DNA from: Raillietiella orientalis
Lineage: Eukaryota
Reading direction: 5' to 3'
Length of the DNA: 64,000 nucleotides
Assembly (NCBI GenBank): GCA_036172245.1
Contig: JAYWIR010000010.1
Location: 124,001 to 188,000 of the forward strand
Shown: piece by piece, positions 1 through 64,000 of the stretch
Numbering within the stretch: position 1 is the stretch's first letter
Layout: the number at the start of each line of letters is the position of its first letter
Made by a program: the position numbers and the translations under genes
Notes under the pieces: generated by a model
What the model saw: the letters and a program-made list of their open reading frames with translations, nothing else
What the model was told of the DNA's origin: nothing
Database searches by the model: none

Positions 1-1115
1 GTACCAGGTTGCTGGAAAGCCTGAAGAGCGACTTGCAGGCGGACACGAATGTGCGAAAGGCTCACCTGATGGCGGGCAGGTACGCTGGTCAGCCACTGCA
101 AGAGATCGTTTCCAACCCACGGAAACTTCTGTTCGCTTTTTTCAGTCCCCTTGCCCCGTGCTGCCCTTCCTTACAGAAGCTAGGGACAGCCAAGAGGAGG
201 CTTGTTACGAAGTGTCCTGCCTCATCGTAGGCAGGAAAAAACCAATGAAGGCGTGGACGTCCCGGGAACTAGCGGACGCTACAACCCCAAGTGTCCCGCC
301 AAGTTGTGCGCTGGGGCGAGCTGCTCGGCATGCCTCCGGAGGAGGTGAAGTGGCTCCCGGCGTATTGGGACAGTGGCACCCTACCTTTGGATTGGCAGGA
401 GACGGCGCTGCTTGTGCTCCCTTGGAGTCTTTTGAGCAGAGCGCGCTTGACTCACTGGACATTGGGGAGACTGGATGCCCATTGTACAGTGTGAGAAAAG
501 GGAGACCTTCCCCCACTTACTCATCGAATGTGTTGCCCTCCGCCGAACGTGGGATCGACTCTCGTCGGCCATAAACGTAGCGGTGGGCGACCCTAAAAAC
601 ATTTTTCGTTGCCTCTTGATGCGGAACTCCCTGCCAGGTGCCGCGTGTGTTGCAGTTCTCTGCTGCATACGAGGACTTCTGGACAAGTGGAACGCGTCGA
701 TAAGAGGCCACAGCAGTCGGAATGCCATTCACTGGGCAGTGATCTCCTTGGAGAAGGTTTGCCATTGGCGTCGACTCAAGAAACATTTGCCAGTACTTGT
801 TCGCATCCGGAACCGGATGCAGAGGCCTCCTCACGGCGTACCGTGATCCCCTCCCTTCCCCCCCCCCCCGCCCAAAGAACATTGCTCCCCCCAGCCGTTT
901 TTCTTTGTTTTATTTTTGTTTTTTCCCGCCCCTGCGCCAGTGTGGAGGACCTTATCGGCCTGAGAGTAAGGACAAGTGCCCCAATACAGGCAAAAACTTC
1001 TTAAGTGACGTAAAAAAGAAAAACATTCTTAACAAAAAAAAGACTTCATTATCGAATTTTTTCTCAATGTAAAAAATTATAATAATAAAAGCTCCGGCTC
1101 ACCCGGGTGAAAAAC
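1..1115 (+). mobile_element. 3' end of degenerate L1/Tx1-clade non-LTR retrotransposon (ORF2 C-terminus with CCHC zinc finger, 3' UTR)
   Basis: Frameshifted ORF pieces read ...LPLDWQETALLVLPWSLLSRARL..AHCTV/CEKRETFPHLLIECVALRRTWDRL, the C-x2-C...ETxxHxxxxC zinc finger of L1 ORF2. Stop at 844-846, then a C-rich/T-rich 3' UTR, AATAAA at ~1084 and a GGGTGAAAAA end. Homologous to the reverse copy at 11507-12240. Confidence 0.85.
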
Positions 1116-2307
1116 CTGATAGCGGGAGATTTGAATCTCCGCCTGCTAACAGGTGAGCCCGAAACACAAGAGAACGTGAAAGTAGGTATGGAGGCCAACC
1201 TTTTCTTCGCGAGCACACGGTGTCAGGTGCAGAGTTGTGAACATAAATGAGAGCGTGTGGAAGGCTACCCCACTTTGGGGGCGCCGGCCGGGCAGGAAAG
1301 GGAAACTAGGGCGGGGAATGGGGCCCTAGCGATCGCGGTCGAACTCCACAAGGCGTTCGACTGCGTGGACCAGGAACTTCTCTTGGAGATCCTGGGTCGC
1401 ATGGGCTTCCCTCCCTCCCTACTAGCCTACCTGCGCTCCTGCTGGCGCAGCGCCATAATCAACGCCTCTTTCAGCACTCCACAGGTGTAGGCCGTGCCGG
1501 TGCGGCGGAGCATGCGGTAGGGCGATAGCCTGAGTCCCCTGCTCTTTAGCACCTACTTTGAGTTCGTGCTCAGAGCGTACAGGGTGACTTTGGCTGCCTT
1601 GCCTAGCTCGTGCCCCGGCACGCCCGCTGTAGCTGCATACGCAGACGATCTTCTGCTGATGTTGCCCATGTCCGCCCCGGCAGCCGCAGTCGAGGATTTC
1701 TTCGATCTGCTAAGCCGTGGGACTGGACTGCAGGTAAGCAAGGCGAAGTCGTCGGTGGTAGCGGTGGGTGCGATGTGGGTTGGACGGCCTGACTGGATCC
1801 GCTTGGGGATCCCCACGGCCAGGTACCTGAAGTACCTGGGTGTCCCGTTGGGGGACTTCTGCCTCGCAGAAGCCTGGTCAGGTCGTCTCCAAAAAGTGGA
1901 GTTGGCATTCGGGCCGTTCCTGGAAGGCAAGTTCCTTCTGCCGGAACGGGCCGCGGTGTGGAACGCGTTCGCGGCTCCCATCCTACGCCCCCTGCTTTTT
2001 GTTTGCCCCGTACCCCGTGAAATGAAAAAGAACGACGGACCTACTCAACATCGCTCTGTTGGGCAGTGGGAGGCCCCGTATGCCTCTGCAAGACTTATGC
2101 GCTGTACGTCGGGATGGCGGTTTCGGCCTCCTGACGCTTAAGCGGATGGAAAATCAGCTGCGTTGGCTAACCTTGGCCATCGGGGCGAAGTACTGGAGCA
2201 CACATTGGTGCGTTCCGACCCGTCTCCTCGTCAGTCGGGTATCCAGAGCGGGAGAGCTTTCCTCTTCTGTGCCCCGGTCAGAAAATAAGATGCGGCCTTC
2301 TCGGACG
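1116..2307 (+). mobile_element. L1/Tx1-like ORF2 fragment (endonuclease remnant fused to reverse transcriptase), 5' part of the virus-interrupted copy
   Basis: In-frame LIAGDLN (APE endonuclease GDFN motif, from 1116) is followed by RT motifs ELHKAFDCVD, R*GDSLSPLLF, AYADD, GLQVSKAKS, KYLGVPLG and LCAVRRDGGFGL. Stops, frameshifts and an internal deletion are present. Confidence 0.9.
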
Positions 2308-2781
2308 ATTCAAGTACACCCGAGGAAACGCCAGGAAGACCACTATGGATAAATACTTATTCCTAAAGCAAGATGTATGCAATCTTGTAAAAAGACTGGA
2401 GCAGCCCACCTCCACAACGGTGAAAAAGTTGTAGTAGTAGAAATCACCAGAAATAATCAAGAACGCGTCCAGTACGAGTTCATCGAGTCTCTGATAAATG
2501 AAATTATATTTGATCCCAAATACCAGGGATCCATAAAATACTTCCAAACTCCACACACAGTCGTGTTCGCCAACCTGGAGCCCGAGTACACCAAACTCAG
2601 TCAAGACAGATGGGTGGTCATCGATCTGGAGATCTACTCCCACAGAAAACCAATATCCTGGACCATGGATGAACGGGGCTCTATTGTTCCTTGGCCTGTA
2701 CCTTCAAGTCCAATCACAGCTTCAGGCAAAGAACCTAAAGAGCCCACTGATGAAACTGACGATTGTAATTTATGTCAATAA
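2308..2781 (+). pseudogene. rep: Endogenous CRESS-DNA virus Rep, SF3 helicase half (nanovirus/alphasatellite-like)
   Basis: Degenerate Walker A RGNARKTT at ~2321-2345 (canonical GxxGKT), then a frameshift into ORF 2377-2781. That ORF has Walker B-like VVVVEITR, YEFIESLINEIIFDPKY, motif C PHTVVFAN and arginine finger LSQDRW, in the order and spacing typical of CRESS Rep C-termini. AATAAA overlaps the stop (2777-2782). Confidence 0.85.
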
Positions 2782-2791
2782 AAATATTTTC

Positions 2792-3316
2792 TTAATGTAA
2801 TCGAACATCTCGATTTCCTTTAAATCTGAAGTAAAACCTTTCAGTCATCCTATAAACAGGATACGTAGCCTTCATCACTTCCTCATCAGGGAACACTCCA
2901 CTCGGCCCGCCTGCCTTAAAATCGTGAGCAATGTCCTGTCCAGACATGTGCTTCAACACATGTATATGACAACTGAAAACTAGCATTGCACTCTGCAAGT
3001 CCAACGCATTTCCCTGACCTACTTCCACCCAAGAACTTCTTCGTGAAACCCATCTCTTCACATTATTCGCCACATCTTGCACTATCCAACTCTTCGTCCT
3101 CACGTAAAATCCGAGAACCTTTACACCGAAGTACCGTACGAAACGTCCAGAAGTCTCTCGAAAACCGACCATCTGCTTCTGTGTATGTTCATACTTTAAA
3201 CCTTCGAACTGATGGAAACCCTCCGGTGACGCTACTTAATTACATGTCAAACAATTTCGGTAAGATATCTTCAAACGCCCAACTCCAGCGCATAGCTGGA
3301 AGAAATAGTTGGCACG
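2792..3316 (-). pseudogene. Putative capsid gene fragment of the same endogenous CRESS virus
   Basis: Minus-strand frame converging on Rep with only 10 bp between the stops. It is open from 2792 to ~3235 and continues past one TAA (..NYFFQLCAGVGRLKISYRNCLTCN*VASPEGF..MVGFRETSGRFVRYF..FYFRFKGNRDVRLH*). Aromatic/basic C-terminus and ambisense layout fit CRESS capsids; identity is inferred from position and composition only. Confidence 0.55.
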
Positions 3317-3735
3317 TGGGCGAAGTTGAATCAGTCAATTGGTGAATCCTGGAACTGCCTGCGACCAGACATCTACATCCTCTGCACGCTGCAGAACATG
3401 CTCGAGTGTCCCGCCAGAAGCATGTGGGCGGAGACGACCTCACTGACCACGGCGCTGCCCTTCCTGAGGAGGGCGCTCGGCAACAGCCGAACACCGAGGT
3501 GGCAAGTCCCCTGGTGGATAGCGGGCAGGGAGCAGATGATGAGCGGATGGACCATGAGGGAACTGGCTGACGCTGCGACCCCACGAGGACTACAAGATGG
3601 GGGGAGTTGCTGGGCATCCACAGGAAGACCTAAAGTGGCTCCCGGTATTTACAGACACGTCTACCCTTTCCCTCGATTGGCAGGAGTCAGCGCTGCTGCT
3701 GTTGCACTGGGGTCTTCCCTACAACGCGCGCCGCC
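3317..3735 (+). mobile_element. L1/Tx1-like ORF2 continuation (3' part of the virus-interrupted copy)
   Basis: WAKLNQSIGESWNCL...GWTMRELADAATP..KWLPVF...LSLDWQESALLLLHWGL is homologous to 1-450 (WTSRELADATTP..KWLPAY..LPLDWQETALLVLPWSL). It joins 2059-2307 in frame once 2308-3316 is removed. Confidence 0.85.
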
Positions 3736-3905
3736 ATGACTTTCCACAGCGCTCAGTACTCTCTATGTTCCACAGGAGGAGCTTCTCGCCCTCACCATTC
3801 GCGGCGGGGTTAGTTCGTTGAACTGATCTGCAGAGACAGGTCTGGCTCAACGATTGTTGAAAACCCTTGTTGTGTTGGAAGGTAGGAGGCTCTCCCAATA
3901 ACAAG
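3736..3905 (-). mobile_element. Possible inverted fragment of a non-LTR ORF2 start (endonuclease N-terminus)
   Basis: KLLLWNIES resembles the xxxWNV motif that opens APE domains; short, motif-only support. Confidence 0.3.
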
Positions 3906-3914
3906 GGACCGTTC

Positions 3915-4205
3915 GGTAGTGATCCACCTTATCGGGGTGACATTCCGGATGCGGAACGATGACGTCCGAAGCAGACCCCAAGAAATCGCGACGGTTCACA
4001 CGCTGTTAACCAAGCCCTTTCCCTTCGTGGAGCACGACGGGCTTCCTACAAGCTACATGGCAGAGCCAGTAGCTGTTCGCGAGGGCTGTGGGTTGCCATG
4101 GAAGCTACAAGTAGCCGGGGAACCGGTGGACTTGTGATACGTGGAACAATCTAAGTACTGTGGCCACTGCAATTCGTCGAGTCGTTCATAGTGCCTGTCA
4201 GTGCG
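3915..4205 (+). mobile_element. L1/Tx1 ORF1 fragment with degenerate CCHC knuckle
   Basis: ..GLPWKLQVAGEPVDL*YVEQSKYCGHCNSSSRS*C matches the LPxxLxVxG..YxGQPxxCxxCxxxGHxxxxC pattern of Tx1-type ORF1. Confidence 0.55.
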
Positions 4206-4299
4206 ACGTGAGCCCGAAGGGCGGACTGGACCAGCCTGAAGATCCTCAAGGACGGGTACTTCATGTACCCGACCTTGTTCGAGTTCATGTATGCGTTCC

Positions 4300-4900
4300 G
4301 TTCGAGAACTTCTGCTTAGCAGAAGTCTAGTCCGACTGTTTCCAAAAGGTAAAGATGGCGATCGGCCCGTTCCAGAACGGCAAATTTTGCCTGCCCGAAC
4401 GAGCCGCGGTATGGAACTCGTTTGCCGCTTCCATGCTCTTCCCCCTGCGTTTTATTTGCTTCATTTCACCAGACATCCGGAAAAGAACCGAGAACTTCCT
4501 GAGGAAAGATCTTTAGGGCGCAGGAAGATCCAGAGTCAGACTCCAAGACTTGTGTGCTCCGCGTAACGATGGCAGACTGACTCCTCACGCTGGAGGGTAT
4601 GAGGAATCAGCTCCAACTCAGAAGACTCGCCCTCGCGACGAAACTGTAGAAAACGCCCTGGTGCACACCAGCACGGCTCATCGCGAAGAGCGCAACCGGC
4701 TACAAAGAACCCACATCCCTCTTCGTCGCTCGCGAGAGATTGGTGAGGAGTTGCATATACCAACTCCACTAGATAGTTACCATGGTGGAGAACATCTGGA
4801 TCTCCCACCTCCCCTTGAACTGCACTGCCTGCCCGGGCCCTTATAGATCCGGATCACCGGAAACGGGAAGATGCTGCATAGACACCTCCATCCCTCGCGG
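4300..4900 (+). mobile_element. Third L1/Tx1-like ORF2 fragment (post-RT region, uninterrupted)
   Basis: GPFQNGKFCLPERAAVWNSFAA and LQDLCAPRNDG..LLTLEGMRNQL closely parallel 1910-2160 (GPFLEGKFLLPERAAVWNAFAA; LQDLCAVRRDGG..LLTLKRMENQL). Confidence 0.8.
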
Positions 4901-5309
4901 TTTCTGGCTGTCCGATTTCGAAAGGATCTGAGGCTGGGGAAGGGTCGATCATTTGTGGCGGTGAGGAACAGGTTTGCGTCCATACTTCGCAGGGAAACAG
5001 CTCACGTCTGCTCCGGAATGATTACACATTGTCAGTCACTCATTTCACATTTCGGTAAGCAACATCGCGTTTGTGTGCAAGGTGGTGATCGCCTACCAGT
5101 TGTCATTGTCGCTCAGGAAACGTACTCTTCCTCATGGAAACAAGGCTGGTGCCTCGCCTGTTACATGGATCAGATCGTGGGGATGCGCTCAACGCGTTGA
5201 ACTCATTCCTGCGATCTGATCGATGCGTTCATGCAGGTGCGTGGTTTTCGCTCATGGAAAGCGCGTTTTTGTCTTGTGTTTTGTGCTCGTGTGCCACTGA
5301 TTGCTCACC

Positions 5310-5880
5310 ATGGAGCCTACACAAGAGAGAATGCAGGTGGAATCTGCAGCCAGCAAAGAAGTCACTACTTCGGATGGTGTTCCCGACTCCACCGGTTCTG
5401 CTTCGCCACCGGCGAGAAGTTTTGCTGCCGTAGTGAAAGCTGTGGCAGCGAACGAAGCACTCCCCAGCGAAGCGCAGCTGTGGGCATATGTAGCGCAAGG
5501 CTAAAAGGTCAATGCCTTGATAACGGACGGGGAGAGTGACAAGATCTGAGACCAGCTTGACCTCATCGGAATACGGGAGCAGGACTTTCTGACCGTGATA
5601 CCCGTGAGCGCGCTAGGACATTGAGAGGTGGACCCTCGGCCAGCGCCTGCCCGGCACACCACTGAACATTTGTGGGAAGGAGGTCGGTCGTCCCCTCAGC
5701 CATGGACCAGTCCTTCGTGGTCCAACTATCGGCCATCCGGCCTGAGATTGCCAATCGCGAGGCGTTCGCCACAATACACGCATCGTGAAGGCGCTCGAAC
5801 TCGATAAAAAGGGTTGCGCGGCGTGGTGGAGGACGGGAGCGGTTCCGTCCTTACCGTCCACCAGCTGAGACCTTCAAGGC
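5310..5880 (+). mobile_element. L1/Tx1 ORF1 N-terminal fragment
   Basis: ATG at 5310, MEPTQ...PPARSFAAVVK; SFAxVV is common near the start of Tx1/L1 ORF1. Several stops follow. Confidence 0.5.
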
Positions 5881-8800
5881 TCATCAGAAGGGAAGAGTCA
5901 CCAACCTTAGACCAAAAGTCCAATCATTACAAGCGTCTATTGAGTAAAAAGATCCTCTTGTCAACAGTTTATTGCTGATCCATGGACTACCAGGCATGGT
6001 TGAAAGAATTGCCTTATGAAACTTTGTGCTAGGTTTTCCAGTTAAAGTGGCAAGTGGAAGACAACTTTTAGAAGGAATATCTCTAAATGGAAATTGCAAG
6101 ACATCCTTTCTTTCTGAATGATTGCAAGGATTGCATTAACTCCTTCAGTGAGCTAGCTTGGGCGTTGGCATTTTCGCCTAGTTGATGGTTTCCTTAGTTT
6201 TACACGGATTGTGTGCAGATAGAGATACAGATTGTATAAAGCATCCCATAATTTGTCACTCCTTCGCATAATTCTTCAAGAAGGGCATCAAAAACGAAGG
6301 TGCTATCCCAAGCCGCAAACTCGATTGCGTCATCTTCAGTAGAGTCCTGCTAGATCTTTTCAAAGGGCAAGCGTTTGAGGTGTTCTCTAAGATTGCAAAA
6401 ATCGCTCACGTGGCAGAACTGGAGCATCTGTTGCCTTCCACATAAGACTACGTGACAGACATTTCTAATGGATTTTCAAAGAGTTTAATATGCAAACGCC
6501 AGCTCCGCTCCGTTGAGACTGTGAAAGAGAATTTGAAAAGCTGCTGTTTCTTGGAGAGGATTTCCCTGCACTGCTACGTCGAAACAAAATGGTGCTTGAA
6601 AGATGGATGCCAAATAGACGATGTTTTCCCGAAGGGCCTGCTCCGAGCGGCAGGTTTTTCAATTGCCTTTGGATAAAGCGTTACTTTCAAGGAAAATTTG
6701 GATTCACTGAATAACTTCTAGCAACTGTGTCGCCAACCCAAATCCAGCTAATGAATGATGCACTGCAATTCATGTATGTATTGCAACCCTGAATCTTTTA
6801 AGAGGCATGTTGCTGATGAGAATTCGGTTTGCCACAGTCCGAAACACATTTATAAATAAAAATTCAGATTTGCTTTCGCTTCCTAGGAATTTCCTTAGCT
6901 AAGTCAACGTTCAGAGTTAGATATCTCACAACATACGACAAATCAAGGCAGAGTTTTTTGGATGTGCATAATGTACCGAACTTCAAACTTAAATGACTAC
7001 TAAACTCAACCCCATTTGATCAAAATAGTTCCATGAATTTTATTCAATTAGAAAACTCAATATTAGCAAAAGTCTGAATCATTAATGCATTTGCGATTTG
7101 CCTCACTTTCAAAGGTGCTCGGATTGTACGTTTCAGATTCAAATTCAAATTCTAACACTTTACGTCACGTCTCATGAGATTTTAAGTTGAATTAAGGTAT
7201 TAAACTACGAAGTCGGGTGACAGTCCGATTGCACGTGTACGCAACAGCTTCCTCCAATATGGATTCATTCTGCAGCCGTTTCATTTCCAGAGTGTGAAAA
7301 GCATCTTCGGAATTTCCTTAGATTTCACCATTCACTCTGGAACTTTCCTAGACTGACTTCCTATCACTAACACCGAGATGCGCGACCCTATCTTCCAAGC
7401 ACGATCTATTTTTTTTTCGGTGATGCCAACTTTAATAGGAGGTTTTCCAAAATATAACTTATTTTGTAAAACCTCCGAGTCTTGTGCTCTTTTAGAGTTC
7501 ATACCAATTGGAAATGCACGTTGCGATTTCTTGCCCGAAAATTACTTTTCCATTTTACTTCCAAGAATTGGTGGTAGCTAACAAGTCACACAAAATGCAC
7601 ACCATTATTAGATGTATCATTTCATTCCAATCTGGAATCTCTAATACATACGGCAAAAAAAGCACAATTCTCGACAATATCTTCAGAATATGATGGAACA
7701 ATCTGTGAAGAACTCTTGAGTTGGTTTGGCTCTACCATTAACAAAACCTCTATATAGTTATTCAAGAAAGCACACCTCTTCCTTTAGAGAAGATATAAGA
7801 GCATATAAGAAGAGAACATATAAGAGCTGAAGCCAACTGTATTTTTAAATGACAGCAGATTATTATTCCTTTTTTCCACGCTTAATGCATTTACATCATT
7901 ATCATTTTCCCACGTATGGATAAAGCTTTCTTGTATCTTTCCCCAAATCACGAATTTTTCGAATGTCTTACCATTTGTCACTGATCATATTTACTCAATG
8001 GTGAACGTGTCACAATCTTTATATTGCATCTGATGAGGTCCAGAACCAAATTCAAAGCGAATATTTCCCTATAGGAAACAAAATCTCCACTTCCCATAAA
8101 GTATGGTCTATCTACAGCCTACAATTTCTGTAAAGATGTCGCAACCACACCCCACACACATCAGCACAACATGCTTCTTCTGAAAAATCAACGAATTCAT
8201 TTGAAAACGCAAGCATTTCTAAAATAAGTAACAAACCACAAACGAATGAGTTGCAATCAGTTGAAACGAGTCATTAAAGTTTCTTATCACGTAGACAAAA
8301 TTTTCAACGCATCAGGATTCATGAAAGATACCAAAGATTCAAGAAGGTTCTTAAAGACTGCAGTTCCAAAATTAATTGTTGCCAGCACGAGGACATCAGC
8401 ACAAACACGAGGTTTTCAAATTAGGCAAGTCAAATTAGAAATCGAGATCATAAGAAAACAAACAACATATAGAGAACGCCGAACTGCTCAATTTGCATGG
8501 TCACCGTCATGCAATACGATCTGTCTGTAAGAAAATGCAACGGGCTGCTCTTGCAATACAGTTGCTTTAGTGACCCCGTGTGGCAAGGAAAACGTTATTC
8601 GAACTTCGTAATTCTCATTTCTTACTTCACTGGGGTTGCTCTCTAGACTAGAGCACGACGATAAGCAGTGTCTGTTCTTGTCAGATACAATGTGCCCATT
8701 TTTGTTTCTGAGCTTCGTGCTGTGACTGCATTACAACACAAAAGCTCAGCAACAAAAATGTTTTATCAACAATAACTGCAAACATGAACAGCTTTTCTAA

Positions 8801-8949
8801 TGTATCAGTTAGCTTGCGCCATCATCCAGAATGAAACACGAAGATGACTTGTATACTCCCAATTTGCTCCGCCATTTAAGTTACTTGATGTCTTGATGAA
8901 GTGCCATAAAAGATGTGTTTAAAAAAGGCCTAAAGGTATCGACGTAAAG

Positions 8950-9015
8950 ATGATAAGCAGAGAAATGTGTAGGAAACATAAATTTTAACAAATTATGTAG
9001 GAGCAGTTAATACTC
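8950..9015 (+). repeat. ~65-bp dispersed repeat, copy 1
   Basis: gataagcagagaaatgtgtaggaaacataaattttaacaaattatgtaggagcagttaatactc is nearly identical to 13037-13100. Confidence 0.8.
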
Positions 9016-9599
9016 TAAGAAATTTTATCCCGATGAAAATTTGTCACAAACGACCGAAGTGCCAAACTGCAGAAACAATAACTGCACACCCGAAAGGCGA
9101 CAAAAACAAGGCAAAGGGAGTCTTCTAGAGTTCCTTGAGGGGTTTCTTTGACCTCATGAGTAGATGTTGAACATTGCGAAAAGTCGGGCACCTAGAAAAT
9201 CGCCAACAGTAAGAGTTGCGAACTATGAGGATGAAAAGGGAACAATCGCATCTGTGCTCGATGAGGAATCAGTCAGAGTTCGTTCGACAGCTCCTCGAGA
9301 GAACAGCAATAAGCAACCTTAGAAACAATTCCAACTTAATCTGAATAACAGTTCTACAAGAAAATGTTACCCTACCGATTCCTGGTTACACAATGTGATA
9401 CAATGCAGAACCTATGCATTGACATGATAGCGTTAGGATATCCAGGCTTGAAGTACTCCCACTGATCAAGGAAGCAACCGTGTTATGCCAGAAAGTGCAA
9501 TACGGAAGCAAATCAAGCATGGAGGTTCAGCTAAGGTGCCATGATACGTATATATACACCTAAACTATGCACAATTCTTTTCCAGTCTTACTGCAAGCA

Positions 9600-10560
9600 T
9601 GTCTTACGTTGCATATGATAACTGATGTTCAACCCTAAACAATTGGACACAAGATGATCTGCACACAGACAGGTATTACCCCAGTGTAGTCTTAGCAGGT
9701 GAACAACTAAAAATGAATTAGTACTTGAAATCCAATCTGGTGACCATTGCAGTGCATGTAAACCACACAAAAAAAAAGGTTTCACTCTTTTCAGCTGTTT
9801 CAACTATCCACAAATTATAGTGTTATCTTAGAATCAATCATTTACAGATTTGTCCTTTTTCTTATTTGTCATAAGAAACTCAATAACACTGGTGGGCAGT
9901 CATCCATTTGAAATCTTATGGATTTCTCTAAACAACTTGAAAGCTTTAAGAGAAGTGACCACTCAGAACAATGAATAAGTAATTTGTCTAAGAACATCTC
10001 ATTCATAGAAGTCACACTAAACCTACTGAAGAAAAATGGGAAAGAAATGACCTTTTTTCATTATTCAGTACACATAAAGCACGAAACTTTAGACACAAAA
10101 AAATATTGCATCTACATGAGGAAATTTTATGTAGATACACAAAACAAATTGTTTTACCTTTGTCTCAACTGAAATATCATATATCTGTAAAAAATTATAA
10201 AAACTTAACGTTTGCACACTGAATGTGAGCAAATTCCCTTAAACACCCTAAATGTTGTACTTGTTGCCATGATACACAGAGAAAGTCAAAATATAAACGA
10301 TATTACTTCAGACTAATAATGTCCTACTCCAAGATTTACAACATGTAGGTTAACACATTATTTCATTAATCCTTTCAATATCACTGTTTTGCTTGACAAA
10401 TTCAGTTGATAATTCATCCTGGTACTTTTCAGCAATATTTATCTTCCAAAATCTTTTGTTCACCTGAAGGTGATTACTTGTGCTTTTTAATACTGCACAT
10501 TATTGTAATCATGTTTGATGTAACTTTATGTACCAAGGCAGGGATAGATCTTGGAAACAA
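9600..10560 (-). mobile_element. Highly decayed hAT (ZMYM1-like) transposase relic
   Basis: Minus-strand fragments in hAT order: LYPCL, SIKKH/STSNHL..KINIAEKYQDEL..QNSDIER, then *DNTIICG..KP and VVYMHCNGHQ (the YxHCxxH motif). Many stops; CpG-poor. Confidence 0.4.
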
Positions 10561-11506
10561 AAAATAAACTTAGCAGTTTTTATTCTTTTTCAGATTCAGT
10601 ATATTGAATAACCAATTTGACTTGAAGAACTTCATGAAGTTTATCCAATTTATAAATATGAGGTTATCAAAATCAATTGTATGTAAACTCGAACATACAA
10701 CCAAATGACAGTGTACATGACAAAAAAATATCAGAATTAACTGGATTGTTACTGCATGAATTATTGTGCACATTCAATATTCGAGTGTCACTTATTATTT
10801 TGAATTATGCTTAAAATTAGGAACAATAACATGAGGTACTCACATGCATGCACTGAAAGTACTGATGTAATCATAACTTGATTGAATTGGACGTAGATCC
10901 TCTAGCCTCAAGATCCACCTGTGCAAAAACCTACGATAAAAATAAGTACAAAAAGAACAGTGAAAACATGAGTAAATCAAATATGTACTGTTACCCAACT
11001 CACGAAGCATTTCAAAAAAAAATTTATGTCCGTGCATGTTTTTTAATCATTTCTTTCATGCTAAAAAACTTTTTGAAAAGTAAAAACCTTGTCATTAAGA
11101 TATTCAGCTTTCGGATGACGTACACGCTACTTCCATTTTATTCTTCCTCGACAACAACCTGAAGAGTCCGAGGATGTAACCAAAAAAGGAAAAATGCACT
11201 CACCCCAAAAATCAAGATGTTTCAGGTGCCGCGAGTAGGCCGTGGGTGGCCATCCGGTGCCCGACGATGACGCGCACTGACGTACCACTATCGCAAGCAA
11301 GAAACAAAAAAAAACGTCTTGCTCGTTGGAAAAAAGCTTCTGGCAAATTGGATTCACACTTCATCTTATCAAAGGGACTTCTGCCTGCTTTCTTGTATTT
11401 TTTTCCATAGCACAATCAGAATGGCACGGCAAAGGAAATTTGATCCTCCACAGAGCGCCGGTATGTATCACATGTTCTATGTATTAAAACACTAATCACT
11501 GTGTGT

Positions 11507-12240
11507 TTATCACCCGGATATGCCGGGGCATTTATTAACAAAAAAAACTTACAAACATTTTAAGACAAGGCCAAGATTATGTTTTTCGTGGTAGAATACT
11601 TGGTTTTACCACGCTTGGGAGACTTGTCATCAACCGGTACTAAGACCGGTGAGGTCCTCTCCAACGGCGAAGGGGAAGGGAAAAGCCAAAAAAACAAAAA
11701 GAATCAAAAAGGGGAGGAGGATGTTTCTTCGGGGAGGGGAGGGCAGGGAATGGATCACTGTTCGCCTGGATTGGTGGTCCTCTGCATCCTGTTCAGGATG
11801 CTGACAAGTGCTGCTCTTGTACTATTACGGTGGCGGGGCCACCTTGCGGCGGTCTCCAAGAAGATTGCCGTCTAGTGGATGGCGCTCCTGCTTTTTTGGT
11901 CTCTTCTTTTTGCCTTCCACCTGGCCAGGATGCCACGTGCGCAGCAGAGAACTGCCTAGAGACGCGGCGGGGAGCAGGGCATCACGCATGAAGAGGCGCC
12001 GGAAAATGTCTTTAGGGTCGCCTAATGGAACATTCAGGATAGACGAGAGTCGATCCCAAAGTTCAACGAGGGCGACACACTCTATTAGGAGATGCGGGAA
12101 GGTTTCCCTTCCGCTGCACTCTGCACAACAGGCATCCACACTTCCAGGTGTCCAGTGAGAGAGGAGTGCTCTGCTGAGGATTCCCCAATGCAAGAAGAGC
12201 AACACCGTCTCATGCCACTTCTTGGGAAGGGTGCCACTAC
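11507..12240 (-). mobile_element. 5'-truncated L1/Tx1-like copy (zinc-finger C-terminus plus 3' UTR)
   Basis: SGTLPKKWHETVLLFLHWGILSRALLSHW..CAECSGRETFPHLLIECVALVELWDRLSS aligns with 380-700. The 3' UTR and the AATAAA-GCCCCGGC..CCGGGTGA terminus are conserved with 845-1115. Confidence 0.88.
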
Positions 12241-13036
12241 CCTAACACGCTGTGTGTTAATAACGTCACGGTGATGTTGATAACGTTGACCCCAACCATT
12301 TTTCTTCCCGCAGGCAAACACACAAACTTGAATGGTTACGAACTTGAGCTTCACCTCCTGCTGCAACAAAACCAGAACATGATCTTCTTACGCTATGAGA
12401 ACGGCTTGGGTACGACGCTCGTGCAAACAAAGAAAATTCACATGTACCAAAATTTTGTACGAGTAAGCTTGCATTGCTTTTATTTTATGATGATGATGTG
12501 GAGCTTTGACACAATTTTTTGCGAGGGAAAGTGCATGCAGACTGATTACGGTAGCACGATTTTTCATAGGAAGGATTCGAATCGTGTTCAGGTGTCCGAA
12601 TTGGGGAAAGAAAGCTCTTGAGAAAGATCTCAAGTGCACATCCATGTTGTTGACCAATAAGAAGTAATAATCAGTAGTCGGCTATGAAGGAAACGACCAA
12701 GCACATTGCTGCTAATGTTTTTGGATGTCTTCTTGTAAGATTAAGGTGAGCATTTAATGATGTGGAACTGGCTATAAAATTTCCTCCAACAGCAAGATTT
12801 GTGTGCAAGGATCCCAACTTGCTTCCGCCATCCCCATGTATTGATGAAACACTCTAGTGTTATGCTCAATCTTGTTGCAAGCAATTATTGTTTTTCCCTT
12901 TCAAAGAGAAAAAAGTATCTCGGAATCAGTCAATTAATCAAGCAAGGGATCAATTAAATAAATCACTCAATTATAACGGAGTCTCCTATCAATGGAATGT
13001 GATTTTGTAAACGCTTGAAAGTCTTGTGGTCAAGGC

Positions 13037-13100
13037 GATAATCAGAGAAATGTGTAGGGAACATAAATGTTTACAAATTATGTAGGAGCACTTAATACTC
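13037..13100 (+). repeat. ~65-bp dispersed repeat, copy 2
   Basis: Direct match to 8950-9015. It is followed by a weak RT-like remnant (VISGHLQG..TLF, ~13270-13330). Confidence 0.75.
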
Positions 13101-15809
13101 ATAAATAAGAATTTGTGGTAATATCAGCATAATGATACGATATGGGAGGAGCCCTGAGTGATGATAAAAGTGGAATGCAAGTAACGAAACTGCACCTTGA
13201 AAACTTGATATCAAGCTAGTGCTTTCGACTAATTAAAGACGAACTAATTCCTGGAAGAGGCCATTTTATGCTACGGGTCATCTCAGGTCATCTCCAGGGT
13301 AGGTCAAGGAATCCACTCTGTTCTTAAGGATGGAAGAAGCAAATCTACCTGGCTTGTGGATACCTACACCATGACAAAATAAGCATGATAATCTCTACGA
13401 ATATTTGTCAACTATAGGAAAAAAGAATTTTGAAGCCAACTTTTTTTCCTGCGTTCTGAGCATGTTTTGGATTTTGAATGATTTTGCTCCTGATACTTTT
13501 CTTTGACGGATTCAAATATAAATTTTCAAATATGAAGTGTATTTGAAAAATTTCATTGACAGTACACCCCCTATGATAAAATAAACAACTAATATGTGGA
13601 TTAATCGGTGCTTATATATGTTGAAACTTAAAAAGTTCCGAATAATAATACTGAACCAAATACACCAATATGACTAATGGGAGATATATTTCTGAAGGAA
13701 AGAAACTTTTTATCGTGTACAGAGTTTGGGATAGTGAAGGAAAGAAGGGAGAGACGAATTTTAAGTGTCTGATGTAGAAAATCAAAACAGAGATGAAAGT
13801 CATAAACGAGAGTGTTATTTGGAAGTTTCTGCACCTTCAAAATTATATGTTAGTGAGCATATGATGCATGGTCATGTGGTAATGGGTATCACTAAATGCC
13901 ACTTTCACAATGGAAGGACAAATATATCTCAAATAAAAATCCCTCCATGAGACTGTAATGTACTGCTCCCTTCAATCAGGATTTTCCCTTTCTTTCCGCC
14001 GAAATGCAAACGGGAAAATGCTTCGTAAATGGAAATCTCTTTCACCAAGAGCTGATTAGGCATTCAGAAACTCCAAGTCTAAGAACAAGAGATTGGAACA
14101 TGGCGAAATTTTCTGGAGAAAATTTCTGAATCCAGTTCTTGGGAACAGAGGCAAAAGTGGAGGAGTACATCAGGGATGAGAGTGTTCCAAATATGAGATT
14201 AGGAAACAAAGTGGAAAAAATTGTATCGTCATTCAAGTATTCCATGCTTAGAACATGAACTGTGCGAGCCCGTGTAATGGTCACTTGAAAAAAAAAAGGA
14301 CGATGTATATTTGTGGTATGTATACTGACTTCTACGTCTTTGAGGTGAGCAACTCATGCCAACATACAGTACAGCATAGAGTACAGAGAAAACAAACTTG
14401 AAATTACAGCATTATTATAGGAATCTGTCACCATGAGGGATGAGATAAGGAACAAACTATTAGGATCCTAACTGCGAAAATCATAGCATAAAACGACATT
14501 TCCTTCTTTTTTCCTCGAAGAAGAATTTTACCGTTCCTCTAAAAATAGCCCGAGGGGAAGTAATTGAAATCAAGCAAGGTTCTGTGCCTAAATGAAATAA
14601 GAAAATTTTCGGCAAAAGGACACTAATTTCTGAAAAATTATCATTTCCCCAAATCAGTAATTGGATTCTGTTCATGATATTAACAACAAAAAAAAAAAAT
14701 GGGCATTTAAGAATGTGATTTAAGAATCTGGAAACGTTCAATAGCTTATAAAGATTATATAGCACGTGAACTACTATTCAAAAGAGTAACGTTTGTTCTC
14801 AACTGACGTGGTAATTTTGATGATGCACAGCAAAGCCCGGTGACAGGGATGAGTTGATTTAATACACTCTGTAAGGACTTCCGGTTTCTCCAAACCCATC
14901 ATTTCGAACACTTCTTATTCCTGTCATTCACTTTCCATTCCATGAAATGACGGCGATTTTCCAATTTATTAATTTTCACCCCAATTATTTTAGCTCCCAT
15001 GCACTGAGCTGTTGCTGCAGCGCCTCGTTGAAAACCGCACGGCTCGATTCCCCCTCTCTCGCCCCCCACCCAACACCACCCCACACGGGTAACGGGAATC
15101 GGACCCCTTGTCTTCACCTTCGAACTGCTCCCAGAAACATTGGCAGCATCTCTTTGATCTCCATCGCATTTTTTCTCGAGCTCTATCTTTGGGCATCGTG
15201 GAAATCAGACATTGCTTATTGCTTTCTAGAACAGGGATGCGGGATGCTGGTGTACAATACGCAGTACACCGAGGACGTATAACGATCGGTTTCTGTTATC
15301 CTTGGGTAATTTGAACACTAATTTGATTTTATTATTCTTATTATGCAGCATGTTTCCAAATCAGTCATAAGGTGTGAGAGGTACCTCTGTTTCACAGCAC
15401 ATGGTTTCAAATTGATTTTTTAACTACATTGGCTTTTTTTTAAAAAAATAAAAATAAAAATAGAAAATACTCTTTCATTTCTTCTTTCCTTCCTTTTTGG
15501 ACTATAGAAAGATTCTCGCGACATGTCGGGGGGAAAGGAGGGGGGGGGATGGGATTTTATATAGAAATCTAAATAAATTCTTTGAGTTCGTTGCTTGTTT
15601 GTTTTTTGATGATAGTTCTAAGGATTTGAATTCCTATTTCGTTCCACTGACCGAATATTAATACTGGGTGATATCTAGGATCCTTGTGCCACTGCTGGAG
15701 GAAACAAACGGCTCATTACGTATTTCGTTTTAGACAGGGAATTTTCCTTTGCTCGTGCGGAAGTCAGTAGTGCTTGTGTTGGCTGATGCTCAACTCAATC
15801 CACAAGAGC

Positions 15810-16036
15810 TCACTTCTCAGAACAGAAGAACACTTCTTCCTGCTCCTTGCAGGTCTCACAGCGCACGTCGCAGCACCATTCGAACTTACATTCGCAGGTG
15901 CCGGTTTTGGGCACCACCTTTGAACTGACCAGGAGACCGCAAGAAACACAAAGATGTTTACAGCTTCGTTTCTCGGATCTTTTTACGTCGGGTCCTTTTT
16001 CCATCGAACACTTTCTTCCGACGGTGCCTTTAAAAT
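15810..16036 (-). CDS. Wnt8: Wnt8-like, exon 8 (last coding exon)
   Basis: ttttccag acceptor at 16037. DFKGTVGRKC..EKRSCKHLCVSCGLLV..CECKFEWCCDVRCETC..FFCSEK*; the RSCxxLCxxCGLxV signature is typical of the Wnt8 subfamily. Confidence 0.93.
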
Positions 16037-16096
16037 CTGGAAAAATCGTAGGTTTGGTTGAGATAGCATTCAGCTTGTCGCGCAGAGTAAACAAAC

Positions 16097-16272
16097 CTGT
16101 TGTAGCATTGGCAAGACAATAATCCGGAGAATTCTCCAGGAAAAATAGAGATTCCTTAGATAAGGAATGAGAAGTCCAGCTACTCCTTCCATTAGGAATG
16201 CCTCGAGAGCGGCGAAAATTCCCTGACGTGGGAGAATGATTGAATTCGATTATCCCATTATGAGTGTCCACC
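16097..16272 (-). CDS. Wnt8: Wnt8-like, exon 7
   Basis: ttcttccgtag acceptor; ..ESLFFLENSPDYCLANATT; GT donor at 16096. Phases 2/1 are consistent with neighbouring exons. Confidence 0.9.
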
Positions 16273-16730
16273 CTACGGAAGAAGAATGCGTCGTTCTGAC
16301 GTGTCCGTCAAGAACCAATATGTTTGTCCCTGCACTGCGCGTTATTCTTATCGTACGTAACAGTAAACTGCTAAGGTACTCTTCGGACGGTACTTTAAGT
16401 CATCGGCCGCTCGATAGGTCATATCTTGATTTCATTTACGAGGCTTGCCGAGTGCGCCTTCTAGAATTCCCCGAAAATTCTTGGGAAATCCACGCGGCGC
16501 TTCCATTAGCTTTCATTTGTTTCACTGTGACCTGACCGCTTTTCCGAAAAGGAAATTCGGTCGCAGCTGAGGAAGGGACTCGGAACCCGTGAATTACGTC
16601 GGTGATTGCTGACATTTTCCCGGGGGCGGACAACTCGAAAAGCAAAAGATGTTCGTTTAAAGCGGCAAGGAAAGCGAAAATCTTCCCAATTTTTCTTTTT
16701 TTTTTTTTGTTTTTCAGGATCCTCATTCAC

Positions 16731-16870
16731 CTTTCTGACTTCCTGTACTGTCTTTTTAAGAAGTTGCCGACTCTACGAAATTCTGCGAGCTGCATCCAGC
16801 AAGTCCGTATTCCGCAGCTTCCAGACATGCCGTGGCATTTGCACATCCTCCTTAGCGTTCTGCGAACCGC
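16731..16870 (-). CDS. Wnt8: Wnt8-like, exon 6
   Basis: [39 protein letters not shown] contains the Wnt signature CKCHGxSGSC with the acylated Ser. cag acceptor at 16871, gtgaat donor at 16730. Confidence 0.95.
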
Positions 16871-16920
16871 CTGATCATTTGACAGTTCATCATGAAAGAG
16901 AATTCTACATTTTGGCTTAC

Positions 16921-17060
16921 TATTCTTCCAGCATTGATATTATGGGAATACGACTGAGCCTGGATATCCTGGCCGGATTCCATGGAATCCAAAAACTGCC
17001 TCGATATCTCTTCTCCAAAATCAATGTTGTCGGTGCATCCGGTCAATTTCCAATGTCTAC
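16921..17060 (-). CDS. Wnt8: Wnt8-like, exon 5
   Basis: (G)[32 protein letters not shown]; ttgtag acceptor at 17061, gtaagc donor at 16920 (50-nt intron). Confidence 0.92.
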
Positions 17061-17699
17061 CTACAATCCAGTTTTAGGTTGAGAAATACATAGATTTTTT
17101 TATACATTTGGGTCGCGTAGAATATACGCTAAAACGGGAAATAATGGGTGTACTGCGAATAGATACCGACTGACTGTTCAAGATGGAAGAAATTATTTGA
17201 AAGTTAATTATTGGATGAAAGCAACCAGAGCAATAAACTCATTATCAGTAGAACCCCCGAAGGATTTCCGTGTCCTTCATGAGATTCGAAATAGACATGA
17301 TGGTCACTGGGAAAATCATCATAAGCAACCACCCGTATCTTAAGTCTGCAGATGAGGAAGTATACTCAATGGAAAATGCATTTCCAGCTTAAATGTTGAT
17401 CTTGCTGTTTTAAGCTGGTGCATTTTTTTTCTTTCTCTCCCTTTTCGAAGGGCGATATTCATTTTGTAGGCATTCTGGAGCGTTGAGGTGTCTTTGAAAT
17501 GGTTCGCTCAACCCATTTCGATCCTCAATGAAGCTAACAAACACGTGGATCCGTTTGTAGTCTGTATCCCATTTCTACTCGTTACGTCCCCATTACAAAA
17601 CGTAAGGGGTAAGAGAGCGCCTAATTACCGACTGCCAATATGAAGGATGCAAAATTTGGGACCCCCAAACAACGACAACGCCCGACTGAGTTCAGTGTT

Positions 17700-19530
17700 C
17701 CCGATTCTCACTTTCGTAACAACCGCGAGAGATCCCGGATTGATAATTTTCCGGAACCCATCCGGAATTCGGGTTCTCTGATCGCAACAGCACCCGCGGC
17801 CGTGGATTTCTCGGGCAGACTGGCTCTCTCTCTGGGAGCATCTGTTGCGAATGTCTCGATCTTGTCTCTTGGATACATCGCACTGCAATTCACGGCAACA
17901 TCCCGAGTGGCAATCGAACACATGGGAAGCGGATTTTTGATTGCACACTTCGGTTGCCCTTCGGAATCTTGTTGTGGACAATTTCTGAGAACAGCCACAG
18001 GGTTTCGCTCTGCGACCGTTAAGATTGGAGCTCGTTCGCGAACACAACTGGTCAGCGCACATTCGCCAGGCATCAAGTGTTCCGAGCTGTTCTTGCTTTC
18101 TCTTGGAAATCAGCTGACGGATGCGGAAGTATCTCCAAGCTCATGAATCAGTCAGTTCTGCGGATAGCATCTATAGTTCAAGAAGAGGAAGAAGCCTTTT
18201 CTTTCAGCACGAGAAATCTCATCGAGCAAACCCGTATGAAAATTTGAAGATTCCTGATCCCTGGAACCATTTCCTTTCTGGTCCAGTATACAGTGATCAG
18301 TGCATCAATCTGGGAATCGATTCAGCAAGATGCAACTGAAACAGACGAAGACAAAAGCGGCTGAGATTATTTTCTCGATTTTTTTTCATTTAAGACTTTC
18401 AGGTCGTTCTCCCGTGATCTTTTTGATTTCGGCAATCTGAAGGTTTTGCAAGCGGATGCATTGTGTGTGACGTACATAAAAAGTCAGCGGAGATGAATTC
18501 GGATCTGTGTATCACTCGAAACGCAATGATCGACGTCTGAAGCGTTCTTGATTTCAGATTCTGAAATCGGATGCCTTCGAAGGAGCAGCTCGGATTTCTA
18601 ACAGAGGTAGTCTGAAGATTCCAAAAGGCTCTCTCCAGCGACCGCGAGCGTTTCATTCCCCCACTCCCACACGAACCCGCCCCGGTGTACCCGGGTGGCA
18701 ACTCCCACACGAATTGGCCATGCAGAAGATTTCTAGAACCAAGCGCGACAGATGCCATCCGCGGGTTGTCTTCATGGCCACACATCTCGAATTCGTTTCT
18801 GGTGCTTTTTCGCCCGCCACTTGGAGTGAGGATTCGATGAGCAATCCAGCTCATTGCACGAGAAGAACGCACGCATGATCGTCGGCTCATTCGTCCTTGT
18901 CGTCGACTTGAGCACGTGCTTCGCGACTTTCTGCCTGAGCTGCTCAGCCGTGTGTGAGTTGCTTGACCTATCCTGACTTGAGTGTCTGTGCCATCCACCT
19001 CCTGAAGCAAAGTCTCGCAGCACGGTGCTGAATGCAAACGGAGGAATGGTGTGACCTATCAATCACATGTGTGATGCCCTGCGTTTTGAGGCCTTGAGTG
19101 GCACACGTAACACACAATGGAGGCACGTTTTGCACACTCTCCCTTGTTCCTTCCTTGCTCGCGTCACTCGATCCATCCGTTCTTGGTCGAGTTGTATCCA
19201 TTCCGTCAAACGAAGGCGATGGTCACACTTCAAGTGCGATTTCCAGTGGCTCAGGCAAACCAGACAGTTCCGAGGTCGGGACATCCCATCGGTTTCCAGA
19301 GTGGATTGCAGGAGCTGGAATGAAGATCTTCCAGCTGAAACACCTGTCGCAGAAACTCTTTGGATGCCAAAGAGGCATCTGCTTTATCGTCCTCTCAGCT
19401 CGTCCGTGGAAGGTGTCTTCCGCTTCACGTTGCTACTCGCGTTTCCACGTCGACGGTACAAACTTCCGCGCTGATCAGAGATCGGCAAGCGTCAAGTGTT
19501 CCAAGCTGTTCTTGCTTTCTCTTCGGCATT
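17700..19530 (-). mobile_element. Decayed retroelement fragments in Wnt8 intron 4, possibly Penelope-like
   Basis: A ~40-bp block is duplicated (18070-18110 vs 19490-19530, aagtgttcc(g/a)agctgttcttgctttctctt). Minus-strand remnants DV..SAMYP, PMGCP, RNGY and KVAKHV recall Penelope RT/GIY-YIG motifs but are weak. Confidence 0.3.
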
Positions 19531-20359
19531 GCAGATCTCAGCCTGCATTGTCTCTTCGCTGTTCTTCCCCCTCTAAGGGAAAAAAGAAAAAAGGAGCAAT
19601 CGAAAGGAAAAACAAAAAAACAAAAAACAAACAAATCCGGGCTTTGGAGCCTTTCCTCATCGACAGTAGCAACATCAAAGGAATGAAGAATTAAGTGCGT
19701 ACGTTTCAGGCAGATGTCACTGGCGTGATTCAGTGCAGGAGCTCGGAGGAGAAACCCGTGAGATCCAAGCGCGAATGGAAACTGCCTGCCTGCCCGATTT
19801 CTTCTTCGGGGAAGGAAATGCGTCATCTGCCCGCCGGCCTGGCTTAACCACCCGGCAGTTGTTGTCGTCCTCCGCTGTGAAGCAGCCGCAAGCGCGCCTT
19901 CCCGTTCGCTCTGCCACCTTCCGCAGGATGTTCGACCTGCGGGGGGGAGGGCTGTTGTCCCCGAGTGGGGGCCTTGATGCTAGGGAGAGCTCGCGCGGCT
20001 ACAGTCCGGGCCGCTGTCGCTTCTCGGCGCGCAGCACTGCCGATGATTCGTAGCGCTTCCTCTTAGCAGGAGTGGGGTCTCAGAGAACCCCCGAACGGTT
20101 TTTCCGTCTACCCTCGAACGCATTGCGCACTCGGGCTGGCCTTCTTCCCCACCCCTTCCTCCTCCTCCAGGACTTCAACCATCATCTTGTGTCTTCCCCT
20201 TGACCTGTTTGCTTGCTTGTTTCACAAAAGGACAGTACGACCTCACTGGGGCATCTTCTTACTATCGACCTAGGATGTTAGACATCTCTTCGAGCTCTCC
20301 TGTTTTTTTCCTGCTTTCCTCCTAGCCTTTTTTTCCTTTTTCCATGTATTCTTTTTTCT

Positions 20360-21060
20360 TTTTGGTTCTCCGAGAGTGCTGAGGAACCGCTCGCCTCCTC
20401 ACGGGGAGCTCAAGGGACTCTTTAAGCACCGTGCACGCCATCCGAGGGTGCTCGCAACTCCTCAAGAGTTGGGAAACACCCCTGGGGGCACCCTATGAAT
20501 CTGGGAAGGGCTCCAGAGGAAGGAGTCCGTTCCTTTCTTACGCTTGGGAGGGGAGCCCCGAAGGGAACCACCCTTCCTTGTTCTCTCCAGAGGGACCTCC
20601 AAGAAGGAGCCGCTACTCATTTCTTCCCTGAAGGGAACCCGGCAATTTTCCGGTTTTGAATTTCCTCTCTGAAGAGAACCCGCTCCTGGTTTCCTCGTCT
20701 GAAAGGAATCCCGAAGGGATGCTTCCCGATTTCCCTGAAGAACAGCTTCCTGAAGGGTACAGAGCGTTTCTTGATACTCTGGAGAGGCAATCACCAAGGG
20801 GGCTTTATTTTTACGACCGGGGAAGAACACGGAAGGACTTCTTGATTCCTGGAAGCATCCCGGATGGCCGGATTGCACATGGGCGTCCGGGGGTCCTGCC
20901 TTCCACTAGTGCTGCCACATCCGAACAGACCAGACAGCGTTATGCTGCTGTGGGGAACTCGAAACCCACAACACGCCCTCCTTCGCTCAGCACTGACCCT
21001 TCCCCTGCGGGACTCGAACCCGCGACGAGCAGCTGCGCGTGTGCGGAGGTCGCCGACAAG
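20360..21060 (-). mobile_element. tRNA-headed SINE-like repeat, copy A
   Basis: B-box GGTTCGAGTCC at 21020-21010. Body block (gcagcataacgctg..ctagtggaagg) is shared with 43987 and 54123/54525; 3' block (gtgcttaaagag..ggagaacca plus A-rich tail) is shared with 52010-52085. Confidence 0.65.
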
Positions 21061-22277
21061 GTCGGCTTTCGACGGCCTGTTTGTTTGGCTCTGACAAGAG
21101 GGACGGCTGCGAGGCGCACGCGCCTCTGGACATCGGGTATGTTCTGCAGCCCCGCCCACCGAACCCTCGCCCCTTTCACTCCTTCAACTGAAGCGAGGAC
21201 GGCCGGAGATGCAGACGCCTCCCTCCGACGAATGACCGTCCCTCGTGACCGAGAGCCGGGACGCGGACTTCGAGGGAGGAGGAGGGCATTGAAGACGCGA
21301 CCCCCCTTCCCCCTCCAGGAGGGAGGTCCCTCTCGTCCGTCCGCGCACCTCTCACCGCCTCCGCGAATTCCGACAAAGCAAGTCGGCGCTTGTTTACCGA
21401 CGGCGCGTCACCTGCGCGCGCGGCCCCCACCCCCGACTCCCCCCTTCCTCCTCCACGTCGCGGCCCCCGGCTTCTCATTAGTGTGAAGCGTTTCCCTTCC
21501 CTCCTGGGTTGCAAAAGAGGAGGAAGCGATCACTTATCGGTTATTTCCTCACTGTGGTCCACAGAAATTCTTCTTCCCCGCTGATGACGGCTCCGCGCTC
21601 TCGGGGCAGGAGGGAGGCTTCTTCCTCTCCACGCCCCTTCCTCCCACGAGGGCGACTTTCTCCAGCATCCGTCCTCCCGCGGTCGCTGCCACCTCCTCCT
21701 TCCCTCCCTTCCTCCGTCCCGACTCCCCCGGGGACAGACAGGCTCGCTCGCTCGCCCTCGCAAAACTGATTCCGGGCACGTGCCGGAAGCGCTTTGAGCA
21801 CGCCTGCGCCGAGTGACCGGGGCCGGAGGCGCGACCGTTGAAGAAACGCGGAAGAGGGGAGGAGGTCCCCCCCCATTCCCCGAGAATAAGCCCGGGCGAG
21901 AGCGCCAGCTCCAAGGAAGAAGAGCGATGGCAGCGCCGCCCGCCTGCGGTCCACCCTGCCGGATGCCCAGAAGGGGAAATGGCATACCGGTGTAGGAATG
22001 TCGCCGAGGGCGGAGGGGGGAGCGAAGAGGCACCGGCTTTTACTCCTTTTTTTTTCCAGCAAGCCAGGCTTTGGAACACTCCGGAGGACAGAGTCGTCCG
22101 CCCGGAAGGTCCTTCGGGAGCCGGCCGTCTGTTCCACCGATTCGGAAGTCGCCAAACGGGCCAGGCACCCCTTGCATTCGCAACGCGACCCCGACTTCAC
22201 CTCCACGCAGACTGGCGGGGGGAGGCGGGCAACGGATGCCCGTGGGGAGCAAGGAAGGGTCAGCGCAGCGCCCAGAC

Positions 22278-22423
22278 CGTCTCTCAGGGAGGTCCTCTTC
22301 TGCTGGCACTTGCAGGTGATGAAGTCCCCGCGGCTGCAGTTCTTTGCCAGGGTGTGGGTCACCGCCGCCGAGGTTATGGCTTGGACGAACGCCTTCTCCT
22401 TCGTTGGCAGGCTGATCCCCTCC
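22278..22423 (-). CDS. Wnt8: Wnt8-like, exon 4 (alternative in-frame acceptor would start at 22411)
   Basis: LPTKEKAFVQAITSAAVTHTLAKNCSRGDFITCKC matches the Wnt8-type xxKNCSxGDF. GT donor at 22277 (phase 1) matches exon 5. Confidence 0.9.
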
Positions 22424-22481
22424 CTTCGGGCAGAGCACGCGCATGGGTCACGGGGTCGTTGAGCGGGGGGTGGCGCCTTAC

Positions 22482-22597
22482 TCTCTCCTGAAGCTGGATG
22501 GAGGGCAGTTCCACCTGTGCCATTTGAACTGGTACTTGCACTCCTCCGCGCCGATCTGCATCCCGATGGCCACGCTCTCTGTCAGCAGGACGCTCCC
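22482..22597 (-). CDS. Wnt8: Wnt8-like, exon 3
   Basis: ttctctttccag acceptor; GSVLLTESVAIGMQIGAEECKYQFKWHRWNCPP; gtaagg donor at 22481. Confidence 0.95.
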
Positions 22598-25500
22598 CTG
22601 GAAAGAGAAGCATCGGTGGGGAAGAGCCGCGTGCGCAGGGAGCATTCCCGGAAATGCGACTCTGCTAGCCCTATGGGCCCGTTCCCTCCCCTCTCCCTAT
22701 CTCTCCCCTCCATTTCCCCCTCCCTTCAACCGAAACCCACAGCTTGCGCAGTCGCGCGCGAGAAGGCACGCGCGTCACTGGGAGGCTAGAAGTCTGGCAG
22801 CGCGTGTGCAAAGGCGAGGAAGCACAGGAGCGAGACAGGGAGGAGGAAGAGGTGGCGGGAAGTGAGGCGGAGGAGCAGGATCAGGTGGATGGGAGAAGGA
22901 GAGATGAGCACGCACCGCTGGGCCACGGAAACCCAAGTTCGGACCCCCACCAACACTCAAGCCAGTTTCCCACCCAGCCCGCCCCACCCCCTTATCCGCA
23001 GATCCGGACGGAGATGAGGGCCTTCGAGAAAACCCCGTCCGCGCCCCGGGAGAGCAGATCCAGTCGGAACGAGACCTCAGCCTCTCAGAGCCCTCTCCCT
23101 GGAAAGGACGGGCGCAGTCTGGAAGAGATGAGCGTTCCCACCCGTCAAAGGAGGAGCTTCCTGGAGAGGCGCACACTCCCGTTTCTTCGCGCCGCCCGGA
23201 CGGTGATCCCGACCTCGCGGAAGATCGCTCGCGTGGACCCGCTCGCAGCTGGATCCGACCGCAGATCGCCGGGATCAATAAAAGTTCTTCGCGAGCGCTC
23301 AGGGGACAATGCGCTTCTTCGGCCGCAAACGCGGATGGCGTTCCGTCGCGAAGAGCAATGAACGAGCCGCCGCTTGCCCTCGGAGTGAAAGGCGGGTCCC
23401 CCAGTTCGCCGGGACGCTCGTTCAATTAGCCGGGAGGGACTGGAAGCTTCTCGCCTACCTGCAACCGTTCCGAGGCGCGCGAGCGCGAGCGCTCCGCGCG
23501 AAGCGGCAACTCGCGGACGCTCGGGCGTGTTCGAGAGCGCGCGCGTCCCTTTGAAGCGACTCGCGCCGTCACCACCCGCACCACTCTCCCTTTCAGAGAG
23601 CCTCCTGAGGGGTGAAGACGCCTTTGAAAGGAGTGCTCTTCCCGCACAAAGCGCTTCCTGTCCCACCCTTTTGTTTCTGTATGATGACATTCGCCGCGCG
23701 GGCGTTGCGGTGCCACCGGAGTACCGGCTCTTCAAGCACCATCTCCTGGCACCGTTCCGCCAAGGACCATGCCGAGCTTTGAACCACGCGCGCTGGCTTG
23801 TCCCGTCTCTTCCAGGCTGAACCGACACGCAGCCGCGCGTACGGAGTCTGTGCTTGTACGTTGCGCTGGATTCGTGCGAGCCTTCCGCACGTCACGCTCC
23901 GTGACAGAGCTTTGTCGACGCACGTGACAACGCGCGCGCGCACGCTCGAGATGGGTCCTCCCTCTCCGTTCTTTGCGTGCCTTCCCTCGGCCTCCGAGGG
24001 ATCGTTTCGTTCCACTCTTCCTGATGCCGACGGCTCGTTCAGCTCCCTTCTGAGCTCCGTGCCTCGTCGACGCGGACCCCGGGTTCCTTCTTCGAGGATC
24101 CGAACCGGAAATTTCTTCCTACTGCTTGCACGGCAACCACGGTCAAGCTCGACCTGTCTACTTCATCTTTTGTGCTCCCCTTTCTCCTTCTTCACCTTCT
24201 TTTCGTTTGTTTGTCGTTTCGGTTTTCGAGTTCTGCGCCGACAGTCACGAGCCCAGAAGGGAGCAGATGCCCAGCAGACCTTCGGCCATCCGACGCGGCG
24301 ATTCCTCAATTCGAATTCGGCAAAGTTCGATTCTCGGGATACAGCTTGATGAGCAGAAAGTAAGGATTTCGGAGCCAGAGGGCAGGTCAGGGCAGCCGAC
24401 CTGCCTTCCCAGCAATTCCGCCGACTGCAAACTCGGCAAAGAATGGTGAGTGAGATGGGCGCGCAGGCGTCCCGCTCGAGGAAGATAGGAAGTTAAGAGA
24501 GGAAGAGGAGGAAGAGGAGACGAGGAGGAGGAAGAGGAAAAGGTGGTGGAAAGAGGACTAAGAGGAGGAAGAAAAGCAAGAGCTATGGCGCTGCCGAAAT
24601 CACTAGGCGAAGAACCCCTAAGTCGCTGGAAGGTCGCGAACGTGGGGGAGGTGCCTCATGCTACCGAAATCCAGGAACTTCCTCCGCATCCCCGAACTAT
24701 GCGACGATCGCGGAAGATAGAATTTCCCAGAAGCTCAACGATGAAGGTAGGGTCGACGACGCGGGTCGGTCGGCCGCGCGCCAGAGCGGTTACATGACGT
24801 TGTCAGGTCGCAGAGCGGGCGAACCCGACCGTGCCCCAACGCGGGCAGCTCGGTGAGGACGCCAGAGCGGATTTCGGGATCGCCCTAATGCAGCGAAGCG
24901 CCAGGAATCGAAAAATATACAGCACATAGATCCGTACACGAGTTCGTACTCTGGAAATGCGGATTCATGAGCGAACGGTCAAGGACAAGAACATTTGACC
25001 CGCAAAACCTGTGCGTGTTGGCAACATTGCGACCCGCTGTTGCACGTGCATGGCGGCTTCGGACTGCCATGCTGCTACCCAAGCACCGGAGAGCGAGGAG
25101 TGACTGGCGAGTGCGTTTCCTTCTCCGGAGGCGGCTTCCGTGTTTCGCTGCGGAGGGATGGAAGTTGGGCACAACGGGAATCGTCTGACATGATGCGCGC
25201 GTTCGGTACGATTAGAGAGCTGCTCCTTCTGACCTTCGCAAAGCTCAGGCGCTCGGAAAGTTTCGAACGTTCGAAGCTTCACGTCGTCCGGACTCCCTGG
25301 AGATCCCATGCGGTCCTTTTACCTCAGCCACTCTCCCGCCGTACGTGGCGGGGTCGAACATCGTTCGAAAGAAGCTCCGAGACCGCTGAGGAGCCTAACG
25401 GATGTTCGGAACCTTCCGCCCCGCCTGTTTCCTAAGTTCCCTTCACTTCGCCGTGGCAATGCGCGCTGGAAGTCGACTGGGATCACGGTCGCTGGAGCAG

Positions 25501-25699
25501 GAAGCTCGTTCTCATAAGAAGCTGCTGTCCCCGAGAAAAGCTCCTGCTTTTTGCATCCCACTCGCGTCGAACCCCGGAACGAACTGATAAAAAGCGGTGT
25601 TGGGAGAGAATCCGTTCGAATCTCTTCTGCAAGAAGCAGGGTTCCAGCATCTTTGTGAAACCCCTACTGCTTCAACTGTTCCCTCTACGTTGACGCTGA

Positions 25700-26300
25700 G
25701 CAGAAATTCGGATCCGGTCGGTCACTCTCATTGGAAAACAAGATAGTACTAAGGAGGAAGCCTGCCGTTTTCCCCCTAAGCTCTCCTTTCCCGAGTTTCC
25801 CTTTGCCATCTCTGAATGGAACGTAAAAAAGGACGCCAAGCCGTACGGGTTGAGCATGCGCGCATGGAAAGAAAATGCAGCCATCGAGATCTGAAAAACT
25901 TGCAGCGCCTCCTCGGCTCTGGTAGAAGAGAAGCAGCGATACCAGCTGAGGATCAATTCGGCTTCGAAGACCCCCTCGTTGCCGCTTAACCTAAAAGCTA
26001 CCAGGCTGGGAAGATGGAAGCCGCCACTGTTCCGCGTGCTGTTCAACGATGACCGACTGGGCAAGTGATCGGTTCGAAGAAATTCGCTAGGAGGACCGAA
26101 ATCGCTGCATTGTTAGGCCACGTAAGAAGATTGCTACCACGCAGGCCAGCGCTAGGCAACGCCGTTGCCGCGACGTGTCGCACGCTGATTCGCCTAGCCA
26201 GCATGCAACAATGCTGGCGAAGGTCATTCCTACGGAACAATAACAATGCAGGCTTTCCGGTTCGGATCAGCCGAATTGTTGCCACACCTCCTCTCCGAGA
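25700..26300 (-). mobile_element. Decayed non-LTR (RTE-like) reverse transcriptase relic
   Basis: Remnants ARRISVRHVAA (cf. YRGISLL), PVGHR..RGTVAASIF (cf. QxGFR..RSTxDxIF) and GKRQASSLVLSCF (cf. GVRQG..LSPxLF) occur in the expected order. Confidence 0.4.
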
Positions 26301-29044
26301 AGTTCTCGAACGCGGTAGCTCAGAAACGTTCTTCCTGTTCCGAACCTGGGAGCTTCCTGTGCGAAAGAAGCCGGGCGAGAATTCGGGATGGTAGCGCATC
26401 GTCAGAGTGTAATGTTTTGTAATTTTGGGATTAGAACCTTTCTCTTGTTACGTGGCTCTGCCTGCCAGTGCGCGCGCCTGCTGTTTTGAAAATTAGCCAC
26501 ATAATTACGAGTGTGTTTCGCACTGGAAATTCAGCTCGCCTCAACGCGGTCAAGGTTTGGAAACGTGGGGACCGTGGCTATAACGAAAAGCTGATCTCAT
26601 CTGCTTGGCGACCTGCTCATTCTGATCGTTTTTGTTCTTTAGATCGTACTACTCCCTTGGATGACGAAACGACTCCCATCCGAAGAGACCGGACATCCTC
26701 GATAGCAGCTGAGGGCAACTTTTCTGTTGCAACGGGCCACGGTGGTTCGCAGGCTACCCACCGCCGGTGCGGTGGACTCTACGAGACTGAAGGTTCGAAA
26801 GGATTGCGCACACTCTCTGAGAGCTCGACTGGAAGGAAGCTATTCATCCGATCGGGAATTCTTCCCTGGCGAAGGGGATGGAGAGCAGCTTCAAACAAGG
26901 TAGCCGCCAGACAATAAAGAAAGTTCCCCTGTAGGTTTTTCGTACGTGTGGCGGTTGCGTGGGAACAAGATGTTCATCCCGCGTCGGATATCCATGAAAA
27001 CTTCGTAGTTGAAGTGTGCTCTTACACGCTTGCTCATCACACGTAAATGACGACGAGCGACCAGCATCGCCTTCTCGGAGCCGGGGACGACAAGTTGGCA
27101 GCACGTGAGCACACACGACAGGACCACTCAAGCGAGCAGGAGAAGCACGCCGAGGTGCAAATTAGGAAACAGGAAACGCGGACCGAACCGCTCCTAAGCG
27201 GCTCAAAGGGGAGGGCACCCGTCATTATCCGTGTTGTCCCTCTCCCTGCAATCCATCCTCGTTCCCTGGTCAACAGCAATCTGTCTGGCTTCACTTTACG
27301 AGCTCATCGAAACAGCCTACGCGTCATCCGAATCACCGAAAGGGTTGCTCGGCGGGCGGAATTGAATGGCTCGCTTTTCTGCCAACGTTTCGGCCTTCCC
27401 AAAGCCTCGGCTTAGGTTCGCGCCGGTTGCGAGCGAGGAGGAAGAAAAGAGCATTCCATGGGTTTCCTTTGAGAACGGCGGGGATAATTGAGACAAACAG
27501 TGAGCCGTTCCGATCACACAGACGACATGTTCGGCAGGATTTGTTTACGCTTTGGAGCATCTCAACATAAGCCCACTTATCCATTTCAAAGAGGCTTGGC
27601 AAGGTTCGGGAATTTCCCAAGTCTTGAGAGGCGAACGGGAACCACCCGACCATAATGAATTAAACAATGACGTGTAACAATGGATTAATGTGTGGTCTCA
27701 TTATTTTAAGATTATAGGTAGCGGAGGGAGGTAATAGCAATCAGGGATTCCCCATTGATTTAGAGAAATTCTTAAGATACCTGCAACGCACACAATGTGG
27801 TTCGAAAATCTGAATTTCTCTCCCCGGGACCGCTCGCAAATCATCGCGCTGTTTTTCCTTTTCTTTGCCTCCTCCTCCTCCTCCCCATTCCTCGGCAAAA
27901 GGAAAAAGGCGCGTTTCGCTACACCCACTTAATGGAGGCGGATCCTCTCCAGAAGGGACGTCGTCGCGTTCTCGAAAACGATGGTTCGCGTTGCTGCTAG
28001 CGCTGAGGTTCCGGTGCAGGGCGGCCAGGGGAAGGGGGGGGGGGAGGAAGCTTGGAAGCGCGCTCTTCTTCCCTCCTCTCCTCCCCCCGAGTGCGAGCGT
28101 GCGAGCTGGCCCGGCGTGCAGACCCCCCACGCCGTCCCCACTCGAGAGGAAGCCGATGCGGTGCTCGCGCGGCAACTCGGCCTCGGTCGGCTTCTCGGAA
28201 AACAACAGAGAAAAGCAAACCGGCTACTCAGACTAACGGCACCCGAGAGTGGCCATTTGCCATGGTGCTCGAGGACGCTCCCTGCACAGTCTCCGCCAGG
28301 GGCGGGGACCAAGGTGCTCGACCTTCCCTTAAGGAAAAAGGGAAGCGGTGCTCGCGGCCACTCGGATCCTGGGATGAGATCTTCCTCCGAGGGAGAACGG
28401 ATTGAGTTGCTCCCCATTTCCTGCTTGCGCCCAGTGCCGGGGTGGGACGTGAGGATGGCGGTCCAGGACACCTGCTTCCATATTCTTCTCAAGCTCGGGC
28501 AGGGCTGCTCACTCAGGGAAAAAGGTCCCTGGACGTCGGACCGACGCTGCTGCACATCAGAGGAGCACCCGACCCTCTGGCCCGGAAGCGAGCGACCGTG
28601 GAGAGCAATCATGGGACCTCCCTCCCCCTTCTACGAGCTCAGGTTGTATCAGCGGTCACACGTGGCAGTCGGCGGAGTCAACCAGCGAGAAGGTCACAGT
28701 CGTACTGCTAAACGGAAGCCACGCTCTCTCCGGTGGGCAGTTCCTCTCTTCCGAAAGCCGCGGAAACGAGCGCTCCGAATAGCCGCTGCACTTCCTCCTG
28801 AACGAGGACTCGATCTCCAGCTTCCGCGAAAGGCGGGGCAAGAGGATCGCCGCAGAGCGAACGATGATCGTCGGCCACGATCCGACGAGCCGCCCGTGAC
28901 GCCCGCCGTGGGCTCCCAGGAAGCGCAGAATGCACCGTTTCCTGGCTGCGTGAGCGCAGGCAACCAGACTCGCAGCCACCCTTCCGTCTCGGGAGGCGAT
29001 TCCGCGATGGACCAGAAAGGGGTTCCCGCGCACGTTCCGCCCGC

Positions 29045-29230
29045 ATCGGAGGCCGCGCGGCTGCTGCGGCTGCCGCGCGCGGTACCTGGCGTTGCGGGTT
29101 CGAATCCCCACGTGGAGGAGGACCGACTCCGGAAGTGGGGACCCTCCATCGCTTCCCATGGAGCTGATTGACGCCCCCTTCCCCCCTCGGGGGTTGCCTC
29201 TCCGGAGTGTATGAAGCGCTACGGGAGCAG
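29045..29230 (+). mobile_element. tRNA-headed SINE-like repeat, copy B (internally deleted)
   Basis: ggtacc..gcgGGTTCGAATCC at 29097-29107; the downstream cccctcgggggttgcctctcc block recurs at ~54282. Confidence 0.6.
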
Positions 29231-29776
29231 GAAACGGCCGCACGCCCAAGAAGACGGCGTCCTTCGCGCGAAGAGCTCGCTACTGTCCATCCTCCGGGCT
29301 TGCCTTATTTCCGCTCGACCCTCACCCAAATGCACGCGGGAGGATTCCCGTCGGACGGGCCCTGCGACGGGAGCGCCCAGGCGTGCGCGCGGCACGCGGG
29401 AAGCGAAACGGTCCCCGGGAGGAAACCCTGGACTGCCGAGTGCCCTCCTCACTCACCTCACTCACCATCCCCCAAGCCTCCCCTCAACGAAAAGTGGGGC
29501 TCTCCTTTAGCTCACTGACCATCTCCGGTCAAAAGTCACCAAATTTGACCGTGTGATCCCACTGGAACAGAAGGGAATGCCACGTTCGCAGGGCTTCTCG
29601 TGAAGCCTACCAACAGTTTCGGGAGGAGGAAGAGGGGAAGAGGAGGTGAAGGAAGGAATGCAAGAAACGAGGTTTGTACGAGTCCTCAGGTTGCGGGATG
29701 CTTTGCGGCTGGCAACCTCGCGTAGCCCGGGAGAGCACCGGTTCGAAAAATATCAGGGAAAAGAAAATGCACGTAC

Positions 29777-29810
29777 CTTCGTCGCGGCCACCAGGGTGTT
29801 GCTCAGGGAC
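29777..29810 (-). CDS. Wnt8: Wnt8-like, exon 2 (34-nt micro-exon)
   Basis: Strong polypyrimidine acceptor (tttttctctccccag) and gtacgt donor. Encodes (W)SLSNTLVAATK; phase 2 in and phase 0 out exactly bridge exons 1 and 3. Confidence 0.85.
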
Positions 29811-30465
29811 CTGGGGAGAGAAAAAGGGGCACGGAGAACAAAAGAGCACAAAAAAGCAGCGAATCGTTCGCTGGTCACCGGTTTGCCAGGACCGCTTCAT
29901 TCGGCAGCTCGCACTACGGGGGCGCGCGCGCGCGTCCGAGGTTAATCACTGGCGGAAGAGCCTTGATACCTGCTCTCGTGAGCCATGAAATCGTCCCCCC
30001 GCCCCGTGATTTCTCATTCTGAGCTTGCGGAACGCGGGCTCACAGCTGAGCGCCGGCACGTGCGTGTGCACGTCAATGATGAAGAGTGCTGCTGCTACCG
30101 TTCCTCGTTCCTCCCGTGAAAGGCAGGTTGCGGTCCACGCACGCAACAGCAGCGACGGCGAACCCTCGAGGATCCGTGAAGGCGAAGACCAAAAAACAAA
30201 CGTAAAAGAAGTCCTCGCGCTCCGGGCGAAACTCTGCGCACGCACCCAGGGCCTTTTCGGGCCGGAATCGGGGACGGGGCCGTCGTCGCCCGAGCGGAAA
30301 TGCAGCAGGAAACAAACACCACAAACAACACGCGCGCGTGTGCGTTTTTTTCTTCCCCTCCCCCCCTCCCCCGCAGGTGGAATCGCTGCCAAAGTGGTGC
30401 AACGGCGGACACGTGCGAGTAAAGCGAACACCGCGTGTTTTCAAGAAGGCAAACGGGCAACTTAC

Positions 30466-30530
30466 CAGAAGTTGGTGCAGGCCCCTTTCATCACGGACGC
30501 AGAAAGCACCAGCACGAGTACAAAGTCCAT
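30466..30530 (-). CDS. Wnt8: Wnt8-like, exon 1 (signal peptide)
   Basis: ATG at 30530 with an upstream in-frame stop; hydrophobic MDFVLVLVLSASVMKGACTNF(W); perfect gtaagt donor at 30465, phase 2. Confidence 0.82.
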
Positions 30531-31489
30531 GAGGGTGGATCAGAAACTCTTTATCATGAGAGGCGCCGATTAATTGAATGCTTAAATTTTAGCGTGCAGA
30601 TGTGGTCCAGATCTCCGCGCGGGCTCCACAATAGTCATTTTGGTATCCGTCGATAGCTGCGAATTGAACAAAAAAAAAAAAAAGCGGTATTTTTGACCAA
30701 TGAAGATGGGAACCGGAAATCTAATCACCATAAACTTTAATTGCCTGAATTACCTGTCTTAAGTGGCTGCATGCTGCAAGGGCAGAATATTCAGAAAAGT
30801 CTCAGCGTGCCCAACGAGGAATTCGAACCGGGGGAGTCGAAAGTGCTCTGCATCCTCGGAACATCACGCACCACCACGGTCCTCCGCTCCAGCAAAAGCG
30901 AAAATGGAACAGAGAAGGTTTCCACCAGATCGTCCGGAACTGTTTCGTGGGAAGATGTGCCGGCTAGACCACGCTCCAGAGACAGGAGCCCTTGATTGAG
31001 ACAAACGAACAGTTTGTGCAATTGGACGTACGACCCTTGCAAGGCTTTGCGTATCCCAAAAGCGAGAGACGCGCGCGCGACGGAACACTCCCATCCCCGT
31101 TGCCGGCGCAGAATGTGATACGCAGAGAGCGCGCCGCAAAATGGTGGTCGCCGCAATGAATGTGTTTTTGCCGAATCCGTTCCATCCTCGAACAGGGGGT
31201 TCCGCGAGAAATAGGCTTTGATAAAGATAGGTGTACTTCGGGGAGAATGAATCTTTGCGTCTGCAAACAACTTGATGTGGCAGGTAATACCTACCTTTCG
31301 AATTACAGCAGTGGTGGAATTACACGATTTGGTTCAGAGCTTCCGAAAGTTATGTAACGGTAAATTGTATTTAAATAAGCCTATTCTCTCGAAAGTCGGG
31401 GGGGGGGGAAGAAGAGGAAAGGTAGAGGGGATGCAGCAAGACGAAGGGGAATCCTCGCAGCTCTTCGCTCTTCACTCGAAAATGGTTAT

Positions 31490-31705
31490 AATAAGGCCGG
31501 AAGTCATTTAATAATTGGGGACCTATGCAGCCAGCGATGGGGCATTTCCTCATCCACGCGGGCTTCATTTCAAAGAAATACAACCAGGAGCTGTGCTTTT
31601 GCTCTGGAACACACCAAAGTAGAGTGCGTGGAAAAAAAGGCGATCCAGCAACTCGCGTGCTCAACTTTGAGCTCTCCGGGAGGCCCTCTGCTCAAAATGA
31701 GCTTG
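31490..31705 (+). repeat. ~210-bp dispersed repeat, copy 1
   Basis: gtcatttaataattgggga..ctctgctcaaaatg is repeated, diverged, at 33605-33815. Confidence 0.85.
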
Positions 31706-32044
31706 GGAAATCCGAAAACGAACGTGAAATCCTACACGGAAAACCTGTATCCTGAGGATCGGCTCGTGCAGTGACTCCGCGTTGCAAACGTAGCGTTCGT
31801 GGAGTCTTTCTGCATGCCCCATGTGTGTCCCCAGAATTCGGACCCAAGCACACCTCGGGTCCCTGGCGCACTGGGAAGAGCGGAAGACGGGTTCCACGGT
31901 ATTCGACCGTGGTACACCATTTCTGCGCGGGATTGCGGAGCCACCCTCCGCGAAATGGGCCAGACGAAAACTGGGGACGGAGAAGAAAGAAAAAAATCAA
32001 CTTTCCTCGAGCGCAGTGAACACGCAGAAACCAAACGAGGAAAA

Positions 32045-32050
<6 letters not shown>

Positions 32051-32077
<27 letters not shown>
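32051..32077. repeat. (CA)n microsatellite
   Basis: Direct observation of an AC dinucleotide run. Confidence 0.95.
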
Positions 32078-33604
32078 ACACCGTTTCCCATAATCTCTGG
32101 AATCGTTTTCGGTGCAACTGCTGTGAAGAAGGCCAGTTTGTAGAAAGCAGCAGCGGCATCCGATCGGCTGACTCAACGGTCCGAGTGAATTGAGGCTCTG
32201 AGCTCAGATTTTTTATCTTTTTGGAGAGGACGAGGTGTGCCCAGAATTTCGAGGGACGTGTTTTCGCAACCGATCTCCATCCCCTACACAAGTGAGGCAT
32301 CTCACATCGAGATGGACCCGGGATATTCAAAGTAATGGTTGTGATCCCGGAAGTTGTTCTGCCAGCTCTTGTTTTGAGCGTCGAGGGAAAGAAATGAATC
32401 CGATATGTATCCACCTCCTCCAAACTCTTCGACATTCAACAGATAAATGCAGATGCGAGTTGCAATCCAGTCCGCAGGAAAGATGGAATGAAGGGAAGAT
32501 CGCCTTCGAGAGAATCGGTTGCTTGGACTCCTTCAAACGTCCGAGGCCAATTCTGGGAGCTACGAGGGGACGCTTGAATTTTGCCTAGAAACGTATGCTG
32601 GCTGGGGATGGATGCATGCCTCAAGCTTGTTGTCAGGGTTCCTCTGGCATCACTGGTCTTCAATAGAAGCTGCGTCCGTTTTGGATCGAGAAATGTAATT
32701 TACGCTATTAGTAACATTCTAGAAGAAGAGGCATTATTCTGGAGCATCATAAGAGTAAAGTTAAGGGGATCAATGAGCAAATTACTATGTAAGTCAAGAA
32801 TGAGTAAAAAATAAAATAAAACAAGATGTTTTCGTATGCTTCTCTGTAGTCTTTAGTACGTACATCTTGTCTTGTTGACTCTCTTATCTTGAATTCCAAC
32901 CAATAAATGAAATTTACAATTTCTTACAAGCAAGACGAATTTTTTTCATTCGTTCATAAATACACCGGCATGTACACCATTTGAGCAAACAGTCCAGTTG
33001 TAATGTATTTGTCTGCCTAATGATGTCTTGCCATAGGTCTTCATTCATCAAAATTTCAAAGAAAAGAGAGGGAGAGAAAGAGAGCAGAAGAAGAGGAGGA
33101 GGAGGAAGAAATACCAGAGATACAGTTAGGGAAGGACAAGCTGAATTAGTCGAGTTTGCTGAGATCCGCCGTGGTGAATTTGCAACCAATAGCCACCAGA
33201 TAGCAAGCGTTTCCATGAAACGGATCGCCTTTGAAGAATCCACGCAGCGACGCCATTGTTCCAGAATGCGAAGAAGCAATTACCTTTTCAAACAAACTTT
33301 TCAAACAGTGGCCTGCTGGGGGCGAGTGGTCGCGGTCATTTGCCAACCGGAAGATGCTGAACTCGGAGCTGTAATTTGTTCCTTACTTTGCTAATTTCAT
33401 TAGCCCACCGCTTGGGGAGGATTCCTTCTTTCCGCGCCACGGAATGAATTGTGCAGCTCCCTGGGAGTCCCAGAACATCCGTTAGTAAATACGGACATTC
33501 TTTTCTTTTCTTTTTTCTTACGTATAACGTAAACGATGCCATCGAATCATTCTTTTTCTCCCTTACCACTTAGCGTTCGACACAGTGCAGTACACTAATA
33601 TAAG

Positions 33605-33815
33605 GTAAGACCGGGGGTCATTTAATAATTGGGGATCTATGCAGTCAGCGATGGGGCATCTCCCCATCCATGCAGGCTTCGCCTCAAAGAAACGTAACCA
33701 GGAGTCGTGCTTGTGCCTGGAACACTCCAGACATCGCGCATGAGAAAAATGCAATCCAACAACTCTCGTGCGCAGGTTTGAGCTCTCCGAGAGGTTCTCT
33801 GCTCAAAATGCAAGC
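33605..33815 (+). repeat. ~210-bp dispersed repeat, copy 2
   Basis: Same orientation and colinear with 31490-31705. Confidence 0.85.
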
Positions 33816-35899
33816 AGTGGATCCATCGGCCCGGAGCATGCGGACTCCATCGTGCTGGTAAATGGCGGACTCACGATAGCGGACACCTCCAGACATCGCG
33901 CGTGCTTCCTCGTTTCGAAACCCGCGGGAAGAAGAACGAATCGCTGACGAGGCAAAGCTCTCTGCGGGAAAACAGGATGATCTGTATCCGTTGCAGGCAG
34001 TAATGAAATCGAACGGCGGGATGGAGAGACACGACGGGATCGGCCTGCTGGAAGAGAACGCTCCTCGAGAGGATCCAGCAGAGCAAGTTGATCCATGCTG
34101 GATCGGTTGCGATGGTAACCACATCCGCCGGCTACCGACTCTTGCACAGGGAGCCACCGAGCCGAGAAAGGTGGCGAGCATCTTCCGTTGCTGTCCCGTT
34201 CCTTCCCGATTCAGAGCGAGGAACGGGGGGGATCGGAAAGAGGTGGTTTCTCCGAAAAGAACGCTCGCAGAGAGGCCACGGGCCATTGAGCAAAATCAGT
34301 CGACTCCTTTCTGATCATCGGAGGGTCACTTGGCATTTTTATTTTTTTTTTCTAGCATCTATGCACCGGGCACGCGCGCACCACCTCGTGAAGACGGAAA
34401 GGCGGAATCCAAAACGGGAGAGAACCGCTTTAGAGGGACAGTCGGGAGGAAAATGTCCTTCGGAGCGCCTCTTGGATGCCGGGTCGCAAGCTGACTAGAA
34501 AGGCACGGATACGGGCACGCGGAAGGCGGCGGCAAGCACAAGGGAGGCGTTCGTCCACACCCGCTCGCTGATCCAAGCCTTCTTTCGGAGCGTGCGCGCC
34601 GTGCGCAGACGCACGCGGGCAGTTTCGAGTGGAGCTTTAAGTTCCGGGCCCAAGCGGTGAGTCACCTGGAAGGAAGGGAGTGCTGCCGACGACGGCTGAA
34701 GTCCTGCCAACACCTGGGGCCAGCCGCCATCTGTGTGAGCGCGGGTACCTGCCCGCTTTCAGGGTCTCCCTCCTGGATGCCGAAGTGCGGTTCGCGCAGA
34801 TCCGGGAAAACGGCACGGAGCCGCTTCACGCGGGAGAAGGGGAAGGGGAGGGGTGAAGAACCGCGAGCTTCGCGTTGCAGCCCCCTGGAGCCGGGGTGCA
34901 ACACCGCTGGGGCATCGCCCCCCCTTCCCGGGGACTGCTGCGAGAGAGGGTTTCCTTGAACTCTTCCTCCTCTTTCCTTCCGCGGTCGGGGTCTCGTGTT
35001 TCTGCTCGAACCAAGGGTGCCTGGGATAGGAAAGCTGGAGGAAGAGAGCAAAAAAGGAGGGTCGGACCCCTTTGCCTGCACTACGTTCCGAGAGAGAAAG
35101 AGGAGCACGAGTAGGGGGTGCTTCTCACTTCTTGCAGTAAGCGGATTCGTGTCCCGTCAGCCCACGGAGCTCCTCTTCCTGCACTCGGCTGTGGTCTCCT
35201 CCTCGATTCGCGCACTCCGTCCGGCTCGCGGCATGATCCCTTTCCCGTCCTGACGAGCGGGGAGGCCCGCTGAGAGTGTTCCCGTCGGTGCCCTCATGGG
35301 ACGAGCAAGCGGAGAACATCTTCTGGCCCGCTGCCTCCCGGCTCGTCGCGAATCGGCTCTCACCGTGGACCAAAAAAAAAATCACGGACTGGGAGCAGCC
35401 GCTGGGTGAGAATGTCCTTGCCTTTCTTCTTTAGGCTATGTTTCCTCTGTGCGCAGATGGTTCCAGGAAGTCCGAAGCATCCTTCGAAAAAAAAAAAAGG
35501 CAAAAAGAGAAGAATAAAGACACGCGCAGGTCATCTCTTGTCTGTGTCCTTCGAGCGCCTTGCTGATTCGAGGAGCAGGGACAAGGGCCTCAGCTGCTAG
35601 GGATTTCCTGGCTATCGCTCTGTGAGTCTCCGAGGGACACTTCATCTCCTATCCCAGTTCCGTGCAACCAGCGGTTTGCCCTGCCGAGGATCATCGCTCC
35701 CGTGGGACCATTTCGTGCCGATTTCGAGCACAGGACCAACTGCGGCGGCCCCGGACTCAGCGATCGGGTTCAACCCTACAGCTCCAGAAGGTGAGCAACG
35801 CGCACCAGTGTGATGACGACCTCTGAGACGATGCGATCAATTCTTCTCCCTTTTTTTATTCTTCACGTCTCTTCCTTAGAAGAGATTTCTCTCCTCTTC

Positions 35900-36480
35900 C
35901 TCTTCTGACAGCATCGACTCTGCTGTTCGCATGAGACCAGTGATGAGCGTTGCTACCCCCTGGCCACAGGGGGACTCGGAAGGAGCGACTCCGTGCTGGG
36001 TCATTCTCTCCAAAGACCCACGCACCGCTATCTCGCGATGCACTTTGGATGAAAGGGCGGTTAGCAAACAACGATGAGGTTCATTGGCAGGGGAGAGGCA
36101 CCATGTAGATCAGCTTCTGTGCTTACCTCACGAGGTGCACCATTGGCTGAGTTACGCATGCATCTTGATGGGTGTTCTCCCGGGACTCTTGAGGCAAACC
36201 TTCAGGGTATTTGATGTTATCATTTGCGAGAATGCATTGCAATTCCGCCATCAAGGATTTAGGGAGATCGAGCCCAACCGCTCTCACCATGGTTTCCTGA
36301 GGCTGTCATGGTGTGGTGCTTGGGAGGAGCCCTGTCTGTTTCAGCGAAGCGCCTCACGATTTCTACTCATCTCACCACAAGTTTTTTTGTGATCGTACAA
36401 AAGTAGTGGCTTGGCCTAGGCATGGTTGGTCATTTTGCCACATGTTTTTGTGCCGGCGGGTTTCCTGGGGTTCTCTTCCA
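35900..36480 (-). mobile_element. Decayed RTE-like RT C-terminal relic
   Basis: RTPIKMH..STWCLSPANEPHRCL..KVHREI resembles the RTE pattern TKxxxY..ETWxL..ExRL..KxLRxI; weak. Confidence 0.3.
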
Positions 36481-37181
36481 AGTGCAAGCTTACTTTCAGG
36501 AGCATCATTCTTTCCGTCCATCTTTTCCACATAAAGATTTTAGATCTTATGAAAGTTGCACGTGCGATTCAATGTGTACTTGTAATCTTCTCTTAATCAC
36601 CTTTTTGGTTTCAGTTTAATCCTCGTTTATCCTATTCGTTGTCCCGGAAAAGAGATGCCAAATGCCAATACACTTGTGAGTCGGCAGTTTTGTCCTTGCT
36701 AAACAACGTTGTGTACATTCTCGGTTCATGAATGAATAAAATGTAATTCGTTTTGCAAGAGCGCAGGGAGAGTCGAAACATGTGACCGTTGTTGTGTACA
36801 TCTTGAAACGTTTGCGATCTGCTGGAGTGATAAGTCCCAGTGCTCTCGATAGAAAACAGGTTATTCTGGTGTTCTTACATTTAGCTACCCAGAAAGTTGC
36901 ACAAAAGACCTAATTGTCAATTTTATTCGTGTGATTGAAGGAAAAATGAAACCAAAAGTCCCTATTCTGAAATGAGAATGATCTGAAATTACTCTATTCT
37001 TTATTAGATTAGATATTAATTCCTCTGTGTTTAAGTTTGTTGTCAAATAATTGCTGCTCCCAAAGAATGAGAACGAAAAAGGAGCACCGTGTACTATGAC
37101 GCATTTGTACATTAGGGCAGTATATAATTCCATCGGTAGTAGAGGAAATTGAGCGGAAAATGTAGTGGACCTGCGAAAGTG

Positions 37182-37203
37182 ACACACACACACACACACA
37201 CAC
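37182..37203. repeat. (CA)n microsatellite
   Basis: Direct observation. Confidence 0.95.
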
Positions 37204-37399
37204 CAGTACACACAACGCAGGCAACGAAGCCTTGCAGCAGCTTGATTGTGTTTTTTCTCAAGCAAAATTTGTTAATGAGTAAAAAACACACACGCGCTAG
37301 CAAACAGTCTGTATTACAGCAAGCGGTGGTGTGCTAATATTTGGAGAATGCAACCTTAAGTTTGAGTGAAAGATGAGTCTGACGAGTAATTTGATGGGT

Positions 37400-38950
37400 T
37401 GGCTTAAGGTGGAAAGTGTTGCCTCTCGGATAGCTATGGAACGCAGTATGAATCATGTAGTATTAACCGTCAGTGGTATTTACTGAATGAAGATCTTCAG
37501 AGAGGCATGGAAAGTCCATCGAAAAACAAAAGGACTGTCCCTGACTTTAAAGCAAGATTATATTTCGCCTTATATTTTTGATACCTAGAGCTATCTTGGA
37601 AGAAAGGAGTGGAGACGGAGGCAGAAACAAAAGTAGGAACTGTTGGGAAATTCAAAACTATAACTTTTTCTGATATTCCGAATGGCTACGCCGCTGCAGC
37701 TTATCTAACTTGGAACCATGAACTCTGTGCAAACGTTCGACAAAGGGCATGGAATAAATTAATAAATTACCCTCCAAAATGAGTCCTGTTCAGCCAAGCG
37801 GATATTCTTAATTAGCAATAATTAACCTTCAAAGATCCCATTCATGATCAGCATTAACACAGTGTGCTGAAATTTTACAAGGGAGCCACTGAACTATAGA
37901 AACATTCCTTCAGACATCAATTAGCAAACGTATGTCTATTTGTTTGAGTATCCTATGAATAATCAAAACCGAAGCTGAACGTCAAACGACTCCGAATTAT
38001 TCTTCAGTTTCCTGTTTTTAATAGCTAGCAATGAAAAATCAACTACAATCTACAGCATCAGCTGTAGATCAAATTTGAATTTGTTTTTAAAACATATTTT
38101 TAAACAAATTGCATATGCTTCTAGGTAAATGAAAGTTTTCCAATTCACAGACTGTAGTTGCAAGTGGTAATCCTTCGTGTATGAAGAAAAAAAAACCTGG
38201 AAAGGATTATGTATCTGGGGTGGAGAAAAAAATTGTTTTAAGGCAAACATTTACGTTTCAAAAAATTTTGAATCAGTTTGAGCCATTTCGTTTCACGCAG
38301 GAACACAGTTTCCGTTTGAGATCAGGACGCAGCCTCATTAAAAAAAAATCCACTTTGGAAGAAGTCCTTCCACGTGAAGACCTTAATTTTTTACAAGACC
38401 ATTTCCATTCTATTGAACAGAATGGCTCCGCATACCTACGAGCTGCAATTTTCCAGAGTTTTCAAAAATTTTCCAAGCATCCGGTTTTTTACTCGTCCCT
38501 TTATTTTATAATTTTTCATTCATTCTAGAAAAATAATTACAGTGATGAAGCTACTCGATTTTCTTGCTCAAGAAAGCTTTTGAATTGCGGATCCACCTAA
38601 GTTGAAACTTGATTTTGCCCATAGACACATGAAATATCAAGAAGACAGTTTATAATGATCACATCTTATACACAGCTAGCCACCTTTCAATGAAAACACC
38701 TTGAGCATTCACCTTACACTTGAATTTGTATTCCAAGCAATTCATTGCTGGCGAATCAATTCATGGCCGCTTACTCGAAGTCTGAAGGATAAACTTGGTA
38801 ATGCAATACGATTCGTCCTTAGTCTGTTTTATGTGAAGAAGTTTCAGTTTTATTTCTATCGTTCAGTGATTCTCCCTATGATCTGGAGCAACCAGCGGCA
38901 GTCCCATTGTCAGTACTGGAACAATTCTTTCGTTCCCAATCCTGAGGTTT
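37400..38950 (+). mobile_element. Decayed BEL/Pao LTR-retrotransposon pol relic (RNase H to integrase start)
   Basis: ITFSDIPNGYAAAAYL at ~37660-37710 (BEL FxDAS..AYAAxxYL), LNQFEPF..RLRSGRSL (L.PF.D..LR..GRL) and SPIVSTG (PFxxTGxD) are colinear with BEL pol. Confidence 0.5.
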
Positions 38951-39799
38951 CTCTATAAAATTATTCGTCAACAGTGCTTGTTCTTTCCTGATGCCCTAGC
39001 TTCTTCACTGTTTCCCCTGTCCACTAACATTTTTCTTGTTCGAGTGCTAAATATCCACTTTCCAGCTCGAATGGAGTATTCGTTCTTAGACAGCATTCGT
39101 TCTTATATAGAGACAAAGGTGTCTTGAACCTCACATGCGAACCAATCATCAAGACCGATTCCTTGGCTCCCCTGCAGCTGCTGCCGGAAGTCCCGGAAGA
39201 TCTCGGCTTGTGTTGTAAATCGTCTGTTCTTTTCACGTGCGCGGCCCTACCGCGGTGGTATGAATGTGAAACTCCATCGTTGAAATGCCAGACTGATTTT
39301 GAAAAGAATCAGCCGACGACTGTAAATTTATGCGAATTGTATCGAAACCATGTGTGTTTTCATTTAAGTTCTTCGGACCAAGCATTCGAAAATTAACCGA
39401 AAACGTAACGAATGCTTTCGTTTGCTTGCAAGTTTTGAATCCGAGGTGGGATCTTCCCCTCAGTGGTGAAACCGAAATGCCGTGGTAGACCTTAGAGAAT
39501 CTTGGTTTTCGGTCTGTTCATGTTACAAGTCCTTGTGGGCTCGGGCAAGACCGTGGTTTGCTAACATTTCATACAAGTTACCGTTTATTGTGATGATGGT
39601 GGTAACTTTGGAGGGGTATACCTTCTAGCAGCACGTTAGCATGGAATTTATTCTGATTTTTTGAATTTCTAAATCAAGGATTTACAGTTCTACACCGATT
39701 TTTCATGAGAAAATCGAATGTTAAATGCACATCTTTGTTGGGAGTAAATAAAAAATCCCACACGATTTGTATGAATGTTTATTGGATCTCGTTATAGTT

Positions 39800-40970
39800 G
39801 CAAATGCACGTCGCTGTGATCGTGTAAATAGCTGCACAAGCAATTTTTTCAAAAAATTATGGACCCACTTTGCTTGCCTTAAGTGCAAAGTGTACCATCA
39901 AGCGTTGCAGTAATTTCGACCAGAATTGTGGGTTGTGAAGTTATTTGTAGTTGAGGATGTTATGATTTTTCGATTTCTCATATAAATATGTGCATTACTG
40001 ATTGGCTTGAAGAGTCAAAAGCTTATTTAAAGATCAGACTATTCTTTCTGGTATGCATTTAGTTACGAAAGAGATATTTTATTGAAGATGGATGTTGCAT
40101 GTACTTAAAGATATGCAAGTGAGCAAGTGCAAAATGTTCCACTATTTAAGACACGTGAAACCATCAAGGGCTTTAATGGAAAAATATCGCAGATACTTTA
40201 CAATGGAACCAGAATATCTTGAAGTGAGCATTCATAAATAACAAGCATATTATATATCAGATTATTTTGTTTTCATATTGTAATTTTACTACATAAATGT
40301 AATCAAGAAAAGGCCAATGCTTCAAGGTTTAGCTTATGCAAACTTAAATTAAATTCTCAACTTTTAGCCCCCAACATTGCAGTCATTAAGATATCCATTA
40401 TTGAATTTGCAGTTGAAAGGGTATGACTTTACTGTGTTAGAAGACTTGATGCGAGTAATTCACAAAATTGCCAAAAATATGGATATTAATATTAAAAAAT
40501 GGTAAGTGTACATGATGAAGGACTAATCAAGACACTGATGTAGCTGGGCTGCACCTTCAACAGTCAAGCAAATAACTGTCTACAAACCTGGAACTATGTC
40601 TGAACATGATTCCTATGTTCTTCATTTATATGAAAGAAATATGCAAATGGAGCAGTTGTCATCACTGAAGGCTCCTATATTTCTGGATATAGTTCAAGCA
40701 CTTTTGCCTGAAGGAGTAAGACTGAGTTGTCATGAGCATTCTTTGGAGCATGAAGAGTACTGCTATAAACCAAACCATGAGATGGAAAAGATACAACAAG
40801 AATTGGAAAGCTTACGAAGTTTGTGACCATTGTTAGAATCTACTCTTGTGATGATTCATCTACATTGGACATCAACAGATGCATTTCCAGTATCGATTTG
40901 TACTGTTGATAAGAAAAATGTTTCAATAAAGAATTCTGGCACAATGAAACAGAAAAATCTAAATGATCCA
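39800..40970 (+). mobile_element. Decayed hAT transposase relic (C-terminal dimerisation domain)
   Basis: AFPVSICTVDKKNVSIKN.SGTMKQKNLND at ~40880-40970 resembles hATC PVSxxxxERxFS..RSTMxQxRLNxL. AT-rich and CpG-depleted. Confidence 0.4.
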
Positions 40971-43904
40971 AATTCATAGATGACATATCTAAAAAGGCGA
41001 ATAATTTTTTACAATTTTACAGAGATCCTTACTGGTTTTCAAGATTTCCATAGTGTGTTCAATCATCTCAGCATCCATGAATAGAGTTTCGAGAAGCTTG
41101 TGCTGTTTTCTCTTATGTTCCTTCAAATAATGTTCAGACTTAAAATGAATCTCTTGAAGAAGCTTTTCAGGATCCATTGACTTTTCTGCTGCCACGGTAT
41201 TTCTGTTAAGCAAGGAACATTCATCATTAATGGAAAATGTACATATTGCTTGTAGTCATTTCAATCTGTATTGGAAAAGGTTGCAGAGGTTACAGTGTGA
41301 TGACAGACAGTAACTTTCCTCAGCATGTAAGATGTTACTGTTTTTGCAAAAACACAAAACATGATTTTAACAGGTGCAGGAAACATAAGGAAAGGCAACT
41401 TATTATGTGGCACAATACAAATACTTTAAAAAAGATTATTCATGTTCTTTTTACTTGAACAATAATTATTTTTATGAAAAGGTATAGTATTAAGGATTTG
41501 GTGCAATTTGGCATGCTGATTCAGATTTTTCTTAAATGTAGCCAAATTTGTGCCAGAAAGACCATTACCCAGTAAGTATGTCCTTCAGTTTGTTCACAAA
41601 TATGTTATCAGCACATGATTCAAACAAGAACTCAGTGTAAATCTTTTGTTTAATTTGTTTCTGATACAACCAGCATTTAACATACTTTTGAATAGTTCTC
41701 ACAGCCCTGCTTTCAAATGTTAGAAAGGTCACATTCTGGATTAAACTTACCAGTCATACATTAAAGCAGGTTTTTCTTTAGTAAATTTTCTCTTACAATG
41801 ATACCTTCTCCAGGCTCGCTGAATACATGTAGCAGCATTCTGTTCATTGGTCAAGTTTAGAAACATTATTCCTGGTGCTTTAAGGGAGGAAACAATTAGC
41901 TGATGGAAAGCTTGCTGACCAGAAACATGAAAAGTGACTTCACAAAATTAACCATTTGTAAAATTCATTCTTGTCTGCATATCAAGATTCTACATGTTTA
42001 ATAATTTTAATCTGAGGTTAATGAATAATGCTTTAATACTTGAATTAATTTGGGAATGTGAAATTTGTGAGATTTTCAAAATACCATTTGTAAAAGTGGT
42101 TAACAGGTCCTGCAAACCCACTGTTATAACTAACTTGAGTTTTAAGTCAAGCAATCCATAACTCAGTACACTCTCTAAACATGTACACTTTGTATTGGTG
42201 TAAGAATGGTTTTCACGAATTAAAATTCCCGAGTGGCGCAAAATAATGTTAAAAAAACAAATGTAAACCACATCAGCAACCCGAAATGTAAAAAATCATG
42301 GTTACATCCTGATTTCCTAAAAGGCAAACGGCTGGTAATAAGGAAATCATTTAAACGATACGTCATATACGCATCAAAGTAAACAATCCCTGTGTTATTT
42401 TTGAAATACGACCGAAATCAACGACTTTTATAATTACCCTGAGTTATTGAATTCTGTTTTTCAATCAATTTTATCACATGCTCAGGAGAAAACCAAATGA
42501 TCCTGTTCGTTTAATGTTACGGATAGTTCAGCACCTGCACTGCAAGCATAAAGTCACTTTTTGGCTGCAACTCCTTTCATTTCAGGCTTGCTACACCATG
42601 GTCGTCCATGCCTACATAACATTCACTCTTTGGTTTTAAAGAAGGGTTACCATAACACGGAAAGTCCTATGCATACACCCATGAATGTTACCGATTCAAT
42701 AAATAAATAAATATATAGAGTCTCATTGATTATTCAGGCTTCTGAATCTTAAAATAAGTTCATTTCTTGAGAGAATCCAACTGGTGCTATCAGATTAATT
42801 CCAGGATCAAGGCCAAATTCGATGTTTTTGTAGTGCATCGTTTTTGAAAAAGCAAGGCTTAGTTTTCGTTTGGAAGTCTCGCAGTTTTCTTTGTTTTTCA
42901 GTTCTGTTTTGGATATAATCGACCAATGCTAAGTGCCCAAAATTTTCATCAAATTTACGATGCACACTGGCCTTATGAGTTTTTTTCCTGTCCAGTCCAC
43001 TTATTCCAACGTATTTAATCATTCGGTAAAGTTTCTGCACTGCATTCTTTTGATGGTTCATCAGAATAAATAATGCAAACTAACTAACCGATTCAAATAC
43101 TATCCTTAATCTTCATGTATTTTTCCACTTGATTGTACTTGTAACTGTCCGAATAAGATTCCACTGGCAGTTAGTATCTGCACGTTCTTGTAGCATGTGA
43201 TGTTCCAGTTTTTTTGGTACTTCGCATGAGATTGAAGTAGGCAAGAAGTTTGAGCAAGTCAAACCGACTAACCACTAACAGCTGCATATTGAGTGAAAAG
43301 AAGAATGGCAGGATCTCAACCTTGGTTCATCAATAATGTGTAAAGTCAAATTGCGTCAAATTTATCGTAAGAGTAATGCCAAAATTAATGTACATGAATT
43401 ATAACTAAGTTTAAAGTTGGGGTGCTCCACGCCTACCGGAATCTAAGACTAGTCTGAGGAAGAGATTCTAGGAAGTCCTGAAATCAAGATTTCCTAGAAT
43501 CGGGTCAACTCATGCCGTTTGAATTCGTCCAGAAGATGTGCCAAAAGATAAGCGCTATTCAGCGTGAGCATTCACAATAATAATCACTCATAGACTCGTT
43601 AACGAGCACAACTGCGGGTCCATGTAAGAATGATACTAGGATTTCTCTTTCAGAATATGCTGAAGTGACTTGGAAATGAGATGCTAAGAATGGACAAAAA
43701 TGAATAGAGTGACAAAGGAAGCATCGGTCTCTACTTCCCTTGTTGCCCATCCTTTCCTGTCGCCGCACTATCATGGCTGCATCTTATTACAAATTCAAAA
43801 ATCTTGATCGAATGCTTTGCCCAAATCACTGCCCATTGTTTGTTTCCACTAACCTAAAAAGAGGGAGGATCTGTTCTTTCACATTCAAAAACGTTTCTTG
43901 CTCT

Positions 43905-44300
43905 TCTGCGTGTGGTACCATGCGTCGCGGGTTCGAATACTCCGGCAGAAACTGACGCCACTGCGTCGTCGAGTTCCGAGTTTCTCCTGCAAGATGGCGC
44001 TGGTTGGCCGAGACATTCGGGCGTGGCACCAGCGGTGGATTAAACCGGGAGACCCCTGAAGAAGGCCGGAACACTGGGAGTCGACCTTCGGATCCTTCCA
44101 GGAATCAAGGAGTGGGGAGTTCCCCCTCCGGTCGGTTCCCCCACACCGAGGGGGCCCCGGTTTCAAGATGGATCAGGAGCCTTCACAGGCACCTCTCCAG
44201 TTGTTTAAAGGAGTGGAACCCCCTCTGTTGCGGGGGGGGGGGCCCTCAAGTAGCCGCCTCTTCAGAAGAGTGCAAGGAAGCAAGCGAGGGAATTTCGTTT
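43905..44300 (+). mobile_element. tRNA-headed SINE-like repeat, copy C
   Basis: ggtacc..cgtcgcgGGTTCGAATAC (43930-43940), then body ctgcaagatggcgctggttgg..ggtgga..acccctg shared with copies A and E. Confidence 0.6.
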
Positions 44301-44449
44301 GCCAGAGACTTTTTCTGATACCGAGCCAAAAAACTTTTTCGTAACCCTACCTGAATTGTCCTAAGTATAGCATAAATACCGATAATTTGCACTTTCAACA
44401 ACAGTCGAATTCTATAGTAGAAGTTGGTTCTATAATAAAAGTTGTTTCT

Positions 44450-44750
44450 AATTTCGATATTAATTTCTGAAGATGTAGAAAGTGTCTGCTCTCAATTTTC
44501 CGTCCTTGTTTTTTCAATTTCTCTGTTTTCGCGTCCGTTTCGGACATCAGTCCGAGTCCATTGGATGTACGAAATGCAGCTGGTTTTCTGGTTTCCGGAA
44601 TGAGTTCCGCCACATCTCTCGCAACCTCCTCCGGAATCAGTTGGTTGTCTACGGCAATGTACAGATTAATACAACTCCTATGTTTGTTTCAAACACAGGA
44701 AATACTGTTTGCTTTCGATGGCAGTTCCTATCCGCTTTTTTTCTATGATG
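44450..44750 (-). mobile_element. pogo/Tigger-like transposase relic (CENP-B-type HTH)
   Basis: VDNQLIPEEVARDVAEL..AAFRTSNGL resembles VxGxxIxEKA..FxASNGWL. Confidence 0.35.
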
Positions 44751-45514
44751 CTGTTTTGTGACTCTTCGCCTGAAATCGCTTGTTCATCATCAACTTGCTG
44801 CCAATTTTCCCTCCTCGGCATGTTGAACTAGTTTCGTGATCTTCGGCGAACTCTCAGTCGCTTCACATGTGCTTTACCGTCTCTTGGTGCCCATCCGAAT
44901 CCGAGTGTGCGGCACACCGGATCCCAGTGCCACTCCCTGGAACGACAGGAAGCAACCCGAGAAAATTGCAGGAAAACGGATGGTGGCCGGTCACGTTGCC
45001 GAGCGGCAGCCTCATACTCATCCTGAAGGTGTTTCCCTATACACAGCGCAGAGGTGCACACATCTCTCACCAGACCCATTTCGGCAGTTCCTCACTATCC
45101 TACTACTTCTCTCATGGTGGAAGATCGGCCAAACGAACAGATGCTCCTTTGTATTCGAACCTTTGCCACAGAGCCACTGTTGTCAGTGGCAGCAAAGGGT
45201 TGGGTGAAGTTCTTACTGCGTGATAAAAGCCGTGCATAGAACATTACGAGCATCAGTTTCCTTTTGGTCTTCAAGAACGCTCATGACTGCCGCGAATGTG
45301 TCAGTACTTGAAAAGAACGTGTCAGAATTTTGCAAGATTCTTGCGGGATTACAGCTGCCGATGCAGGCTTGGATTTCTTCTCCAGACATCGGGAGTCATA
45401 TGGCGATCCATTGTGCTCTTGCAGTTCTTGAAAACTTCAGCTTTACTTCTATCCGCATATGCTTACATTGCAAAAGAAAAACAGACTTTATTACGTGTTT
45501 CAGAGCACGGAGTT

Positions 45515-46441
45515 TTTCCCTTCATCAAGCAGCAAACTGCCACCACAACCAATCAGTCCAGGAAGCATAAGAAAAACGCAACGCATTGGAATCGTGTTTA
45601 TCAAAAACCTCTACCGGATCTGCATAACTATGCGAATGTTTTGGTGAGTTTTGTCTCCTTACATCCGTGCAACGCCGTGGCACAGGCAGTTCTTACATGA
45701 CTCAAGCTGTCAAATGAACCAGTGGATCGTACAAAAAGCTCGTGGAACCGACCTCCTGTTTGCGCTCTAGCATTCGCCGGAAGAGTCATCAGAAAACCTG
45801 TTGTGGAGCCACCCTGTTTTCAAACGGCTAATGGAATGGAGCAAACAGCATGGAACCAGAATTAAAGCAGCAGCCAAAGACATCAGCCAAACGACGCATG
45901 GCTGATGTCCCTTTTGGATCGTCAGCATTTGGCCTCGTCAAAGTATCATGAAATTGTCTGTTCAGGTCATACATCTGTACGTTTGAATCTCTCTCCAGCT
46001 CGGCTACGGAAGCACACGCATTCAGTCTGGTGCATTTTGCGTCATCAGATTTGCATACAAAATAATTGGCGCACCCCCAAATCGACTGCGTGAAATGGAC
46101 CAGTAGCATACCCCTCCGAGCCATTCTCCGAGTTGACCATCTCTTATGTGATTTGGTATCCAGTTAGCATTTTCTGTTTAGCCCTGTGCTTGAATTTCGT
46201 AGCAGCCAAGAGGAAGAAGGCACAGTGTGATAGATCGGATGGCCAGAACTCCAGCAATGAGGATAATTGCGAATGTATCGTTCGGTTTGGATGTAAGGAG
46301 ACAAAAATCACCTAAACATCTGCATAATTACGCAGATCTAATGGAAGATTTCGATAAACACAGCTCTGATGCACTGCGTCTTCTTATGCTTCCTGGATTG
46401 ATTGGCTGTGGAGGCAGTTTGCTGCTTGATGAAGAAGGAAA
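45515..46441. repeat. Diverged inverted duplication (arms 45515-45666 and 46289-46441)
   Basis: ttcatcaagcagcaaactgcc..ttttgtctccttacatcc vs ggatgtaaggagacaaaa..ggcagtttgctgcttgatgaa. The ORF track shows FPSSSSKLPPQPI(S/N)PGSIR on both strands. Confidence 0.85.
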
Positions 46442-47299
46442 GCAATTTCCTCGTTTTTTCAGCTTCCTTATTGCCTTATTACTGATATCGAGAACATGGA
46501 CTTCGGCTACATCCGAAACTGCGGCAGTAAAGCAGTCCAATGTTATCAGTAGGGAAAAACGGCTGGAACACCAATACTTTTAACACAGCTAAATTCCTCT
46601 CTAAACCCAGTGTGCACAGCATCAGTGCCATAAGCGGCGACGAAGGCACGAAATGCATTTTTGGTATCCTGAATCAAGTAGAGGCTCATAAGAAGGATTT
46701 GCAGGATCATCTGTTTCAAGTTTTCTATCGCCGTTTCCATATGGAAAATTGTTTTGCTCACAATGGAATCCTCCAGGTGGCTTTCAGCGAAGATATGAAT
46801 TTCATCATCCACTGGCATCGTAGCCTGTCATCCCGGAGCATGGCACCGGAACTCGGGTTTCTTCTTCTATAGATTCCAGCGCCACCTGCAGGAATAGCGT
46901 CAAAGTGCAACCGATACCACTCAGTATTTTTGTCTTTTCCTATCTATGGTTCCTATCTACCTACATTCTTTCCCTACATTCGCCGGTTCTAAGCTCCAGG
47001 AAGCTGCAGTCCAAGAAAGTAACTTACATTCTTGCTTAACACCTGTAAGTTGCTGGGGCTTCTTCTGGAAGTTCAAAAGTGACAGTTACAGGTTCGCTAG
47101 TCTTTTTTTTTCTTTTACAGTTACATTTTTTTTTTTTTTTCCCGAATCGGAGCCATCAAATCTTGTCATGCAATTAGGGAATTGAGTTTCACATGCCAGC
47201 TATAAGGAACAGCACGTCCTGATTCGTACACCATACCTTTATCGCAAAGCTGCGATGCTCACATGAGCGAATCCATGGACGACTTATGCATGGTTTCGT

Positions 47300-48800
47300 T
47301 AGTCCTTATCAACATCTACCCACCTCGTCTGCCCTTTCACATGCTTCTCTCATTCTGATGAGGATTTCAGGACAGAAGTACGGCAATGGTCATTGAATTT
47401 CTCCACTGCCGCATCTCTCTCAGTTCTGCCGGATATTCCAGGTTCCTTTTCCTCACTCATCGCAGCTGGCAGCCCATGGTAGACCTCAACCGAATCTACC
47501 ACAATTCTCTGTGCCTCGATAGGTAAGAATGAGCGGCAGTGCCACATTTTGTCCATCAAAGGAAGACAGTCACTCTGCCACTGAGCAAGTCGGCAACAGT
47601 AACGGCCGTCTTGTCTGCACGGAGCCTGGCAAATTTGCAACTCGAGGAGCATAAGCGTCAATGGAAGTCTGTTGATAGAGTCGTCCTATGCCTTTGGATA
47701 CTGCCCAAGCAACAGGCATCAACAGGAGAATCCAAGATGTTCAGTGCCGTACCTCCCTTTGTTCTTTTACTTTTTCTAAAGCTGCAAGTTGCCTTCGGTT
47801 ACCATAATTCCCTCTTGAGCTCTTTTGCTTCCAACCCCCTTAATTCTTCCTTTGAAGCTCTCACGGTCATCTCTCTGCCGTACGAATCTTACTCCTCTCT
47901 TTCTAAACTGTTTCTTGCCCCTTTCCAGGAAATCCTGTCGCTTTTTCTGCATCTTCGGAAACTCTTGTTCGCTTGTTTCTTACTCATTTCACTTTATCCT
48001 TTCCCCTACCCCTTTTTACGAAGCTCCTTAAACCGATAAAATACATCTCCTGAATATTCCATTGCTTTGCATGCTTGAGACAGATTTCCTATTTGTTCTA
48101 CTAATTCTAATAGTCCGAATTTTGGTTCTAGTATTTTTGTGTTGTATCCATTTCTAACACTGTTTTGTTTTTCGTTACTTTTAGCTCATTTTTTTAAAGT
48201 GATCGAGTCTTGCCTAGCACAATTCATCCATGGATGATTATTTTTCTTTTGTACTTACGCGTGCTGTCTGGACCAGAAACTCAAATCCCTGCCGGAGAAA
48301 AAAAAGGAAAGAGAGAAGAAAGCGTTGAGTTTAGAGAGAAAACCGTCGGAGTAGCCGAGAACAGTACGGAAAGAAGTATTCGTGGAAGAATCATCAAGGA
48401 GCCAAACGGACTATCTGATACCAAGGGTGGAGTATGAAACAGAGGAGGAATAGGATGTGGAGGAAGGTCAGGAAAAGGGGCAACAAGCTGGAGCATTTGG
48501 CCGAGGCCAGGGGCAAAGGAGTACGTGACGATAAATTGCCAGGAGTGATTCCAAGAAGAAGGAAAAGTAAAAACCAACGAGCAGCCGTTGCGGTACTGAG
48601 GAACAACACCAAGGAAGGAGTGACACTGTTTGTTTTCGAGCCGAAAGCTGCCCTTGCTGAGAGGCGTATGTAACTCATCACTCCACCTCTCTTCTGGAAC
48701 GCATGGAAGCTAAACATCTTACTGATCTGAGTGGAAGAAGCTCTCGTAAGTTTTCGCAGAGTGTTCAACCTGCAAACGGCAAGCAGTCATCTATGCAATG
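47300..48800 (-). mobile_element. Non-LTR endonuclease remnants (RTE/CR1-like)
   Basis: SIDAYAP at ~47650 (RTE xxSAYAP) and RGGVMSYIR at ~48670 (GGGVxxYV); fragmentary, probably two different elements. Confidence 0.3.
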
Positions 48801-51553
48801 GTCGGCAGTCGCGCTGGCACACGGGCGAAGCCGCAATCAGAAGCCGAAGACGCAGAGTTCGCAGAGTTCCGGAAAACAGTTCAGGACTTCTGGCTTGGAC
48901 AGAGGAGGCAGGTGGTAGCGGAGTGATTTTTTGTGGATCACGAGCTCCCGTGTGCTGAAGTAGGATTGAAGGAAGAGGATGCTTGGTACGTTTAAGAGCG
49001 AGAGAGCTAGAACATGGTCCCCAGGTACGTCGATTTGCATTGCTTGTCGCTATTTCAGGTTGATCTGTACACGGTGATGGCCATCTTGAAAATTACTGTT
49101 GTGCACTCTGTGAGTCTTATATGGTGCTCACCATTTTTTACGTCCACTACGTTCCTTTTGCCTTCTACACCTGATTGGATGGGGTGATTGACTGCAAGTT
49201 TCTTGTAACTTAAAGGTGGAACTAATGTAGTCATTAATATTGAGCACTAGTACTATTCCCGTTGTTTGTTTCATCCGTTTCATCACTTGGCAACAGCACT
49301 TCTTTGTCAGTAAATTTTATAGATTACATCTCCATTCCAGGCAGCGGTTTTTGTTGATTGATTAGCATCGGTTCCTTCAGGAAACGATGCACCGTCTTGA
49401 GAGATCCGTTTCAAGAGAACGGAAATCGCTCGCTCTTTCTGCAGCGACTCCTTGAAAGTGCGACCTGCAGACATTGCCTGCTCCAGATGTCGTGGAATTT
49501 GATGCTTCGCCGTGCTCCCCCTTGGATCTTTCGAGCTCCCCAAGAGAAATCTCAGGGACAGCACAGCCAAACCGCTGGTTCCCCATGCAGCAGGCATGGT
49601 TGCCGCGCAGTCGTTGCGTATTTCATCCAGAGAACGGCCAACAGCACGCTCCGCTGCAGCATCTGCGTTGCCATGGTGGCAGGGTATATGGCGCGGGAGA
49701 AGTCATCAGAGACACGGAGCGTCTTATTTCTTGTGGCTACGCAATTCCGGACGCAATCACTGCAATCTGAAGCAAAATTTATTCTTCTGTTGCTCAGTAT
49801 GTCGTAGCAGCGAGCATAGGAGGAACTGTTGGCGCTTTCGTTTTACTATACTCGTTTTTTGCCGTATCTTTCAAAGCAGTGGAATCTGGACTTGAGAGAA
49901 AGAAAGGAAAACACGGGGTGAGATTGAACGGGCTGCATATACTATGGACCGTGGATCCGTTTCCACCTGTCTGGATGCCCGTGTTCTTCTCATAGAGAAG
50001 AGTACACTGGCCAGGGGTGTTTGCTTGTATTTGTGGGCTCACGGCAGACCACTTGAAAACTAATATCGACTAGGATACGCGAACTTGTAAATAGGTGGGC
50101 ACGAAAGAGAAGCTGCCCAGTAACTGGCTCCACGTTTCCGGTAATCCTATTTAGGCTTTGGTTGCGAGAATTAAAAAAGGGAGAGAGAGATGTTTCCAGC
50201 AGTTGGTTGGTTTAGCGTGGCCTGATGTTTGCCTATGGGCTATAGGCAAACAAAAGGAGCCGCTGTGACCGCCAAAACCTTTGTGCTTTCTTCATTTAAA
50301 AATTCGTGCCTGCCTCACGTTGTTCTGACCGTGCATTCAAGTATGTGCCTATTTAAACACCTGCAGGTTTCGTTGCAAGCTGATCTCCGATGACACCAAC
50401 TGCCAGCAATTTTATTGACCTTTATGGTCTGATATTAGCCAATGGCAGCTCAACAACTGGCTTGTTGATGGGGCTTTGATTCTTTTTTTTTTTCTTTTTT
50501 CATGAAAAGCACACACACAAAAACCGAACATCCGTGCGTAGTAGCCATTTTCATAAGAAATGGATGGCTCTTGGTTGCAAAACCGTGATTTCGCCAGAGA
50601 TGGTAGTAAGTGCGCATTCTGGGGTCATCACAGAGTATTGGTGAAGGAGGAAAATGATGCTTGAATTACGCACTGTCTTCACAGATTCTTCAAGGATATT
50701 GCCGTATGCAGATGAGGGCTTAATGCACATCGATTACGTGAGCCAATGCGATGCACGTGGCAAGAGAGCCACAGGACAGAAGCGGGTAATGGACAGCAGG
50801 ATGAAGTGACGGCCGCGGCTGCAGGGAAACCTGAGCAAGAAAGCTCGGATGCTGCGCGGGGTCCCGCTCGCTCGGATGTTGGCAATTTGTTAAGCCATAG
50901 CAGACTTTGCGGATAAGAACGAGCCTCATATGAGTCCTCATCGCAGGGTGCGGGTTGAGCTGCTGTCGGACCCGTTCCATGCGACGCTGCTGCTACCGTC
51001 CCGCAACACGTGGATTTTCCGTACAGGCTTAGGGACGCTTGGCGAAATAGGCTCAGGGAGAAGGATTCTGCGGGGAGTGCAGGAACCGGAAAACCGCTGC
51101 TTAGGAAAAGTGTACAAGGTCATGATGACCCATTGGAAAGCAGCAGGGGCGAGTGGAGCTCTTGGCTGGGCAAGAAACCTAGAAACAGCAGGGATGGTCA
51201 GGATGGGGAGGGGCGACGCGGTTCTCGTGTACAAGCGGTAGCAGCTGCAGAGATAACGGCCGGGCAGTTACCTCGCGTTGATTATGAAATCGTGCCATCC
51301 GTTATTTCTGCGCTCGCTGCCGTCTCCCCAGTCAGCAGAAAAGAGGGGCGATTGCCCACAGAGAAGAAGACTCACTTTTTTCCCTTGCGTCGTTTTCACT
51401 TTCGGCCACCTTCCGCCCGCCTGGTGCACCTCTGGTTTCAGCTCCTGCAGAAGTTTCAAGCCCCAGTGCGTTCACCCGGCAACGAGTTCGGAATCCCCCC
51501 TCCCGTGTGGCCCAGATTTCTTTCCCTTCCTCACAACATGGAGCTTTGCTTTT

Positions 51554-51921
51554 CATCTGTAACCTCGGTACTCCACGGTGTCGGAACTCGTCAAACTCTG
51601 TACTCGTCGCATTTTGACAAGAAAAAAAAAAAAAAAAAATCTCTCAATACTCGGAGCATGCTCGGAACTCCACACCGCGCTCTTATGATGAAACACGTGA
51701 ACGCTTGCGTCTCGTGGTAGCTCGCGAACAGTGCCGAACACTTCCGTAGAGTGCATCCCGAATCTTTCCCTTTCTTGTGTGTTTTTTATGGATTTTAAGG
51801 GTCTTGAAACGGTTAAGAATGACACCATAAAGCCTAGAAAGAAACTCGTTCGGTACTCGTCGGTTTCGGCACTCGTCACTCGTTCCGCCACGACTTACCG
51901 ACGAGTACCGAGGTACCACTG
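51554..51921. mobile_element. pogo/Tigger-type MITE
   Basis: The right end is the reverse complement of CAGTGGTACCTCGGTACTC (51903-51921), a Tigger/pogo-like TIR; the left end is catctgtaacctcggtactc (51554-51573). Internal ACTCG repeats, no coding capacity. Confidence 0.6.
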
Positions 51922-52009
51922 AAAATCTTCAGGAATCATCGTTAGCGTCGGGATGATGAGGTCTTCCATCTTCGCTGCTTTTTTTTTTTTTTTAGGAGGG
52001 CTTTTTCGT

Positions 52010-52190
52010 CGTGGTTCTCCAAGTACTGAAGAACCGTTCGCCTCCTTAGGGAGAGCTCACGAAACTCTTTAAGCACTGTCCAGCGAGGGTGCGAGTGATT
52101 CCGGGAGGGGATGCACTCTCTATTTCTTGGCGTCGGCCCTTCCCCCGGCGGGATTCAGACCCGCGACCGTCGGTACCGCGCGCGAGGAGG
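52010..52190 (-). mobile_element. tRNA-headed SINE-like repeat, copy D (head joined to tail)
   Basis: 52110-52178 is the reverse complement of 54030-54096; 52010-52085 matches 20360-20440. Confidence 0.65.
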
Positions 52191-53049
52191 TCTCCGGAAT
52201 CTCTCTGCTGCTTGAGGTCGAGTTCGGATCGGGGGACGAAGGAGGACCTCCGTCCCGGTGCTTCGGAGATGCCCCCTGCGGGACGGAAACGCGCACGAGA
52301 GCGGGAAGCGCGTTCCCGTTCGAGAAAGCGGGTGGAACCGCCGACGCACAGGTCGGGAGGTTGCGGCAAAGGACCGAAGCGGGCGGAAGGAGGGAGACAA
52401 CAAACAATAAACAAAATATGGGGAGGGGAGGACGGCGGCATCGGTTCGCTGTTGCGCTGCCCCCTGATCCTTGGCGCCAAGAACGCAGATGAGAAGCGGT
52501 GGGGGCGTCTCCTCAGCAGTTTTCCTCTGCAGCGGTCCTCTGCGGGCGGAGGACCGCTGGAAGGAGCAGCGCGGATGGCGGTGGGACTGCGAGGAGCGCA
52601 GGTCGCACAGCGATCGCGACGCGCCGCAGGCGCTGCGCAACCTCCGAGGGCGCTCGTTCCGAAGGACGTACGGGGTTCGTCCTGTGGAGTGTGGGGGGGG
52701 AGGTGGTCACGTTTGCCATGAGCGTAACCGGAGGGGTCGGCGAGCGGATTCCTCTGCTGCAGCTGAACTTGGACGAAGGAGCGCGAGAGAGAGCCCAGAG
52801 GACTGTCGTCGCGGAGGACGGGAGTTCCGCCGCAGGCCACCACAGGCGCCGTTGGGAGTTGAGAACCCGCCGCCGCAGGTGAGCGCGAGGACACGGCGCC
52901 CGCTGGCGGAGGTCAGACCTGCATCGGGCGCACGCGGGCCTCAAGATTTCGTGGCGAAAATTCTAAAAAAAGCGGGTCCGCAGAGAGAGAATTGAGATCG
53001 AAAGCCGATCGGGGAAAGTTGCATCTCATCTCGGTAGGGGTGCTGCATC

Positions 53050-53850
53050 TCGTGGAGCACGCGACTGGGGCTGTGCACCGGTGCCAGCGCTCCGGGCGAC
53101 AAGTCCCGACCGAGGCTGCCGTCTTGCACAGCAGCCGACCACTTCTAGCGTACCCCTTCCTGGCATGCTTGGGCGACCTCCTCGAGCAGCCAGCCCTGAG
53201 GGCGCCTCCGCTTTCAGCCCTTGTGTGGGTTCACCTTTCCGCGAGGCCTTTTTGCCGCGGATGACCTCTCCGGTACGTGACGTGAAGTAGTTCCCGTTCG
53301 TCTAAATTCTCCGCCTCGAGCGATGAGGTATCGAACCACGCTGGATCGCCCTCTGGGATTGCCTCCGGCCGGCAGGTCGCGCCGCCACCTCTCCCCCTGG
53401 AAACGCTCCACTACACCCTGTCACTCGGAGGCGTTGCGCGGCACGTGAGTGACGTCACCGAGCGGTGAAGTGCGAGACTCGAAGGGATCTGACCGTCCGC
53501 GTCTGGAGGAATCGATCGACACCGGCTCCTGTCAAAAAGTCTTCTCGACGTCCGTTCCGCCTGCTTGCGCTGGAAGCAGGACGCCAAGGTTTCCCAGCAT
53601 CCTCTCGCTCTCGGATTGCCGGCATCTTTACCAAGAGGAAGAAAGCCAGATCCTTTCCGAATTGCCCCTTCCGAACAGCAAACCCCGACGCATTGTTTCG
53701 TTATGGAACTTGGCACTACTGCTCGACCAATCCCAGGTGCAGCAGGAGGTACTGTTGTGTGGCCACACACGCTTGCCACGCACTTCCGCGTCAGCGCCTC
53801 TGTAGAAGAGCCCAACCTCATCCCCGTAGGCACGCCTCGCCTCCGAAGCA
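53050..53850 (-). mobile_element. Decayed Gypsy-like integrase relic
   Basis: Remnants CVASVC..P..VGVCCSEG (D.VGPLP.SEG), GVLLPAQ, QGVVERFQG (NGxVERF), WRRDLP and LAPVHSP are in integrase order. Confidence 0.4.
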
Positions 53851-53989
53851 AGGTGGTGCCGAGGTTTTGTCGAGTTCGTCTCGAGCAGGCTTCTGACTCT
53901 CACTACGCACCAAGGGAACGGCACGGGGAACGAGAGGCGAGAACTGGACCGATGCGTCACGACCGGGAGCGAAATGTTCTCTGGCGTCG

Positions 53990-55260
53990 GGGGCCGCGTG
54001 GCGGCTGCGGCTGCGGTCTCTGCGCTTCCGGTACCTACGGTCGCGGGCTGAATCCCGCCGGGGAAAGGGCCGGCGCCGAGAAATGGAGGGTGCATCGTTG
54101 GTTCCGACTCCACCTTCTCCTCCTGCAGGACGACGCTAGTCGGCCCATTCGGGGGTGGAGGCGCTGGTGGAAGCCCCCGGAACCAGCCAAAATCGTAAGT
54201 CGACCCTCCAGGGTCCTCCATGAATTAAGGACTCCTTCGGGACTCCCTCCTCCAGTTGGGAAAATGGAGTCATCTCCTCTCCCCTCGGGGGGTTGCCTCT
54301 CCAGGGTGTAAGAAGCGCGCTGTTCCCTTGGGGGTTTCCTTCAGAGGAGAAAACGAGGAACGGATCCTTTCAGGGGGATCCCTCCGGAGAGAATAAGAAT
54401 GAGATTCGTTCCCCTCGGGATCCCCTATCGGATCCTTCCTGAATTCATATGGTGGTTCCCTCCCGGGGTATCCCCTCCCGGAATCACACACACCCTCGGG
54501 TGGCGTGGATGGCACCGCTCCCTACTGCAGGACGACGCTGGTTGGTGCATTTTGGGGCGACACTGGTGGAAGCCGGAAACCCCTGGATGCTCCCGTCCCC
54601 TTTGATCCTCCGGGGCTCTTCCAGGGCATCAAGGAGTCCTTCAGGGTTTCCCTCCAGTCGCGAAAAGGGTTCGAGCCCTCCCTCCTCTCCTGGGAGGGAC
54701 TCTTCATCGCGTACCAAGGAGCTGGTTGTTCCCCCTTCAGGGGGAGGCGCTTCTTCAGAGGGTTAAGAAGCGCCCTGCTCTCTTCAAGGAAACTTGGGAG
54801 GTGTCCCTTCGGGGTGCTCTTCAAAGGAGGAGTACCAACAAGTAGCTGGTCCTTTCCGGGGGTCCCTCAGAAGAGAACAAGGAAGAGGGGCTTTCCTTTC
54901 GGGCTTCTTTTCGGAACTCCCTCCCAAGCTTGAGAGGGGAACGCACTCTCCCCTCCGGAGCCCTTCCTGGATTCATGAGGTGGGGCCCTCTGGAGTCAAC
55001 CCTGCAACTGGAAAGGTCACATTGCACAATAGGGTGGCGTGGACGGCGCCGAAGAGCTTCATGGATGAACGGATCGCCCCTGCTGCCGCGTGTTGGCACT
55101 CTCTTCGGGATTTGCTGGGGAGGAGTCTCCGAGATCTCTGCCTCGCGGGCCGGCCCCTCGGGAGCTTCTGGGGATCCGGGGAGGTTCCGTGAAGCGATCC
55201 CGTCGCTCCCTCCGCGGGAACTGGAAGAGCGGAGTCATCCCGCTGTTTCACCCTCCGGTC
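53990..55260 (+). mobile_element. tRNA-headed SINE-like repeat, copy E (with duplicated body)
   Basis: A-box-like tggcggctgcgg (~53999) and degenerate B-box gggctgaatccc (~54045). Body ctgcaggacgacgct..ggtggaagcc occurs twice (54123, 54525). The 3' boundary is approximate. Confidence 0.6.
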
Positions 55261-57799
55261 CTCCGATCCTCTTTTTAGCCTCGGGCCACCCGACCTTTCC
55301 GGGTTGGGGAGTCACTCGCATGGGGACGGACAGCCCCCGTGGCAGGCGGAGACCCGTCGCCTCCGGCATCCGCCCCCGTGGCTCCCTGCAGCGGCTTGAG
55401 ACGCCCTCCCACGTCCCTCGGGCGCCAAGACGGGCGGCAGCAGAGCTCCTTCGAAGGCGTACGCCGTCATGTGAACAGGGCGCAACCCTTTCCTCCACCT
55501 CTCTCGCCTTCCCTCCTCTCCCTGGCGGCGAGGGCGACCGGTCCCGGGAGGGGATGAAGGGCTGCCTCGCCTCCGATGGGGAGGTCATCAGCAGCAGCCG
55601 CGCTGTCGGGGGTCGCTCTGCCTTTGGGGAATGCGGGGCAGAGCACGCCTCCGGGGTTTCTTTCCCGAGCTCATGCGCGGGCGGGCAGGCGCTCTCGCTC
55701 GAAGGACCGAACGTTTCCGCCGAAGCGCGCACCGCAACAATGGCCCGTACCCGTGGTAACGGCGCCCGAGAGGCGGGGGTCGCCCTGCCTTTGGGGAACG
55801 CGGCGCGGGCGCCTCGGGTGGTGGACGTCGTCAAGCTCCCCCTTTGGTTCCTTCGAAGTCCGGGGCGGGCCGAGAGCTGCTGACGGCTCCGCTCTTCCAT
55901 TGCCGTGGGCGCCACTCCCGAAGCAGAGCCACAGCACGCGCGTGCGTGGAGAGGAGGCAAACGGGCGCGCGCCTCTTCCTGCGCCGCTCCGCCCTGGCCC
56001 GCTTCTCGGACAACCCGTCTCCCCCCCCCCCTCTCGCTTCTTCCAGGTGGAGAAGACGCGGTCCACCTTGGCAACGGAACGCCGCAGCACCGCGGGCGCT
56101 GCCACCTTCGACCTCGCATTCGACGTGCCCGCGACGCCGCCACGTGTCGCCGGCGCCCCCGAGGGAAAACTCGGCGTCAAGTCCGGAAAAGAAAGTCTTC
56201 GCTCTCCGTCTTCCGATAGATCGAGCGTCCAAGAGGCCTCCCGTCCGGCCTTCCCTCGGTTTCCTCACTCGTCCTTCAGGCAGCAAAGAACAAAAATATT
56301 CCGTGCAGGAACGGGAAACGGGAGGAGGAGGAGCACGGCTGCGGCCGGCATCCCCAGTAGCTCCTGCCCTTCCGGCTAGAGGGCGGGCCTTCCTCCTTCA
56401 CCTGGCAACTCGCTAGCCCGGGGTGACCGTTTTTCCACACACACACCGGCGTCCCGGAGAACGTCCCTCCCCGGGGGGCTCGAGCCGAGAAAACGCGACG
56501 AGATCACCCTCTCCTGTCCACAGGGAGAGCCGCAGCGTCCTCCGGCGGACGCGCTCCTGTCGCCAGGAGCGCGCCGATCCTCGGCCGGGCTTTCGGCGAG
56601 GGCGAAACGGATGCGCCTCGTGCCGGACATGCGGAGCCCGGAAGTGGGGCAGGGAAAGGCAGGAAACGCACCGGAGGGAGGGAAGGCCGGAGGAAAACCC
56701 GCGATTTTCCCCCGAAGAAGTGCTGCGAGATGGCGCTGCCGCTCCCGCCGACGCGCGCACCGCGACAATGGCATCCGTATCCGTGGAAACGGCGCTCGGG
56801 AGGCGGTGTGGCGACGCGCGTCGCGGCCCCGCCGCCAGTCGGTTCGAGCGCCGAGCATCCGCTGGCAGCTCGCCAGGTCCCCCTCCCGGTAAGGAGCCTC
56901 GCGCGACCTCGGAGCGCCTCCCAATCGGAGGGCAGCAGCGCCACCGTCTTGCCGCCAAGGTCGGGCGCGCACGCGACTCCTCCAGCAGTCGTCGTGAGCA
57001 CGCGGAAGGTTCTCTGCTCGGCAGCCGTAGCCCCTTCCCCGGAAGCTCCCCCACCCGCAGCGGCGAGGGACCCCCCGCATCGCTCCCCGCCCCACGGATC
57101 GGCTGGGGACGCCGACACCCGCGACGCGCCGAGGAATCCGCAGCCCCGGGCAGACGAGGAGCGCTCAGAGACGAGCCGGAAACGCCCCCGCGTCCGAGGA
57201 GGTACGTGGCTTCCACCGTTTTCCCGCTCAGCGTCCCCCCGCCGCCCCAGCACGTCCGTGAGGGAGGGGAGGGAAAAAACCCTCAAAACGGACTCAGGGT
57301 CCCTCCGCACCCCTGCCGGAGCCGCCGCGACCTCCCCCTCGGCCCGTTTTCCGAGGGCGGGGCCGCGGTCTCTCTGCGGGGACGCCTCCGACGTTCAGGG
57401 GGCCTTCCCCGGGTCCGGGAGAGGGCTCACGTGCTCTCTCTTTCCCTGCCCTGGGCGAGGTTTCTCCGGGAGCAGCCTCCTGCGAGCCCTGTCCCGTCCC
57501 TCGGATTCGTGACCCCGGGAGGCGCTGCACCGCCGCCGCACGGAGGGGTAGCGTGAGCGCGGCGAGGAATTCGCCTCCTGAGGCGGCGGAACCCCCCCCC
57601 CTCCCCCTCTGGGACGGGAGGGGGAAGGAGAGAAACATGACTTTCCCTGTCCCAGCGGGAGCGGGGAGGTTCGCCTCCGGGCAGCTGCGGATTCCTCCCT
57701 GAGGCGCTGCCGTGGGGACGGGACCCGACCCGCCTCGAGTCCGCAGCGTGCCCCAGGTCTGCGCTCCCGCTGCCAGGTAGCCAGGAATCTCCGGTTCCG

Positions 57800-58240
57800 C
57801 CCGCCGGGATGGGTCCCTTCCTTCTCGCTTCAGGACAGTCGCTCCCGGCAGCCTCGGCGCTGCAGCGGGGCGATCCCCACCTCGACCGAGAACATCCGCA
57901 GTGTTCTCGAGGCAAGGACGGCGCTGCCGCCACCGTCGAGTCGACTAGTGTCCGACCGACCCCTTCGACGGAGGGACCACGTGCGGCGCCTGGGGGAAGA
58001 ACTCGGGAGGAGGCGGCGACGGCGCTGGCGTCTTTCTTCGACCGCCTCCCGAGGAGAGACGTGGCCGTCGCCAAAGTGGTCGCCCTTCGGAGCGTCCGAC
58101 CCCATCTCGGCCGAGGGCAGGCGGCGATGCTTGCGCGTAGCCGCCTCCTGAGGGCGGCGGCTTCCTCCGCAGCGGATGTTCGGAGTCTGTCCTCGGGGTT
58201 CACGCGATCTTTAGGCGGTTGCCCCGGGAACGACGGTGGC
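57800..58240 (+). mobile_element. L1/Tx1-like EN-RT linker relic
   Basis: ..ALASFFDRL..L..GGCPGNDG resembles FYxxLY..KSPGPDG, which precedes L1 RT. Confidence 0.35.
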
Positions 58241-59036
58241 AGGTTCTCGATTCAGAAGGAGCAAGAGGAGATGGCCACAGGCAATCCGTTCATCACTGGT
58301 CGAAGAGGGGGCGCGCATGTCATTTGCCCCCTCCCTACCCTCCTTGCCTTCCTTGTCCCGTCCGACAAGGAAATGGGGCAGGCAGTTCGGGAGAGTTCCT
58401 TTCTTCGGCGCCGCGTTCCCGACTGCACGTGCGCGTCTTCCGGGAGCTCCCCGAAGTGAGCGCGCACTTGCGGGATCGCTTCCTTCCATAGGACACCCGT
58501 GGTATCGCTCCAGTCCCCAGATGCCCGCGCCTTGTGCGGCCCCCTCTTCCCCCGGAGAGGGAGGCAGCGTCGAAAAAAGAAACTCCCTGTTGTCCTGGCA
58601 ACCTCTCGAAGACGATGTTTTCGGGGCCGAGACGTGCGCGTGCACAGGCACCTCTGGTGCACCTAGCCGGGGTGGGGAGCTCTCCAGAGGCCTTGGTGGT
58701 GGCCCTTCGGCCCCGGCCTCTCCCCTCCTCTTGAGGACTGCCAGACTCCTCACCAGTCATTGCTCATCCCCTCCTCCCTCCCCGGACCTACTTGAGCGAC
58801 TCTTTTTTCCCCGGGCGGGAAAGACTGGAACCCAGGGAACGCCGGCGGAGCCCACAGGCCGCCATTTCACCCGCAAGCCAGGGTGACCTCCAAGGAAGGG
58901 GTGAGCAGGCAGCAGCCTCCTCCTCTCCCTGCGGCGAATCCCGTAGGCGCCGAATAGAGAGGAGCGGGCATCCGCGCACGTCTTCCCTCCGCTTGCACGC
59001 GACTGAAGCTATGCCTTTCCAGGAGCCGCTCTCGCG

Positions 59037-59551
59037 ATGGTGTCCTCGCTGATCTCCGCTTTGGTCCTGCTGCTGCCGGTGACTTCCGCCGCCAGCGTTT
59101 CGGCGGGAGACGGCGCCAGCCCTCCGGACGCGTCCGGAAGGAGCTGGGAGATGTGGCTGCGCCTCCCCACGGCCACAGTCCCGCACCGTTACGACCTGCT
59201 CATCTTCCCCAACCTCACGGGCGTGACCTTCTCCGGGCGCGTGGCCATCCAAGTCGAGATCCTGGAGGACACGGACAGCATCGTCTTGCACAGCAAGAAG
59301 CTCGACGTGCGGCAGACGCGCGTCCTGAAGAACCACCTTGGCCTGGGCGACGTCACCGGAGGGTCCGCGGAGGACCTGAGGGTCAGGAAGGCCTTTAGCT
59401 ACGAGCCCCACGACTTCTGGGTCGTCCTCCTGGAGGAACTGGCTCCCAAAGGCTCCAACTGCACCCTTTACTTCGAGTTCGAGGGCAGTCTGGACCAGGG
59501 GATACATGGATTTTACAGGAGCAGCTACAGAATGGCCAGCGGGGAAGTCAG
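59037..59551 (+). CDS. M1-family aminopeptidase (glutamyl aminopeptidase/aminopeptidase N-like), first identifiable coding exon
   Basis: Hydrophobic N-terminus, then RLPTATVPHRYDL..FSGRVAI..IVLHS..GFYRSSY; ag|gtaggt donor, phase 2. Confidence 0.93.
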
Positions 59552-60899
59552 GTAGGTGTCGCTCGCCTTCTTCGGGAGTCTTCCGGGAAGGAAAGGAGAG
59601 AGAGGGGGGCATCCTGGGGGCCGGCCGGGCTCTCGGCGCGCCAAACCGCCTCATCGTTTTCCCTTCCGCCAATATTGGAAGATTCGCCACATGGAGAGCC
59701 TGAACCCTGGGTGCCCCTTTGGCCTTTTGCGCCTGAGGCGTCACAGCTCATCGCAAAGGAAGGCCGCCGAGGACCAACAGCGCGCTTCCCCCGAGGGGAG
59801 CACAGACCCCTCCAGGCGCTGGGGACCCTGGAACGCGAGTTCACTGGATCGCCATCCCTGGGTTCTGATGGGAAAAGGGAGGGGGAGGAATAGCTGCAAG
59901 GGATGGACGGGACTCGGTGAGTAGGGCGCCCCGATTTTGCGCTGTGCGCGGATGGAAGAACCCGGGAAGACCTCAGACCGTCGGACGGGGAGGGGCGGCG
60001 AAGAGTTCGTCATCTGGAAGTCGCCTCTTGGCGGGGCGTTCCTGGAAAAGTGAAAGGGAAGGATTGAGCGAGGAGAAAGGGAAGGGGACACGTCAAGAAG
60101 GACTCGTCAGGGCGGAGGTGGGAAAATCACCACGAGGGAGGAGGAGAGTCGGAAGACGGTAGGATTTCGGCCGCAACCGCGTAGTTGTCGCGCAGGAGGA
60201 ACCATTGCGTGCGTTTCCGCGGGTTTCGTTAGCCTTGCCTTGGCCTTTTCACGATCCCGGGACGAACTTTTCATCGTGGTGGTCCCCCCGGGGAGTCTTT
60301 CCTGCTTAATGCCATTCTCTCTGGGAAGGTCTTCGGTTGCTGCTCCGAGACGGAGGCCTTCTTTGTCCACCCTGTCGCAAGTCCTCCTCCTTCGAAGTGC
60401 CGCCTCCATCAGGATTTTTCAGAGCTCCTCCTCCCCGCTTGCTTCAGCGTCCATCCGTTCACCCAGTAGACGGCTCCCCAGGAGATCAGGAGGACTCGTT
60501 CTTCACGGGTGTGGTACATTGCTTCGTGGAGTGATGGTCCAGCGCGCGCGATTCTTTCGAGTGACCCCATTTGTGTAGCATTCGGGGAAACATCTCTTCC
60601 TCCAAATAAGAACTTGCAGTATCATTTGAAAGAATGGTCTTTGGGGGGGACGCCCCCAATACGCGAAGTGACGAACCGCTGGCAGTTGCTGAAAAGCTAC
60701 GGTTCAGAGATCCTCTCTGCCCTGGAAACCCATTAGTCAGAGGGTCCATCATAAATGATCAGAGACGAAAGATAGGCTCAGAGTTGCTCATACTGGCAGG
60801 CGAAGGATGACTGCTTCTCTTCCGAAAGCAGTAAATTAACAGTGAAATGGAGCCGCCAATGAAAATTCAAAAATCTCGAACGAAACGTGACGGTTGAAT

Positions 60900-61130
60900 T
60901 TCCACATCTCTTCTCAATGGGAATAAAGGAAGGCCGAGGATGTGCAAGCCCACCGACGATGAGGAGGAGGCTGCCCGTTGGGTGAAGGCAAAGGGAGGTC
61001 CCTTTGGATATGATCAAAGAAGCGGCTGCACGCTCCAATGTGGCTATGCAAAGAAAACTTGCAGGCCAAAATCTGCAGGAGTCCATCGTGTTCATTTTTG
61101 TGCTTCCACTTGGGGTCCCCAAGGCAGCTC
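60900..61130 (+). mobile_element. CR1/L2-like RT C-terminal relic in an aminopeptidase intron
   Basis: VKA..FG.I.R..HRVHFCASTWGP resembles KAxxxLGxIxR..RPxLEYCxxVWxP. Confidence 0.3.
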
Positions 61131-61280
61131 GCTCCCACCTCGGGTTGTTGAGGTAACGGCTTCGAATCTTCACTTGAAGGGGCGTGGTGGTTTTTCCCAC
61201 CGGCTGCACGTCTCCCAAGGGCTGCTGAGGTCTACAGATCCAAGGGTGCGAAAGGACTGACCTCTTTATTTCTGTTGCAG

Positions 61281-61425
61281 GTATTTAGCAACGACGCAGT
61301 TCGAGCCAACAGATGCCAGAAGAGCCTTTCCGTGTTTTGACGAGCCTCTCTTCAAGGCGAAATTCAAGATCGCAGTGGTTCGCCCTTCCAGAGAATACAC
61401 CGCGCTGTCCAACATGCCCGCCGAG
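61281..61425 (+). CDS. M1 aminopeptidase, next exon
   Basis: tttctgttgcag acceptor; (R)[36 protein letters not shown] donor at 61426, phase 0. Confidence 0.96.
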
Positions 61426-63019
61426 GTAAAATTCGCTCACCAAGACAAGTCGAAACTCTGCGTGCGGTGGGTCGGCCTTCTTCGCCCCTACAAAACTGGC
61501 TTTCCAGTCGACTCTGGGCTAGGGAAGAGTCTCAGGCACCTTCACTTTTCTCTGAAACCCCTGAAAGAAAGCTCAGCCCTCTCTCGTGGCGGAGCAAAAA
61601 CGATGCTCACCGTTCCAGAACGGGGTTTTCCACTTTCTGGTTCTCCTTGGTGGCGTCAAGCAGCACGCCCTCGCGAACGCACTGGACGTTTAGTTGGTGG
61701 TCCGAAAACGTGTGTGCTGTCCGTGGGATGCATGTCGACCCCAGGCGGAAGCTGTCAAATCCAATTTGGAAATCAGGGAACAAAACTATAGAGGAACATA
61801 TCCCTTTGCGCACATCCTCACGCGGAAAATTGCCTTGAGGTCCACAATCCTTCTGTATCTCCTTTTTCTCTTGTACCATTTTTTGGACTTCGACTCTTCC
61901 AGAGCTGTCAGGAGTACCATAATAGCTAGATGGTGAGGGAGGATTGCTTTCTGGACCTGCCCTTTCATAGAAACCACGATAACGCATGTCGGTCGAAAGA
62001 AACAAAAAAAAACAGTACACGCTTTGGCTGTACACATGCTAAAATCGGAAAGAAAACAAGCTGAATTGCAAATCTGAGAGACCATTGGAAAACACACCGA
62101 CGACTGGTTTACGGCAAACGCAGACCGGAATCTCTAGAGAGAGCTGTGCCGAATGTGCATGGGGACCTCTCTTGAGGATCCGCGAAATCAATTCGCCCTC
62201 CAAACTTCTGCTTTTACTCCACAGAGATCAGCACGGTGCCTGGATGCCAGGCACGCAAAGGTGCACACAGAAAGCGCGGAATGGACCCGACTTCCTAGAG
62301 CTCACCGAACACCGCGCTGCTCTCCCGGCTTTTCTTTTCCCGTGGTCTCGTTGCTGATTTCTTTCTCCTGAAAGCGCGCACTTTTCAAAGCTCTCCGCCC
62401 TCTTGTGTTGTGCGCGTTGCTTCTGGACCCATTTCTCTGACGGACTCCAGAGATGGGTTGGGTTTGACAGCGTCCAACCCGTCAAGTTTTTCCCGCAGCC
62501 GATTCAAGCAACAGATCTCAGTGAAAGGAAATGCATGAAGCCTCTTCAATTTTTTATTAGATGGAAGGAAGTTGAAGAATTTCCTTCTTCCCCGTGGGGG
62601 GGGGGGGGAGATGCATATGTTGAGGGGGAAAGATGCACGCAGGTCTCGGGTGAGCCAGGGACGTTTTTCCATGACTTGCTCTCGATCGCCGCCTGCCCTG
62701 AAGCTGGGAAGCAGGTCGATGCAGGCTCGTGGAGTTCTGACGTGTCCTTCCGGTCTGCTTCCGGAAAGTGTCCCGGTCCAGCTCTGGAATTTTCTGGAAA
62801 GCCTCACTCCGTGCCACGGAGCGAGAGAGACCAACACTCTTGGCCGACTTTTGTTTCCCATTTTGGGGTGGGCGAGTGGACAGAAGGCACGCAGGGAAGG
62901 GGGAGCATAGGGTGCGCCCAGACGACTGCGTAGCAACACCTCGCATTTTTCGCTTTACGTGCAGCTTGGCGAGCGAGGGCCAGAGTAGCAGCATCAACGA
63001 GGTGGCATGCGTTTTCCAG

Positions 63020-63278
63020 GAGGAACTGCCCGACTCTCCCGTGCCAGAGTTCACCACGGTGCGCTTCGCGGAATCCATTCCCATGACGACATACCTCGTG
63101 TGCTTCATCGTTTGCGACTTCTCCTACAGTGAGCAGGAAACGACCAGCTCCGTGAGGATTCGGGTGTACTCCCGTCCGGACCAGATCGGCAAGACGGCCT
63201 ACGCCACCTCGGCGGCCAAAAACTTGACGGAGTTCTTCGAGGACTACTTCATGATCGATTACCCTCTTCCCAAGCAAG
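63020..63278 (+). CDS. M1 aminopeptidase, third exon (gene continues past the window)
   Basis: ttttccag acceptor; FAESIPMTTYLVCFIVCDF..FFEDYFMIDYPLPKQ; gtgagt donor at 63279. The GAMEN/HEXXH exons are not in the window. Confidence 0.95.
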
Positions 63279-64000
63279 GTGAGTGCCGCCTGCTTCTTGG
63301 TGACGGCTTTCCAACGCCCGTGGTGGTGCCCTCTAACGATCGTCATTCGGATTGAGCTGCCCAAGTTCTTGGGTTTCACGTGAAGCGTTCCGGGACAGCG
63401 TCCTTCTGGACGCGAGCGAGTCGCGTCTAGGAACTGGGAAAGACGAGGAGGGGTGTGATGGCTAGCTGTAGGCTAGTGGTGCAGAGGGGCTCCGAAAATC
63501 TAACGGAGACGTCCTGGGTCGTCACGTGCGCATCACAGAGATGTGGACCTGGCAAATCTGGAACGGCGGCTCGTTCCTTGCCGGGACGGGAACGAGCCGA
63601 CTGCATCTGCGTGCCATCTGCCTGCTTCTGGCTGGCGCTAAATGGAGGAAAGAGGGCGAGAGGTAACTTGGCCTGTTTCTGAGAAAGCACCTAGACGAAG
63701 AAACACGGCTTGACTTCCGTGGGTTAGCGGGAGGAGGGAGGGGACCGACTCGGAGATGCCACTTCGCTTCTTCCTGCTTCCGAGCTTTGGAGGTGGACGC
63801 GTCGTATCCCCAGCAACCGAGTTTCATCCGTCGATACTTCCGGCCTCGCGGGCGACTTCTCGCGTAGGAAATCTGACCGCAAATCGTCCTCCTTTCCACG
63901 TCCCAGCCAAGACTCTCCCTCTTGGAAGCAGCGTCCTAAGCATCTTCCCAGAGGTCCGGTTTCACCAACTGGACCCTTTGCTTCTCTTCCAAGCGCACCC

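Follow-up and report, generated by a model that had tools for sequence, protein, structure and literature searches.

Fossils of CRESS-DNA viruses in host genomes are among the few means to link these mostly metagenomic viruses to their hosts and to date them. The closest described systems fall along several lines. Dennis et al. 2019 (PMC6372831) describe CVe-Carnivora-4, circoviral elements which are embedded in LINE-1 and have been amplified in carnivores. Kinsella and van der Hoek 2023 (PMC10193959) report paired Rep-Cap endogenous viral elements (EVEs) of krikoviruses (Draupnirviridae) from snakes, lizards, turtles and insects, and Liu et al. 2011 (PMC3198968) report circovirus- and nanovirus-like Rep sequences scattered in eukaryotic genomes. 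As for the route of entry, target-site duplications (TSDs) and a 3' poly-A are given as the marks of LINE-mediated integration, and non-homologous end joining is named as the route for viral DNA that lacks both (PMC3205384).

Here we use a combination of homology searches, structure prediction and public read data to study a locus of this kind from Raillietiella orientalis, in a 64-kb stretch of DNA that we refer to as the window. The locus resembles CVe-Carnivora-4 in being a Rep fossil of a small circular ssDNA virus within a LINE of an animal genome; those elements, however, are Circovirus-like and were amplified with their LINE to 10-20 copies (PMC6372831), whereas here we see no amplification in the window or in the sequencing run that we searched. 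Like the krikovirus EVEs, it would combine a probably non-circovirus Rep with an adjacent opposed frame, integrated together as a piece of viral genome and now carrying stops and frameshifts, but the krikovirus Cap-like EVEs are circovirus-like by HHpred (PMC10193959) and the opposed frame studied here matches nothing searched. With the elements of Liu et al. 2011 (PMC3198968) it shares a fragmentary Rep of an undescribed CRESS lineage in an animal genome, and it differs from them as a new locus and sequence with a best identity of 38-49%. Finally, it is like the EBLN type of bornavirus-derived element in that virus-derived sequence is associated with LINE activity; that type carries a 3' poly-A and TSDs (PMC3205384), while in our case both are absent and the piece is not a single mRNA.

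Results

Composition and borders of the insert

The features of the locus are collected in Table 1. In 300-nt windows, GC is 0.40-0.47 across 2251-3300, compared with 0.59-0.62 in 1351-2250 on the left and 0.60-0.62 in 3301-3750 on the right, which bears out the AT-richer block of about 1009 bp that an earlier note on this DNA had picked out at 2308-3316. The trinucleotide ACG, which the same note placed at both borders, is indeed read there directly (2305-2307 and 3314-3316), and represents a microhomology or else a duplication of 3 nt. Within these three bases the position of the breakpoint is ambiguous. By direct reading, no run of A or T (poly-A) is present at either end of the insert and no target duplication longer than ACG is found at its borders; the marks of a retro-insertion, a 3' poly-A together with a target-site duplication of several bases, are absent from the insert.

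Table 1. Coordinates of the features at the locus (positions in the window).
Feature	Position	Strand	Details
LINE ORF2 left part, RT-domain end and region after	1188..2307	+	tblastn to P0151, Pfam RVT_1
ACG, left border	2305..2307	.	second ACG at 3314-3316; direct reading
Left arm of inverted match	2307..2321	.	12/15 with 3318-3332
Viral insert (endogenous viral element)	2308..3316	.	1009 bp; composition and Rep homology
Rep fragment, first frame, Walker A region	2309..2380	+	Rep profile match; GNARKTT
Rep fragment, second frame	2365..2781	+	Walker B, motif C, KLSQDRW block, non-conserved tail, TAA at 2779-2781
Spacer between opposed stop codons	2782..2791	.	10 nt
Convergent frame	2792..3316	-	stop-free 2795-3235 (147 codons); in-frame stop 3236-3238; runs to right border
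LINE ORF2 right part, C-terminal region	3317..3821	+	open frame 3296-3739; in phase with left part once 2308-3316 is removed
Uninterrupted LINE paralogue spanning equivalent insertion site	4181..4829	+	tblastx, P0151 match

Taken together with the homology described below, the evidence supports the view that the insert is a piece of a CRESS-DNA virus Rep, embedded in LINE ORF2-derived sequence and endogenous: LINE sequence flanks it on both sides, and the viral frames carry disabling changes (Rep has a frameshift, the opposed frame a stop). As such, the locus is an ordinary kind of viral fossil. ERAP1-like and Wnt8-like exons neighbour it.

The Rep helicase fragment

The four helicase peptide strings on which the earlier note based its reading are all present in translated frames: GNARKTT lies at 2324-2344 in the open frame 2171-2434, and VVVVEITR (2428-2451), VVFAN (2560-2574) and LSQDRW (2596-2613) all lie in the open frame 2353-2781. 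The Walker A, Walker B and motif C elements of an SF3 helicase can all be recognised, in degenerate form, with Arg at the P-loop glycine position of GNARKTT, Glu in place of Asp in Walker B (VVVVE), and VVFAN as motif C. A homology check of 2308-2781 against CRESS Reps, which that note had proposed, finds relatives in number. A phmmer search with the 142-aa frame against 1.84 billion representatives returns 2776 matches at E<=1e-3 (205 of them at E<=1e-10), and a profile of 25 of the phmmer matches scores the frame in the window with E 6.1e-39 over profile positions 208-305 (hmmsearch). The first-frame stretch TRGNARKTTMDKYLFLKQDVC aligns to profile positions 190-210 (E 0.024 at Z=6, weak when taken alone), and this Walker A stretch is collinear with the strong second-frame match although it lies in a different frame. 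The Rep piece is split over two frames, with a frameshift somewhere around 2365-2385. The nanovirus-like SF3 helicase block of the earlier note accordingly holds as a set of CRESS Rep helicase motifs, but these occupy two frames and not one.

Only part of a Rep is present. When 12 of the top matches were scanned, PF02407 (Viral_Rep) was found in 10, above the cut-off in 9 of these, and PF00910 in 4. In the window, six-frame matches between 2150 and 3450 never fall below profile position 176, and Pfam finds no HUH endonuclease. Because the HUH half is absent here though it is found in 10 of the 12 relatives, the window holds a truncated Rep fragment and not a whole Rep; on sequence grounds, this fragment is the C-terminal SF3-helicase half of the protein, pseudogenised. 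The fragment itself is not scored by Pfam, PF00910 included. Of 9 matches in the window to an origin-like nonanucleotide (a loose pattern), none falls in 2308-3316, and no origin-like hairpin is found among 5 inverted pairs; the lack of an origin motif would follow if the captured piece left out the 5' intergenic region.

The closest sampled relatives share 38-49% identity with the fragment over about 80 residues. The two nearest that carry a name are hypothetical proteins of the snail Batillaria attramentaria (P0002 and P0019), and virus names are missing from the 26 clusters looked up, where besides the snail proteins there are a MAG label and bare 'hypothetical protein' entries. A word-indexed search for longer relatives of the fragment gives none at E<=1e-5. 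The sole match of an IMG/VR scan with the single fragment, a phage locus (L001) hit through a low-complexity KEPKEPTD stretch, was rejected. Against the PDB, phmmer with the fragment finds no Rep chain at E<=10, PCV2 Rep included. The profile of the relatives does find the PCV2 and nanovirus Rep structures there, through the N-terminal endonuclease domain only, which is also all that the nanovirus entries 2hwt and 6h8o cover. Judged by these comparisons of protein sequence, the helicase fragment is probably not close to circoviruses.

An AF2 model of the fragment (alignment A1) reaches pLDDT 78. No Foldseek match to this model reaches E<=0.001, and the weak ones that head the list are RuvB, papillomavirus E1, AAV Rep40, PCV2 Rep ATPase and picornavirus 2C, the PCV2 ATPase domain standing at rank 22 (E 0.37). 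VIA-align gives generic P-loop/AAA+/MCM-type cores only (Z 5-6), and in the ESM Atlas the fragment has leads to Parvo_NS1 and RNA_helicase clusters, all below 0.9. The structural matches of the predicted model are consistent with a P-loop core and are not discriminating.

The convergent minus-strand frame

The convergent minus-strand ORF described in the earlier note exists, open over 2792-3235. When 2782-3316 is shuffled with its dinucleotides preserved, 15 of 2000 shuffles contain a stop-free run of this length, and over the 175 codons of the extended frame there are 2 stops, including the terminal one. Among 24 related CRESS contigs from IMG/VR, 19 have their largest other ORF opposed to Rep and converging on its 3' end; 3 of these 19 ambisense genomes have a spacer of 3-21 nt, and in the others it reaches up to about 390 nt.

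The same note had labelled this frame a putative Cap, a label that neither homology nor fold backs. We find no Pfam family at E<=1, no relatives in a word-indexed search, no usable match in the ESM Atlas and no match in an IMG/VR scan with the frame; phmmer against 933 ORFs of 77 related IMG/VR loci gives a best E of 3, and jackhmmer runs started from 191 candidate ORFs never recruit it. Structure prediction, also proposed in the note, yields an AF2 single-sequence model with pLDDT 34.7 and no usable fold. What speaks for the label is position and ORF length, and from its position the frame may represent the C-terminal portion of a second viral gene, that for the capsid. We also considered the frame as a second, inverted piece of Rep, on the strength of a collinear-looking alignment (W-x19-W-x5-GN ... 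DIAH), and rejected this reading since the alignment falls short of significance: E is 0.24 at Z=6, a 92-sequence profile gives 0.12 at Z=1, and hhalign assigns a probability of 0.4%.

The LINE flanks

The left flank is clearly LINE ORF2, up to residue 545 of P0151, a 619-aa protein which carries PF00078 and is the only database relative of the LINE. By tblastn, 1188-2015 corresponds to P0151 residues 178-452 with 66% identity (E 2.7e-111), and 1978-2292, in another frame, to residues 440-545 with 52% (E 1.3e-24). Pfam RVT_1 (PF00078) is found on this flank with E 3.4e-6, just under its cut-off (27.4 bits vs 29.6), and an identity of 66-73% to P0151 together with PF00078 marks the flank as carrying a reverse-transcriptase domain. 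The copy is decayed and 5'-truncated at about P0151 residue 178. A metagenome scan with the left flank produced a 12-residue chance match in a GC-rich 1.2-Mb contig (L079), which we discarded, and left P0151's own contig unrecovered.

On the right, 3455-3731 is homologous to a LINE 3' fragment at 161-446 (tblastx E 4.9e-23; 63% nucleotide identity over 292 nt). Deleting exactly 2308-3316 does give the in-frame L1 peptide that the earlier note had read: 2026-2307 and 3317-3739 are joined in phase into a 235-codon open frame. The paralogue shows what an uninterrupted copy looks like, since tblastx matches 1748-2295 to 4181-4748 and P0151 residues 392-574 match 4286-4829 in two frames without an insert. 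The note's count of 30 residues across the junction, against 31 in the paralogue, is correct as counted, and by hand count the HWC...W-x3-(R/L)-P anchors are 47 residues apart here, 48 in the paralogue and 49 in P0151. Alignments of the right flank to the paralogue and to P0151 are at chance level, with 1246 and 1162 of 2000 shuffles, respectively, reaching their score, and the first 60 right-flank residues have no significant alignment to either. Neither the C-terminus of P0151 nor the sequence downstream of the paralogue could be aligned with the right flank.

The proposal that almost no L1 sequence was lost therefore draws on frame phase, the spacing of short anchors and overall ORF2 size; the phase and the 30/31 spacing agree with it, but the right-flank alignment is no better than chance. 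Likewise, a clean insertion within one L1 ORF2 is borne out by the left flank and the phase, while contiguity on the right hangs on statistically unsupported anchors. Because the first 60 residues of the right flank lack a significant alignment, the continuity of one LINE copy across the insert is something that we infer. One could instead imagine that separate LINE fragments, brought together by two insertions or a rearrangement, flank an older viral fossil and that there never was a single continuous copy. At least three decayed LINE fragments, all on the same strand, are piled up within 1-4830, which makes a juxtaposition of unrelated fragments plausible, and the poor alignability of the start of the right flank points the same way. 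Such fragments would, however, have to lie not only on the same strand but also in the same phase once exactly 1009 nt are removed, with anchors spaced within 1-2 residues of two references. Moreover, without the insert the YADD motif is about 380 residues from the Cys/His-rich tail, an ordinary distance for an L1-type ORF2 (as judged from human L1). We consider this explanation unlikely.

Read evidence and copy number

The read data come from one public low-coverage DNA run (run X1), which is possibly the source data of the assembly itself and so may not be independent of it. Among its contigs, 17 match the locus: 3, identical to it (depth 2-4.3), touch the insert, and 14 are drawn by the L1 flanks, 90-95% alike and with a summed depth of up to about 34. 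Diverged copies of the insert or variant joints are not found among the contigs of this run. Of the two junctions, the right one is bridged by a 151-nt contig (record 8) that covers 3231-3381 with 0 differences and extends 86 and 65 nt on either side. The left junction has no contig cover, 2228-2409 and 2683-3046 being bare in this low-coverage run, and the reads across both junctions for which the earlier note had called are accordingly found on the right only. By blastn and tblastx there is no second copy of the insert in the window. From these two sources, one low-coverage run and one 64-kb window, the insert would be single-copy.

Origin of the insert

The reading that we favour, with a probability of roughly 0.7, is that a piece of a virus genome was end-joined as DNA into a pre-existing, 5'-truncated LINE copy and is now dead. 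The captured piece would run from just before the Rep Walker A to the Rep stop codon and then cross the 10-nt spacer into the 3' two-thirds of the opposed frame, which would most simply be the virus's second (capsid) gene; the endonuclease half of Rep, the replication origin and the 5' part of the second gene would never have been captured, or would have been lost. Most likely, a linear double-stranded fragment of viral DNA was ligated into a chromosomal double-strand break. This break would have fallen in the post-RT part of ORF2 of a LINE copy that was already inserted and already 5'-truncated, and its repair would have proceeded by non-homologous or microhomology-mediated end joining, with the 3 nt of ACG, as overlap or duplication, for its only trace apart perhaps from a short stretch of inverted templated filler at the left junction. 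The frameshift and P-loop substitution in Rep and the stop in the opposed frame would have left the piece dead. In this account we infer the repair pathway, the identity of the capsid gene, the union of both flanks in one LINE copy and the single-copy status. The fragment could also derive from an older EVE locus rather than straight from a virus.

Of the two mechanisms put forward in the earlier note, it is end joining into an existing copy that fits better: the flanks keep their phase, poly-A and any TSD longer than 3 nt are missing, and the piece reaches across the 3' ends of a pair of opposed frames, as expected of genomic viral DNA. The other mechanism, in which the LINE's reverse transcriptase left its L1 RNA for viral nucleic acid and then returned to it while the copy was being made, is quite unlikely. 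LINE reverse transcriptases do switch templates, the chimera does sit within a LINE copy, and a microhomology like ACG at the borders resembles the overlaps seen at template switches. Nevertheless, it would take two switches, the second landing in phase on the very next nucleotide of L1, and a molecule that reads Rep in sense and the opposed frame in antisense across their 3' ends is no normal viral mRNA. In addition, the paralogue and P0151 are without the insert, and run X1 holds no diverged insert copies despite the multi-copy L1 family.

Another explanation is a mobilised chimera, in which the LINE with its viral piece was itself copied so that the same junctions would recur at many loci. 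There is a precedent in the circoviral elements embedded in LINE-1, present in 10-20 copies (PMC6372831), and the L1 family here is repetitive, as the 14 flank contigs and their summed depth indicate. The insert does not follow the family in this respect: a second copy is lacking within the 64 kb, and the few contigs that touch the insert (3 of 17) are all identical and low in depth, with no joint or variant among them. Since the insert shifts the ORF2 frame and the copy is 5'-truncated, it could move only in trans. We regard this explanation as very improbable, and the earlier note's suggestion of a LINE carrying ssDNA-virus cargo finds no backing in the window or the run.

The borders hold one more detail: right at the two junctions, the first bases of the insert (2307-2321) and the start of the right flank (3318-3332) form an unexpected inverted match at 12 of 15 positions. 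Among 4000 pairs of positions drawn at random at a distance of 1009 nt, 3 do as well. This match was noticed post hoc, and it may be a repair scar (templated filler), a pair of imperfect terminal repeats, or chance. Taken as terminal inverted repeats (TIRs), it would suggest a DNA element at 2307-3332 that had captured a Rep fragment and transposed into the LINE, and a geminivirus-like fungal transposon with TIRs and without a TSD has been published (PMC3198968). The boundary that the match implies, however, leaves the LINE flanks out of phase: removing 2307-3332 breaks the phase that removing 2308-3316 keeps. The absence of a TSD, of a transposase and of further copies in the window or in run X1 likewise counts against a transposed element, to which we assign only a slight chance. 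The bold reading of the match, under end joining of viral DNA, is that it is templated filler, in which case polymerase-theta-type end joining would have left a legible scar where the virus integrated. Lastly, an assembly chimera of host DNA and exogenous virus reads, which would account for the sharp change of composition at the borders and the uncovered left junction, is scarcely credible, given that the viral genes are truncated and broken, the flanks are mutually in phase and a contig crosses the right junction without a difference.

Discussion

The idea of a LINE that ferries viral cargo is not shown by this locus, and it is already in print for circovirus fossils in LINE-1 (PMC6372831). 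What the locus adds is a Rep fragment only 38-49% identical to anything sampled, next to an orphan candidate capsid frame, with clean borders that make the mechanism of integration readable. Its use is as a datable marker if orthologous loci are compared, and not as a new principle. Tentatively, and with less confidence than for the integration of viral DNA by end joining, the insert may be the fossil of an unsampled, non-circovirus lineage of cressdnaviruses from an animal germ line, with the 175-codon opposed frame as the remnant of a capsid gene without relatives in the collections searched. If this were true, the locus would tie to a host a lineage that is otherwise known from metagenomes alone, and would preserve an otherwise unknown type of capsid.

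A Rep helicase fragment in the AT-rich insert

Searched exhaustively with phmmer against 1.84 billion representatives, the 142-aa plus-strand frame of the 1009-bp insert (2308-3316) returns 2776 proteins at E<=1e-3 and 205 at E<=1e-10 (best E 1.7e-33), with alignments falling on the C-terminal third of proteins of ~300 aa. When twelve top matches are scanned, the HUH endonuclease family PF02407 is listed in ten (above the Pfam cut-off in nine) and PF00910 RNA_helicase in four. A Rep profile built from 25 of the phmmer matches, with the window sequence left out, matches the frame along its positions 208-305 at E 6.1e-39 and places TRGNARKTTMDKYLFLKQDVC, which lies in the other frame, at positions 190-210, the Walker A region. 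Given these relatives, the profile match and the Walker A placement, we identify the plus strand of the insert, by homology, as the helicase half of a CRESS-DNA-virus replication protein (Rep) split over two frames, with a frameshift somewhere in ~2365-2385. The SF3 helicase motifs read by eye in the earlier note are thus genuine, but they are spread over two frames. The P-loop carries Arg at a conserved Gly position and Walker B carries Glu at the Asp position.

Pfam and a direct PDB sequence search give no match to the Rep fragment, and the endonuclease part of the profile is unmatched in all six frames of 2150-3450. A loose pattern for the origin nonanucleotide matches nine times in the window and not at all in the insert. 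Structure adds little to the Rep call: a model of the fragment built with an alignment (pLDDT 78) has generic P-loop/AAA+ cores as neighbours (Z 5-6), and SF3 helicases appear among its Foldseek matches only as weak ones. Within the Rep frame, its non-conserved C-terminal tail holds an imperfect 28-nt inverted repeat (2676-2745, 75% complementary, 14-nt loop).

The nearest relatives are 38-49% identical over ~80 residues and come mostly from unnamed metagenomic contigs of 1.7-3.9 kb. The helicase appears not to be close to those of circoviruses, since the fragment does not match PCV2 Rep (in PDB) at E<=10 and the profile of its relatives reaches PCV2 Rep through the endonuclease domain only. 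Two named relatives, P0002 and P0019, are hypothetical proteins from a snail, Batillaria attramentaria, and presumably fossils too. The predicted protein P0002 (KAG5709282.1) has at its C-terminus a Rep helicase fragment that shares 46% identity with that of the window, and its N-terminus, which has no Pfam family at E<=0.001, resembles by eye a retroelement reverse transcriptase (RT) with a tandem repeat; it is possibly another Rep fossil beside a retroelement. The best match, P0001 (MCK5919361.1, 354 aa, labelled a Methylococcales MAG), has two tandem Rep helicase segments without the endonuclease domain. Its 3.9-kb contig is binned with bacteria; the gene looks like a fragment of CRESS or eukaryotic origin that has been rearranged, and not like a bacterial one.

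Features of the window, with position and strand
Feature	Position	Strand	Remarks
LINE 3' fragment	~2-850	same as other LINE fragments	then low-complexity runs rich in C/T and in A, 850-1090
Interrupted LINE copy	1188-3821	same as neighbours	middle of the LINE pile
Plus-strand frame A	2171-2434	+	carries GNARKTT
Plus-strand frame B	2353-2781	+	carries VVVVEITR, VVFAN, LSQDRW; TAA stop 2779-2781; overlaps frame A
Opposed frame	stop end 2792-2794; open 147 codons to 3235	-	ends ten bases past Rep-frame stop
LINE paralogue	4181-4829	same as neighbours	last of the LINE pile
Wnt-family exon	~22285-22410	-	PF00110, E 1.6e-8; best PDB match Xenopus Wnt-8
M1 aminopeptidase, two exons	~59178-59546, ~61279-61464	+	Peptidase_M1_N, E 1e-14 and 1e-18

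The opposed frame as a candidate capsid gene

The minus-strand frame lies where a CRESS genome would predict it: of 24 related IMG/VR contigs, 19 have their largest other ORF opposite in strand and converging on the Rep 3' end, with a spacer of 3-21 nt in three and up to ~390 nt in the rest of these. It is longer than chance readily gives (15 of 2000 dinucleotide shuffles of 2782-3316 attain its stop-free run), and in the same phase it reaches the right border of the insert past a single stop (3236-3238). This much of the proposed 'putative Cap' stands, but homology and fold contribute nothing to it. Pfam gives no family at E<=1, a word-indexed search finds none among 5.8 billion proteins, ESM Atlas has no usable match, an IMG/VR scan returns none, phmmer against 933 ORFs from 77 related loci gives a best E of 3, and jackhmmer started from each of 191 non-Rep ORFs of at least 180 aa never recruits the frame; the AF2 model without alignment has pLDDT 34.7. 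'Cap' is therefore a name taken from the layout, from position and ORF length, and we hold it at roughly even odds. A collinear resemblance to a Rep segment near Walker A was rejected as non-significant (E 0.24 and 0.12, with an hhalign probability of 0.4%).

A probable interrupted LINE copy

The block is AT-richer, as first described, with GC of 0.40-0.47 in 300-nt windows over 2251-3300 against 0.59-0.62 to the left (1351-2250) and 0.60-0.62 to the right (3301-3750), and ACG does occur at both borders (2305-2307 and 3314-3316). To its left, the sole relative from a word-indexed search is P0151, an RT-bearing protein of 619 aa encoded on a metagenome contig, whose residues 178-452 match 1188-2015 (66% identity, E 2.7e-111) and whose residues 440-545 align with 1978-2292; by this similarity the left flank is LINE ORF2. 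The paralogue has no insert and is collinear both with P0151 residues 392-574 and with the left flank. On the right, 3455-3731 resembles the LINE 3' fragment at 161-446 (tblastx E 4.9e-23).

The earlier note held that deleting the block gives an in-frame L1 peptide. Excising exactly 2308-3316 does bring frames 2026-2307 and 3317-3739 into phase, giving 235 open codons, and the distance from HWC to W-x3-(R/L)-P, counted by hand, comes to 47 residues in this copy, against 48 for the paralogue and 49 for P0151. The start of the right flank is less helpful: the score of its first 60 residues against two references (P0151 and the paralogue) is equalled by 1246 and 1162 of 2000 shuffles. The region downstream of the paralogue showed no similarity to the right flank. 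We put the probability that the insert sits in one interrupted LINE copy at about four in five. The stretch 1-4830 contains a head-to-tail series of at least three decayed LINE fragments, all on one strand.

Route of integration

The insert covers the Rep sense strand and the antisense of the next gene, across both 3' ends, with neither an A or T run at its ends nor a duplication beyond ACG. According to PMC3205384, poly-A and a target-site duplication (TSD) mark LINE-mediated retro-insertion, and viral DNA without them is accepted to enter by end joining at a double-strand break. Of the two routes proposed earlier, end joining into an existing copy is the likely one, on account of the two-gene span, the missing poly-A and TSD beyond ACG, and the demands of the other: in template jumping, the LINE RT would have to exit and re-enter the L1 template at adjacent bases. 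A linear double-stranded fragment of viral DNA would have been ligated into a break in the LINE copy.

The left end of the insert (2307-2321) is complementary at 12 of 15 positions, inverted, to the bases with which the right flank opens (3318-3332), and profile-detectable Rep homology begins only at ~2318. Among 4000 pairs of positions drawn at random at a spacing of 1009 nt, only 3 equal this match. It may be filler that was templated during microhomology-mediated repair. It may also be chance, for it was found post hoc. It may, finally, mark the imperfect terminal repeats of an element of 1026 bp, but that boundary leaves the LINE flanks out of phase.

Endogenous state and published parallels

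One public DNA run (X1) shares 23% of the sampled words, and 17 of its contigs are placed on 1500-4200. Three are at least 99% alike (2449-2599, 3085-3235 and 3231-3381; no differences, depth 2-4.3), the last spanning the right junction and extending 86 and 65 nt beyond it on either side, which is limited support as the run is possibly the assembly's own data; the left junction has no contig cover. The remaining 14 are 90-95% alike and confined to the L1 parts, where their summed depth reaches ~34. We conclude that the locus is an endogenous CRESS-DNA-virus fragment within a LINE copy. The further suggestion of a LINE carrying viral cargo is unsupported: blastn and tblastx find no second copy of the insert in the 64-kb window, and no spread is seen. 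Among neighbouring host exons, the first M1 aminopeptidase exon opens with what resembles a signal peptide, and its best relative of solved structure is human ERAP1 (E 1.1e-16). From the Wnt and M1 aminopeptidase exons the analysis took the host to be an animal, and inferred that it is probably a vertebrate.

In the literature, Rep fossils left by undescribed CRESS lineages occur widely among eukaryotes (PMC3198968), paired Rep-Cap fossils of the Draupnirviridae/Krikovirus lineage occur in reptiles and insects (PMC10193959), and carnivore circovirus fossils embedded in LINE-1 were amplified together with it (PMC6372831); for the insert described here no amplification is seen in the window or in run X1. 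Set against these sources, the locus is a further case of a kind already published.
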